A DNA stretch of 62,367 bases, counting the filler. It is 14 parts of 14 records of this genome, joined end to end, with 100 filler letters (N's around TTAATTAATTAA, not from the genome) between each part and the next. Parts side by side here need not be neighbours in the genome. Positions count along the whole stretch, not along the records: positions 4,874 to 12,016 come from SRR9188676_2392; 13 more parts are not named here. One strand, written 5' to 3'. The position numbers and the translations under genes were made by a program. The notes under the pieces are model-generated. The model was not told the DNA's origin. It saw nothing but the letters and a program-made list of their open reading frames with translations, and did no database searches. Below, piece after piece: positions 1 through 62,367 of the stretch; positions within the stretch are counted from its first letter, which is position 1; every line of letters begins with the position of its first letter.

Positions 1-2
1 CG

Positions 3-299
3 ATTCAATACCAGCCAGACCTTGTAATATTTCCGACACTGCTGGACTCCAGCCCCTGCCGAGGATGTCAAGCAGACATTTTCCGCTCCAATGTTAATCG
101 GTCCCGTTCCAACTCACCGGCACCATCTCAGGCCAGCTACTCGAGCTACCGCTCGAGATCTAACTTCAAAACAATGCGCCCACTAGAGGCGGTGCACAGC
201 AGCGATAAACAATATCGTAACATCGAAGGCTTCAGACCGAGTCCTCCAAGCTCGGTGGTCGCATCTCCTCTTCCAACTTGCTTGGTCTCAAAGAACTAA
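3..299 (+). CDS. Possible 3' end of a eukaryotic gene (Ser/Pro/Arg-rich tail), truncated at window start
   Basis: Open frame from nt 3 to TAA at 297-299 (IQYQPDLVIFP...SPPSSVVASPLPTCLVSKN*). No recognisable domain. Confidence 0.3.
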   Translation: MQYQPDLVIFPTLLDSSPCRGCQADIFRSNVNRSRSNSPAPSQASYSSYRSRSNFKTMRPLEAVHSSDKQYRNIEGFRPSPPSSVVASPLPTCLVSKN

Positions 300-3200
300 C
301 TCCAACCGTATTCATTCAATATTACAGGACGGTCGACACTGGAATTTCAGCGGTATAGCGGCATATATCGGTGTGCAGTGATTGTGAGTGTCTGTGTGGG
401 GATGGAGATGTGGAGGGAGATGTGTGCCAGCACTCTGTGCTTCTCGGTGTGATACTGTGTTTGTGGTTGCAAAGAGAGGACGCAAGGGTTGCAGGGGATC
501 GCAGGGTACTGGGGGAGACCCAGAGGGATCTGTTCATGTGTGAGTTTATTTTCATGAATGCGTTTGTGCCGCGGTCGTTTCAACCAAATAACTTATCATG
601 TGGCGCTGCTGATATGATATGGAGACGGACAAAAAGAGAAATAAATACAAAAAGAAGGAAGAAAAAACAGAGATGAGAGAATATCAGCAATTAAACGCAG
701 ATTTCTTTTCATCGTTTTCATATCTCTCCTGACTGTTTCGCCTGTCTCTCCCCGATGCAACCGTCTGCTGGAAAAATGAAACGCTTCATGGAAATGAGAA
801 GCCACTTTTCCTTACTTTCGTATGTGGACATCTAGATTTTACATCTGGAGCAGAAGTATAGATTCCGTAAATAGATGCTTAAAAATAAATTAAATAAATT
901 AAGAGGATCGAAAGATGATCCAGAGCCGATGTAGTGAAGAATATCAGAAAGAAAAAATCATCAGGGAAATACGGACTCTGCTAGGAAAGGAACCATACTG
1001 GCCCCTGTGGGCATGAATGATGAGGACGCCGAGGGGCGGTATAGTATCTCAGCGAGGGCTGTAATATTATCTCTAGCTCCGACAGGAACCGAACAACACT
1101 CTACAATGAAAAAAATATTAATATAGTGTTAACCGTTTTTGCCTGGCAAATGTTGTCCACCGCGGAAGAATGAAGCCGCGCCTTCTGATCTAGCCAAATA
1201 AGCTGCATTGGAGCAACGAACAAAGTCGAGAGAGTTTATGGGAGGAAGAGGTATAGGGGGGAGCGGGCTCAGTTTCGATCAGGTTCAGATCGATGGAGTG
1301 AATCAAAAGATTTGGGACTGAAAATAATTCCAACCTCCAAATTTCCCACAAAAATGTCACATCTTCAGAAATACATTGACAGTGTCCGCTGGAGCCAAGA
1401 ATCTCAAACAATTCGAAAGAATATCGAGATATTTACCTATTTTGAAGTCTACTGTCGTTCAGCTCCGCCAGATCAGAAGTGGGAAATGTGATCGATGAGT
1501 AATAGAAAACTCTCTGCTGTGCAAATATTGACCTCATCTCGTCGGAAACGATCAAGCCTTTTGAACTCACATGTATGATAGCTTTGTAAAACAATCCCAA
1601 CACTTAAGGTAGAGCGGAGTGTGCATGCATTAGCGCGTTGCTCATCACGGTGTCAACATGATCAGCACTTTCAGCGAAATGAGACCTAAGCTGCTTATAT
1701 GCTATCACTGTCACAATCAGTCGACCAATAATGACAAGCCAAAAAGAGATGAAAACAAAATGATGCAGCTGTAGGGGGGTGAAAGGATATCTGTGGGTCG
1801 CTGCTGGAAATCATATCATCGTAGCAAAGAGAGTTATTTCAAGACGTATTACCGAAGAAATCTCCAAGCTGAAATCAATATAATATTCATCTTACGCGTC
1901 AGTGTTTTTCCCCTCTCTCTGAGGAAGGAATAAAATCAGTTTCCTAGAGTGAGAATTGTGTTCCGGATCTCATGGATTATTATCCTCGATGATGGTCACG
2001 ATGTGCATGGCTGATATGAGGGGTATGAATGGGAGCTCTGGAGATGGAAGATGTCTGAGAGGGCTCAAGAATCACATGATTATATATGGGAAAGGAGAGA
2101 GCAGACAGACAGACATTGGATCCGCTTCGCATCGGAGATAATGAGCGGTGTGTCGCTATATTGTGGTTTTGAAGAGATACTGTGGAAGGGTTCTACGTAC
2201 AACAAGCCCTGAGCAGAATGCGAGGGGGGGGAATGAGTCAAAACTGTGATTCTCGGTAGGAGGAGCATTCTAAATGCATCTATTTAAAGCCTGGACCATA
2301 CTCAGATAAAGCCTGGACCAACGGGCAGCATGATGGATGCAACTGCAGTGGTCCGTTCGCGCCAATTTTCACTTTCGGTTACGAAGAAATCCATTCCAGA
2401 ACCTGTGTTGAACACAAGTTATTATCCTTCAAGAAACCTTCTAGAAGACATTCATCTATTGATAAAGCAATCAATGAAAAGCGAGACTGTAAATGATTTT
2501 ACGAGCAAAGAAAGAGACAGAGAGAAGGAGAAAGAGACAGAGAGAGAGAGAGGGGAAAACACTTACGCGATATGTTGTTGCTATGCTGCCCGCGTGTATG
2601 GTCTTGAAGAATCAAAATCAATCGGGTAGTTTGTGCTCGAAAGAAGACCGACAAACATGTCGAGCTCGATGATTGACCAATACATCCAGCGGGAGATGCG
2701 CATGATGTTGAATGCAAATACTGAAGAGGTTTTGGAACGGAACACCCGATGTGCTAATCTTGATCTATGGTTCATCATCCGGGGTGTGTTGTATGAGTTG
2801 AAGGAATTCCATGAATACTTAAATTACGCAGCAATTTCCCCGTGCCAGGGGGTCCTTGTCCGCGTTCGTTGGTCTTTGTCCTAGAGACTGTAATGTACTT
2901 GTACTTCTTGCATGTATAGTGGATTTTGGGAGGACATCTTCAACGTAAAGGCAAACAGTATCATCTTCCATACAATTGAAGAGAGACTTACGCAAAAGTT
3001 TTGGCCAGGAACAGTTTTGATCACCAAAGGGAGGGGGGTGGGGTGGTTTGGTGATCTGGAGGGGCGGGTAAGACTGGCTGCCCGACTACCTGAAGGTACC
3101 GAATTTTTTCCGTTATTTTCCGTTATTTTTTCCGATCGAGCGCTCGACTCAACCATTCAACCCCCCCCTCCCAGTCCAACACCACCCCCTCCCCCCCCCG

Positions 3201-4773
3201 CTTGCTCGAGCGCTCAACCGACATACCTGTAAACAATAACAATAACAAACACACACGGAAGGTAGTTAGTAACGCAAAAAACAATAATAATAAAAATACA
3301 TATTTTCCGTTACTTTCCGTGCCGTTATTTATTTTATTTATTTACTTGATTATTTTCGGCGTTAGTTCCGTTAGTAGTTACTCGTTCCCGAGCCAACAAA
3401 ACAAATATGGCACGCGAGAAGAAAGTAACTTCTATCGCTGAACCAACGCCGAAAATCATCCAAGTCAATAACTAAAATAAACAGAAAGCACACGAAAAGG
3501 GCTGGAAAAGAAGACGGATTAGTAACAACGGTGACACGAAGAACAAGTCGAGCACATGAAGAAGAAGAATGCAGCGAAGAATGAAAATTTGATGATCCAG
3601 CGACGATCCCTCCTCCAAAGAAAATCGAATGATAGGATAGTATTATCCTCGAAAATGATGATTCGTGTGCAAATTCACATCAAGCAAATCAGCAGTCCTC
3701 TCCTTAAGAGAAGATAAGCTTGCATTTTCGCAATAACACAAAAGAAAACAAAATGAATTTCCTTTTGTTTGAAAGCATACAAAAGAATAATTCTCGCCCC
3801 CGAAGGGGGCCCGCTCTGGCAGGTTGCAGAGTGTTGTTGGTATTGGTAGTCAAGGTCTGGCACTGATTCAGAAGACAGACTCAGAGATTCACACTGAGTC
3901 AGGATTTTGGCCCGAGACTCTTCTTGGCAGCAGTGTTCACACACACAAGGGATTGAAAGGTCCTCCTCCACACGAAGCGGGGTTCACCACCACAGGTTTT
4001 TCACATTGTTGGTTGTTCACATCATTTTGATCCCATCACCACAACAGCAGGCTAATATCGATTGCGAGAAGAGAAGACCACAGGAATGACGAGAGACAGC
4101 ACAAAGAGATGGCTAGATATCTTCGTCAATAATTTGATCACATAGCTTCCCACTCGGCTTCCAGGCTTCCCATAACACAACGACCACCACCATAAAATGC
4201 ATCTCATTTTCCACTCAGGAGGAGAGCAGTAGTTGTATGCGAGTGTGTGAGAGGATATCAAAAAGAGTGGTAGAATGAAATGAGACAGGAATTGAATTTG
4301 CAAGACAGCTAAATTGGAGAGAAAGGCAAAACGGTTTCCAAAGGACATCACATTCCACCCCCCCTATTCCAAAAAGTAAGAAAGTTCGAGGGAAATACAC
4401 CCCCTAAACAAATTCGCCTCTTCACGTTTTTCTGTTGCTGCGCAGCAGCCTGTCACACAGCAGACTCTTCTCTCTCCACTCTTCTCTCTCCGTCTATCAA
4501 TATTATGTCTCTATCACTCTTTGGATGTCTCTCGTGATGGACGTGCCGCCGAGATTTCATGATGCTCCAATTCCTTCGGTATCAATATTTTCTCACGATC
4601 TGTGGTGCTGGTGGTGGATCATCGCAGTATCCTTCTCCCGCTATTTTCCCTCTCCTCGACCTGTAAGAGTAATCTCTTTCCTCTGAAGAGAAACTTGAAC
4701 TAATATAATCGAATTTTCTTTCTACACACTGAAGCTAGCAAGTCACCTCTTTCATACACTTGTTATTCATTCG

Positions 4774-4873
4774 NNNNNNNNNNNNNNNNNNNNNNNNNNN
4801 NNNNNNNNNNNNNNNNNTTAATTAATTAANNNNNNNNNNNNNNNNNNNNNNNNNNNNNNNNNNNNNNNNNNNN
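4774..4873. other. Artificial contig linker (N44-TTAATTAATTAA-N44). Identical linkers at 12017-12116, 15180-15279, 19599-19698, 29657-29756, 33819-33918, 36654-36753, 40455-40554, 42957-43056, 46269-46368, 48463-48562, 53965-54064, 58769-58868
   Basis: The same 100-nt N-padded palindrome with stop codons in all frames recurs 13 times. Base composition and gene type change abruptly at most junctions. Confidence 0.98.
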
Positions 4874-5980
4874 GTTGTACTGGCTGTGCGCGGTGTTGCG
4901 GATATCGCCGGTGTGATCGGCCTTGACCTGCACCGCGAACTGCATGGCGATGGAGGCATTGCGCGCGAGGGCTGTGGGCACGCCGATGGCCACTTCGATC
5001 GCCGCGCCGTCTTCGGCGGTGCGGTAGCTGAAGTCGGCGTCGCCGGGCATGCGGAACAGGCGCACCGCGCCGGCCGCCGTGCTCTGCAGGCTGCCAGCGA
5101 GGTAGCGGGTGCCCGTGGGCACGAGGTCGCGCAGCAGCAGCAGGCTGCGCGGGCTGCCGTTGACGAGCACCTGCGTGCCGGTGGGCGCGGCCGCGCCGCC
5201 GGGCTGCGCGTCGCGCGCGCCGGTGTTGGTGCCCGAGATGCTGAAGTCGATGCGCGTGCTGCCGGGCACGACGGCCCCCGCATGGCTGGCCGACTTGACC
5301 AGCGCGAGCACGGCGACGCTGCCCACGTCCACCGTGTCGCGATTGCTCGCGCTCGCGCCCTGCAGGGCGGTGGTCGCGCTCAGCACCACGCAGGCACTGC
5401 CGCTGGCCGCGGCGGGAATGGTGCCCTGCACCAGCAGTTCGGCCGTCTGGCCCGGCTCCAGCGCGAGCGTGCCGGCGGCACCGGGCAGCAGCACCAGATC
5501 GGAGGCGTCGACGACGCCGTTGTGGTTGGCGTCGCGCGCCACGCGCAACACTGACAGGTCGAGCCCGTCGGCCGGGCACCCCGCGCCGTCGTTGACGAGC
5601 CCCAGGGTGTAGCGCGAAGCCACGTTGCCGGTGTTGGTGAGCAGGTGGCTCAGCGTGACGACGGTCCCGGGCGGGCGGTTCACGCGCTGGTCCTGCGTGA
5701 GCGACAGCGCCTCCACGGGCAACACGCTGGCCGTCACGGCATTGGAGATGGCCGTCTCGCTGCGGTCGAGGCCGGCCGGGACGTAGGTGCCCGTCGCGAT
5801 GCTGCGGATCACGACGCCGCCGGGCGCGGGCGCCGCCTGCGCGACCGGTGCGAAGAGCATGGCGAGTGCCACTGCGGTGGCGAGTGCGAGGCCAAAGGCC
5901 GCCATCGCGCTGCGCGCGAACGCCACGCAGCCCCACCAGCGAGGCATGCCGGCACGCGAAGAAGAAAGAAGAAATGGCAC
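4874..5980 (-). CDS. Secreted DUF11/Ig-fold surface protein (third gene of operon), 3' truncated by contig end
   Basis: Probable GTG start at 5980 after GAGGGAAGG. Signal peptide ends ...APVAQA. N-terminal APGGVVIRSIATGTY...SNAVTASV segment, HLLTNTGN strand, DANHNGVVD Ca-type motif, then a complete DUF11-like domain (LALVKSA...RDLVPTGTRYL...QFAVQV...IRNTA). Confidence 0.85.
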
Positions 5981-6196
5981 GCGGTGAACCTTCCCTCGCA
6001 CCTCCCGCTGCGGGAGACACGTCAAACAGTCGAAGAACTCTTTCCTCTGCCGCCTCGAAGGCCGGCAAGGCACGGCTTGCATGCAGCGATGTGCGCGAAA
6101 GCGGCAGGGGAAACAGGCGAGGCACCGGGGCGAACCCGGGCCTCGCGGGAAACGGCCGACGGCCCTTGCGGAACCGTCGGCGGCGCCGATGTCAGA

Positions 6197-9094
6197 TCAG
6201 GGGTTGATCTGCACGGCGAAGGTCAGCGTGACCTTTCCTCCCGGGGCCACGGTGTTGGCCGCGCTGCCGCAGCTCACCGCGGTGGCGGTCGATGCGAAGG
6301 CCGGCGCCGTACCGCCAATGCCCGGGGCTTCGCACTGCAATGCAGGCTGCTTCGCGCTCAGGACGGTGTACGCCGGCAGTGCGTCGTTGATGGCGATGTT
6401 GGTCACCGGCACGACGCCTTCGTTGGTGGCAACGACCTGGTAGACGATGCACTGGCCGGGCTTCAACTGCAGCGACGTTGCCGCGAGCGCGGTGTCCGCC
6501 ACGCCGTCGCAAGTCGCGTCGGCCGCCTGCGTCTTGAGGACGCGGATCTGGCCGGTGATCACGGCCGTGATGTCGGTGGCCGAAGGCGTACCGCAGTTGG
6601 GGGCCGGGTCGGTGAAGGTGGCCGTCACCGTCGTGGTGTTGCTGACACCCGCGCTCACGCCGCCCGGCGCGAACACGCGCACCAGCAGCTTCTGCGTCGC
6701 ACCTGCCGGCAGGCTTGCCAGCGGACCGTTCACCGGCGTGTCGCCGGCATCGATCTGGCCGTCGCCGTTGACGTCGAGGTAGACCGTGGTGGTCCAGCCT
6801 TGCGCCGCATCCGCCGCGGGCACCGTGGCTGTCAGCGTGTACGCGCCGCAGCTCTGGGCGCCGATGTTGGTCAGCGTGTGGGCATACACCACGGTGCCGC
6901 CGGGCGCGACCTGGCCGTTGTTGTTCGGCGTGAGCGAGGCGCCCAGTTGCAGCGCCGTCGAGGTCACCGTCACGGCGTCGGTCTTGACGTCGGACGCGAT
7001 GCCGCCGGTCGAGGCCACCGCGGTGGATTGCACCTTGAAGTAGATCTTCACTGCAGTGACTGCGGCTTGCGAGGAAGGCGGCGTGACGCACGCTTCGACC
7101 GCCTGCTGTCCCCCGGCGATGACCGCGAGGTTTGAGATGGCCGGCGATGCACAGGTGCCGCCAAACGCCACGAACTTGACCGTCCAGCCTGCTGGCAGCG
7201 CGCCCGGGAAACCGGTCGTCTGGCTGGCGGCAAGGTTGTAGGTCGCGTCGACCACGTCGTGGTTCTTCACCCACAGCGTGAAGACCGTGCCGGTGCCGGC
7301 CCCCGTGTCGTGGACCTGCGTCGGCAACGGGCTGGGACCCGCGCCGAGGTCACCGTTGGCGACGCTGCCGGTGCCTGTACCGATCTTCGTATTGGTCAAG
7401 TCAACCAGGGTCTCGATCACGCGCTCGAGGCGGTCTTCGGTCGCATCGATCTTCGTGTTGTCGCCCACGGAACGACCGAGCACGGTGGCCACGTAGGCGC
7501 CGCCCACGGTGGACGGCGGCAGTTGCACCTGCGTCACGATGTTGAAGCTCGCGCCAGCCGGGATCGGACCGGTGTCGGGCACGCCGTCACCGTTCGTGTC
7601 CAGCAGCGGTGCGCCGGTGTCTGCCGCGAAGAACTGGAAGCTCGTGCCGGCCGGGAAGGTGTTGGCGGAGATCGACAGGTTCACGGCATCGGTCGCGCCG
7701 CCCGTGTTGAACACGGTTTGCGGGAACCGGACGCTGCTGCCTGCGACGGCCAACTGCCTCGTGGTCAGGTCTTGCCCAGCGGGGTTGGGCGTGCCGGGTG
7801 TTGCGTCGAGTGCCGTTGCAGCCGTGGACGGGTTGGACCCCACCACGATGCCGAAACGCGCCAGGACGGTGTACGCCGACGGGTTGGAGGTGGAACCGAC
7901 CGTGCCGATCAACGCTGCGGTCACGCCAGCCGGCGCGTTCACGGGGTTGTAGCGGGCCACGTTGGTGGTGGTGGACGTACCGACCGCCGCGGTGCTGTTC
8001 ACGAGCACCACGAAGCTCAGCGTTTGCGTCACGTTCGGATTCAGCGACGCCACCACGGCATTCAGCGTGTTGCCAGTCGCCTGGAAGTCGATGCCCGACG
8101 GATCGCCGCCTGCACCGTCACCCAGCGCCGTACCCGACGCACCGCTCCACACTGCCGAGCCCGTGACGTAGGTCAACCCTGCCGGCAACACATCGGACAG
8201 CGCGAACTTGCCCGGTGCGCCACCCGTGTTGTTGAACGTGAGGGTGTAGACCGAGTACTGGCAGTTCGCGTTCGACGCGAGACCGGCTGTCCAGCTCGTG
8301 GCCGTGCAGGCGGCGGAAGAGCGCGGCCCACTGGTCGGCGCGGTCGGCCAGACGCCGTTGCCCGGTGCCGCGACCGACGGAGTGCCGATGACCTTGGTGA
8401 GGTTGAACACCGCATCGGTGGCCAGCTTGACCTCGTCCTTGTCGGCCGCCGAGGTGTTCGGCGCGGTGTACAGCGCCGGAGTGCCCGGGGTGGCGGTGAT
8501 CGTTGCGGCATCGAAGTTGCCGGTGCCGGTGGCTGAGCCCGGGATCGTGTAGGCCACGACGAAGCGGAACGCGCCGTTGTTGCCGGGCACGCTCTGCGCC
8601 GGGGTCACCGTGCAGACGTTCGCATCGGTGGCCGAGCACAGCGCCGTCGTGCTGTCGGGCAGCCCGTTGCCGTCGGCATCGGCAAAGACCTCGACACGCG
8701 AGAACTTGCCCGCATCGGCCTTGACCGTGAGGGCGAAGGTGTCGACGCCGTTGCCGGTGTTGGTCAGCACGTGAGGCGCATAGACCGTGGCGCCGGCCGC
8801 GCCGGACTTGGTGTTGACGATGGTCGTCGTCACCTGGTTGACGCTGTCGAGCGTGAACGAGCCCACCTGGAGAACAGTGGTCTGCACCAGGTTGGAGGTG
8901 GCGACCTGGGTCGTCCCGGCAGCGTCCGAATAGCTGGCGGACGCCTGGTTGCCGATGACGGTGTTGGCGGGCGGCGACGCGGCAAATGCAGCCGGGCTTC
9001 CGAAAAGGAAGCCCAGCGTCAACGCTGCGGCGCCTGCCCAGGGCGCGCACGGCTTGCAGCCGCTGGCGCGTTGGGTTGGCTGGGTGGGAATCAC
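6197..9094 (-). CDS. Large secreted multi-Ig/DUF11 repeat protein (putative major fibre or adhesin subunit)
   Basis: Likely GTG start at 9094 with AGAGGAG RBS (ORF open from 9130). Signal peptide ends ...PAAFA. Thr/Ala/Gly/Val-rich beta-sandwich repeats with TNTG/NNTG/TNIG/TNEG strands, two DUF11-type domains (LSDVLPAGLTYV; INDALPAYT), three Dx[DN]G[DN]GxxD Ca-binding motifs, paired Cys. Confidence 0.9.
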   Translation of the reverse strand: MIPTQPTQRASGCKPCAPWAGAAALTLGFLFGSPAAFAASPPANTVIGNQASASYSDAAGTTQVATSNLVQTTVLQVGSFTLDSVNQVTTTIVNTKSGAAGATVYAPHVLTNTGNGVDTFALTVKADAGKFSRVEVFADADGNGLPDSTTALCSATDANVCTVTPAQSVPGNNGAFRFVVAYTIPGSATGTGNFDAATITATPGTPALYTAPNTSAADKDEVKLATDAVFNLTKVIGTPSVAAPGNGVWPTAPTSGPRSSAACTATSWTAGLASNANCQYSVYTLTFNNTGGAPGKFALSDVLPAGLTYVTGSAVWSGASGTALGDGAGGDPSGIDFQATGNTLNAVVASLNPNVTQTLSFVVLVNSTAAVGTSTTTNVARYNPVNAPAGVTAALIGTVGSTSNPSAYTVLARFGIVVGSNPSTAATALDATPGTPNPAGQDLTTRQLAVAGSSVRFPQTVFNTGGATDAVNLSISANTFPAGTSFQFFAADTGAPLLDTNGDGVPDTGPIPAGASFNIVTQVQLPPSTVGGAYVATVLGRSVGDNTKIDATEDRLERVIETLVDLTNTKIGTGTGSVANGDLGAGPSPLPTQVHDTGAGTGTVFTLWVKNHDVVDATYNLAASQTTGFPGALPAGWTVKFVAFGGTCASPAISNLAVIAGGQQAVEACVTPPSSQAAVTAVKIYFKVQSTAVASTGGIASDVKTDAVTVTSTALQLGASLTPNNNGQVAPGGTVVYAHTLTNIGAQSCGAYTLTATVPAADAAQGWTTTVYLDVNGDGQIDAGDTPVNGPLASLPAGATQKLLVRVFAPGGVSAGVSNTTTVTATFTDPAPNCGTPSATDITAVITGQIRVLKTQAADATCDGVADTALAATSLQLKPGQCIVYQVVATNEGVVPVTNIAINDALPAYTVLSAKQPALQCEAPGIGGTAPAFASTATAVSCGSAANTVAPGGKVTLTFAVQINP

Positions 9095-9256
9095 GTAGTT
9101 TTCTCCTCTGTTGTCGATGAACGGGAACACGAAAGAACCTGGCGGATACGTTTCGACGGGCGAACGCGTACCTGCCGACTGGCACTCAGAAACAAGAGAT
9201 CGATGGAAAAGGCGGGCGCCCTCGCCTCGCGCAGCGCGCGAGGGCCGGCGCGGCCT

Positions 9257-9880
9257 TTACTTGCCGCGCGGGGGCGGCGTGGCGGGCGTGGCGGGCGCAG
9301 CCGTTGGCGGTGCGACGGCTTCAACCTTGGCGCGCGCGCTCACGGCGATGCTGCCGCTGGCAGGCAACTGGCCCAGGCTCCAGCGCAGCATGCGGTACTC
9401 GCTGTAGGGAACGGGTTCGGTCTTGCCGCTGGCCAGCTTGCGAACAAGCGGCTCGGGCTCGAAGACGGCGGTCTTGGTGGCGGCTTTCACGAGGCTGGCG
9501 CCTGGCTTGGCGCTGCGCGGCAGGTATTCCAGCCCCTCGGGGATCGGCAGATCGGCCACGAGGCCCTTGACCGGTTTGCCCGTGTTGTTGGTGTAGGTGG
9601 CCTTGTATTCGATGACGTCACCCGGCTTGATGGTGGCCGCGTCCTGGAACTGTTCATTGCCGTCGGGCCCCTTGACCACCTTCGACTGGGCGAGGACGAC
9701 GGTCACGGCCTGGGTCGCGGCAGGTGCGCGCGACGCCTCCAGCGAAGCGGTGGGTTGCGCGAACGCGACGGTCGCGGCGCCTGCGGCAAGCAGGACCAGG
9801 CCTGCGCGGATCAGCGGGTGGACCGCCCCTGCGCGGCCTCGCGACGACGACAAGAACAAGTCCCATGTGGATGCTGTCAT
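9257..9880 (-). CDS. Small secreted single DUF11-like domain protein (first gene of operon)
   Basis: Signal peptide ends ...TVAFA. KPGDVIEYKATYTNNTG...DLPIPEGLEYLP...LRWSLGQLPASGSIAVSARAKV is a DUF11-like core, followed only by a Pro/Ala tail. Confidence 0.85.
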   Translation of the reverse strand: MTASTWDLFLSSSRGRAGAVHPLIRAGLVLLAAGAATVAFAQPTASLEASRAPAATQAVTVVLAQSKVVKGPDGNEQFQDAATIKPGDVIEYKATYTNNTGKPVKGLVADLPIPEGLEYLPRSAKPGASLVKAATKTAVFEPEPLVRKLASGKTEPVPYSEYRMLRWSLGQLPASGSIAVSARAKVEAVAPPTAAPATPATPPPRGK

Positions 9881-10450
9881 TCAAACCCCAATTAACAATA
9901 TTTGAAATTCATGTCGCAAAATTTGCAATCAACTTCTTATTGCAAACAAATAGCCAACATTGCTTGCAATCGAAGGCAATCGGCCACTTGGATTTTGCGT
10001 ACTGAATTCTTATGTCTCGGGGCTTTTATGGCAATCAAACAAAAGAACAGAGGATGCGCAAATGAGACATATTGAACAAACAAAATGCATCCACCATTTC
10101 ATTCGACCTGAAGCCCTCTCAATTGAAGCTTTCAAGCTTCTGGGAGAGTCAAAACAATTGAGAGCGAATGACAACAACAGCAACCCCAGGCGAACCCCTA
10201 TTCGTGAAATAATATTTTCAATGAATTCAAACTCATAGAATTAATTTGAAACCACTCATTCGATGCGGCACAAGAAATTATTCATCGATGAATTTCTGAG
10301 AAATCCCGGCGACCAAAAAAAATATCCAACTCACAAAGAATCTAGTAAAGATGAGTGCTTGCCCACCCGTTTTTCATCACTCATTCACGTCGCCTCGAAT
10401 CACAGGCTCTTGATTTCAATTCAGGCGTTCTACTGATTGAATCCAGAGAT
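9881..10450. promoter_or_regulatory. AT-rich upstream/control region of the DUF11 operon
   Basis: Sharp local drop in GC relative to the very GC-rich flanks. No credible CDS. Lies between divergent transcription units. Confidence 0.6.
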
Positions 10451-10769
10451 TCCACGGCAATTCCTCGCTGCGCCCGTAGGGCCATAATTGGCCAATCTGG
10501 CCAGAATCCCCTACACTCGCGGCCCATGGCTCTCCTCTCGCCCCGTCGATACCCTGCGCGCGCAGCCCTGCCCATGGCAGCGGCCGGTCGTCGTGTGGGC
10601 GCCGTCGTCGCGGCGGCCACGTCGGTCCTCCGACGCACGTCCGCACATTCCTGAGCCCGGCGGTCCGCTACCTTCTTCTTGATGCGCACACCTTGACCGC
10701 CGGGCACCACACCGCGCGGTAGCGACCCTGTCTGTTGGAAAGGCGGGTTGCGTTCATCTGGAGTGCTTC

Positions 10770-11171
10770 ATGCTTTCAACCGTTCACGGGGAGCGCACGC
10801 TCACCGAACTCGATTACGTCCGTCTCAGCAAATTCGCGGACACGCCGCTTCCTCCGGCCCTGGTCGATCTGCTCGACACGGCCGACATCCTTCCGTCACG
10901 GGAAATGCCCTCGGACATCGTGACGATGTACACCCAGGTGGAAATCGAAGACCTGCCCGCCGGACAGCGGCAGAAGATCGTGATCTGCTATCCCGCCGAT
11001 GCGAACCCGACCACGGGCTTCATCTCGGTGTTCTCGCCCGTCGGCATCGGCCTGCTGGGCCAGAAGACCGGCGCGGTCGCGCGCTGGAAGACGCCCGGCG
11101 GCGGCGAACACAGCGCGCGCGTGATCGCCGTGCTGTTCCAGCCGGAAGCCAGCGGCGACTACACGACCTGA
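10770..11171 (+). CDS. rnk: Regulator of nucleoside diphosphate kinase (GreA/GreB C-terminal-like)
   Basis: 133 aa. LTELDYVRL, DIVTMYT, ICYPADA, ISVFSPVGIGLLG and VLFQPEASG match Rnk motifs. GGAG RBS upstream. Confidence 0.88.
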   Translation: MLSTVHGERTLTELDYVRLSKFADTPLPPALVDLLDTADILPSREMPSDIVTMYTQVEIEDLPAGQRQKIVICYPADANPTTGFISVFSPVGIGLLGQKTGAVARWKTPGGGEHSARVIAVLFQPEASGDYTT

Positions 11172-11214
11172 AAGTGCGCCGGTTCAGGCCGGAGGCCGGC
11201 GCCCCACCGGCCGG

Positions 11215-11445
11215 TCAGTGCTGCAGCACGCCGGCGACGCCGGGGCCCCTGCTCTTCGCACTGTCGATGGTCGCGCTGACGGAACTCGTGTTGACCGCCA
11301 GCGCCACCAGCACCGCCCCCACGAACGACGGATCGGCGCTGCCGCTGTAGCCCGACGCCCCGGCAATGGCCAGGGCCTGCGCGACCTGCTGCGTCGTCAG
11401 TTCGACGGCGGCTTCTCCCACGATATTCCTCTTCTTTGTGGCCAT
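11215..11445 (-). CDS. Small hypothetical protein (76 aa)
   Basis: ATG at 11445 preceded by CAGGAG RBS. GC3-biased codons. MATKKRNIVGEAAVELTTQQVAQALAIAG... Confidence 0.65.
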   Translation of the reverse strand: MATKKRNIVGEAAVELTTQQVAQALAIAGASGYSGSADPSFVGAVLVALAVNTSSVSATIDSAKSRGPGVAGVLQH

Positions 11446-11623
11446 CTGAAAACTCCTGCGAATGGAGTTCGGACTGTAACCAAGCCCCGACAAGCGCCAC
11501 AAATGTTCCTGACCCTGTGACTTTCGACACTGGCCCGCGCATCGGGCGGCCCGTATCGTCGCGCGGGCGCGGCGCCCGCCGGTGGGGCGGACGCCACATT
11601 GTTTTCATTTGATGGACAGGGAC

Positions 11624-12016
11624 ATGCCTTTTTCCAAACTCTCTCTCGCCAGCGCACTCGCGGGCCTGCTCGCGCTTTCCGGTTGCCAGACCATGGACAT
11701 GCAGATGGGCGCTCCGGCGGCCAAGACCACGGCCACGGGCAGCGCCGCCGGCGGCGCCACCTCGGGCGAGAGCAGCCAGCTCGAACGCTGCGACTCGCCG
11801 CTCGGTACCGTCTCGCTGATCGAGAACGTCAATGCCGGCTGGTACACCATCCTCACCGGTGAATACCGCCTGCCGCCCACGGCCAACCTGCTGCGCCTGC
11901 TGGTGCAGCAGTCGAACTGCTTCGTGGTGGTCGAGCGCGGCGCGGCCGGCATGAACGCCATGACGCGCGAGCGCGCGCTGATGCAATCGGGCGAGATGCG
12001 CGGCGGCAGCAACTTC
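11624..12016 (+). CDS. CsgG/HfaB-family outer-membrane lipoprotein, 3' truncated
   Basis: Lipobox LALSGC, then LERCDSPLGTV...LLRLLVQQSNCFVVVERG...MTRERALMQSGE, typical of CsgG-like proteins (FxVVER motif). Confidence 0.8.
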
Positions 12017-12217
12017 NNNNNNNNNNNNNNNNNNNNNNNNNNNNNNNNNNNNNNNNNNNNTTAATTAATTAANNNNNNNNNNNNNNNNNNNNNNNNNNNN
12101 NNNNNNNNNNNNNNNNGTTCGAGTCCCCGCAGCTCCAGTTTTTTTTAAATAACATATTTTTATTTTTATTTTTCTCTGATAATATTTTCCTGTCTCCCGC
12201 TTCCTTTTATTTTTCAG

Positions 12218-15148
12218 ACTCTGCTGACCTCGCTGAGCTCGAGTACCGCATCATCAACCGTGCGACCAAGGACCTGATCCCTCTCGTGCAGTTCTACTCT
12301 TTCAAGGTGCCGTGCGAGGCCGCAGACCGTGTCCTCGAGGGCGTCACCCGTGAGGCGAACAAGACTCTGCCTGCTCGGTATGTTGTATTGATATTTTTCC
12401 ATGCTATATTCATACACTGGCGAACCTCTTTTTTTCTCATTCATTCCGCATTCGTAACCAAACAAAAAAAAGTACGTACCCGTTATTTATCGAACTATTA
12501 TGTATGGTCTGTTGTGTGTGCTGTGCCTGTGCAGTTACCGCGAGCTCCGCCGCCCCACTGCTCCCAAGACTGACGTGGAGCAGGACGGCAGCGTGCGCTA
12601 TGCCGAGGTGCCCCGTGCCGGTACTTCCAACTGGCTCGAATACGTCAAGGAGATGGCCAACGGCTCAAAGTACGTTCTCATTCCTACTTCTTGTATGCGC
12701 TTCAATCGTTGCGATATTTACAAGATTTGAGCCACCTATCAATCAAGTATGGAAATGATTTAATCGCTCATTCCTTTTTTTCTTGCCACCTTGCAGGACC
12801 AACGATAGCGGTAACCCGTTCTTGTTCTTGAAGCACAACAGCACTGGCGATGGCCACGACACTGGTCTCACCGACCTGCTCTTCAACACCCTGGAGTCCA
12901 TGGCCAAGGAGGGCGTCTCCTTCAAGGGCCGTACTGCCCTCGTCACTGGCTGCGGCAAGGGCTCCATCGGTATCGAGGTCGTCAAGGCTCTCTTGGCTGG
13001 TACGTATACCCCCCCTTCTACACTTTTGTCTCGCCCCGTGCGAATTGATTTGGTCATTTCCTGGTCACTTGTCGTCTCCATGCATCCCGAATTGTAGCCT
13101 GACTCGAATCCCATCTCGATCATTCATATACTCAATCACTCACCCCTACCTCTCCCATTTCTTCCCTTTCTTTCCTCTCAGGTGGTGCTCGTGTGATCGC
13201 CACCACTAGCCGCACGGGCAAGGAGGCCGGCGACTACTTCATGAAGATCTACGAGAACTATGCCGGCCGCGACGCCGAGCTCGTTGTTGTTCCCTTCAAC
13301 CAGGGCAGCAAGCTTGACGTTGCCGCGCTTGTGGACTACGTGTACAGCCGCTTCAGCGACGTGCACATCGTGGTGCCCTTCGCCGCCATCTCCGAGCAGG
13401 GCCGCGACATCTCCGGCATCGATGCTAAGTCCGAGCTCGCCCACAGGCTCATGCTCACCAATGTCATCCGCCTTTTGGGTGCCATCAAGGCCAAGAAGGA
13501 GGGTATGTACTCGAAATCTCCCTCTCCTTCCCTCCATGTCCCACTCCAGATTGATCAAACGTTTTTGGTAGTGAGAAAAAAGGCTGTGTGCAATCATAGC
13601 TTTGCAGACTTGGTCGTCCTGAAACAATCTTGCACTATGCTTCTTCAGTCCTGAATGAATGTGCATCATTAGCATCATTGCACTGTCTTTCGGTGTACTC
13701 ATGATTCTCCTTGTGTTTACTTGCTCAGCTTTGCGCATTGAGACCAGCCCTGCTCACGTTGTGCTGCCGTTCTCGCCCAACCACGGTGCGTTCGGCTTCG
13801 ACGGCCTGTACTCCGAGAGCAAGATGGGCCTCGAGGCGCTCATGTACAAGTGGTCCTCTGAGGGCTGGACCAACTACCTGTCCCTTGCTGGTGCTATCAT
13901 CGGCTGGACTCGTGGCACTGGCCTCATGGCTGCCAACAACATCGTCGCTGAGGTTTGTACTTGCTCGCCTTCCCGCATACACATCCTCTCCATGGCTTTC
14001 GTGCTCGTGGTCCTCTTCGAGTCGGTCATCAATGAATGTTTCACTCATGAGTTGAGTCCAACCTGCCTGATCTTGACGCATGTCTCGCTCGATCTAGCCT
14101 TTCATTTTTCACTTCGCTGTTCGTCTTGAATGTGCTTGTCTCTTCTCTAATTTACTCTGATACTTCATACCTGCAGGAGCTTGAGAAGCAAGGTGTGCGC
14201 ACTTTCAACACTGCCGAGATGGCGTTCAACCTTGTTGCTCTGCTGCACCCCAACGTTGTGCGCGCGTCCCAGGGCGAGAAGGGCCCGGTGTGGGCTGACT
14301 TCAACGGCGGCTTCGGGTCTATCCCCAACCTCAACGAGGCCACGGCCAAGGCGCGCGAGAGCATCACCGAGCGCTCGCAGCTGGCTAAGATCATCAAGGC
14401 CGACGCTGCCCTCGATGAGGAGGCTCACAACGGCCCCAAGAAGCCCGCCCCTGCTCTGGACTCGTCCAAGAAGGTACCAGACTATTTCCTTCGATCCGTA
14501 TAGTACCACGCAACATGGAGAAAGTGCGATTATCTCGATCTAGACACTGTTTATTTTTTCCCCTTTCCCCCCCTTTTTTGCCCGAAGTCGAGCATGGTGA
14601 CGCACAGCAAGGTTTCGACTGTTGTGTTTATTCCTATTCGCCTTTGTCCTCAGATTCAACTCTTCTGATTCTGACTCTGATACTTAATAATATTTTTGTG
14701 CTTGTATTTTCTCGATCCATAGGCTCGTGTGAACTACAAGACCAAGTTCCCTGCTCTGCCCAGCCGCGACCTTCTCCGCCTTGAGGCTCCCAACCTCATT
14801 GACATGCTGGACCTCGACAAGCTGGTTGTTGTGACCGGTTTCGGTGAGGTTGGCCCGTGGGGTAGTGCCCGCACGCGCTGGGAGATGGAAGCCTTTGGCG
14901 AGTTCTCCACGGAGGGTGTTGCCGAGCTGGCCTGGATGATGGGTCTGATCAAGTACTACAATGGCCGCCTGCCCAACTACCCTGGCATGTACGACGGCTT
15001 CGTGGACGCCAAGACCAACGAGCCCGTCAGTGACTGGGAGCTGCGCGCGCGCTATGAGGAACACATCCTCAAGCACTGCGGTATCCGCCTCATCGAGCCC
15101 GACCTCCTCGACGGCTATGACCCCACCCGCAAGTCCTTCGCCCAGATG
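12218..15148 (+). CDS. FAS2: Fungal-type type I fatty acid synthase, alpha-subunit (FAS2-like) region: KR and start of KS; multi-exon, truncated at both ends
   Basis: [118 protein letters not shown]-rich exons separated by GT-AG pyrimidine-rich introns. Confidence 0.92.
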
Positions 15149-15279
15149 GTACAGTTCTCTCTCTCTCTCTCTCTCTCTCNNNNNNNNNNNNNNNNNNNNN
15201 NNNNNNNNNNNNNNNNNNNNNNNTTAATTAATTAANNNNNNNNNNNNNNNNNNNNNNNNNNNNNNNNNNNNNNNNNNNN

Positions 15280-18200
15280 ATGCTCAGAGTCGAGCTCACA
15301 GATACACTCTTACCATTGTTCTCAACAGCAATAACCTTCATGGACAGGGTAAAGTCAATGTCACACTGTGAGGCAGGGAGCACAGAGAAGCCAGCAAGGC
15401 GCTGAGCGGTGGCGAAGCCACTGGCTGAGGCAGTCATAGTGTAGCGTTCGCTGAGCAGGATGGAGGTCACAGCGTAGCCGATGAGCTGGAAGTTCACCTC
15501 ATGAGGCACATTCAAGGCAACAACCTTGCGAAGAGCGTCAGAGCGATCGGTATCGAGGCCGAAAGTAGGTGTGGCAAGCAGAGCCGCCTTGGCATCTTCA
15601 GAGGTAGACGTGGAAGTCGCAACAGCAAGAGTTGGCTGATCAGAGACAGAGTTGACAGCGACACCCACGGTGACGGTGGTGCCAGAGACAGAGTCGCGGC
15701 CGTTCATCTCCACAGAGATCGCACGGAACGACATGGTGAAGTCCACATCGGACTGAGTGGCAGGGCTGATACCGAAGTTAGCCAAGACCACAGCGCTCTG
15801 GAAGCCAGTGCCCATAGCGGTCACAGTGTAGACATTCAAGGCGAGGGCAGATGAAGAAGCAGAGAGACCGGCGAGAGTTACACCGACAGGCACAGCGGAT
15901 GCAGTCACCTTGCGAAGAGCATCAGAGCTATCAGAGTCTGCGCCAAACTGAGGGATGGCGTTCATAGATACCAATGTATCCTCAGCAGTGCGCACGGAGG
16001 TGGCCACGGTCAAGGTCGGGGCATCGGGGCGAGAGGTGACGGCAACACCAACAGTGCGGCGAGTGGAGATGCTGGATAAGAGGTTGTTGGCCTCGATGGC
16101 ATACACCACAGAGGTCACGGTGAAGTCATTGTCGCACTGCACAGAAGGAGACACGCTCAGGCCAGGCACGCGGGCATAGGCAAAGCCAGTGCCAGCGGCA
16201 ACCACAGTGTGGATGAGCACATAGCTGGAGCCGAACGTAGTGGCGCCGGAGGTCTGAGTGACCGAGCCAGCGAGTGTGCTGTATGAGGTACCGACAGGCG
16301 AACCATACATGACTAGGCGGCGGACGCCATCAGAAAGATCCGTGTCGATTGAGGACACAGGAGTGATGGTCAGGGCAACGTTCACATCTTCAGTGGTCTG
16401 AGTGGTGGAAGCAGCGTTCAGAGACGGGGTATCGGAGGCAGCGCTGAGCTTGAAGCCCATGACCTGCGAGGTAGTGGTGGCATCCTTGTTATTGTTCTCC
16501 ACAGCAAACACAGCGAACGTGATGGTGAAGTCCACGTCACATTGAGCGGTAGCAGTCACAGAGGCACCAGACAGAGCCAGGCTGGAAGCGAAACCAGAGC
16601 CAGCGGCAGTCAGAGTGATCATGGAGAGAGACAGGTAGGAGGCGGTGGCAGGGACACCTTGCAGACGAGAGAGGCCAGGTAGGTTCTCGATGGTCACCTT
16701 GCGAAGGGCATCAGAGGAGTCAGTGTCGCGCGAGAAGCCGGGAGTGGCAAGCAGGCGGGCAGCAACATCCTCAGTTGTGCCTGTAGAGGCGGCAACAGTG
16801 AGCACAGGGCGGTCAGAGACAGAGCTCACGGTCACGGCAGTGCTCACAGTGGTGCTCGAGATAGACTGCAGGTTGTTGCTCTCAGTGGAGAACACGCGAG
16901 AGGTCAGAGTGAAGTCAATGTCGCACTGTGAGGCAGTGCTCAAGCTGAGAGCTGCAATTACAGTGTGAGAAGTGAAGCCAGAGCCAGACACGCTCAGCGT
17001 GAAGATGCCACTGGTGACAGCAGATGTGGTCTTGGCAAGGCCGCCGAAGCGAGAGCCGGTAGTCACACCAGCAGTCACAACACGGCGAAGCACTTCAGAA
17101 GCATCGGTATCGGTCACAAGCTTGGGAGTCAGAGTGATGAACACAGAGACATCCTCAGAGGTGCTAGTAGCAAGCGCGCTAGAGATCACGGGCACGTCAG
17201 TGACGGCAGAGAGGGCAACGGAGACAGATAGGGTGGTGGACATCCTGGTAGAGCCAGCATTCTTCTCGACAGCAACCACACTGACGGTAACGGTGAAGTC
17301 AACGTCACATTGAGCGGCACCACTCACGGAAAGGCCAGCAACAAGCTGGCGAGAGCCGTAGCCAGTGGAAGCGACGCTGCTCAGAGTGTAAGTACCGGTG
17401 TTTGTGGAGGTCATGGCACCAGGAGCAACAATGGAGCTGCCAGAGGGCACGCCGGTGATGCGAAGCTTCTGCAGTCTGTCGGAGGCATCTGTATCGAGGT
17501 TGAATGCAGGGGTGACCAATAGCGAAGAGATCACGTCTTCGGAGGTGGCACGAGTGACAGTGGCGCTGGCCACAGGTACATCAGAAGCCGCAGTAATCGC
17601 AACACCCAAAGAGCGAGCAGTGGACATCAAGGTATCCTTGGCATTCTGCTCAACAGCGATGACGCGCACGAACAGAGTCATGTCGATATCGCATTGCACA
17701 GCAGGGGAGGCAGAGAAACCAGAGATACGGATGCTAGAGCCGAAGGCAACACCGGTCTTGCTAAGCGTGTAGCGGTTGGAGGCAAGGCTAGAACCAGTCA
17801 AGCTCACACCACCGAAAGTGATGGGCTCGCCAGAGTTGGAAATGTACAGCTTGCGAAGAGCATCAGAGCCATCAGTATCGAGGTTGAAGGCAGGAGAGAC
17901 AGTGAGAGCGACAGAGGTATCTTCGGTGGTAGCGGTGGAGGTAGTTGAGACCACGGGTGTGTCAGAGCGAGCGGTGATCGCCACGCTGACGCGAGCAAGA
18001 GTGCTGCGAGTGCTGGACTTCGCATTCTCTTCAACACCGATCACGCGCACGCTCATGGAGAAGTCGACGTCGCACTGAGTCGCTGCGGAGACGCTGAACT
18101 GAGTGATCTTGGCACTAGGAGTGAAGGCACTAGCAGTACTGAGCGTGAAGACGGTGGAGCTGAGGGTGGTGGCGCCAACCAGAGCGCGGAATGACACGCC

Positions 18201-19598
18201 GGTCTTGACATTGTTCACAGACATCTTGATCAAGCGGTCAGATGCATCGGTATCGCTGCCATATGAGGGAGTCACGGAGATCGCGACGCTCATGTCCTCA
18301 GAGGTCTGAGTGGTGGTGGTGGTCTGCACACGGGGTTCGTCAGAGCTGGCAGAGACTTGCACACCCACGCTGCGAGTGGTGCTCACAGCAGAGTGCTTGT
18401 CATTCACCTCGTAGCTGACAGTGCGCAGGGACATGGTGAAGTCCACATCGCATTGGACCGCAGGCGAGGCGCTCAGCTGTGCAACACGGATGTTGAAAGC
18501 GAAGCCACTGCCAAGAGCAGTCAGAGTGTAGATGTTGGCAGAGACCACAGACTGAGTGCGAGAGGCACCAGACAAAGAGACACCGGTGGGCACGACAGTC
18601 AGGATGGCCTTCAGAGTGAGATCAGAACCGTCGGTATCAATGCTCTGAAGAGGAGTGGCAATCAAGGACACCTTGGCATCCTCAGTGGTCGAGCGCTGGG
18701 CAGTGAGGGTCAACACAGGGGTATCAGACTGGTCATTGATTACAATGCCAATGGACTGGGTGGTGGTGGCCACGCTAGTCTTGCCGTTGGCCTCCACAGA
18801 GATGACGGAAACAGTCAGAGTGAAGTCGGTATCGCATTGAGCGGCGCCAGACACGCTGTAGGCAGCGATGGCAGTAGCAGTGGCGAATCCACTTGCAGAG
18901 TTGGTGGTCAGGGTAAAGAATGGAGTGCTGAGGTAGGACGCAGTAGTGGAGACGGCAGGGAAGATCACACCTACGGGCACGTTCTTCACAGAAAGCTTGC
19001 GCAACTGATCAGAGCTATCGGTATCGGAACCAAAGGCGGGTGTCGCAGTCAAGGAAACCTTGATATCCTCAGTGGTCACAGTGGAGGCCTGGACGCTGAT
19101 TGCGGCAGTGTCAACCACAGCAGTGATCAAAATGGGGACAGCAAGAGTGGTGGTAGACATATGGTCCTTGTTGTTCTGCTCCACAGCCACGACCTTGAGG
19201 GTCATCGTGAAGTCGGTGTCACACTGCACGGCAGGGATCAGAGAGAGGTCAGCGACTCGGGCAGCAGAGGCAAAGCCGGAGCCAAGAACACTCAGAGTGT
19301 ACACAAGACCGTTGAGCACGGACTGAGATGAAGCGATAGGAGTGAAAGTGGAGCCAGCAGGAAGAGCAGAAGCCACAAGCTTGCGAAGAGCATCAGAGTT
19401 ATCAGTGTCGCGGACGTAGGCAGGGGTGACCTGCACAATCACAGTAACATCTTCAGCAGTGAAAGTGCTTGGCACGGCAGTGAAGATGGGCTCATCAGAG
19501 ACAGCAGAGACAGCCACACCCACGGACTGAGTGGTGCTCAATTCGCTGTTCTTGAAGTTCTGTTCCACGGAAACGATCGCGAAGGACATGGTGAAGTC
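15280..19598 (-). CDS. Giant tandem-repeat surface protein, about 11 Ig/cadherin-like units of about 128 aa; truncated at both ends
   Basis: Uninterrupted frame across the whole 4.3 kb contig. Each unit reads (S)DxP...TxED...TP...DTDxSDxLRK...QCDxDFT...vExN. Ser/Thr/Val/Ala-rich. Confidence 0.88.
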
Positions 19599-19739
19599 NN
19601 NNNNNNNNNNNNNNNNNNNNNNNNNNNNNNNNNNNNNNNNNNTTAATTAATTAANNNNNNNNNNNNNNNNNNNNNNNNNNNNNNNNNNNNNNNNNNNNAA
19701 TCCTGTATCGATTTTTCAGGACAAGACATTATTTACTTG

Positions 19740-21005
19740 TTATGTTTTTTGCTTTTTCTTCTTTGCTGCTGGGAATAAAACATTATTTAAAATCAAACGA
19801 TAACCGGGTGAATTAGGATGTAAATTCAAATCGGTTGGTTCTTCATTTACATAATGTCTGTAATCTTCAGGGTCATGTCCACCATAAAAAGTCCAAAAAC
19901 CTTTTAAGAAAGTACCGTGAATGTAACGAGCTTCATTCAACGAGCGATTTTCGCCTAATACAATTACTTCAGGTTTCAACAGTTCCTTTTTGTAAGAAGT
20001 AGTTTGTCCCATAAAACCATGAATGGTAGTTTCATGATTTTGGGTCAACATAGTAGGAATTGGGTCCCATTTTGCAGAAAATTGGAAAAGATTAAAGAAA
20101 TCATTCTCCTCTCCAACAGGTCTTGATTCATTTGTATAAGCCTCAATATTCGAAAACTCAATTATTTGAGGATGAAAAATTAAATTAAAATTTTGGAAAG
20201 CGAAAGTCTTTGTAAAGTCTAATTTAGCATCTGCATTTCTATCATAACCATCTCCATCATAAAAAGCATCCACAATATCAATTCCTTCGGCTGCTAGAGC
20301 AATATCATAAGTATCGGTTGCAGTACACATCGCAAACATATAACCTCCGCCAGCTACAAATTCTCTTATTTTTTTGGCAACGCCTAATTTCAATTGAGAT
20401 ACTTTATCAAAGCCAAATTTTTGTGCATTCTTTTTGTCTTCTCTTAATTGTGCTTGATACCACGTTTGCCCACTCTGATTCAAAAACTTACCCATCTGCC
20501 CAGTAAAATCTTCATGATGAAGATGTAGCCAATCGTATTCTGGTAATTTTCCTGTCATTACCTCATCATCAAAAATTAAATCGTAAGGTATTTCCGCATA
20601 AGTCATTGCTAAAGTAACGGCGTCGTCCCAAGGTTGGGCAGTTTTAGGTGAATAAACAGCTACTCTGGGTGGTTTCTGTAGTTTTACAACATCCATATTT
20701 ACATCTGGACTGCTTACTTCTGCTCTAATTTGTGAAGCTTGTCCTTCTGAAATCACTTCATAGCTTACTCCTCTAATGATTAATTCATTTTCAAATTTCT
20801 GAGCTTGAGGGAACATAAAAGCACCTCCACGATAGTTCAAAAGCCATTCTACTTCCGTATCATGTGTTTTAAGAATCCAATAAGCTATTCCGTAAGATTT
20901 TAGATGGTTTTTCTGACTCTCATCCATCGGAATCAGAATCTGCGAAGCCCACAAGCGACCAGTAAACGTTAAGAATATGATAAACGGAAATAATAGCCTT
21001 TTCAT
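19740..21005 (-). CDS. Conserved Bacteroidota exported protein, class I glutamine-amidotransferase-like (often mislabelled asparagine synthetase B)
   Basis: Signal peptide; QKNHLKSYGIAYW, WLLNYRGG, QPWDDAVTL, DWLHLHHEDFTGQ, FAMCTATD, FSAKWDP, YGGHDPEDY, PNSPGYRLILNNVLFPAAKKK. Confidence 0.8.
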   Translation of the reverse strand: MKRLLFPFIIFLTFTGRLWASQILIPMDESQKNHLKSYGIAYWILKTHDTEVEWLLNYRGGAFMFPQAQKFENELIIRGVSYEVISEGQASQIRAEVSSPDVNMDVVKLQKPPRVAVYSPKTAQPWDDAVTLAMTYAEIPYDLIFDDEVMTGKLPEYDWLHLHHEDFTGQMGKFLNQSGQTWYQAQLREDKKNAQKFGFDKVSQLKLGVAKKIREFVAGGGYMFAMCTATDTYDIALAAEGIDIVDAFYDGDGYDRNADAKLDFTKTFAFQNFNLIFHPQIIEFSNIEAYTNESRPVGEENDFFNLFQFSAKWDPIPTMLTQNHETTIHGFMGQTTSYKKELLKPEVIVLGENRSLNEARYIHGTFLKGFWTFYGGHDPEDYRHYVNEEPTDLNLHPNSPGYRLILNNVLFPAAKKKKQKT

Positions 21006-21164
21006 TGGTGAAGTTATTTAAGTTCTCTGAACTAAATTTGTTATTCATAAACGATAAACGAATTTAGTATATTATTAGTGCTAATCACAATCCTGATTGG
21101 CTAAACATCCGTTCATCTTGATTTATTTTGGTTTCAAATCGAATCCATTTCAATATCCACAACT

Positions 21165-22406
21165 ATGAATTTATTAGAAAATATTCGTGAAGGATTACGC
21201 TCTATCAAAGCAAACATGCTGAGAACCACTCTCACAGCTTTAATTATTGCTATCGGTGTCACTGCATTGGTTGGAAGTCTTACTGTAATTGATGGAATTC
21301 AAAGCTCAGTAAATAATAGTTTTGCTGGCTTAGGAGCAAATGCTTTTGACCTTAGAAACAGAGATATTTTCAAAATCAGAAAAGACGGTGAAAAAGAAAA
21401 GAATTATCCGCAAATTGATTATCGTGAAGCAAAAATGTACAAAGAAAAATTTGGACATTCAGCAATCATTGGATTGAAAGTAAATGTTAGCTTTTCGGTT
21501 GAAGTAAAATATGAATCGAAGAAAACGAATCCAAATTCAAGAGTAATGGGTACTGATGATAATTTTATGGACATTAAAGGCTATAAAATTTCAAAAGGAA
21601 GAACATTTTCAGCAAATGATTTACAATATGCAGTAAATGTTTGTATCATTGGTGTTGACATTGTTGATCAACTTTTTGGAAAAAACATCAACCCAATTGA
21701 TAAAGAAATCAATATTCTCGGACAGAAATTTAAGGTAATTGGCTTACTAGAGAAAAAAGGAAGTTTGATGGGTGGCGGAGATGATAGAGTAATTTTTATG
21801 CCTTTAGAAACTGGCAGAAAAATGGCTCAAGGAAAAACACTTACTTTTGATATTGTTACTTCTGTCCCGAATATTACTGATATTGATAATGTAATTGAAG
21901 AAGCCAGAGGAGTAATGAGAATTATCAGACAAGACCAAATTGGAGAACCAGACTCATTTTCAATAGAACGTTCAGATTCATTGGCAAAACAATCTGAAAG
22001 TATTACTGGAATTTTAAGAGTAGCTGGTTTTGGAGTAGGTTTTATTACTTTATTAGGTGCAGCCATTGCCTTAATGAACATTATGCTAGTTTCAGTAACA
22101 GAAAGAACGCAAGAAATTGGCATCCGAAAATCCTTAGGAGCAACACCTTATCTTATTCGTTTACAATTTCTGATTGAAGCCGTAGTAATTTGTATATTAG
22201 GTGGTTTAGGAGGCATCTTTTTAGCCATTTTGATTGGCAATCTATTTGCACAATTATTAATGGGTGGAACTGCAAGTTTTATCATGCCTTGGTTTTGGAT
22301 GTCAATCGGAATTGGCGTTTGTGTTGTAGTAGGATTATTTTCTGGAATTTATCCTGCATACAAAGCTTCAAAGCTAGACCCAATAGAATCGCTGAGATAT
22401 GAATAA
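21165..22406 (+). CDS. ABC transporter permease, MacB/FtsX family
   Basis: RTTLTALIIAIG N-terminal TM, periplasmic core, NIMLVSVTERTQEIGIRKSLGA, C-terminal YPAYKASKLDPIESLRYE. Confidence 0.92.
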   Translation: MNLLENIREGLRSIKANMLRTTLTALIIAIGVTALVGSLTVIDGIQSSVNNSFAGLGANAFDLRNRDIFKIRKDGEKEKNYPQIDYREAKMYKEKFGHSAIIGLKVNVSFSVEVKYESKKTNPNSRVMGTDDNFMDIKGYKISKGRTFSANDLQYAVNVCIIGVDIVDQLFGKNINPIDKEINILGQKFKVIGLLEKKGSLMGGGDDRVIFMPLETGRKMAQGKTLTFDIVTSVPNITDIDNVIEEARGVMRIIRQDQIGEPDSFSIERSDSLAKQSESITGILRVAGFGVGFITLLGAAIALMNIMLVSVTERTQEIGIRKSLGATPYLIRLQFLIEAVVICILGGLGGIFLAILIGNLFAQLLMGGTASFIMPWFWMSIGIGVCVVVGLFSGIYPAYKASKLDPIESLRYE

Positions 22407-22524
22407 TTTTTTTTCATTTTTACAGCTACTATAACCAATCTAGTAATCAGAAACTTACAAGAACACTTACAAAAAAGTTTCAGATTAATTAAATGTTAAG
22501 GTTGTGTAGTCCAAAAACATCACT

Positions 22525-22532
22525 TATCTTTG
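22525..22532 (+). promoter_or_regulatory. Bacteroidota -7 promoter element for the tRNA
   Basis: TATCTTTG matches the TAnnTTTG consensus, about 22 nt upstream of the tRNA 5' end. Confidence 0.7.
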
Positions 22533-22554
22533 CATCAAGTTTGAGAAATCAAAT

Positions 22555-22638
22555 GCCCAGATGGCGGAATTGGTAGACGCGCTGGTCTCAAACACCAGTG
22601 TCTTCACTGGCATGCCGGTTCGACTCCGGCTCTGGGTA
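22555..22638 (+). tRNA. tRNA-Leu(CAA), long variable arm, CCA not encoded
   Basis: Acceptor stem GCCCAGA/TCTGGGT; D-arm GGCGGAATTGGTAGACGC; anticodon arm CTGGT-CTCAAAC-ACCAG; T-arm GCCGG-TTCGACT-CCGGC. Confidence 0.96.
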
Positions 22639-22644
22639 CTTGTC

Positions 22645-22679
22645 AAAAGCCTGACTACTTTATGTAGTTAGGCTTTTTT
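22645..22679 (+). terminator. Intrinsic terminator after tRNA-Leu
   Basis: AAAAGCCTGACTAC-tttat-GTAGTTAGGCTTTTTT hairpin with U-tract. Confidence 0.8.
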
Positions 22680-22700
22680 ATTTTACTTCAATTTGTAATA

Positions 22701-22743
22701 TAAAAAATCCCCTCTCAACAAAATGTAAAGAGGGGATTTTTTT
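22701..22743 (-). terminator. Intrinsic (bidirectional-type) terminator downstream of metH
   Basis: AAAAAATCCCCTCT...AGAGGGGATTTTTTT hairpin flanked by A and T tracts. Confidence 0.8.
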
Positions 22744-22781
22744 GTTTTGACTACAATGTTCGAGATGAAATTCTGAAGTAC

Positions 22782-25700
22782 TTAATCATAATTCAACACA
22801 GGTGCTAACCATCTTTCAGTATCTTCCAAACTCATATTTTTTCGTTTGGCGTAGTCGATTACTTGGTCTTTAGCGATTTTACCTAATCCGAAGTATTTAC
22901 TATCTGGATGCGAGAAATACCATCCACTTACTGAACTGGCAGGGTACATCGCAAAACTTTCCGTCAGGATAATTCCTAATTTCTCCTCCGCTTGTAATAA
23001 TTCAAACAAAGTTGCTTTTTCGGTATGGTCTGGACAAGCTGGATAGCCCGGTGCTGGACGAATACCATCGTACTTCTCTGAAATCAAATCTTCTGTACTT
23101 AAATTTCCTTCATTAGAATATCCCCAAAACTCTTTACGAGTACGCTCGTGCATCAATTCAGCAAATGCTTCTGCCAAACGGTCGGCAAGGGCTTTTACCA
23201 TGATAGAATTATAGTCATCATGGTCACGGTCGTACTTTTCGATTAAGGCTTCAATGCCAATCCCAGCAGTAACAGCAAAAGCTCCGATATAATCCTGTTC
23301 TCCAGTTGTTACTGGTGCGATAAAGTCACTCAAGCAAAGGTTTGGCAAATGTGAAGCTTTTTGTCCTTGCTGACGAAGATTATGAAGTACTTTTGGGTTT
23401 TCTTCATTCTTTGTCACACGATATTCTGTATGAATATGAACGCCATGTTTTTCACAAGGAATTTCTCTGCTTACTTCTTCAAAATCAGAAAGAATTATAT
23501 CATCTTCATTTGAATTAGCAGGATAAAAACCAACCACCGCACGAGCCGTCAATAATTTATTATCAATGATTTCTTTCAATAAAGCTTGAGCATCATTGAA
23601 CAATTTACGTGCCTCCGCTCCTACTACTTCATTATCAAAAATCTTTGGATACTTTCCAGACAGTTGCCAAGTAGAGAAGAATGGAGTCCAGTCAATATAT
23701 TTGGCAATTTCGGCTAAATCATAATTATCGAAATAACGATTTCCTAAGAAAGTAGGCTTTTTCGCTTTGAAGTTAGTCCAGTCAATTTTATCTTTATTTA
23801 ATCTTGCCTTTTCAATCGGCACATAGTTTTTATCTTTTTGACGACCCGCATGGTCAACTCTCATCTGAGCATACTGTGCTTTAATTTCATCAAAAATTTC
23901 TTCTTTGGTTTGCTCACTTTGCATCAATCTACCAGCCACAGGCACACTTTTAGAAGCATCCAACACGTGAATTACTGGCCCAGAATAATGTGGGTCAATT
24001 TTCACCGCCGTATGAATTCTTGAAGTAGTTGCTCCACCAATCAACAAAGGCAATTTAAAACCTTGACGCTCCATTTCCTTGGCAACTCCCACCATTTCAT
24101 CCAATGAAGGCGTAATCAAACCCGAAAGTCCGATAATATCCACATTATGTTTTTTGGCTTCTTCCAAAATCTTAGGTGTTGGTACCATTACGCCCAAATC
24201 AATGATTTCGTAATTATTACAACCCAACACTACGCCCACAATATTTTTACCAATATCATGCACATCACCTTTTACCGTTGCCAACAAAATTTTACCTGCC
24301 GAAGAACTTTCACCTACTTGTTTTTCTGCTTCAATGTATGGCAACAAATATGCTACGGCTTTTTTCATCACACGAGCAGATTTTACTACTTGTGGCAAGA
24401 ACATTTTCCCTTCTCCAAACAAATCCCCTACTACGTTCATACCGTCCATTAATGGTCCTTCAATTACGTGTAAAGGTTTTTCTACTTGCTGACGAGCCTC
24501 CTCAACATCTTGGTCGATAAATTCTGTCAAACCTTTTATTAAGGCGTGTTCCAAACGTTTTGAAACAGGCAAATCTCTCCAAGCATTATCAATTACTTGT
24601 TCTTTTCCTTTTGATTTTACCGTTTCAGCAAAAGTCACTAAACGTTCAGTAGCATCTTCTCTGCGATTCAATAATACATCTTCGCAAAGCTCTAACATGT
24701 CTTTTGGAATATCGTCATAAACGCCTAACTGACCTGCATTTACGATTCCCATATCCATACCCGCTTTAATAGCATAGTATAAAAAGACCGTGTGCATAGC
24801 TTCACGAACTGGTTCATTGCCTCGGAAAGAGAATGAAATATTAGAAACCCCACCCGATACTTTTGCGAATGGAAGATTTTCTTTAATCCAACGAGTAGCA
24901 TTGATAAAGTCAACAGCATAATTATTATGCTCTTCCAAACCTGTGGCTACAGTAAGAATATTAGGGTCAAAAATGATGTCCTCCGCAGGGAAACCTACTT
25001 CATCCACCAAAATATCATAAGCACGTTTACAAATTTCTATACGTCTTTCATAAGAATCCGCCTGACCTTGTTCATCAAAAGCCATTACTACTGCAGAAGC
25101 TCCATAACGTTTTACTTTCTCAGCCGATTCTCTAAATTTTGTTTCTCCTTCTTTTAATGAAATTGAGTTTACGATAGATTTCCCTTGTACACATTTCAAA
25201 CCCGCTTCAATTACTTCCCATTTCGAGGAGTCAATCATAATCGGCAATTTAGCAATGTCTGGTTCAGCCATCAATAAATTCAAGAAGGTTTTCATGGCTT
25301 CAACGCCATCAATCATCCCTTCATCCAAGTTAACGTCGATTACTTGCGCACCACCATCTACTTGTTCACGAGCTACAGCAATGGCATCGTCGTATTTTCC
25401 TTCACGTACCAAACGAGCAAATTTCTTTGAACCCGTTACGTTACAACGCTCGCCAATGTTGACAAACATGGTATCTTCTTTAATAATCAAAGGCTCTAAA
25501 CCAGAGATTATTTGATGATTATGTACTTCTGGTAATTGGCGTGGAGGATATTTTGCTGCAACTTCAGCAATGGCTCTGATGTGTGCTGGCGTAGTGCCGC
25601 AACATCCGCCAATGATATTCATAAAACCATGTTGAAGAAAATCTTCGACAATCACAGCCATTTCTTCTGGCGATTGGTCGTACTCTCCCATTTCATTTGG

Positions 25701-26603
25701 CAAACCTGCATTCGGGTGAGCCGACACCATAAATGGCGCTTTATCAGCTAAAATCTGTACATAAGGACGCATCAAATCTGCTCCTAAAGCACAGTTCAAA
25801 CCGACAGAAAGTAAATCAATATGTGAAACAGAAGCTAAAAATGCTTCAGTGGTTTGTCCAGATAAAGTACGTCCAGAAGCATCAGTAATTGTTCCAGAAA
25901 CCATTACTGGAATTTTGGTGTCTGGCTTGGTTAATGCCGCTTTTGGATTATTTTGTTTTGGAATTGAAGTACTTTGTATCGGGCGAATCGTTCCATTCTT
26001 TTTATCATTCTGATATAAATCTATCGCATACAAAGCTGCTTTTGCATTCAAAGTATCGAAAATGGTTTCAACCAATAATACATCAGCACCTCCATCTACC
26101 AAACCTTGGATTTGTTCGTAATAAGCATCCACCAATTCATCAAAAGTAACTGCACGATAACCTGGGTCGTTTACATCTGGTGAAAGTGACAGTGTGCGGT
26201 TCGTTGGTCCAATTGAACCTGCTACAAAACGTGGTTTATTTGGATTTCTAGCCGTATATAAATCTGCTACTTCACGAGCAATTTTTGCTGATTCGTAGTT
26301 TAGTTCATACACATAATCTTCCATGTGATAATCAGCCATAGCGATAGACGTTCCCGAAAAAGTATTGGTTTCGGCAATATCTGCACCTGCTTCAAAGTAT
26401 TTCGCATGGATTTCTTTGATTACTTCTGGTTTTGTGATAGAAAGCATATCGTTGTTCCCCTTTACTTCATGCGGGAAATCACGAAATTTTTCACCTCTGT
26501 AATCGGCATCACTTAATTTATACTCTTGAATCAATGAACCCATCGCTCCGTCAAGAACAAGGATTCTGTTTTTCAAGATTTCTCTTATATTGGGATTGTT
26601 CAT
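22782..26603 (-). CDS. metH: Cobalamin-dependent methionine synthase (single polypeptide)
   Basis: [24 protein letters not shown] (homocysteine/Zn domain); [10 protein letters not shown] (pterin domain); DVHDIGKN and SGLITPSL (B12 binding); [12 protein letters not shown] (AdoMet domain). Probable start MNNPNIRE at 26603; frame is open from 26690. Confidence 0.97.
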
Positions 26604-26959
26604 ATCTTTTTTAGCGCTAGGCTGTAAGCAATTAGCTTTGAGCTTTTTTGACTTATTAATTTTTTCGCAATAACACTGGTCATGTTTCATCGTTTAAAGT
26701 AAGATTACTTATTAATTCGATGAAATTAAATCATACAGTTTGCACAATAAACTGCAAAATTACTGGTGTTAATTCAAATAACATAAATTAACTACAAAGT
26801 TATCCCAAAAAGATAATTCATTTGCTTTAATTCATCAATTTGGATATAATTTCTACTTTTAAATAGCCGATTGGATAATATTCATTAAATTCAAAGCTTA
26901 ATTTAAAAGAATAGGGATAAATTATCTCAGTAAATACTTAAACCACAAAACACATCAAC

Positions 26960-27418
26960 ATGAAACTAGACTCAACCGATCGAGAAATCTTAAAACATCT
27001 ACAGCAAGATGCTCATCTGACAACCAAAGAATTATCGGGAAGACTTAATTTATCACCTACTCCCGTTTATGAGCGTGTGCGAAGACTTGAAAAAGAAGGC
27101 GTTATAAAAGGTTATGTAGCCTTGGTAAATCGTGAGAAAATCGAAAAGGATTTAATGGTATTTTGTAGCATCCGTTTGAAAGAACATGCTCAAGAAGCAG
27201 GAGCAAAATTTGTACAAGAAATTGTTCAGCTAGATGAAGTACAAGAATGCTACAATATTTCGGGCGACTATGATTTTATGCTCAAAATTATCGTACACGA
27301 TATGCGTGAATACCAAGGTTTTTTAATGAATAAATTGGCTTCTTTAGAAAACATTGGCAGTACTCACAGTATTTTCGTGATGTCAGAAATTAAGGCAGAG
27401 ACTAAATTGAAGGTTTAG
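26960..27418 (+). CDS. Lrp/AsnC family transcriptional regulator
   Basis: LDSTDREILKHLQQDA...LSPTPVYERVRRLEKEGVI HTH plus RAM domain (ECYNISGDYDFML). Divergent from metH. Confidence 0.93.
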   Translation: MKLDSTDREILKHLQQDAHLTTKELSGRLNLSPTPVYERVRRLEKEGVIKGYVALVNREKIEKDLMVFCSIRLKEHAQEAGAKFVQEIVQLDEVQECYNISGDYDFMLKIIVHDMREYQGFLMNKLASLENIGSTHSIFVMSEIKAETKLKV

Positions 27419-27449
27419 GTTTGATTGATGATTGAACTTAATTTACCTC

Positions 27450-27491
27450 AACCAGTAGCGGCAGTCCCTTGGTTTGCCGCTACTGGTTTTT
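27450..27491 (+). terminator. Hairpin/terminator after the Lrp gene (REP-like palindrome)
   Basis: Perfect 14-bp stem AACCAGTAGCGGCA / TGCCGCTACTGGTT followed by Ts. Confidence 0.75.
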
Positions 27492-27678
27492 AAAAGGCAA
27501 AATAGTTTATTGAACTCCTTATAAGAAAATTTTATGTAGCACAAGCGGAAGCTCTTTTTACTTTGAGGAACATAGTTATATCAACGATTAGATGAAATTA
27601 CTAACAATTTGTTTTTTGATTTGATAGGAATACTTGTGATATTGAACCAGAAAATAAACCTTAAAATAACTACAAAAT

Positions 27679-28437
27679 ATGAAAGCGACGCTACGCCATT
27701 GTTTACTCTTGATACTTTTGTTTGACTTTTTTGTTGGACAAGCCCAAAAAGACAGACATTATCTTGGTATTTTAACAACCATGCTAAAAAAAGAAAACTC
27801 AGCTAAGCACTTCATTAAAAAATTAGATTCTTTACATAATAAATTTTCTCGTTATGCTCTTTCAAATACCTACATTGATAGAGATGTAGATTTTGATGTT
27901 TTTCATCTAAGAGTAAATATCTTTCTTGACTCAGAGAGCTATCAGATTGATTTACTAAAAGGGAATGATAGCCTACTTGCCAAATCTATCAAAAATTATC
28001 CAAACACATTAATTTCTGATAGTCTTTTATTTGTTACCATCGCTGATAGCAACAAAGTATTAAACTTCTTACGACAAAGAAATACTTTTTATCAATCTAA
28101 AAAATCAATATCCGATTTAATTAAAGAAATGACGATGTCAGAAGAATATGCTTTTAAATGTGGTTATGGAAGTGAAACCACTGAACAAGGCGCTATCGTT
28201 GAAGCATTCGTTGAAGAGGAAAACATTGATGAACTGCATAAAATGCTACAAAGTATTAATATTGAAACCCAAGCATTTGGTGTACAAGGATTTAGAATGT
28301 TAGAAGTAGTCAATTTTTATATTCCTAAGTATATCAGAAAAATCATTAGTCATATTAAAAAGAGAAATTCTGTTACCATAACTTGTGCTGGCTGTTTTAC
28401 AGGAGTTCTCGAACGTATTTACAATACTGAAAAATAA
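27679..28437 (+). CDS. Hypothetical exported protein (252 aa)
   Basis: Long ORF in AT-rich DNA, signal-peptide-like N-terminus, YAFKCG and TCAGC cysteine motifs. Confidence 0.75.
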   Translation: MKATLRHCLLLILLFDFFVGQAQKDRHYLGILTTMLKKENSAKHFIKKLDSLHNKFSRYALSNTYIDRDVDFDVFHLRVNIFLDSESYQIDLLKGNDSLLAKSIKNYPNTLISDSLLFVTIADSNKVLNFLRQRNTFYQSKKSISDLIKEMTMSEEYAFKCGYGSETTEQGAIVEAFVEEENIDELHKMLQSINIETQAFGVQGFRMLEVVNFYIPKYIRKIISHIKKRNSVTITCAGCFTGVLERIYNTEK

Positions 28438-28485
28438 TCTAAACGATAAGATAAACATAAGCAACAATACTTTAATAACATCTTT

Positions 28486-29427
28486 ATGAAACAACTATTG
28501 ACAATCACATTTTATCTATTTGTTTGTTTAAATAGCACCGGGCAAACTACAATATCCAATACCCTTACGCCAAAACATCAAAACATTAAAGGCACCAAAA
28601 TCAGTTTAATTCCTCCAAAAGGATTTGATAATGCTAGTAATTTTCTAGGACTTCAACAAAATGAAAGTGGTTCTACAATCATGATTATAGATTTACCTGC
28701 TCCTTTTTCAGAGATTTCTAAGGCTTTTACTAAAGAAACTTTTTTAACAAAAGGAATTGTGGCTAAAGAGATTGAGCATCTTACCTTTAATAATTTACCA
28801 GCTCTTTTTGTAACTGCAGAACAAAATGCCTACGGTAAAACTTTTTCAAAATTTATGTTAGTCTTTGGCTCTGAAAAAGAAATCATGATGATTAATGGAG
28901 CATTTCCAAACAATCTACAGGAGATTGGAGAAGAGATTAAAACATCAATACTTTCAAGCTATTATGATGCGAATAAGAAAATAAATCCATTTGAAAATAT
29001 AGATTATGAAATAGATGTTTCTTCGAGCAAGTTGATTTTTGCTAGTGGAATGGCAAACTCATTAACATTTACAAGTGATGGGAAATCACCTACGCAATCA
29101 AATGACAAAACGTATTTAATAGTTGCAAAATCATTCGGACAAATGGAAATTGCTGATAAAAAACTTTTCTCACTCAATAGACTTAAACAACTTCCTATGG
29201 AATTTGTAAAAACAGAAAGTATCCAAGAAATTTCTATTGATGGCATTGCGGGTTATGAAGTAATTGCTACGGTAAAAGACAAAAAAACAGGGGCTTTGGA
29301 GAAAACTTATCAAACAATTTTATTCAGTGATAATCTTTATTACATCCTCTCAGGGGGAACTAACAACGACTTCGATAATAATATCAATGCAATCAGAAAT
29401 GTTGTGAAAACATTTAAACGAAAATAG
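28486..29427 (+). CDS. Hypothetical exported protein (313 aa), possibly two PsbP/DcrB-like domains
   Basis: Signal peptide; SLIPPKGF, TFNNLPAL and SIDGIAGYE segments suggest a tandem Mog1/PsbP-like fold (inference). Confidence 0.75.
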   Translation: MKQLLTITFYLFVCLNSTGQTTISNTLTPKHQNIKGTKISLIPPKGFDNASNFLGLQQNESGSTIMIIDLPAPFSEISKAFTKETFLTKGIVAKEIEHLTFNNLPALFVTAEQNAYGKTFSKFMLVFGSEKEIMMINGAFPNNLQEIGEEIKTSILSSYYDANKKINPFENIDYEIDVSSSKLIFASGMANSLTFTSDGKSPTQSNDKTYLIVAKSFGQMEIADKKLFSLNRLKQLPMEFVKTESIQEISIDGIAGYEVIATVKDKKTGALEKTYQTILFSDNLYYILSGGTNNDFDNNINAIRNVVKTFKRK

Positions 29428-29461
29428 TTGAAGCTCTAGCTTAACTAAAATCACCCGAATA

Positions 29462-29545
29462 AGTAGCGGAATTCCTTTACGGTTGCCGAATTGGAAATAA
29501 TCCATCCAATTCGGCAACCGCAAGGGTTTGCCGTTACTGTTTTTT
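29462..29545 (+). repeat. Composite REP-like palindrome/terminator
   Basis: Outer arms AGTAGCGG...CCGTTACT shared with the 27450 hairpin; inner perfect 16-bp stem CGGTTGCCGAATTGGA/TCCAATTCGGCAACCG; T-tract follows. Confidence 0.75.
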
Positions 29546-29579
29546 ACTGATTATTCAACAAAATTGCGATACAAATTAT

Positions 29580-29656
29580 CAAAAAGAATACAAGCTCCCG
29601 CATTTAGTATTAGAGCATCCGCAAAAAGAATATAGGCTTCCGCATTTAGTATTGGA
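29580..29656. repeat. 21/42-bp periodic tandem repeat at contig end
   Basis: CAAAAAGAATAcAaGCTcCCGCATTTAGTATT repeated with a 42-nt period; CCGC recurs every 21 nt. Confidence 0.75.
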
Positions 29657-29948
29657 NNNNNNNNNNNNNNNNNNNNNNNNNNNNNNNNNNNNNNNNNNNN
29701 TTAATTAATTAANNNNNNNNNNNNNNNNNNNNNNNNNNNNNNNNNNNNNNNNNNNNGATGAGCCAAAATATATTGAAAGGCTGCCATATGAAAATTTGTA
29801 TCTCCCGGTTCACAGAATATCCTCTCGTATGTTAAAGAAAGATAGGACGCCGTCACTTCACCTCTCAGATAGAGTAGTAGTAAGAAGTGCAAACTCCCAT
29901 ATCATACCAGAGCCTACCCTACCATAATAGCCTGGGAAAGGATATATA

Positions 29949-30201
29949 CAGGGTGAGGCAAAAGTTTTGGCACCTTATTTCAGGCTTGATACCTCCTCCA
30001 GGTCAGCTGCTCGTTTCCTCATGTTTTATGGAATGTCATGCGGTAAGTTTTCATCTCAAGCCTTGCCTTCTCGGCAATTTCTCAAGATCAAAAGCAAGCA
30101 AAATATCGATAGCAACATGAAGTCGTGCCGTATGCGTTCTCAATCGCCAGATTTTCTGAAAAGCTAGAATGAAAAATAGGTGCCAGAACTTTTGCATCCT
30201 G
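29949..30201. mobile_element. Tc1/mariner-type non-autonomous MITE (253 bp)
   Basis: Imperfect TIRs CAGGGTGAGGCAAAAGTTTTGGCACCTTATTT versus (reverse complement) CAGGATGCAAAAGTTCTGGCACCTATTT, each flanked by TA (29947-29948, 30202-30203). No credible coding capacity. Confidence 0.7.
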
Positions 30202-30781
30202 TAGTACGGCTTTCGAGGTTGGGGTTTGGTGATCCGAGGGTGTGATGATCTGGTGTTCTCTTGGATTTGGAATCCGAGGGTTAAAAACCCTGGAACGGTT
30301 TGGGCTTCCAAAGAGCCAAGGAAGAGAGGATATGGAAACACACATTGAGTTCACTATCATTTGAAGTTATCTGTGTACACACGAAGAACCTTTAGCAAAA
30401 TCAGCAGCAGAAATAAAAAAAACGAAGTGAGAACAGACGATCGACTACATGAACTTCGAACTTTTCATAGTCCAAATTCCAAGAAGCGATGAGCGCATCC
30501 AGCGGCCAAAGCATTTCTCATGCTTCGAAAGACCTGCAACATGTCTTCGATAATAGAATGTGCGTGTCAGTAAGATTCAGGACCTAAGGCGAGTACTAGT
30601 CCTTCCATTCATAAAGCTCTATCACCCTCATTAATATCCGAAAGCAAAAGGGAGTGAGCATTACTGAAAAGATTTCCCTGAATGTTTTTCTTGTTTCTTC
30701 ATGAATGAAATCAATTTCGACTTCAATTCAGCCAAAAGTTTTGTCGCGAGATCAAAAATGTTGCTCGAGTTCTCATGACTC

Positions 30782-31372
30782 TCAAGTTCTGGTCGCATTC
30801 AATGATCTTACCATTCGATACTGGTATCCGGGACATCGAGCGCAGCAACAACAGCAAGCAAGAATGGAGAGCGGAATAATCGAACAGAGGACAATAATAA
30901 TGATGATTGCAGCCGCAATTTCTTCATCGGTCGGAACGTTCTCGCATGTGCCTACTCCGGTCTCGGAGTCATATGAGCATTTATCATAGTCCTTCATGGA
31001 GAAAAAAAAAATGTCAACAGTTATCCACAGAGAAAGAATGGAGAAGAAAATGGATCAGTGTCATGAGAAGAATAGAAAATGAAGAGATCAGAGTATGTAT
31101 CATGCAGCTCTAGATGAGTGTGAAAGGGGACTATTGCTCCACAATAAGTGAGCTTCCATATGTACGGAAATGTAGAATGAATCTGAGGAGGAACCTACCT
31201 TTCCGCAACAGTAAGGTGAGCAAGGACATTGGTAAGCACAGTCATCCGGATCAGCGCACATATTGACAAACCGACAGGGCATATCCTTATCGATATCACA
31301 TGTATCTTTCTCTGCAAAGGAGCTGCAGACAAATAGGGATACGATCAAAAGTAGAGTTTGGCAAGGCTTCAT
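30782..31372 (-). CDS. Small two-exon type I membrane protein: Cys-rich ectodomain, TM, poly-Cys tail (Shisa-like architecture)
   Basis: Exon 1 31372-31199 (signal peptide, Cys-rich); GT-AG intron; exon 2 30991-30782 with TM IAAAIIIIIVLCSIIPLSILA then CCCCCARCPGY. Confidence 0.7.
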
Positions 31373-31613
31373 TTTTTTGTTTGTGTGTGTGTGGAGGAAG
31401 TTCTCTGAGCTATCTTTACCCCCCCACTTTAAGTTGTCTGACTAAGATCTACAACGGATCTCTACCCCCCTCAAAGATCTAGTTCTATCACAACAAAAGG
31501 AATCTTTTTTTCTCTCGAACTGGCACGTGTAAAGGTACGTGAAATGCAGCAAGGATATTCTCTGAAACTATCTGACTTGGCAGAACTTGTCTCTCTTTAT
31601 ATTTCTCTTGCAA

Positions 31614-33818
31614 ATGATGCATTCTTTTTTGCTTTTGACTCACTTTTTCGTTCTGTCCTCGGCATCCTTTCCTGTGCCGCTGACACAAACGAATCAGAGC
31701 GCGCTTACAGAGAGTGTTAGCGCTAAAAGTGAATTACAGAGCTTGAAAGCGCCATCTGTAAACTCTTATGGTGATGAAATCCATCAGATCCTGCTCCCTC
31801 TAACGAATCCACGCCATCCTGCGTCATTTCATTGTGGTAGGTCCATCTGAGTATTATTCTCAGGTCAGATACCTAAATTTACGGATCCTCTGTTTTTGGC
31901 TCCAGCTGAACTAGATTCTGGATTCGTCTTGCTCCCATTTATGGAGCCTCTGAATACGCTAGCAATCAGTTTTCTCATTTCTTGCCTTGGTAAGGGACGT
32001 TTCTTCTATCTTACATTTTAATGTATGATATCTTCGTTAAATACATGGATATGTTGGGGAGGGGAAGGTGTTCGACCAGGTTTCATGAGCCTAATCAGTG
32101 TGCAGATCTAACTCATCATCTTCTCATTCCTCTTCTCATTCAATCTTCATTTCTCTCCTGAAGACCCCGGAATGGATATTTCGGTCACCACATCAACCTG
32201 TAATGAGATGGATTACACGATCACAGCTATTGATGCACCACTCGCATCTGCTTCCACCGGGATCGGCACAGCGTCATTTTTTCAAATGGCAATCCATTTC
32301 CCCAGCTGGGCGAGCCTCGAGTCCTGTATGACTGTGGCGATGAATGCAGATAACGACCTGCAAATAATGGGTGATGTCTTGATCAACCTGGTCAGCGAGT
32401 TTTCGGATGCGAGGCTGGCGCAGTACTGGATTCCTGTACGGGTTGACTTGAAACACGGTAAGCTGCTTTCGTTGATCTCCGATCTCCTACTCACTGACAA
32501 AGTTGTAAGCTTTTCTGTTTTCATGGAGCTGAAGTCAGCCTTTATGATTTCATCTTCGATCTTTAACCTTATTCCAGACTCATCGCGATTTCACAAACTC
32601 GAACTCAAACTCTCGAACTCTCCTTGTTCATGCATTTCTACAACCACATTTCTCCTCTTCCATCTCAGGGGCACCATGGATTCGTTCTACGGCCATAGTG
32701 AAAGACCCCTACAATATTCGGTTTCAATCACAGGCATGGCTGTCAAAATATGTGCAGCCGAGATCAATGTCATCAGCCTCATTAACATCGCCATCTTCTT
32801 CTGTGGAAGCACCTGTAGCAGCCACTGTGGAAGCATCTTCATCATCACCATCAGGAGCAGCACCAGCCTCCTCCTCCTCATCATCACGATCATCACCACC
32901 ACCGGCCCCACCAATATTCTCATCATCATCTGCAGTAGTAGCAGGCCCATCAGTATCATCATCATCTCCATTATCTTCTCCATCAAAAACAGAAGAAGTA
33001 CATTATTCAGCCTTACCTGTACAAGTGCCGGACATTTTCCCCGATGCCCTTCGACGGCCGAGTGCCAGACTTCCCTTAGCCATTCTCGAGCTGTATGAGG
33101 ATGCCACATTCACGATTTCCTGGGGCACATCTCGGCTTGATTCCAGCACGCCTTCTGTTGTGTATGTGAAGCAAACACTCACGATATCAGGTCCGTATTC
33201 GCCAACTATAGTTATTCTTAAATTCCACCTCCGAGATAGTTGAGTTGCCTATCATTCTTGGTTGAAATTGATGATTTCCTCTTTGCCTGGTGTTCTCCTG
33301 TTGAAGCGCTCAATCGGCTTAAATCATAAACATTACCTCTTCCCTTTTTGTTGCGTGCTTACATGCAGTTGTAGCTGCAATTTATGAGCTTATTTCCTTC
33401 TATTTTTTGCAACCAAAAACCTCCACCTTGCTGCAGATGACTTGCAAGCTATGTGCCTCTCCGACACAAATATATATCTTGGTGCCACGGCTGGTTCTGG
33501 GCTGGATCCCAGTGACAAGAGTGACACGCGCTGGGGGAGTAGCGGGAAAACAATCCCACCCAGTATGCACATGTCATCGCTGCAGGACATCACACACCTT
33601 GCGCAAACCCCATCATCATTGCTCCCCGTAGCACTCTCTCAGTCTCCATCCCCAATACAGTCAGCACCATCCCCGATATCAGCTGGACCGTCCTCGGCAC
33701 GTTCTGTACCATCCCCTGTGCTGTACTTTGCGCTGAACACGTCAAGCGCGCTGGGAGTGCTGCGTGGGGCTGATCCTGAGGACCAAGGAGGAGGAGGAGA
33801 ACCGGGGGAATGTGCCAC
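31614..33818 (+). CDS. Multi-exon secreted protein with Ser/Pro-rich linkers, possibly ZP-like; boundaries approximate, truncated
   Basis: Signal-like MMHSFLLLTHFFVLSSA; exon-like blocks near 32163-32457 and 32669-33191 with GT/AG borders; LAILELYEDATF and STLLQMTCKLC weakly resemble ZP-C motifs. Confidence 0.4.
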
Positions 33819-34445
33819 NNNNNNNNNNNNNNNNNNNNNNNNNNNNNNNNNNNNNNNNNNNNTTAATTAATTAANNNNNNNNNNNNNNNNNNNNNNNNNN
33901 NNNNNNNNNNNNNNNNNNGTAATTATGAGCTTATTTTACTTTATTTATATGTGTGTGTGTGTGTGGTTCAGGACTGGTCCTTGGTGCGCACTGCGTCCCC
34001 CTGTGGCAAGCACGATGATGCATGCTCTATCGGGGAGTCTCTCGGCGGCGACAGCTCCGTGCATCTCGATGCTGACCTTGACGATGAAATCATTATGTCC
34101 TCTGGTAGGTCGCTGGGCTGAATATGGACCGAATATGGACCGAATATGAATGTACAAGAAACATTTATGGTGATAGATCAATTGTTAGCTGATTCACTTA
34201 TGAATCAAAGGTCGATTAATCTGTATTTCTTCAGTGTGTGACTTATTTGCTTGTGCTTCAATTTTGTGAGAAGTGTCTTCTTGTCCTGCTTCATCTCTCA
34301 CATTCATATTCATATTCATCTCTTACATTCATCTCTTGCATTCATCTCTCACATTCATGTCTCCCTCCGAACCTTCTCCCTCATCACCATCACACACACA
34401 CATTCTTTCTCTTATTTCCCTCCTGTTTCCTTCCTCTCTCTCCAG

Positions 34446-35785
34446 ACCAACCCCACAACTGCCTGGACCTGGATCATCTCTGGACCGACTCCTTTGCCAT
34501 GGACGAGACCAGCGTCGCTACAATGGGTATGACCATGGGCATGGGTATGGGTCAGTTACCCTCTGGCTATCTCCCCTGTGACTGCGGCGACCCGAATTGT
34601 CCCGAGGCAGCTGTCTGTGCTACCACTTCCTCCTCCTCCTCCTCCTACGCCCCCCACGACTCCTTCCAGTTCGATTCCTTCGCCAACATCGAGTCGCTGT
34701 TCAGTAACGCAACCACCACTGCCCTCACTAGCAACAACACTGCTGCTCCCTCTGCCTCGGGTATGCCTATGGGTATGTCTACCTCGCCCTATCAGAACAG
34801 CAATGCTACATCCTTGGCCCCCCCTGCCCTGTCCAGGCCTGCCATGTCCTCTGCGAGCTCCTCTTGCTCCAGCGGCCTTCCGTCCCCCTGCCTATCGACC
34901 TCCTCCTCCTCCACCTCAGGCTGCCCTGACCGCGGGCGTGAGTGGGAGTATGATTCCGGCTATGACTATGGCTACTCTAGCACCTACTCTGATGCCCCTA
35001 TCAGCACCCATTTGCACCCCAGTAGCGATCTCAATATGATGATGATGGGTGCCCCCAATTCTCATGCCAATGTCAACAACAATGCCGGTGTTTTCTCTGC
35101 TGTTACCATCGCTCAATCTCAGCCTCAAAGCCCACCCCGTGCTGCCCCATTGTCCACACCCTCACCGCTATCCTCCACCCCATCTTCTTTTGTACCCCCT
35201 GCTTCCCGCAGTCAAATGCAAAAAATGATGCTGATGCGGTCCGAGGCGGCTGCCAATGCCATCCTCACTACTAGCCATCCCCAGCCCCTTTCCCAGCCCC
35301 AACCACACTTCCAGAATCAAGGCAGCAACATGTCACAGTATGGCCTCGGTCTCACCCAATTCTCACCCTCGCCCCAAAGCCAATACCCATCCCAGCAGGT
35401 CCAAATGCAAATGTACCAGTACAATATGAATAACCACAACCAAAGCCAAATCCTAAGCCAGAATCAGAATTACTTCAGCTCTGCTCAAACATGCCCCTCT
35501 CCTTTCTCGCAAGGTCAAATGCAAGCAACTACCGCACCACTACGTACCACCAAGCCTGTACAGCACCTTGCATCTCCCATGAATTCTCAGGGTGCTAGCC
35601 GGACCCAGAGCCAGGGTCTGAACCAGGGCCAGAGGTACACCCAAAATCAAGTCCAAGGTCACAACGGTCAAGGCAAACCCCATAACCACTTCAACTATGG
35701 CATGATGAGCAACATGATGCAAGACGGAAACACTGAGCTGTCCCTGTTCGCTTCTCTGGCTCCCTTCGATTCCACTTCCTTCTAA
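34446..35785 (+). CDS. Terminal exon of a low-complexity Ser/Pro/Gln/Met/Asn-rich protein (activation-domain or prion-like)
   Basis: Long open frame after a pyrimidine tract and CAG; Q/N-rich C-terminus; stop at 35783-35785. Confidence 0.6.
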
Positions 35786-37151
35786 GTCCGGACTCATTCA
35801 GTGAACTCGGGATACAGTATTATACACCATCATCATCGGACCTATTTTGGACTTTGTTTGGGCATCTCTTGGACCTACTTTGGACCAGCAATGAGCCAAC
35901 AATGGACCTAAAGGGGGCCATGCGATTGATTGGGACATGTGTTCTCTCTCTGAGTTCGAGGGTAGTTATCTATTATTTTTATTATTGTTTTTTATTATGT
36001 CTCTTTTAAGTTCAGTTTTTTCTATGGCTTATTTATTTACTTATTTTCACCTCTTTGTTTCATATATATTAATTATGAGTTATTATCAATCACTTTGTTC
36101 TCAAAAACGAAACATTGTTTCTTTGAAATGCCTCATTTTTCCCTGCGGTGATTCAGTGAGATGACTTATTTTTGAGAATAGAGGGTTTCCATTTTTGGAA
36201 CCCCCTTTCACTCGTCGACCCTCTGTCTTATATGGACTATTGGTCTGCTCGCTATTCTGTACATTAGCACTGTGATTCTGTGAATTGTTCCAATAGCCCA
36301 TGTTTTTCTTTGTCATCTCGTTCGTGCCTCCCCAAAAGATCGAAGTGCACATCACCCCTTTTACTTTTTTGCTGTAGTATTTTGGTACTTTCTGGTATTA
36401 TTGTTCTTCTATTTTTAGCGTCGTCCGTGAGGGAGAGCGCTCTCCCGAGGTGTTTATGGTTATGATACATGATGGTTAGTTGATCGTAATGAATTGTTGA
36501 TTGTTTGATCTTCTATGTTCTTCTTTCCGCTGCAAATAAACGACTATCACGATATCAAAGTCTTAATAAATGGTGTACTTTGTCAAGCATGAATAAATCT
36601 TCGAGGACCGCGACATTTATTATACAATCAAGTGGAACGTTAAAATAATCGAGNNNNNNNNNNNNNNNNNNNNNNNNNNNNNNNNNNNNNNNNNNNNTTA
36701 ATTAATTAANNNNNNNNNNNNNNNNNNNNNNNNNNNNNNNNNNNNNNNNNNNNCAAAAGCACAAGAAGCATGTCAAGAACTAAAGAGAAGATGGTATCAT
36801 CTGGTGAAGTGCAGAACGAGTACCAATGGAAAGATCACAGCATCGAGAAACTCGACGAGATTTGCAGTTGGTTCTTGCAAGTATATCAGTCATATACCAG
36901 ATGGTATATCCAATTTCAATGAGAGTAAGATAAAATAAAAGTTATTCCCCAGAGCCTGAACCGGAAATGGTAAGTTGGATTCTAAATCTCCCCAAATGTG
37001 CGTAGTCAGAACTATTTGTGAAATTCGATCGAAGAACTTCAAAACACACTTTATCGCATGTAAAAATGCACAGTGAGCAAACTGTATCTAATTTTTTATC
37101 GCCGAAATGAATGCATCTCGCTAAGAGATGAACTAAAAAAGAATCACATAC

Positions 37152-37388
37152 TGTCGTTCCCATGCGGATCCATTGGATTTGGTCGGATCGAACTGCATTT
37201 TTAGGCATCTTTTGTCCGGTGAACTTCTCCAGAACACGACGAATTCCCTCCCGAGGTGCATCATCATAATTGGCAGGGTCCTCCGAAAGCAACTTCAGGG
37301 TGTAAAACCCCGGCTCTCCTGGCACTTCAGCATAGATGTCCGTAAAGGTGCCGCCGCGATCGATCGAAAACCGAAACTTCCTTTCCAT
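37152..37388 (-). CDS. OPLAH: 5-oxoprolinase (ATP-hydrolysing), first exon; rest not on contig
   Basis: FRFSIDRGGTFTD, LKLLSEDPANYDDAPREGIRR and IRMGTT, followed by a GTATGT donor. Confidence 0.9.
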
Positions 37389-38197
37389 TTTGATACTTGC
37401 TGAGAACCGCGAGTTGGTTTGTTATCCGAACTTAGGTCTTCGCTAGGGGCCTAATAGGAACATTTTTCATATATACGAATTCCTACGAGGCGGGGTAAGA
37501 ATTATATACGTTAGGTGGAAAATGCTTGAGTTTTGAGTTGCAGGTTGCAGCGACCCGACCGTATCCGAATTTCTGATGTATCTCACTCTCTGTATAAGGT
37601 GCATCTTCCCATCAAATGATACTTTTTGATTTTAGCAACAAGGAAGCCCGATGGAGAACGAATCGCATGCAGGATGTCAGGATCTGTGGGGATTATCCCG
37701 AAAGGCTTTTACGAATAGGAATAAAATGAAAAAGACAAGATATATATGATTGTTAAAGAACTGTAAGTAAGTAACGAAGAAAAATATGGTTGCAAGATGA
37801 ATATGAATGTGTGGTGTGAAGTTTCAGGTGTTTCTGATGATCACGGATCGAAATGAAGCTACAGCACTGATATCATGAGTCCAAAGCCCCAAGCGTGGAC
37901 AGCAAGCAGTGAGTGAAGGGCCGTGGCTAAAGCCAAGAACTGTCCAAGAGAGAGAAAATGAGCCCGGTCGAACTTCTCAAGCCGGGCAATGACAGATGAG
38001 AAATAAAGCTGAGAGATATCGGTAAATTATGTGTAAATATAGTCCAGTTGATGGTTCGAGACGATCATAATCCTGGCTAGAATTTATGATTGACGATGTA
38101 AGGGTCAGGTCGGAGAGCTCAAGTAATGGAAGCTGGTAGAAGATTATGTCCAGATATAGTGTTTTAAAAGAAACCAGTTGATGGTTGAAGTTCCATA

Positions 38198-38492
38198 TTA
38201 CTTGATGAGAAGCAGATAGATTGCCATGAATACGCAGAGAATTGACACCGCATGATGGAGTCGTATCCCAATCACGGAAGCTGAGAAAAAGAGGGGAAAT
38301 GCGAAATATGTTAGAATCAGCATGAAATTTAAATCGCAGACTGCATCTACCTTTATAAAGGATCCCTGAAAAGCCTTTCTTTTGAGAAAAGACCCATTCA
38401 TGAAGGCGAGGGATGCGTCGAAAATAGGCACATGTGCAAATGATCAATAGAGTTGCGACAATGATGCCATCCATGCTGTAAACATTCGTCAT
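38198..38492 (-). CDS. TMEM167: Protein kish (TMEM167/Ksh1), two exons
   Basis: Spliced product [28 protein letters not shown]...[43 protein letters not shown] and ASVIGxRL are kish signatures. Confidence 0.9.
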
Positions 38493-38605
38493 TTTGGTAA
38501 TTTCGTAATAAGAATTGAAAGCCAGCAATTTTCACGCCCTTTGAGTCACAACCCTGTCGCAGCAACACAAGCCAAGGGACGTGAAAATTCATTTGGGAAA
38601 AAGAA

Positions 38606-39799
38606 ATGAAGTCGTCTGGAGGTCGAAAAAAGGCGTCGACATCTCACTCTTCCTACCTCTATATCCCTCTTGGGCTACTCTGTGTCTTTTCTACTGCATA
38701 TGTGCTTTACCAATTCATGTCCCCATCCTCTACAATAACTGATCGACATGTCAATCCGAGTGGCAAGCCATCTGTACTTGTCACTGGAGGCGCTGGCTAC
38801 ATTGGCTCACATGCCATTCTGCGACTACTTGAAGAAGGATATTCTGTTGTCGCATTGGACAATTTCTCTAGAGGGAATCGAGGGGTAATTCCTGTGCTAC
38901 GAAAGTACGGCAGCTTTGCTTTTGAGGAAGCTGATTTGGGGAATCCAAAGGACATTGACCGTGTTTTCCGCCATCATCATATTGACATTGTAATTCATTT
39001 TGCCGCGATTGCCTATGTCGGCGAGAGCGTGGCTGAACCTCTTCGCTACTATCACAACATCACGGTAAATACGCAATTCTTGCTGGAGGCCATGGATAAG
39101 CATGATGTGACATCGTTAATCTATTCCTCCACATGTGCCACGTATGGCGAGCCAGATCCCGAATATATCCCCATCAATGAACAATGTCCTCAAAAGCCTG
39201 TGAATCCGTATGGAGCAGCGAAATTGGCATCAGAGCGGATCATTAAGGACTTCACGAAATCACGCCAAATCTCTGGCAAGCCATTCTCTGCTGTGATTTT
39301 GCGCTATTTTAACGTGATTGGGTCGGATCCCGAAGGGCGTATTGGAGAATACCCTCGACCGGAATTATGGCAAAATGCGCGTCTTGTCGGAGCATGTATT
39401 GACGCTGCCTTAGGAATTCGAGATTCAGTCGCTATTTTCGGCACTGATTATCCTACACCTGATGGTACCTGTGTGCGTGACTATATTCATGTGACTGACT
39501 TGGTTGATGCTCATGTCGCTGCGATGAAGATGCTGGACTCGAATAATGTTTCGATTTTTAATGTGGGTACGGGACAAGGACTCTCTGTACGAGAGGTACT
39601 AGATGCTTGCAAAAGAGTCACACAGCGTGATTTGAACATTGTGGAGCACCCCAGAAGACCAGGTGACTATCCTACTGTGTATGCAGATCCTACTACCATT
39701 CGTCAAGAGCTGAGTTGGACTGCAAAGCACACAGATATTGAAGAGTCTATTCGTACAGCTTGGACTTGGCGGCTACAAAATCCTCATGGTTATGCTTAA
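38606..39799 (+). CDS. UDP-arabinose 4-epimerase (UDP-xylose 4-epimerase, UXE/MUR4-like), type II membrane anchored, intronless
   Basis: N-terminal TM; VTGGAGYIGSH; HFAAIAYVGES..PLRYYHNIT; YGAAK; RYFNVIGSDPEGRIGExPRPEL; DGTCVRDYIHVTDLVDAH. These motifs fit the plant UXE clade better than GalE. Confidence 0.85.
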   Translation: MKSSGGRKKASTSHSSYLYIPLGLLCVFSTAYVLYQFMSPSSTITDRHVNPSGKPSVLVTGGAGYIGSHAILRLLEEGYSVVALDNFSRGNRGVIPVLRKYGSFAFEEADLGNPKDIDRVFRHHHIDIVIHFAAIAYVGESVAEPLRYYHNITVNTQFLLEAMDKHDVTSLIYSSTCATYGEPDPEYIPINEQCPQKPVNPYGAAKLASERIIKDFTKSRQISGKPFSAVILRYFNVIGSDPEGRIGEYPRPELWQNARLVGACIDAALGIRDSVAIFGTDYPTPDGTCVRDYIHVTDLVDAHVAAMKMLDSNNVSIFNVGTGQGLSVREVLDACKRVTQRDLNIVEHPRRPGDYPTVYADPTTIRQELSWTAKHTDIEESIRTAWTWRLQNPHGYA

Positions 39800-40611
39800 T
39801 GGACATTGTTGATCATCTATGACTATCCAAACTGGGTCATATCTCCATTCACATACAGAACATATCATATCATGGTCCCTTACCATACCATACCATCTCA
39901 TACCCTCCGTTGTGAATCCATTTTTCACCATTATTTTCAGTGCCTGGCTCTACCAAGAGATATACTAACGTACCAAAAGATGGATCGTCCCGCCTCCCAT
40001 TTATCGCTGATCTCATTGCTGCAGTGGATTTTTTCGGACACTGTGTGTTGGGTACATATCGATTGTGACATTTATTGTTCTGGAAATTCCATGCATTGTG
40101 TTTTTACTCCATATCGATCGAAGCGCCCCTCATAGGAGCACTGCGAGATTATTATTATTATTGTTATATATATTTTTTTGAAATCGCTGAAATAGATAAA
40201 TATTTACCTATTTCATGAATAGAAACACCCAATTTATGTTGCTCTACTTAATTATCTTTTGATAGTTTTTGTTGAAGTGATCTCCTTTTTTTAAAGCATA
40301 ATTGCCGTTCTTTTGTTCTTTTTTGATCTTGTGTAAAGAGAGTGATTTGCGATGAATGGTGATGTGTTGATGGTCATGTACCAAAAGGCAAATTCTGTAT
40401 GGATAGCAGATAGAGCGCTACCTGAAATTTTGGTTCGGTGTTACTAAAACCTGGNNNNNNNNNNNNNNNNNNNNNNNNNNNNNNNNNNNNNNNNNNNNTT
40501 AATTAATTAANNNNNNNNNNNNNNNNNNNNNNNNNNNNNNNNNNNNNNNNNNNNACAGAAGTGAATACAAAAGCGAATGAGTATGAGTCCAAAAGAACAG
40601 TAAAAACCTTA

Positions 40612-42758
40612 CCGGGACTCGATTATGGACGAGAATTCTTCGAAGATTTTGAGACATGACAGCAGGGCGTTGGTTTGAATCAGGAAGAGGAATATCAGGA
40701 ATCTCAACACCTTTTTCGTCGATTTGGAAGCCGAAGAATGTCATACAATGGTCCTGCAATCGAGATAGCGTGGGAGTTACCCAGAGAGAGGAATAAGATA
40801 TCGCATCCCGAAAGTCAACAGACGTATCATATCGAAACGGAATACTCAGGATTATCGACAAGAGCGACCTGTGCCCTCCCCAATGCTCTAAAAATGTTCT
40901 GGTACTGATAATATATCGAAATGAACATGATTCAATACTGATAAGGAATTGCACAGCAAAAACAACAATTTGAGGTAAATAAATAGTTCAAGTCATTCCA
41001 GCAGAACATACCTGTCGGAGCACCAAATATGGTTGGCTGGAGCTTTCCCACTTTCTTCTCGGGTTCATCAGGCGAGCGATGCTGTCCTCAGAAGAATTCG
41101 CCGCTGGATTTTGTTGTTCTTCCAGCGAGGATGTGGCAAAGTCTTGGCTTGCTCGTAAGAGAAATTTCAATACAAATTCTTCAAATTCAGCTGAAAGTCT
41201 GTCAAGGCATTTGGATTGAACAAAAGCGTTGGTTTCGAGTATTGCGAGCTGAAAGCTGAAGAAGTTGATGAAGTATCGAAGAGAAGCCCATGTCACTCGA
41301 TTCTTTGGAATGCCACAGTACTTGATCACTAGTTCCATGCACTGAAGTGCTGTAGGCTGTGCGGCGTTGTTGGAGGCTCCAGTAGCAAGACGAGCAAGAT
41401 ATTTGCCCACCAAAGCAAGATTCGTTTTGAATACCGGATCATCGTCAAGATTGTCCTGAACATTGCTCTCATTCAAGTCACAAGGCTGCAAGGGCTTTGG
41501 TGCTGCTGGGATGAGTTTCAGAATTTCAGAGTTTTCAATCGCAGGTGAGGGAAAGGCGCAGTGGGGAATCTCGAAGTAAAACACATCCTCAGGCTGGCGG
41601 CATAACACTCTTCCATCATCAAGAATCACTGTCCCTCGGACCAGCAAGTCAAATAAGCAATGATCAAGATCACCAGAGAGGGTAGCACCAAGTTCAATGC
41701 GGATAGTATGATCCTGTGATCCAGTGGATCGGTGTTCGAAGAGTATTTCTGGAGTGATGTGAGTAATGAGAATGGGATTGCGGAGCAATTTCGCTGCATT
41801 TTCTCTCCTGAGCTGATTGTGTTGCATCAAGCGATCCGTTGCAAGGCGAACAGCAAGAAAAGACTTTCCAGCACCAGAGGTCTCAGAGCGAATCACACGA
41901 TCATGGCGAAAATAGTCAGAACCGGCATTGCCCTTCAGATCGAGTGAATCGAGAGCAGCATGGGAAGGCAGATGGGACAATTCAGAGATAAGGCGAGAGT
42001 TTGAGTGGCCCATGATGACGAGAGGGCAATGATGCTGGCCAGCAATGATGTCTTTGACATAGGATGAGAGAATGCATTGAGTCTCATATGACAGACGATG
42101 AGTATCAGCCAGACAGTACACAGTGGAAGATGGCTTAATGGCTCGAATCAATAGCAGCATGGCATCTTCAGCGGTGGTTCTCGAGCTACAGAGGAGAGTG
42201 TTTTGGTAGGTGATTCTTTCTTTCATCCGATCAAATAACGCGAATACCGATGCAATGGATTCACCAGATCGTGTCACATAGACAGTCGGCAGGGGGATCG
42301 ATGATCGGATCAATGTACGAGGCGGCGCAAACTGAAGTAATAAAGCATCCAGCTTCCTAGCCAGCTCGGGAAATGATTCCTGCGAAGGGGAGGGTAAACG
42401 AGATATGTTGGCCTGAATTTCCCTGACATGCTGTGCATCAATGTTGGCTAGAGAGAGCAGAGCCTTGAATTGGGACAATGGGATCGCATCGATGAGGTTG
42501 TGGATTTGAAGAATTCTGTACATATTCAGAGAATCCGATCCATGTCGAATATCCTCCAGGATGGCGTGCCATTCTTTCAGGGATTCCTCCTTCGTTGCAC
42601 GGCCTCTCTGAAAGCTTCCGATGAGCTGATTCCGGTCGATGGTCAGAGGGATGGGTAGGTAAAGGTTTCCATTCATGAACTTTGGATGCCCGGCTCGCAG
42701 TAGCTTACAGATGGACTCGGCGAGCAAGGTGCCTTCAATCACGATTGTTGTCAAATAT
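40612..42758 (-). CDS. RNF213 (mysterin)-like giant AAA+ protein, fragment around the first AAA module
   Basis: SGAGKS Walker A; LFDLLVRGTVILDDGRV...FYFEIP; TWASLRYFINFFSFQL; RRKWESSSQPYL; next exon DHCMTFFGFQI...MSQNLRRILVHNRVP. Order is colinear with RNF213 motifs as recalled. Confidence 0.75.
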
Positions 42759-43056
42759 CTGCAGGCAAAAGAAGGGCGAAGCGTAAGTAAACCTATTGAT
42801 ATGCCTCGTGTATTAAATTTCCTGGACGAGGACTCTTGATGACACTATAGATGGTTTATAATGCAGTGCTGCATCGAGGGTAAATAACTCTCCCAAAATG
42901 CGTACGATATTGGGGACAATGGCAATATCAAGACATTGGATTGGATTGGGAGACATNNNNNNNNNNNNNNNNNNNNNNNNNNNNNNNNNNNNNNNNNNNN
43001 TTAATTAATTAANNNNNNNNNNNNNNNNNNNNNNNNNNNNNNNNNNNNNNNNNNNN

Positions 43057-46000
43057 AAAAGAAAAAAAAAAGAGGGGAAGGAAGGAGGACATACGGTGGC
43101 GTGAGCGGCTGCGTGTGAGGTAGATGGGGAGCTAGAGGGGGAGGCAGAGGGAGAGGGCGAGGGCGAAGCGCTGGCGTGCTGAGTGCGTGTAGATGTGCTG
43201 TTGGGGGGTGGCGAGGTGGTGGTGATGTGAGGGGGGTGAGCGTGAGAGGGTGATGGCCCGGCAAGGTCTGTGTGGGTGACCGTGTCATACCCGCCACGCA
43301 GCTGAGAGAATGTGTGCATGTGCCAGGCTGCTGGAGGTAGGATAGACCCCGCTCCGGATACTAGACCTGCACCCAACCCTGTCCCAGAGGATCCTGGACC
43401 ATGAGAACTACCAGAGCCAACTCCATTCCCATTCCCATTTAAGTAACCGTTTGCTGACCCAGTAGGGCTACTAGCTGGAGGATTTAGCGCATTTTCATAC
43501 GTAGCCTGTAAAATATCATTAAATGGCTCAGCGGCTACAACCGGTGCTGTAGAATAGCCCGGAGTTACAATACTAGTACCAGTGCCATTGCCATTATGCG
43601 AGGCGTATGTGACGCCGTCCATTTCGACCACCACATTTGGGTTCTCCATGTCCCAGTCCCAGTCGGAGTCGGCGCGAGAGAGGCGCGACGAGCGGTGCGA
43701 GGACCAGCCTGTGACTGTGGATGTGCATGTTGTTGCGGTGCCCTCGGTGTCGGTCATGCTGGACCGGGGGGTGGACGTGCCTGAGTCTCCCGCATCACCA
43801 TCAGAGCCGCATACGGACAGCCGAAATGCACCGGGCTCCTCGCACTCGAAGATTCCACGCGGTCGAATCTAAACACACGCACATCATATCGCAAAAATAG
43901 TTTCAGAGGAGAGTAGAAGGAGAGGAAAGAGAGTGAAGGAGAGAGTAGTGTCTCCGTGTGGCAAAACCGAACCGAAGGAGTTAGAGACAGCAGAATAAAT
44001 TGCTGGCGCTCAAAGACATATCGAAATCATCATCGGAATGAAACTTGACTTTCAATTCATGAAGTACGAAATCGTGGAAATATCGAAGGTGAAATAACAA
44101 CAAAATATCTTCCAGTCCTTTGATAAAGATCACTCCATAAAGAAAAAGTCTCGAATGTCGACGAAAAGCTGCATTCATCCAGGACAGATACGACCAAATA
44201 ATATGATTCAAGATACTGTGCGTACCGAAAGATGAGAAAAGTGACCTGGGCTCAAGACCAGCAGGTCATTGTGCACGTTCGGCGAGTGGGCAACGGGCTC
44301 GTTGCGGACACTGTCCACGCTGTCTCGGGGGTTCTCTGACTGCTCACGGTTATACAGCTGACTGATCTGACTGGCTTGACCGGTCTGATGAATCTGGGTG
44401 GTCTGGGTCGGTGCAAAGGGGATGCTGGCATGCGGGATCACAGACCCACACCCAGACCCAGAAACGGAACCAGACGCTGTCGGTATGCTGCTAAGAGAAC
44501 CGGGCTTACGGGGCTTGATGCTGGAAGCCGGGGAGGACATATCTGACAGCATGGGGGGGAAGGACCGACCAGATCCCTGCCCTAGCATAGACCCAGCAGG
44601 TGATGCAGGGTGTCCGTGTAGGCTGTCCGAGCCTGATCCAAAGCTATTAGTATGTGTGAGGGTAGCCGGTGGCTGTCCTTGGCTACTTTGTGATTGTGCT
44701 TGTGACTGTGTGGCGGCTGAAGATTGGTTGTGATTAATTTGGCGTGGTTGCGGGGGCCTACTACGAGATGTGGGAGTGGATGGTTCTGGTTCGCATGAGC
44801 GCTCAGTCTCATCGTCGCTAGAATTGTTCTGGTCTGGATCATTGGGGAAGCTGGGCGTGCGTACTAGCGACCCGACATTCACAAGGAGGGTGGCAGACCG
44901 TGCGGGCGGCGGTTCCATCACCATCATGGCGGCGGGGAGCAAGGAATGTCCCGCCCCTCCTGTCTTCGCCGGTGCAAATAGTCCGCAGTATATAGAGGCT
45001 TTAGGTGTGGATGAATTGCTACGCTGTGCATGACCATTGGTGGGGGTGCTTGAGATGTCGAAACTTGCAGATGGTGAGGAAGTGACGGAGGGGCAGCGTG
45101 AGGTCGAGGGTGTGATGATCGGGGACGGCTGCGGTGTAGAGGACACAGAGAAGCCGATGTAGGGGGAGGGTGGGGGCACACCTTGAATGGGGGGAGTGGC
45201 TGATGGGGTGCGCAGCAGGCGCTGACGAGCACGCTTACTAATCTTGCGCATTTGCGATGCAATGTGTGTCTGTGTCAAAGGGTCAGAGAGCGAGAGAGAG
45301 AGAACAGACATGGTGGATGGGAGCACATAAGATACATATGCTGGATGTCTGTTCGACGAAGTGGATTTCGTCTCAATAAATCAGGAACAAAATGTTCGAC
45401 CCGTTTCAAGGATGAAGGTATGAGTATAGAGGGACCGACAAACCTCCCCAACATATAAATAAGCCCCAAATGGATAGAATAAATAAATGATCGCATGGAT
45501 TATCAAAGTCACCGTCTCTCAATCCCTGACCATCATTCATTGTTTTTCGTACTGAGCAAGACATATGTCTCAATACGTGAAGACGATATCGAATGCTTGA
45601 GGAGCTATGGAGATGATCCCATCGTATAAATGTGTGTACAGGATGAGAGGGAGATATACATACGACCAGCATGAGGATGGAAAAGGGTGTGAGGGCGGCG
45701 TTGACTTCCTCCTTTGATACGGTCACCTCAGAGCCCTCCAATACGAGCGGGTCCGTGCCTCCTATCGTCAGCCACGGGTCATTCTAGAGAGTGAAGTTGT
45801 GGGCAGAGAGCGGGAGGATGAAGAAAATGGATGAACGGAGAAGACAGGTCGGACACAATGCAGGCAAGGGAAAGAGAGAGAACAACCGACCAAGAACATT
45901 TACAAAATTGAAGATACAATTCAATTCTCCCCAAGAAAGAGAGGTCGAAAAAGGGCCTATAACAGGTGCGAGTTATGGTTCGATTGGAGGACTTCATCGG

Positions 46001-46160
46001 TGAGGCTGATGTGAACGAAATAGACAAAGGCAGGTGTGGCGTACCTTCAAATTATCCAGACTAGCCCGGGTGGCGGGGGATTTATCCAGGAGGGAGCATA
46101 GTAGAAGGTATAGATCTCGGTGTTTCTCAATGTCGAAGCTTTCGGGGAAGACAACACTGA
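43057..46160 (-). CDS. C-terminal part of a CaMKK/SAK1-like Ser/Thr kinase with a long disordered tail (multi-exon)
   Basis: Spliced LCSLLDKSPATRASLDNLK|NDPWLTIGGTDPL...EVTVSKEEVNAAL resembles CaMKK subdomain XI and the following segment; then Ser/Pro-rich exons (45269 to about 44218; 43868-43057). Confidence 0.65.
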
Positions 46161-46733
46161 AAACCAAAGGGAGGAGAAATGCGAACAGGAGAAGAATAAA
46201 TAATAAAGCAAATAATAGACAGAATATCCAGAACAATGTAAATGTCATTCTTCGATCTCACTCTCGACNNNNNNNNNNNNNNNNNNNNNNNNNNNNNNNN
46301 NNNNNNNNNNNNTTAATTAATTAANNNNNNNNNNNNNNNNNNNNNNNNNNNNNNNNNNNNNNNNNNNNATTCGTGGTGGGCTATATTTCAAGGAAATAGA
46401 CTACGGCATAAAACCGGATTGTGCCGAAATAGGAGGTGTATGATCAGTCTCTGCCTGCTTGTCATAACGTCGAAAAAAGAGTTCAATCAACGCACGTCCA
46501 TGTCTCACTAATGATGTATCGTACCATCCACAACGCCAAACGGCTCATTTTTTGCCTGGCAGATACAGGGGTATTCCGACCACACCAGAGACCCATACAT
46601 GGCGAAGGATGATGGCTTATAGTTCGATACAAGTCAAGTACAGGTGCAGGAGTTAGTCACGGCTGTGACTTCCGAGAAACTTAATCATAGCATAGGCGTT
46701 ATATTACAACGCCTTCGCGAATTGCTTGGGCAG

Positions 46734-48462
46734 TCATAAGAAAATATTCGCGAAAATCGTCCGTTGGGCTGCGTTTAGCTCTTGTCCTTGGATTTGCAGT
46801 CCATGATCTGGATAAAATGATGGAACAGTGTGGTCGTCCCACGAGAATGTACAGCAGAAAAGTGCGCAAACTTCGCTTCGTACCTTTGCCATTTCGAGAC
46901 ACAGGTCCTCCACATCCTGCTGTGAGAGACTCCCCACACCCGCTGCTGATGCCTACACATAGATACAGAATAAAAAATGCAAGGGTCATCATCATCATTT
47001 CTCGATTACTTTCCGCAATCAGCAAAAATGCGGGTGAGTATCAGGCTACAATAAAATGTAATGTTCGAGAAAGCCGAAGAGTGGCAACAGCCAATCCTAT
47101 CCAAGCCGTTCAAGGAAATTCAAAAGTAATAGCTTCTCGGCTACACCTTCCTGATATATGTCTGAAAAAGATTGAGCGATTGGCAGAAACCTGACACCGT
47201 AGCATCTCGTTATCTCCAGATATCCAGCTATCCACTACAGACGATCTTTTGGAGTTTCGAGAGCATTTTATGAGCATAGAAATAGTCTTACTGGGGGTTG
47301 CAACGGTTGCACCCCGGAAAAAGGGGAGCCAGATTAGGATGAAATGTGATAAAAGTGGAGCAACTGGATGAAACTGGATGGAAGAAACTTGCTTGACGAG
47401 ATTTCCAGAATGGAACGGTCATTTCCTTGAACAATGTTCTGTTTTCATCAGAATTTCATAGATAATTTTCGTGGATTTTTGTGGATAATATTAGGAGCAT
47501 TTTTGAACAAAATGGAAGCTTTTGTTGAAAAATTTGATGAAAACATGTTCCATCTCACTCTACCTGTGCAGATGTGATCCTCGTTTCGCAATTCTTTCAC
47601 ATCATACGGTCTCGAAAATGAAAGACGACAAGCTTTGTCTGCGCTGCCCTGATAATCGACCTGACATGTGTCGTGTACACGTGGAGGATTATTATTTGTA
47701 GAGAGGTTCATATTTTTTCGTGTGTGGCATATCTACACATACCTCCCTGAAGTATTGCAGAGCATCTTGCCATTTCTTTGCCCTGACAAGCAGCCTGGCA
47801 CGTGTCCTGTACACGTGGAACAGTGCCATGGGAGAGGGGGTGTCCCACGCCTCACACGACCTTTCCGCCTCGTCAACAAGCTTCATCGCCTCGCGCGGTC
47901 TGAAAAATGAAACACCGAGAAAGAGAGTGTGAGGGAGAGAGTGAGGGAGAGAGGAAGAGAGGGAGAGGAGAGAGAGAGCGCGAGAGAGCGACTGTGTATA
48001 GGATCTCATCAGAACGAGAAAATAGATCGATGTATGCAGTGCAGTGTGCACAATATCCGTAAAAGTTGTTGTTGGTGGTAGTAGTGAGTGTGCGGCATGC
48101 CCACTGACCCCCCTGACCCCTATGGCACCCATTGCCCCCGTGGCCCCCAAGGCCCCCCTGGTCCACGCCTCCTTGGCCCTCACGACGACGAGCTTCACGC
48201 ACTCTCCGAAGTGGAACACAAATTCATCTTTGTAGTCTGTCTATCAACTTTTCCAGCACTGACAGGTGACAGGGCATGTGACCGCAGTCAGCTTCTACCT
48301 CCTTTTCTCGCTCTCGCTCTCGCTCTCGCTCTCTCTTTTTCTTTTCTTCTCTTTATTTCTCTCTCTCTTTCTGATCGATTTTCTGGCTGGTTCCAGTCAA
48401 GCCCAGGGTGCTGGAGTATGGACGTGATCGCCGTTCCATGCTGTACTATCCTGACGCTGACA
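46734..48462 (-). CDS. Multi-exon helical/TPR-like protein fragment
   Basis: Exon-like PREAMKLVDEAE...RARLLVRAKKWQDALQYFRE followed by GT. Other exons are uncertain. Confidence 0.35.
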
Positions 48463-48562
48463 NNNNNNNNNNNNNNNNNNNNNNNNNNNNNNNNNNNNNN
48501 NNNNNNTTAATTAATTAANNNNNNNNNNNNNNNNNNNNNNNNNNNNNNNNNNNNNNNNNNNN

Positions 48563-49206
48563 GGTAGCGGTGTCACCAATGCTGCTGCTGGTGGTAGTGG
48601 ATACTATCCCGGAACTGCCGAGCACCATAGCAGTGGTGTCTTTGGAGGTATAATAGCGACAGATACACACATCCTCACACAGGCTCAGAATATTCTACCC
48701 ATTATGAGCATTTATACACATTCATACACATATCCGCACCTACACATGCTCACAATGGTGGTGCTGGTTCCCGTCTTCTTCCTTATCGAGCATCATCGTG
48801 TATTGCCCCCGGGGATAGGATGTCATGTCATGTCTCAATGTCTTATGATATGATGTGGCTGCTGGATATTCCTATATTCATTCATTTCTCATCTTGCATT
48901 CTGATGTGGAATGGCTGTGCCGCGATGCCAATTTTGTATGGCAGGCAGTGGAGGTGCTCTCCCATCTCATACTGGCGGTGGGGTATTTAGTGGTGTCGCT
49001 CCTGGCCATGGCAGCGGCATCTTCCAGCCCTCTCCTACTCAGGACGGCGGTTCCAGCGGCGTGCATCCCACTTTCACCCCATCTCACCAGAGCAGTGGTG
49101 CTCATGTGCAGTGCAACCCTGGCTGTGAGTACTCCTTCATCGGTGATGGCCTCTGTGACCCTGCCTGCAACGTTCCGGCTTGCAGCTATGATGGCGGTGA
49201 TTGCCG
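48563..49206 (+). CDS. Gly-rich protein fragment with an LNR (Lin12/Notch repeat) domain
   Basis: CNPGCEYSFIGDGLCDPACNVPACSYDGGDC is a canonical LNR, followed by a GTAAGT donor; Gly/Ser-rich exons upstream. Confidence 0.75.
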
Positions 49207-49568
49207 TAAGTTTTTATTTCTCATGCTGATGTGCTTGGTTGAAATAATTCTGAGGTGAAAGAAAGTCACGGTTTCTATTATATCTGGGAAGAATCGTCTC
49301 GGAGATTCGCAAACTTTTACGAGGTCCTTCCTGATGAGCATTCGAATTTATCATTGCTGCTCTAGATTAGCGCAGCTCATGAGGTATATGAGATCCAAGT
49401 TTGATCTAAGACTTCAAATGTTTGGCGATGAGCCTTTTGCCGCAAAATCTCACAGTCCACTGTGTCGAACTCTCACATTAATAACGAACGACCTGAATCA
49501 CGATCCACTGGCGATGGCTGTGTATGACACTATGTCGAATAGAACGCAGAGAGGGGATTTTAGCATAC

Positions 49569-52507
49569 CTGCATTCGCAAATGGCCTTGATTTCTTCAGC
49601 ACTCACATTCTAACATGAAGCAAGAATTGACAAGAAGAAAAGAAGACAAAGTGAGAAAGACCAAAGGAAGGAGCGATGGCGAGTAATCCGTTCAAACGGA
49701 AACTGACGTCGATTACCAAGTCCTTCAACAAACTTCAAGCATCATACAGAAGAGACCTGATTCTCATCATCCTCATCAAGAATCAGATTATAATCATGTT
49801 GCACCAGTGTCAATTTAATTTGTGATTGCAGCGAGCCTTGAAATTTTCACTTATTGAAAAATTCCAAGCGGGACTCGTCATGGTCTCGGAGACTAACCTT
49901 TTCAGCTTCTCGAGCGACACGAGAGAGTGCCTTGATCATCATTGTTGGGGCAACCGGATTCACCTTGATGTGATCAACAAAGTACATCTAGATATCAAAT
50001 AACCAGACAGCAGGAGTAAGAAAATCGACCATGCAACGTCCGGGTTCCAAAAGGAGAATTTTGCCGTGATCGGAAACAGTGAAGAAGGATACATGATACT
50101 ATTCTGCTGAATCTTTTTCCAATTGATTGCTCAGATCCTGCGATTCCAGAAATAATTTTAGTACTTCACGGGCCTTAGTGACAGGAAGAATGAAGTGGCG
50201 CACTATGGTACGGATCCGAGTGGTTGAATAGCGAAGATTCAGAGACTGGACTTGTCTTCTTACAAGTTCGTGAGAAAGAAACCGTTTCTGGAGTGACAAG
50301 GACCAGTCTAGCTTTTGATACTGCAACGGTGCCAACGAATTTTCTCAATGGCGATCTTCTTGTCGATTATACAGCCAAAAAGGCACTTTGAGAGTAATTT
50401 CTGTTGCCTATGTGTAGATGCGTGACGGGAACTTGGGAAAAATACCTGTCGGAGCTGAGTTTCGAGAATCCGGCTTTGCTCCATTTGCTTGGTCCAGACG
50501 GTCCGAAGATCAGTGGAGTCACCCGACTGGCAGCGATGATGAGAGGAGGGAAATGCAGAAAGATAATAAAAGTCAGAAAGTGTTTATTCAGCGCTCGAGC
50601 AACAGTAAATCCTCGAGAAGTCGAGAAGAATGCCAATGGAGAAAGTTATCTTCTCGCAACTAAAATCGATGATGTAACCTGCATTTCAACAAATGTAATA
50701 GGGCTGCATCCAGCATTGCAAGCACGAGTGTGGAGAGTGAATCGAAGCCTATCAAGCCAAAGAATATGAGTTCCATTGTCTGCAGCTTGCATCCGATCTT
50801 TTATGATAATAGGTGTGCGATCATTCGGAGAAAAATAAATTTCCCTTGACTTACTTCAATGTCCGAGAAAATCATCACGATCGGGAAGGGGGTCCCTCGT
50901 GCCGCTTTCCTGGAGAACAGAAACAGAAACTCTCAGCTATAGAAGCACATATTGGGTAGAATAGTATATTTTGAAGAAATCATCAGATAAATAAAGTGTA
51001 AACATAGGAGCGGAGAAATAAAAAGATGATGGTTGTTTGGGAATGGACGTGTGCTGACTTGTGAAATGGTATTTGAACGTGGTTATTCAGAAAAGAAAAA
51101 TCGTTATAGTGGATCACTCAGAGACTATTTGACATGAAGTCTGGGAAAAGAGTCCAAGCATGCAATAATCGCTTTTTCCTGAGCTTGTGATTTGATCCAA
51201 ACAGACGAAACACATTCGGATGACACATTTTGCTTCTCCGAGAACATTGATGTAGTGTGGATCAGTTTAGAGATTTTCGGATACTAAAATACAAGAGCGA
51301 GTGAGAAAGTGATAACATCGAAGAAATTGGCGTTTGTTTTCGTGCCAATCTTGATGAGTGTATGTTTTTGGCGTCTTTCATCGTTTCCTAGACGAGATTC
51401 CGGTCTTGGCGGTTGAGTGTTTTTGTTCCACAGAAAGTGGAACAAAACTTCTCTAACCGATTCCCTCAAAAGCCACCTTCCTCCCTTTGTTTTGATATTT
51501 AACTGTGGTTTGGAGACTGGGTCATGACACACCCGTGCTATTAGTGCTTGATGAGACGTACTCTAATGCTGATACAAGCATTTCTCTCTGCTCGCGATCT
51601 TTAACAAAGGGCACATCATCCAACAGGACAATCTTGCGCTCTAGAGAATAGAAAGGTGACATAAGTTCCACATCCATGCATAATATATCTTTAAAAATGA
51701 ATATTAGGGCAGGGTTGAGATAACTGGTCTTGTTTTAAATCGAATATTAATGGTGAAGTTGCATACTTGGGTTCGGGTCTGTCAGTGAAGGATAACGAGC
51801 TCCCGCCAGAAAAGACTGCGAACAAAATGTGAGCTCGATGTAGTCAGAACCAGTGAGTTTGAAGAGATCGTACGAAAAAGGAGCTGAGTCTTGAGACATA
51901 GGGCACAAAATCATCATCTGATTGGAAAATAGAGAGTGATGAGACTTGGGGAAAAGAATTCGGATCGAGAAATAGATTGAAAGAGAAAGAGACTGTATGT
52001 GTGAAAGAGTGAGTGAAATAAAGAGGGAGAGACTCGGACAGATCATGATCATGACGTGTACCTCGCACATTTGCATTTTCGTCCCATCTGACGGTTTCAA
52101 CAGGAGCAAAATACTCGACTAGCTCACTGCAGATGGAATAACATTCAATAAGATCCGACTTCATGACGATGAGGGAATTTACAGACCATCCGAGCGATGG
52201 GGAGAGAGTGCGTATCATAGCGCTTTTGCCAATCCCAGGGGGACCTTAAAATGAAGACAAGTCAAAATAAATACTCCTATTTGTAGAGGTTTTCAGAATT
52301 ATTTACCAGTCAAAAGCAGAATTCTGCCTGGATGGGCGAGCGCTGTCTGGAGCCATGTAGTCACCTGAGAAAACATCATTCGAATTGCATCAGCTCCAAG
52401 GAAATGTAGACAGCCATGAAATATCATACTTCGGTTAGTTTCTTTTTGTGGATGCATAGATCAGCGAGAGTAGGACGGTAGTATTCCGTCCACAATTCCC
52501 CACTCAT
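49569..52507 (-). CDS. RAD17: Checkpoint clamp-loader subunit RAD17 (Rad24), multi-exon; 3' part not found
   Basis: Manually spliced: MSGELWTEYYRPTLADLCIHKKKLTE|VTTWLQ...RILLLTG|PPGIGKSAMIRTLS (Walker A)...PFPIVMIFSDIE|SGD...|MYFVDHIKVNPVAPTMMIKALSRVARE|NVSAEEIKAICECS. Confidence 0.85.
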
Positions 52508-52697
52508 CTGTCACAATTTTGAATCTCACATCAGTCAATCCTCTCACGTCAGCTCAGAAGTATCGAAAGTCCAGAACAAATGTGATGTGAATCAGGAGAA
52601 GCTCCTAGTGTCGGTACATGACCAGGGAAGTTGCGGTTGTGTTTGGTGTTTGGACTTTTGCGACTTCTTCTTCCTCCTCAAGTGTGATTTGCGATCA

Positions 52698-53808
52698 ATG
52701 GCACAATCTGTGATGTTGAAATGCATCTGTTTCATACTTTTTGTCCTGCCTCTTGTGGTACTCGCAGCACCGACAGATTACAACAATCTATCATCCACAC
52801 CGAAAGCTCCTGCGAAAGCCAATTGCACTGATGGGCTGAAAAATGGAAATGAAACTGATATAGATTGCGGAGGAAATTGTTCCCCTTGCTCAACTGCCGG
52901 ACAAGGATGCTTAGTCACACGAGATTGCTCATCCATGTTCTGCAATGAGGAACGCTTTTGTGAATCTTACCGAAGCAATGGTCTTCCTTGCTCTGCCCCC
53001 AATGAGTGCCTGAGCTATATCTGCTCAAATGGAACATGCTCCGATCCTTTGCCTTCAGGTTCTCACTGCGATGCTGCAACAGATTGTGATAGGTATGATC
53101 CCCTCTGTAGATGAGCTGAAATTCCTCAACTGTTCTGATATTTCGATGCTGATTTCAAATAATTATGGAATACATGTACCTATTTATGTTAATCAGCTAT
53201 GTGATAGAACTTATCGGAGCCCAGCTTGGGCAACGACCTCATATATGCCGCAGGCTATCAACTATCAAGGAACTCCACTCAGCCGCCACATAACATAATC
53301 TCCCAAATTTGAAACACATATTCGTCGCCCGATTGCCCCTATGGGTTCAGCCTGACGAAAATCTGACTATTTTTCCCCCGCATCTGTGATTCATGCACTC
53401 GAGACTTACATTCTCCTGCATCCTAAATCCGATCCAATCCTTCTTTCGCACGTCATTTCGGGCTTATTGCCCCGTTGAGAAGTATGGAACGCAAGCTAGT
53501 CACTCCACTCCTCATGAGCGAAAAATAGTTTCGTCCCTAATTCATTTCACATGCCAGATGCTGATAATTCATCAAATACTGATTGATGATGCGAATAATT
53601 TTCACACTTCTGTTCCACATTAGATTGATCGAAAATTATTTCTCATATTGACACATTTACTCTCCCTAATCCCCCCGTCTCACTCTCGACCTTTTTACCC
53701 TCCCTATAGCGGTGTATGTACGGAGCTAATATGCAGGGATCCCACGTGTCACGATGGTGAGGCTAACGGGGACGAGACTGACGTGGATTGTGGCACATCT
53801 TGTCCAAA
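52698..53808 (+). CDS. Secreted Cys-rich protein with CxDGxxNGxETDxDCG repeats, 3' truncated
   Basis: Signal peptide; CTDGLKNGNETDIDCGG in exon 1 and CHDGEANGDETDVDCG in exon 2, with CxxxxxCxSxxC modules between. Confidence 0.75.
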
Positions 53809-54064
53809 GTATGATACACTACGAGTGTAGTGAAGATTATATATATGGGTTGTTTTTTCTTATTATTAAGAGTCGGTCCTCGTGGCCTCAAGATATATCC
53901 TGGGATGATCTCCATCCTACGGTGATTTTATTTTCACACACACACACACTCTCTCTCTATCTATNNNNNNNNNNNNNNNNNNNNNNNNNNNNNNNNNNNN
54001 NNNNNNNNTTAATTAATTAANNNNNNNNNNNNNNNNNNNNNNNNNNNNNNNNNNNNNNNNNNNN

Positions 54065-54514
54065 CCACAATGAGCAAAAATGCGAGTGTGGATCGGGCGT
54101 CAACAAATAATAATAATGATAAATATGATACAAATAGAATAGCGGCAACAAAGAACGAGACACAATATCACAATATGAAACGAACCCATACCTCAGGTTG
54201 TCCAGGTCCTGTGATGTGATGATTTTGAATGAGTGGCCGCGTGCCAGCCACTGCGAGGCTCGCAAACTATCCGAGACTGCCTCATAGTTAACTTTTGACA
54301 GTCCATCACGTGCCACCAGGCCACGACGCACACCCAGTACACGCACTGACCCGCCTGAAGAGAAAGAAAAAGAGAAAGTTGGAGAGTATCTCAGTTCGGT
54401 CAGTAAGCCCTCTTGTAAATGAACTGGAAATGAGGATTTTCGAGCAGACATTGCTTGTTGATTGACCTCTCCGAAAAGATTTCTACTCGGGCTTGGGCTC
54501 GAATGTGCTGCCAT
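54065..54514 (-). CDS. 5' part of an unknown eukaryotic gene
   Basis: ATG at 54514 and exon-like blocks with GT/AG borders; no recognisable domain. Confidence 0.35.
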
Positions 54515-54745
54515 GCGATGTGAAATGGATTTTTTTTGGAAAAAAAAATATATTAATTGAGAACTACTTCAAATTCTGGTTCTGGGAGTAGGGGGGGCGC
54601 ATATCCAGTTTGCTTCTTCTTCCTCAACACGAATTTGAGGTAGGAGTTTACTAGACGATGACTAATATGAAAATGTGTTGGCCGATGAAGATGATGCTCA
54701 TCTCTTGGTGGATGTGATGAGGCACAGCCTAGCGGATTTCAACCT

Positions 54746-55752
54746 TCAACAGGACAGCGTATGCTGAGAGAGAGAATGATATACAGAAAGTATCGATAAA
54801 AGTATCACAGAGAAGGAATGAGTACCGCTTTTCCCGTTCTTTTCGTTCAAGACTACAAAGTCATATCCATCAGCCTCCACCAAGCGCGATATATGCTCTG
54901 TGAATGCAGAGACAACCCCAGGCTGGATTTCAGAAGTAGATTCCCAAGGGTAAACCACAAGCACATCACTGTTGGTGACGAGTGCAGAGACAACTATAGG
55001 GTCCAAATGCCATGTGGCGTCCGCGGGGGGGTACCCGATCATGAGTGTCGGGGATGGCTGGATTCCAGCAGTTTCTAGCAGGCCTGTCATGTTGGATATG
55101 TATTGTGAAACCAGAAACAAATAAGTATTGTGTGTGGGTTCTTTGCTGGCGATGTTTGATAGTGCTGTGATGTGATCTGCTAGATGATGTTCAGTGGTTT
55201 GAACAACAATTGTTCGTTTGGGTTCTGACTGGGAGTCCAAGTATATGGTACTATTCTTTGGGAATACATGTACAGGTACGACTCGGAAGTGAACAGAGGC
55301 TGAGACGGCGTCCTGAAAGCAAAGGACTCGATCATGTTTCGGCCCGTAGAGATCCACATCGAATTGATAATTATGGATTTTCTCAATGGGAGACGCATGA
55401 AAAAACACCCTTCCGAAAGGTCGAGTGAGATTTGCTTCCATAATCTGGGTCGACCGTCCACGGAGTACGGCCTGTCATCATGCAAATAGCGGGCATGAGG
55501 ATCAGAAGGAAAGAGAGAAACATTACTACATACATAACCGGCAGTAGGTAATTGGGTGTTTCCTGTCAGATATTGGACATAGCCGTTCTGATAATGAATT
55601 GTGTCATTCGGGATTGGATGGATCAGCTGCAGCCAAGGGCATCCAAGCATTTCGGCTTTAAGAATCGAGGTGACTGCATTCGCATCTTGACTCGAGATCC
55701 CGGAAAGTATTGAAAAAAGGAGAATGACGAACAGATCGAGATATCGACCCAT
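54746..55752 (-). CDS. Hypothetical secreted protein, at least two exons
   Basis: Signal peptide MGRYLDLFVILLFSILSG. A phase-0 GTATGT...ACAG intron joins ORF 55180-55761 to ORF 54746-55441. 3' end uncertain. Confidence 0.55.
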
Positions 55753-56018
55753 CTGAAGCAAAACGCGGTCAACCCCTTTACCTTTGCTGTATTCTTCACA
55801 AAGGGGCTATATCTTTCATCGACCCTCTTCGCAAAATTTTATTCATGTGCCCCTTTATGTGTATTCAGCATTAGTTCATCAATCAAAATTTGTCAGGGGA
55901 GGGGTAGAGGGGATGGAAAACAGAGGACAGCGCATTCCTCTTTTTCCTCTTTTTCTCTCGATTGATCTTGATCTCTGCTTGCCGTCACAGCGCTGGTGAT
56001 TTTCACTTACGCAAGCGA

Positions 56019-58700
56019 ATGTTCGCTGCCTATTTATCAGCTTTGTTTTGGCTCACATTTCGTGTGGTCACGCTTGGGTCACTGACATGCTTGTTTGGTC
56101 TCACGCTCTTTTTGAGACTGCATCGCCGGTTCCATACCTTATCCAAACAAGGCATTGTTATCGCATTCTTCCATCCTTATAGCTTCGATGGCGGGGGCGG
56201 TGAGCGAGTCTTGTGGACGGCAATCAAGACCCTCCAGAATGATGTCAAGAATGTGAAACTCAATATCATCATCTATACAGGTTTGTTTCAACTTTCTTTC
56301 TCCCTTTTACTGTTATTCTCGCTTCATTTTACTTATTTCTTTGGTTTTGAATCTCTTGTTGCTTATCGATGACTATTTATGCTTGTAGGACCTGACCGAA
56401 ATGGGGAGATTCTTGTTGGCACGAAGCAATACGAGTGTATCTCAAAGCAGTTTGGCTTGGATATCCAACCCGTTATCTGTGTTCCATTGAAAACAAGAAA
56501 GCTCCTCGATGCCTCGCAATATCCCCGCTTCACACTCCTTTTGCAATCCCTTGCTGGCATCGTGGTTGGGCTAGAGGCTTTTCTCCAGATTGTGCCTGAT
56601 ATTTATGTGGATACTATGGGGCAGCCCTTCTCCTATTTCCCCGCGAAGCTCGCGGGCTCCAAAGTGGTTGCCTATGTGCACTATCCCACCATCTCTACTG
56701 ATATGCTCGACCTTGTGAAGACCAAGAAATCCACGTATAACAACCGGTCGGATATCGCTGGATCTCCTTTGAAAAGCCTCGCCAAGACTCTCTACTACTT
56801 GGCCTTCGCGCATCTTGGTTATCGTGTGTGCGGGAAACTGTGTGACGTGGTCATGGTGAATTCGTCATGGACGAAAAAGCACATCGACTACTTGTGGTCG
56901 CGAGCTTCAACTCTGGTCTACCCGCCCTGTGATGTGAGTCGCCTGCTTGACCTCCCTCTGCAAAGCAAGAAACGCGAGCGCATTGTCCTGAGTGTGGCGC
57001 AGTTCAGGCCCGAGAAGGACCATAGGTATTTCGACCTTCATTTTCATTATCATTATTATGTACTATCACTCTCAACATCACTTATTGTTCTCCGCAAGAA
57101 GTAATGTGGCCGTAGATCACGTTCTACAACAGAATGGAATGTCCGATAAAGCCAGGGCGACATAGAATCAATTGTTCAAGCTCAGTAACTATTTGGATTT
57201 GTTAGAAACAATTTAGAAGCCTCAGAGGGACATTCAGAGAGCCATTCCGGGCAGTTGAAAAGTCTCAAAATCTTGCCTTTAATCTGAAACATCCTCGAAT
57301 GCTCGAACCTCCCCCAATAGCCCCTGGAGGTAATTGTAATTCGTTGGAATTGTCGGGTGCAAGACCAAATTTGAATGAAAACAATCGCGTCTGTCACTTC
57401 AGAAACAATCCTGATTTCGTCCACTATAATGGCGACGCCATCACTACACCAACAATTCGAACACGTTATTCTGGACGAATCCTCTGAAATTACCCCCCTG
57501 ACACCACCAAAAACGCCTCTCCACGACAGATTCATCAGCTTGTGGATAGAAAGACAGGAGAATCCACCGGTAGTTCATGCTTCACATTTTTCATCTCGTA
57601 TCTCTTCTCATTACCCTGCTTTCCATTCTCTTCTTTCTTTTATCTCCGACAGGAAGCAGATTTTGGCTCTGCATACTCTTTTGGAGCGCATCGGGCGTGA
57701 TGGTCCAAATACACCCCGCCTAGTGCTCGTGGGGAGTGTGCGCAGTGACCAGGACAGGGCCAGAGTGGATGACCTCAAGCGATACTGCCAGGAGCTTCAC
57801 ATGACCGAGTTTGTCCAGTTCAAGGAGAATTTGCCCTTCGATGAGCTCGTTCAAGTGTAAGGAATAGGAAGATAATTATTTACGAGAAGGGATGAAAACG
57901 GTTTTTTTGTTAGGCATTTTCATTCTCTCCTCAGTTCCCTCTTCTTCTCACTTCTAGCTTGGTCGTTAATGATAATTTAGAGAGGCAGAGACTTCGCGTT
58001 ACCTTTTCCCCCTGTGAGGGTTGATTTCAGCATAGGAGGCGTTTCCAAGAGAATTTGATTTAGCAGAAACAGAAGCTCAGAATGCCACATGTCCTGACAT
58101 TCCGAGCAAATTGATTGATGTGAGGATGTACAGAGTGATACAGGCTTCAATCTGGAATTCTCATCACTTATCACTACAGAAGAGGGTCAAAACTGATCCA
58201 TTCTGTTCAAATTTTGGAACAATCTCTGGAAGAGTATCTCGACGAACAATGCGAGTTGAGAAAGATGTGAAATGTTGATTTTGGCGGACATTCTGTGTCC
58301 TGGCATTAATGATGGAAAAGCTTGTCGCATTTCACACTCGCCTATGAGAGTCCAAAAAGAAAAAACAGGCCCTCACGTCAGAACATTCGCTATTGCCCGT
58401 TACATTCGCCTGTAGTACTGACGGACCACATTGCTATGCTATCCAATCGAGAAAAACCATATGAACCCGCGGACAATTACTCATGTCAAAGCCACTCTAG
58501 TCGCATTCTGTTTTTTCATTTTGCTGCGTTTCATTCGGTCCGTACTTGATATTCGCTTCCATTTGCTCCCTCTCTTCACTCACTCTATCTCTCTTTTCTT
58601 CTTCTTCTTCTTTTCTTTTTCCCCCTTTCTTCTCCCTAGTATGTCGACTGCAGCGGTGGGCATCCACACCATGTGGAATGAGCACTTTGGCATCGGCATT
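56019..58700 (+). CDS. ALG11: GDP-Man:Man3GlcNAc2-PP-Dol alpha-1,2-mannosyltransferase, multi-exon, 3' truncated
   Basis: [87 protein letters not shown]. Confidence 0.95.
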
Positions 58701-59630
58701 GTAAGTGATTCACCCGCTTGAATTTTTATACAGTGAACACTTTTTGCACTTTTCATCGGACAGCAGTGNNNNNNNNNNNNNNNNNNNNNNNNNNNNNNNN
58801 NNNNNNNNNNNNTTAATTAATTAANNNNNNNNNNNNNNNNNNNNNNNNNNNNNNNNNNNNNNNNNNNNAGGGCATTCAGGGCACATCCATGTCAGAGGAA
58901 GAGAAATGGCAGAGTAGAATTACTACACACGGAACAGTGTGGGACAGCAGGGACAGCATGGGGAAGGACCTCCGAAGCTAGAGAGTTGAAAAATCATTTA
59001 TCAATCCATACATCCATGGGAACATGATAGTAGGAGAGAAATCGAAATAAATAATAATTCCACTAAATCAAGCAGTAGTTGACTATCACGAACTGTTCAA
59101 CAAGACAGAAAAACGAGAATACACTCCCGCAAAAACAAAACCATGTTAAAGTAAATCAGAAAATAAGAGATTCTCCGGCAAGCACTGAAGATAGTCCTGG
59201 AGGCTTGGAGGTGATTGATGGAAGATGCTGTCAAAGATGGTCGTGCAAAAAATGGGTTCGAACACAAAGTTTGGGTATCAAGCTGAAACACAAACGCCCT
59301 GCTTCGTAATGGAATGGAGACATTTGAAAGAGCTTGACTGATGGTATAACTTCGCGTGCTGATTGCAGAATGACATAAATAACTGTCGCAGATATAGGTG
59401 AAGATGGCTGTGGAAATGGAACGACGGAAACACTTGGAAGCAGCAGAGCAAATCCTGATCTATCTACGAATGAAGTGTAGACAACAAGATGTTGACCGTC
59501 CTGTGTAAAACTGATTAGAATGATTTGATTAATGAATTTACCATCTCCAGAAACGAATGCAGTCCAATCTTGGAAAGTCGAAGAGGAAAATAGATATCAA
59601 GGAATGAATGTCAGATCATTGCATGTGATG

Positions 59631-60215
59631 TTACTGAGTTGCTGATCGGGCCTGAATGGAAGCCAAGTTCATTAATGCGTCTCGGAAGACAGAAACGGAC
59701 CAGCCATCGCTAGCAAGCAGGCGCCGCACACCGTTCTTTTGTTGGAGTAATCGGGATTCCGCGCGATTGCTCCTAGCTTTCAGCAAGGAGATTAATGTGA
59801 TTGGAGAGCAGGAAGGTGGCGTATTAGATAGCGCCATTTCACACAATGCAAAATCTCCCTTGTCCAAGGCAAGCTGTACAATGGTCGAGAAGATGAGCAC
59901 TGCCTCTTTTTCATTAGAGGCATTCACAATCATATCTGCTGCAAGTTGGCGCTCTCCTTGCTCAACAAGCTGTCTTGTGTAGTTGAGTTTCTCTGAGAAT
60001 TCTTCGAATGGAGTTTTAGGGGCCTGGTAATCTGGGCTGGGGGCCTCAAAGTGGTCGAATGGGGGATCTTCCGGAGCATGGGTATATCCGAAATCAAAAT
60101 TGTCTGATTCTAAAGTTTCATACCGTTGAAGTAAAGGATGCAATAAGACATTCAAAGGGGTGAGTAATGCGCTTGCCATATCATCCAGGGGCTGGTCGTC
60201 GATTTGCGAATCCAT
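59631..60215 (-). CDS. Hypothetical eukaryotic protein (194 aa)
   Basis: Clean ORF with an acidic N-half and helical C-half; no known motif. Confidence 0.5.
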   Translation of the reverse strand: MDSQIDDQPLDDMASALLTPLNVLLHPLLQRYETLESDNFDFGYTHAPEDPPFDHFEAPSPDYQAPKTPFEEFSEKLNYTRQLVEQGERQLAADMIVNASNEKEAVLIFSTIVQLALDKGDFALCEMALSNTPPSCSPITLISLLKARSNRAESRLLQQKNGVRRLLASDGWSVSVFRDALMNLASIQARSATQ

Positions 60216-60668
60216 TTGATTGAATGCGTGATACTAATGGATTAATCAATATATATGGTGATAGAGGAAATGCCAATCTCGAAATAGTCCGAAAAATCGA
60301 GGAGAAATGGGACGCGAAGTCAGTCAGGCGATAGTTCAGAGTTTGCAAAATGTCACGTCAGTGTTTTTGTTTTGCGTTTCGAATTGCAACTCCTGTTCTT
60401 TCTCCAATTGTTTTCCCAGCATCACACTTGCCCTATAAGCATGCTTCCAATGAATCCACGCCGCAATTGCCATGCTTTGGAAAATGATTTCAAGATCAAA
60501 TCCTCTCATTGCACTCCTCTTGTTTCTCACGTGTGTCACTCATGTGCATGCAATCGGCTATGATATTCGAAGGTTGCTTCAAGATTCAAGGGTGAACAAC
60601 CTTCTCCTCTTTGATATTTGTTTCCTTTTGCTTTTCTGATGCTCGTTTTTCGTTGTTGCAAAGCGTAG

Positions 60669-62367
60669 ATTGTGAGTGTTGAACGGCCAGAACCTTTGTC
60701 AATCGATCAATGCTGGAGTGTGCTGATGGACACCGTCAAACAAAATGCTGGCCTTGCTGAAGAATGCCATAACCTTGAAGTTCTCCTGAATGATCTCAAG
60801 CCAGATGTCCCAACCTGCGGTCTGTATTTTTTCGTTCTCTCAATACTATCGGCCCATTTCTGTCTGTCATACTCACCCGCGATCCTTATTACCTCTCTGT
60901 GTAGAAGTGAATGAATGGTTTTTGATGGACCCAACTGTGGCTGCGCAGGTTCGCTGATCTTCGCTTGCCTCTCTCCTTTCATAACTTCATAACTCATCCA
61001 CTGCTGGTTAGGTGTGCCCAAATATTTGCTTCAAGAACATCGTGGCAATGTACAAGAAGCTGCATGGTAATGAAATGTTTTTTCATGGAAGTTTGAATGT
61101 GTCTTTGACCTCTCCGGTTTTACAATACAGCTATGAATTGCGATCTCAGTGCGATGGCCGATGGAGGTGGCTGTCAGACCGATTTTGATTGCGATCAGTG
61201 TACATCTGCTGTTTGTATCAATGCAACCTGTGTCTCGAATCATACAAAGGTTTCACCAAGTAAGTGCTCAAGCTTCCCGTTACAGTCTATTTCTCACATC
61301 TGATTCCATAGATGGTCTATTCACCCTGCTGAGTGCCTCCTGTGTGCAAGATGATGATCACTCTGAAGCATCATATTGCCTCTCAAAAATCGAAAATCTC
61401 CTCTATGTCGATGGTATGACCCGATTCGAAAGTTCAGCTCGGCAGATAATATGACAATTGTTTTCTCGCTTGGTAGGCCAAGAACGTGACCCAAGTTGTG
61501 AGGAGCTGGATGATGCCGGATGCTGTGTGAGACTCGTGATGGATCTCAGTGACGCCTGCTCCGATGAATTACCTATTTCATTGCTCGAAGCCGATGACCG
61601 CCTCTATCACTTTGTCGAGGAATGTGGTCTCCAACCTGAAACTTGTCCTGGTGCCAAGCCGATTGCCCCATCATGTAAGTATCACCTTTTCACTCCCCAA
61701 TCAGTCTTGCTGTTCATACTGCACATCCATTTTGTGATTTATGAGGATTTTTTCTCGAGTAGTTTCAGATTGTGAGTTGTTCTTGTTTATCTATTGCATT
61801 TATCCACCATACTGAAGAATTCGAGTGTTCCGCCCGGCCTGTTTTTTTTCTTCACGCAATAATAACACAGGTTTTCATTATTTTTTCTCTTTATAGGCTT
61901 CGACGCCTCAGAAGGAGACCAGACAGACGATGATGATGACAATGATGATCATGTATGTATTCCTCTTTCTTTTTCTATTCTTTGATTTCTCCTCCACGAC
62001 GACTCACTGCTGCTCTACTTAAATTGTTGGGATATTTTACCAAGATATTACGCAATATTATTTTATTTATTTATCTCCTGCCTCTCCATGATGAATTTCT
62101 GACCCTTTCGCTCTATCCTAGTTGTTTTGAGACAATATTTCCTTTACATTAAGAAACACACCATCTTTCCACATCTTTCCCTTTCACAGTCGGGGATAGT
62201 CCATGTCTGTAATTTTTGGGGGTCTTCGAGGCTCTGGGTACTTGGGTATTTATTTATTCAATGATTGTGGTCATTTATATGTCGCTATCTCGAGTTCTCG
62301 ATGATCTTCCCCATCTCACTTTCTGTGTTTTTCAGGAGGATGATAATGATGACGATGATGATGACGA
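60669..62367 (+). CDS. Multi-exon Cys-rich/acidic protein of unknown function, truncated
   Basis: Series of GT-AG-bounded exon-like blocks (e.g. GCQTDFDCDQCTSAVCINATC; PSCEELDDAGCCVRL) and poly-Asp tracts near the end. Confidence 0.4.

Follow-up and report, generated by a model that had tools for sequence, protein, structure and literature searches.

Three neighbouring genes on a contig of the soil bacterium Variovorax appear to encode parts of a modular, outer-membrane-anchored fibre, a 'split fibrillar adhesin', whose subunits would be linked head to tail as the halves of a split CLIPPER (DUF11, CnaA-like) domain complement each other in trans, a reading to which we assign a probability of about 0.6. 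Support from sequence analysis and modelling comes from the split itself, its conservation, the fit of the two half-domains, the synteny of the genes, and the barrel-like C-terminus of the third gene product.

The gene cluster and its conservation

The contig lies between N spacers at positions 4874-12016 of the window (the whole stretch of DNA analysed, 62,367 nucleotides including filler), is 7.1 kb long, and shares ∼98% identity with V. boronicumulans. Its minus strand encodes g1 (207 aa) and g2 (977 aa) together with the N-terminal 403 aa of g3, with gaps between the genes that all exceed 110 bp, and the grouping of g1-g2-g3 into one operon is putative. The region upstream of g1 (9881..10400) is AT-rich, with a GC content of 0.37-0.49 compared to 0.61-0.75 in the flanks, and contains one sigma-70-like site on the minus strand (10034-10006); from these sequence features it is probably a promoter or regulatory region. 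A terminator scan of the contig gave 7 sites where 5.2 were expected and was uninformative, and an Rfam scan over the contig returned no family at threshold, a match to rne-II being dismissed at 15.3 bits when 50 are needed. A lipoprotein gene at 11582-12016 was considered as a secretion partner and rejected, since it has no family match and, of the relatives, only the closest one (L001) has it beside the operon. Fragments of soil metatranscriptome contigs (X3, X4) cover parts of the stretch.

A sequence-only reading of this DNA had proposed a three-gene set, and the co-occurrence of the three genes was confirmed in related genomes, where 19 of 22 loci show the order g1-g2-g3, as do 4 of 6 additional regions, the four being three distant genomes (28-39% identity) and a second locus of the same species. 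However, that reading had missed a fourth gene. In all 16 loci that extend far enough, g3 is followed by a large gene on the same strand, whose product in relatives (g4, absent from the window) is large and has a truncated C-terminal acceptor domain, no hairpin, and a distinct N-terminal part; g4 is probably the tip of the fibre. One Xenophilus locus (L017) has g1 together with a g2 whose C-terminus is altered, and no g3 within 10 kb. The hosts of the g2 family are soil and plant-associated Burkholderiales, and also Moraxellaceae.

g2 carries both a donor and an acceptor half-domain

For comparison we used 9IFR, the solved CLIPPER (DUF11, PF01345) domain of the Acinetobacter silvestris adhesin B9T28_05395, whose bond involves Lys715, Asp748 and Asn806 and joins the first and penultimate strands (PMC12617251). 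The g2 protein (6197..9130, minus strand, as are all features below) is built of tandem Ig-like domains and is the proposed shaft subunit. Directly after a predicted AxA signal-peptide cleavage site (signal peptides were assigned by eye only), it has a donor hairpin, aa 51-88 (8867..8980), with strands at residues 58-61, 63-68, 74-78, and 82-86 of the AlphaFold2 model, and with Asn61 (8948-8950) as the proposed isopeptide Asn. An internal CLIPPER domain, aa 237-423 (7862..8422), is complete and has its own Lys246/Asp313/Asn390. At the other end of the protein, the acceptor domain, aa 857-977 (6200..6562), contains Lys866 (6533-6535) and Asp916 (6383-6385) but is missing its last two strands, and the protein ends one residue past the last strand of this domain.

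Assignment of g2 to the DUF11 group came from TIGR01451 (40.9 bits, cut-off 24), the Pfam DUF11 model (PF01345) scoring 21.6 bits, below its curated cut-off of 24.6. The AlphaFold2 model of g2 had a mean pLDDT of 88.8 and a pTM of 0.72, and its residues 237-423 superimposed on 9IFR in VIA-align with Z 11.6 and an rmsd of 2.5 over 120 of 123 residues, a CnaA-like beta-sandwich; for the split terminal domain, the CnaA-like fold is assigned from profile alignment only. When the whole g2 model was searched with Foldseek, the only matches were to generic tandem-Ig proteins.

Homologues of g2 were numerous, with 1,537 representatives at E<=1e-3. To the 125 proteins of 800-1060 aa among 150 representatives listed (25 were dropped for length) we added g2, giving a set of 126 in which conservation was scored. 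In the hairpin, Asn61 was present in 118 members, Ser79 in 126, and Asn80 in 122; in the acceptor domain, Asp916 was kept in 120 of 126, and Lys866 in 92 of 94 ungapped rows. The chain stopped 0-2 residues after the last strand in 119 of the 126. Judged by sequence, the split-domain pattern is not due to chance and is conserved across a large family, and g2 has both donor and acceptor, as first described.

g1 and g3 carry single half-domains

In the g1 protein (9257..9880), the signal peptide is followed by a single CLIPPER/DUF11 domain, aa 58-186 (9323-9709), which is truncated and corresponds to the receiving half-domain only, and then by a Pro/Ala-rich tail. The N-terminal hairpin is absent. 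TIGR01451 scored 26.5 bits (cut-off 24) and PF01345 18.5 bits, below the curated cut-off of 24.6, while a protein-cluster search with g1 returned only 'DUF11/hypothetical' clusters. In profile comparisons, the g1 family aligned with columns 8 to ∼101 of the 136-column complete domain, and also with the whole g2 C-terminal domain. Both the sequence and these alignments agree with the earlier description of g1 as one DUF11-like domain that stops early and lacks an N-terminal donor. Of its candidate bond residues, Lys67 (9680-9682) is kept in 116 of 125 family members, and Asp110 (9551-9553) in only 79 of 125.

The third protein, g3, is represented by the first 403 aa of ∼2,441 (4874..6082), as the contig stops within the gene (N run 4774-4873), and its likely start is Met46 (5945-5947). 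Its donor hairpin, aa 84-122 (5717..5833), matches that of g2 and keeps Ser113-Asn114, with Ser94 (5801-5803) at the position equivalent to g2 Asn61. An internal complete CLIPPER-like domain with Lys263, Asp319, and Asn396, read from the sequence, begins at aa 261 (4874..5302). Both features, a homologous donor segment with Ser in place of Asn and a complete internal DUF11, were as first described. Pfam gave no match to the 403-aa fragment, and full-length g3 scored 59.4 bits on PF01345. The description of g3 as an Asn-less donor is correct for this strain but is not general, since 14 of 18 close g3 orthologues have the hairpin Asn. Over the wider family, Asn was found in 58 of 110 g3 members compared to 118 of 126 in the g2 family, and in sequence terms the position is relaxed, so that lack of Asn is not a defining g3 trait.

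It had also been suggested that the missing C-terminus of g3 carries an envelope module, and relatives provided evidence for one. In these genomes g3 is ∼2,440 aa long, with further Ig-like domains followed by a predicted C-terminal beta-barrel module. An AlphaFold2 model covering the C-terminal 1,113 aa, which is of moderate confidence only (pLDDT 71.4, pTM 0.55), contained ∼35 long antiparallel strands and an inserted beta-sandwich, and on this model the C-terminus is predicted to be a giant outer-membrane beta-barrel. The nearest solved chains included the usher FimD (6e14_D; Z 12.7, rmsd 7.4, 313 residues aligned, model residues 321-796), only 1-2 Z units above generic porins (Z 10-11), with SlpA at Z 11.9; a Foldseek search with the C-terminal model identified no specific barrel family. 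An OmpA domain (PF00691) was located at the extreme C-terminus in 4 of 4 g3 homologues scanned and is listed for many further homologues, although the closest full-length g3 orthologue (P0001) does not have it.

The two half-domains are predicted to fit together

We placed the halves on a complete domain by comparing profiles, as the hairpin escaped detection by an HMM made from a single orthologous domain. The family profile of the g2 C-terminal domain matched columns 7-101 of the 136-column complete CLIPPER profile (probability 97%, E 9e-11), and the hairpin profile fell on columns 102-133, by itself a weak match (E 0.09, probability 0.6%). At the level of profiles, the halves tile the complete domain without overlap. 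The hairpin Asn fell on the Asn of the complete domain in this comparison, and aligned with the sole nearby Asn of 9IFR, where our own count of residues between Asp and Asn differs by one from the published spacing.

The fit was also evaluated by structure prediction. A complex of the g2 hairpin with the g2 C-terminal domain, folded without alignments, reached an ipSAE of 0.90 in 3 of 3 runs while the best of 3 controls gave 0.00, a high score that may only reflect the fit between halves of a known fold; in the benchmark stated by the tool, the same mark is met by 51 of 78 solved complexes and by 2 of 108 mismatched pairs. Contacts common to all runs made up at least 93%, and the partner pLDDT was 94. 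As a property of a model, this score speaks neither to binding in cells nor to pairing in trans versus cis. The predicted interface comprised residues 51-53, 57, 59-70, 72, 75, 77-87, and 89 of the hairpin, and residues 860-868, 884-891, 895-901, 907-922, and 961-977 of the acceptor. Together with the tiling of the profiles, predicted docking of the g2 hairpin into the g2 C-terminal domain is consistent with the donor/acceptor logic proposed in the sequence-only reading.

Lys866 and Asp916 in the acceptor and Asn61 in the donor are all present, conserved, and aligned with the CLIPPER triad. An alternative to a covalent joint is that strands complement each other non-covalently, as in chaperone-usher or TasA fibres, with the Lys, Asp, and Asn having a purely structural role. 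This would be compatible with the replacement of Asn in 52 of 110 g3 homologues and of Asp in 46 of 125 g1 homologues, in which fold-defining positions are nevertheless kept, and with the contacts listed for Lys866 in the predicted complex, which are Ser79, Asn80, and Val82 and do not include Asn61, though Asn61 lies within the interface. We consider it unlikely, as the triad residues are kept in 94-98% of the 126 g2-family members and align with the residues that form the bond in the solved domain.

Another possibility is that the hairpin completes the C-terminal domain of its own g2 chain, which would make g2 a closed monomeric adhesin or a storage form, and the other genes independent surface proteins. 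Conservation and docking are equally compatible with cis and trans pairing, and the pTM of 0.72 for the g2 monomer is unusually high for an Ig-like chain of 977 aa and could reflect ring closure. However, the operon includes g3, which has a donor but no acceptor, and g1 and g4, which have an acceptor but no donor; these make sense only with pairing between molecules, and the order g1-g2-g3 is kept down to ∼30% identity, rendering closure in cis improbable. Finally, it is very improbable that these are ordinary independent DUF11 adhesins with degenerate, short C-terminal Ig domains and an N-terminal secretion or sorting signal read by the g3 barrel. In favour of this reading, the Pfam DUF11 scores of g1 and g2 are below cut-off (18.5 and 21.6 vs 24.6 bits), Pfam assigned no family to either hairpin by itself (queries of 46 and 42 aa, with E values to 10), and a conserved motif right behind the signal peptide could act as an export tag. 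Against it, the halves exactly tile a complete domain, docking scored 0.90 against 0.00 in controls, and g1, g2, and g4 are all truncated at the same strand.

A model for fibre assembly

In the trans-complementation reading that we prefer, the acceptor would be a C-terminal CLIPPER domain minus its last two beta-strands, and the donor a beta-hairpin at the extreme N-terminus of the mature protein. The base would be g3, with its donor hairpin, long Ig-like stalk, and giant C-terminal barrel, and in many homologues an OmpA peptidoglycan-binding domain. The acceptor of g2 would take the hairpin of g3 or of another g2, making g2 an extendable shaft, and g4, having an acceptor only, would end the fibre as its probable tip. 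The small acceptor-only g1 may seal or escort a free hairpin, the cap or chaperone role suggested in the sequence-only reading, and export may proceed via the g3 barrel. The features that we infer are the covalent nature of the bond, polymerisation, how the parts are ordered, the route of export, and what g1 does.

At a g2-g2 junction, Lys866 and Asp916 from the acceptor and Asn61 from the donor would rebuild the CLIPPER isopeptide triad, and so the joint would probably lock covalently without an enzyme. In this strain, Ser replaces Asn in the g3 hairpin, and the basal joint would therefore be non-covalent. More generally, the relaxed catalytic positions in g3 (Asn) and g1 (Asp) suggest that covalent locking is not universal.

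Comparison with known assembly systems

The CLIPPER domains of g2 are predicted to share the fold and the Lys/Asp/Asn logic of 9IFR, and the protein from which 9IFR derives is a fibrillar adhesin of a Gram-negative bacterium, whose stalk consists of CLIPPER domains and whose anchor is OmpA-like (PMC12617251). In contrast to the terminal domain described here, which would be split over two polypeptides, 9IFR is a whole domain with its bond inside one chain, and the accessible text describes only intramolecular bonds for CLIPPER (PMC12617251).

Two systems combine strand donation with an isopeptide bond. In BsaA from Clostridium perfringens, 'donor-strand exchange and lock' is similar in that an N-terminal segment enters the beta-sheet of the next subunit, and in that the subunits become linked by an isopeptide bond arising spontaneously from an Asn of the donor together with a Lys and an acidic residue of the acceptor (PMC11580942). 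BsaA differs in its TasA fold, its dependence on SipW, its Gram-positive host and single donated strand, and in having no outer-membrane anchor and no CnaA-like domain. When we looked for a TasA/camelysin fold and a SipW peptidase, only a weak SipW-type match to TIGR04089 was obtained in g1 (E 0.0047, 17 bits vs a cut-off of 60), and the cluster contained no peptidase gene. The archaeal thread formed by Saci_0406 and Saci_0405 also uses donor-strand complementation with an intermolecular isopeptide bond, and has a neighbouring gene for a one-sided subunit, the proposed cap; it differs in that Asn57 of subunit n+2 is bonded to the N-terminal amine, in its fold, and in its host, an archaeon with no outer membrane (PMC9715654).

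Chaperone-usher pili (FimD/FimC type) resemble the proposed fibre in having an incomplete Ig fold that an N-terminal extension from a neighbour completes, an outer-membrane barrel that carries a beta-sandwich insert (predicted in the case of g3), parts ordered as tip, shaft, and base, and a first gene for a small accessory protein; the g3 barrel model is similar to FimD (Z 12.7), by 1-2 Z units more than to generic porins. They differ in that here a two-strand hairpin serves as donor, the 977-aa subunit has its gap in the C-terminal domain, a stalk of 1,500 aa precedes the predicted barrel of ∼35 strands in one protein, and the lock is likely to be covalent. Neither Pfam nor NCBIfam identified PapD-like chaperone or usher families in g1, g2, g3, or g4.

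Like the proposed fibre, sortase-assembled Gram-positive pili (SpaA, RrgB, BcpA) contain Ig domains of the CnaA/CnaB type, have joints linked covalently through Lys, and consist of subunits for tip, shaft, and base; the g2 model matched their pilins at Z 10-11. Substrates of sortases carry a C-terminal sorting signal such as LPXTG, for which g2, ending one residue past its last strand, has no room. No sortase family was found among the proteins scanned from the V. boronicumulans locus (L001/L025), and the joint here would instead be autocatalytic. The likeness to classical autotransporters (type Va) is limited to the order of passenger first and barrel last; full-length g3 did not match the family of their 12-strand beta-domain, and its model has ∼35 strands.

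In SpyTag/SpyCatcher, one piece has the Lys and the catalytic acid, the other has the partner residue, and the pieces reassemble and lock through a Lys-Asp bond. It is like the present system in being a beta-sandwich isopeptide domain cut into reassembling, locking pieces, but has a CnaB fold and a Lys-Asp bond. It is man-made, an engineered split CnaB2 domain (PMC6539128), whereas the split proposed here would be natural and CnaA-like, and would serve fibre building.

Significance

In a search of the main texts of openly accessible articles, neither a split CLIPPER domain nor such an operon was described, and fibre building by a split self-locking domain in outer-membrane bacteria was likewise not encountered. 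We tentatively raise the broader possibility, although the odds are somewhat against it, that these genes represent a widespread and undescribed class of Gram-negative covalent pili or adhesins that need neither sortase nor chaperone-usher, in which a natural, SpyTag/SpyCatcher-like CLIPPER split would make anchor, shaft, tip, and cap interchangeable, their roles set only by the half-domains they carry, and export would pass through the ∼35-strand barrel of the anchor.

If the trans-complementation reading is true, it would represent a new mode of fibre assembly for Gram-negative bacteria, uniting completion of a fold by a neighbour with spontaneous isopeptide locking, a combination so far seen in no more than one Gram-positive matrix protein and one archaeal thread. 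Protein engineering would also gain orthogonal 'tag/catcher' pairs of natural origin from the family; since the g3 Asn and the g1 Asp vary in nature, these pairs would include both covalent and non-covalent ones. The g2 family is large, with 428 representatives at E<=1e-30, and assembly from exchangeable modules would account for very long adhesins.

Domain organization of the three genes

The Variovorax contig (4874-12016; 7,143 bases, GC ∼0.66) carries g1 (9257-9880, 207 aa), g2 (6197-9130, 977 aa) and g3 (4874-6082; 403 aa, truncated at the contig end), all on the minus strand, and the features ascribed to them in the sequence-only reading are all present in the sequence, confirming that observation. 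The g1 protein is a single DUF11-type domain followed by a Pro/Ala-rich tail, and scores 26.5 bits with TIGR01451 (cut-off 24) and 18.5 bits with Pfam DUF11 (under the cut-off of 24.6). In g2, a hairpin motif (aa 51-88) containing Asn61 and Ser79-Asn80 lies immediately past the AxA site, the C-terminal domain contains Lys866 and Asp916, and the protein stops one residue past the last strand of that domain. The intact internal CLIPPER domain of g2 (residues 237-423; Lys246, Asp313, Asn390) superimposes on the solved CLIPPER domain 9IFR with Z 11.6 and rmsd 2.5 (120/123 aligned), and an AlphaFold2 model of whole g2 (pLDDT 88.8, pTM 0.72) places the hairpin in strands. The homologous hairpin of g3 (aa 84-122) has Ser94 in place of the Asn and retains Ser113-Asn114; g3 also contains a complete internal domain (Lys263, Asp319, Asn396). 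Signal peptides were assigned by eye only.

The two halves fit as one domain

In the passages of the CLIPPER survey drawn on here, the domain has a CnaA-like fold in which an isopeptide bond forms spontaneously between a Lys on the first strand and an Asn on the penultimate strand, assisted by an Asp (PMC12617251). We compared the acceptor (a C-terminal CLIPPER domain without its last two strands) and the donor (an N-terminal hairpin that would supply them) with a complete-CLIPPER profile of 136 columns, made from g3 residues 945-1080 and 120 homologues. The g2 C-terminal-domain profile aligned with columns 7-101 (probability 97%, E 9e-11), with both the Lys and the Asp in register. The best local match of the hairpin profile, weak taken alone (E 0.09), was to columns 102-133, with Asn61 matched to the complete domain's Asn, and is notable because it tiles exactly with the C-terminal match. 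The g1 profile covered columns 8 to ∼101, and aligned with the g2 C-terminal domain over the whole domain, through its final residue. When the complete g3 domain was compared with 9IFR, its Asn fell on the only nearby Asn of that structure, the Asp-Asn count being one residue off the published one.

Complex prediction, run without alignments on g2 residues 850-977 and 51-238, gave an ipSAE of 0.90 in 3/3 runs, the highest of three controls reaching 0.00; at least 93% of contacts were common to the runs, and partner pLDDT was 94. According to the tool's own statement, the docking mark is reached by 51/78 solved complexes and 2/108 mismatched pairs. The predicted interface comprised hairpin residues 51-53, 57, 59-70, 72, 75, 77-87 and 89, and, on the acceptor, the first strand (Lys866), the Asp916 strand and the last strands. 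Lys866 had its best-defined predicted contacts with Ser79, Asn80 and Val82, the pattern that pairing of the first and last strands would give; a Lys866-Asn61 contact was absent from the contacts listed. The modeling shows that the g2 acceptor and the g2 hairpin fit together, a claim about fit and not about binding in cells.

Conservation of the split and of the catalytic positions

With g2 as query, HMMER matched 1,537 representatives at E ≤ 1e-3, of which 428 reached E ≤ 1e-30. Conservation was assessed in 126 sequences, comprising g2 and 125 of 150 listed matches (800-1060 aa), after 25 fragments or fusions were left out. Among these listed matches, Asn61 was conserved in 118/126, Ser79 in 126/126, Asn80 in 122/126 and Asp916 in 120/126, and Lys866 in 92 of the 94 rows with a residue at that column. 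The C-terminal end fell 0-2 residues past the last strand in 119/126, and the hairpin, among the aligned rows listed, began a few residues past the signal-peptide site. The split domain is a conserved feature of the family.

The catalytic positions were more relaxed in g3 and g1. We tallied the g3 donor in 110 rows, six of which seem misaligned, having left out 10 of 120 listed homologues that had no Met start. The Asn position was occupied by Ser in 23 of the 110 rows, Val in 10, Thr in 8, Ala in 5, Gly in 4, Met in 1 and a gap in 1, while its neighbors Ala96 (107), Tyr100 (105), Ser113 (107) and Asn114 (106) were nearly constant. Non-covalent docking of g3, as proposed from the sequence alone, therefore stands as a frequent option (Asn in 58/110 of the homologues listed; Ser in the window), but not as a rule. 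Among close g3 orthologues 14/18 have Asn; Ser is found in the window, in L001 (V. boronicumulans NBRC 103145, the closest relative) and in L020, a further locus. In the g1 acceptor, Lys67 was present in 116/125 and Asp110 in 79/125 (otherwise Asn 32, Thr 9, others 5), and Pro112 and Pro114 in 125/125. From these tallies, the full triad would therefore be kept at the shaft junction, and the basal and g1 junctions would often be unable to bond. The sequences suggest that g1 is either a cap, covalent where the Asp is present, as in the window, or a reversible escort.

A barrel-like C-terminus in g3 and a fourth gene

Full-length g3 in L001 has 2,441 aa and matches DUF11 (59.4 bits) and DUF7507 in Pfam. 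Its last 1,113 residues were modeled with AlphaFold2 from a 43-sequence alignment (pLDDT 71.4, pTM 0.55), giving two Ig-like domains and then ∼35 antiparallel strands of 10-16 residues each. A predicted beta-sandwich of ∼125 aa, inserted past the third predicted barrel strand (∼1651-1776 of this orthologue, P0001; model residues 323-448), recalls the plug domain of ushers. In VIA-align, the Ig-like domains matched invasin and intimin (Z 11-12), and the strand region matched the usher FimD (Z 12.7, rmsd 7.4, 313 aligned), SlpA (Z 11.9) and porins (Z 10-11); a sequence search gave a weak Vibrio porin match (E 5e-4). Many g3 homologues have a terminal OmpA domain, at the extreme C-terminus in 4/4 scanned; the Pfam scan of the closest orthologue found none. 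Since the model is barrel-like and OmpA occurs in homologues, the earlier guess that the missing C-terminus of g3 holds an envelope module was right in kind.

A large same-strand gene, variable in sequence, follows g3 in 16/16 loci reaching far enough. In the relative's locus L025 this gene, g4, lies directly after g3 and encodes 1,279 aa, with a signal peptide, an N-terminal part that is rich in Cys and lacks the hairpin, SpaA_4 and DUF11 domains, and a C-terminal domain that contains both Lys and Asp and is truncated at the strand where that of g2 ends. The other two complete examples (L002 and L041) end likewise. Beyond g4 in L025 are unrelated genes, encoding a WXXGXW protein and a TonB-dependent receptor.

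Co-occurrence of the genes

The gene-neighborhood survey suggested in the sequence-only reading bore out its expectation of co-occurrence, the order g1-g2-g3 being found in 19/22 loci of a genome scan and in 4/6 further regions. Contig ends truncate two of the other loci, L021 and L022. In the third, L017 (Xenophilus), g1 is accompanied by a g2 with a diverging C-terminus, and g3 was not found within 10 kb; the locus has the appearance of an operon copy that was broken or rearranged. The g2 homologue there (Xenophilus aerolatus, L017 10001-13000) departs from the family sequence ∼25 residues short of the C-terminus and continues into unrelated sequence.

In an even sample of the same class, 6/201 genomes had a g2 match at E ≤ 1e-20, and four of these 6 provided the six further regions. 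L038, L039 and L040, whose proteins are 28-39% identical to those of the window, have the g1-g2-g3 order, as does L043, a second V. boronicumulans locus; L042 has g2-g3 and L041 g2-g4. Two paralogous g1-g2-g3 clusters are present in one V. boronicumulans genome (the second at G001:C89), both g3 copies having Ser at the Asn position, and two others (L005 and L014) lie on one V. paradoxus chromosome. In L039 (G102:C65), the order is g1-g2a-g3-g2b, with another large ORF after it; thus the anchor gene is flanked by two different shaft-type genes.

Genomic context and transcription

Spacers, N runs around TTAATTAATTAA at 4774-4873 and 12017-12116, separate unrelated contigs of the window, along which GC ranges from 0.31 to 0.69. 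The g2 protein is 98% identical to its L001 counterpart, and the Variovorax contig does not belong with the low-GC contigs beside it, which therefore indicates a mixed or contaminated assembly.

Upstream of g1, an AT-rich stretch (9881-10400, GC 0.37-0.49, the rest of the contig being 61-75% GC) contains one sigma-70-like site (10034-10006, minus strand) and no Rfam family at threshold; it is possibly a promoter under regulation or silencing. A GreA/GreB C-terminal domain protein (10770-11171, plus strand, 133 aa; PF01272, E 1.5e-18), whose top NCBIfam match, 'nucleoside diphosphate kinase regulator', is under the family's cut-off, is divergent to g1 and adjoins the operon only in L001. The contig end truncates a lipoprotein-like ORF to its 5' part (11582-12016, plus strand); the L001 counterpart is a longer open frame (294 aa) that runs off the locus end. 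Pfam gave no match for either, and NCBIfam none for the fragment, the only one scanned.

Two RNA-seq libraries of one study (X1 and X2) contain contigs of a relative with ∼4% differences. One extends from 6056 to past 10100, covering the g3 start, g2, g1, the upstream region and both flanking gaps, and the remaining g3 part is on separate contigs. Such libraries may contain DNA, and a contig across genes is no sign of a single transcript; these contigs are no more than compatible with transcription.

A proposed assembly pathway

The split, its conservation, the predicted fit of the halves, the synteny and a barrel-like anchor are supported by sequence analysis and modeling, and we infer from them an isopeptide bond, a polymer, an order of parts and an export route. 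All parts would carry Sec signal peptides, as called by eye. The barrel would hold g3 in the outer membrane, and the g3 stalk would present the N-terminal hairpin at its distal end; this hairpin would be taken by a g2 acceptor, more g2 units would join likewise, and the last free hairpin would be closed by g4 or g1. That export uses the large g3 barrel is a guess based on the likeness to FimD. The interpretation offered in the sequence-only reading is thus partly supported, and is extended here.

Our search of open-access article texts found no description of a split CLIPPER domain or of such an operon, and the survey passages drawn on here describe only intramolecular bonds for CLIPPER (PMC12617251). 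The nearest precedents are the 'exchange and lock' of BsaA in Clostridium perfringens (PMC11580942), an archaeal thread (PMC9715654) and the haloarchaeal tafi, with a modeled order of tip, adapter, core and anchor (PMC11821415). We rate the principles of fiber assembly as already known, and the form that they would take in this family as new.
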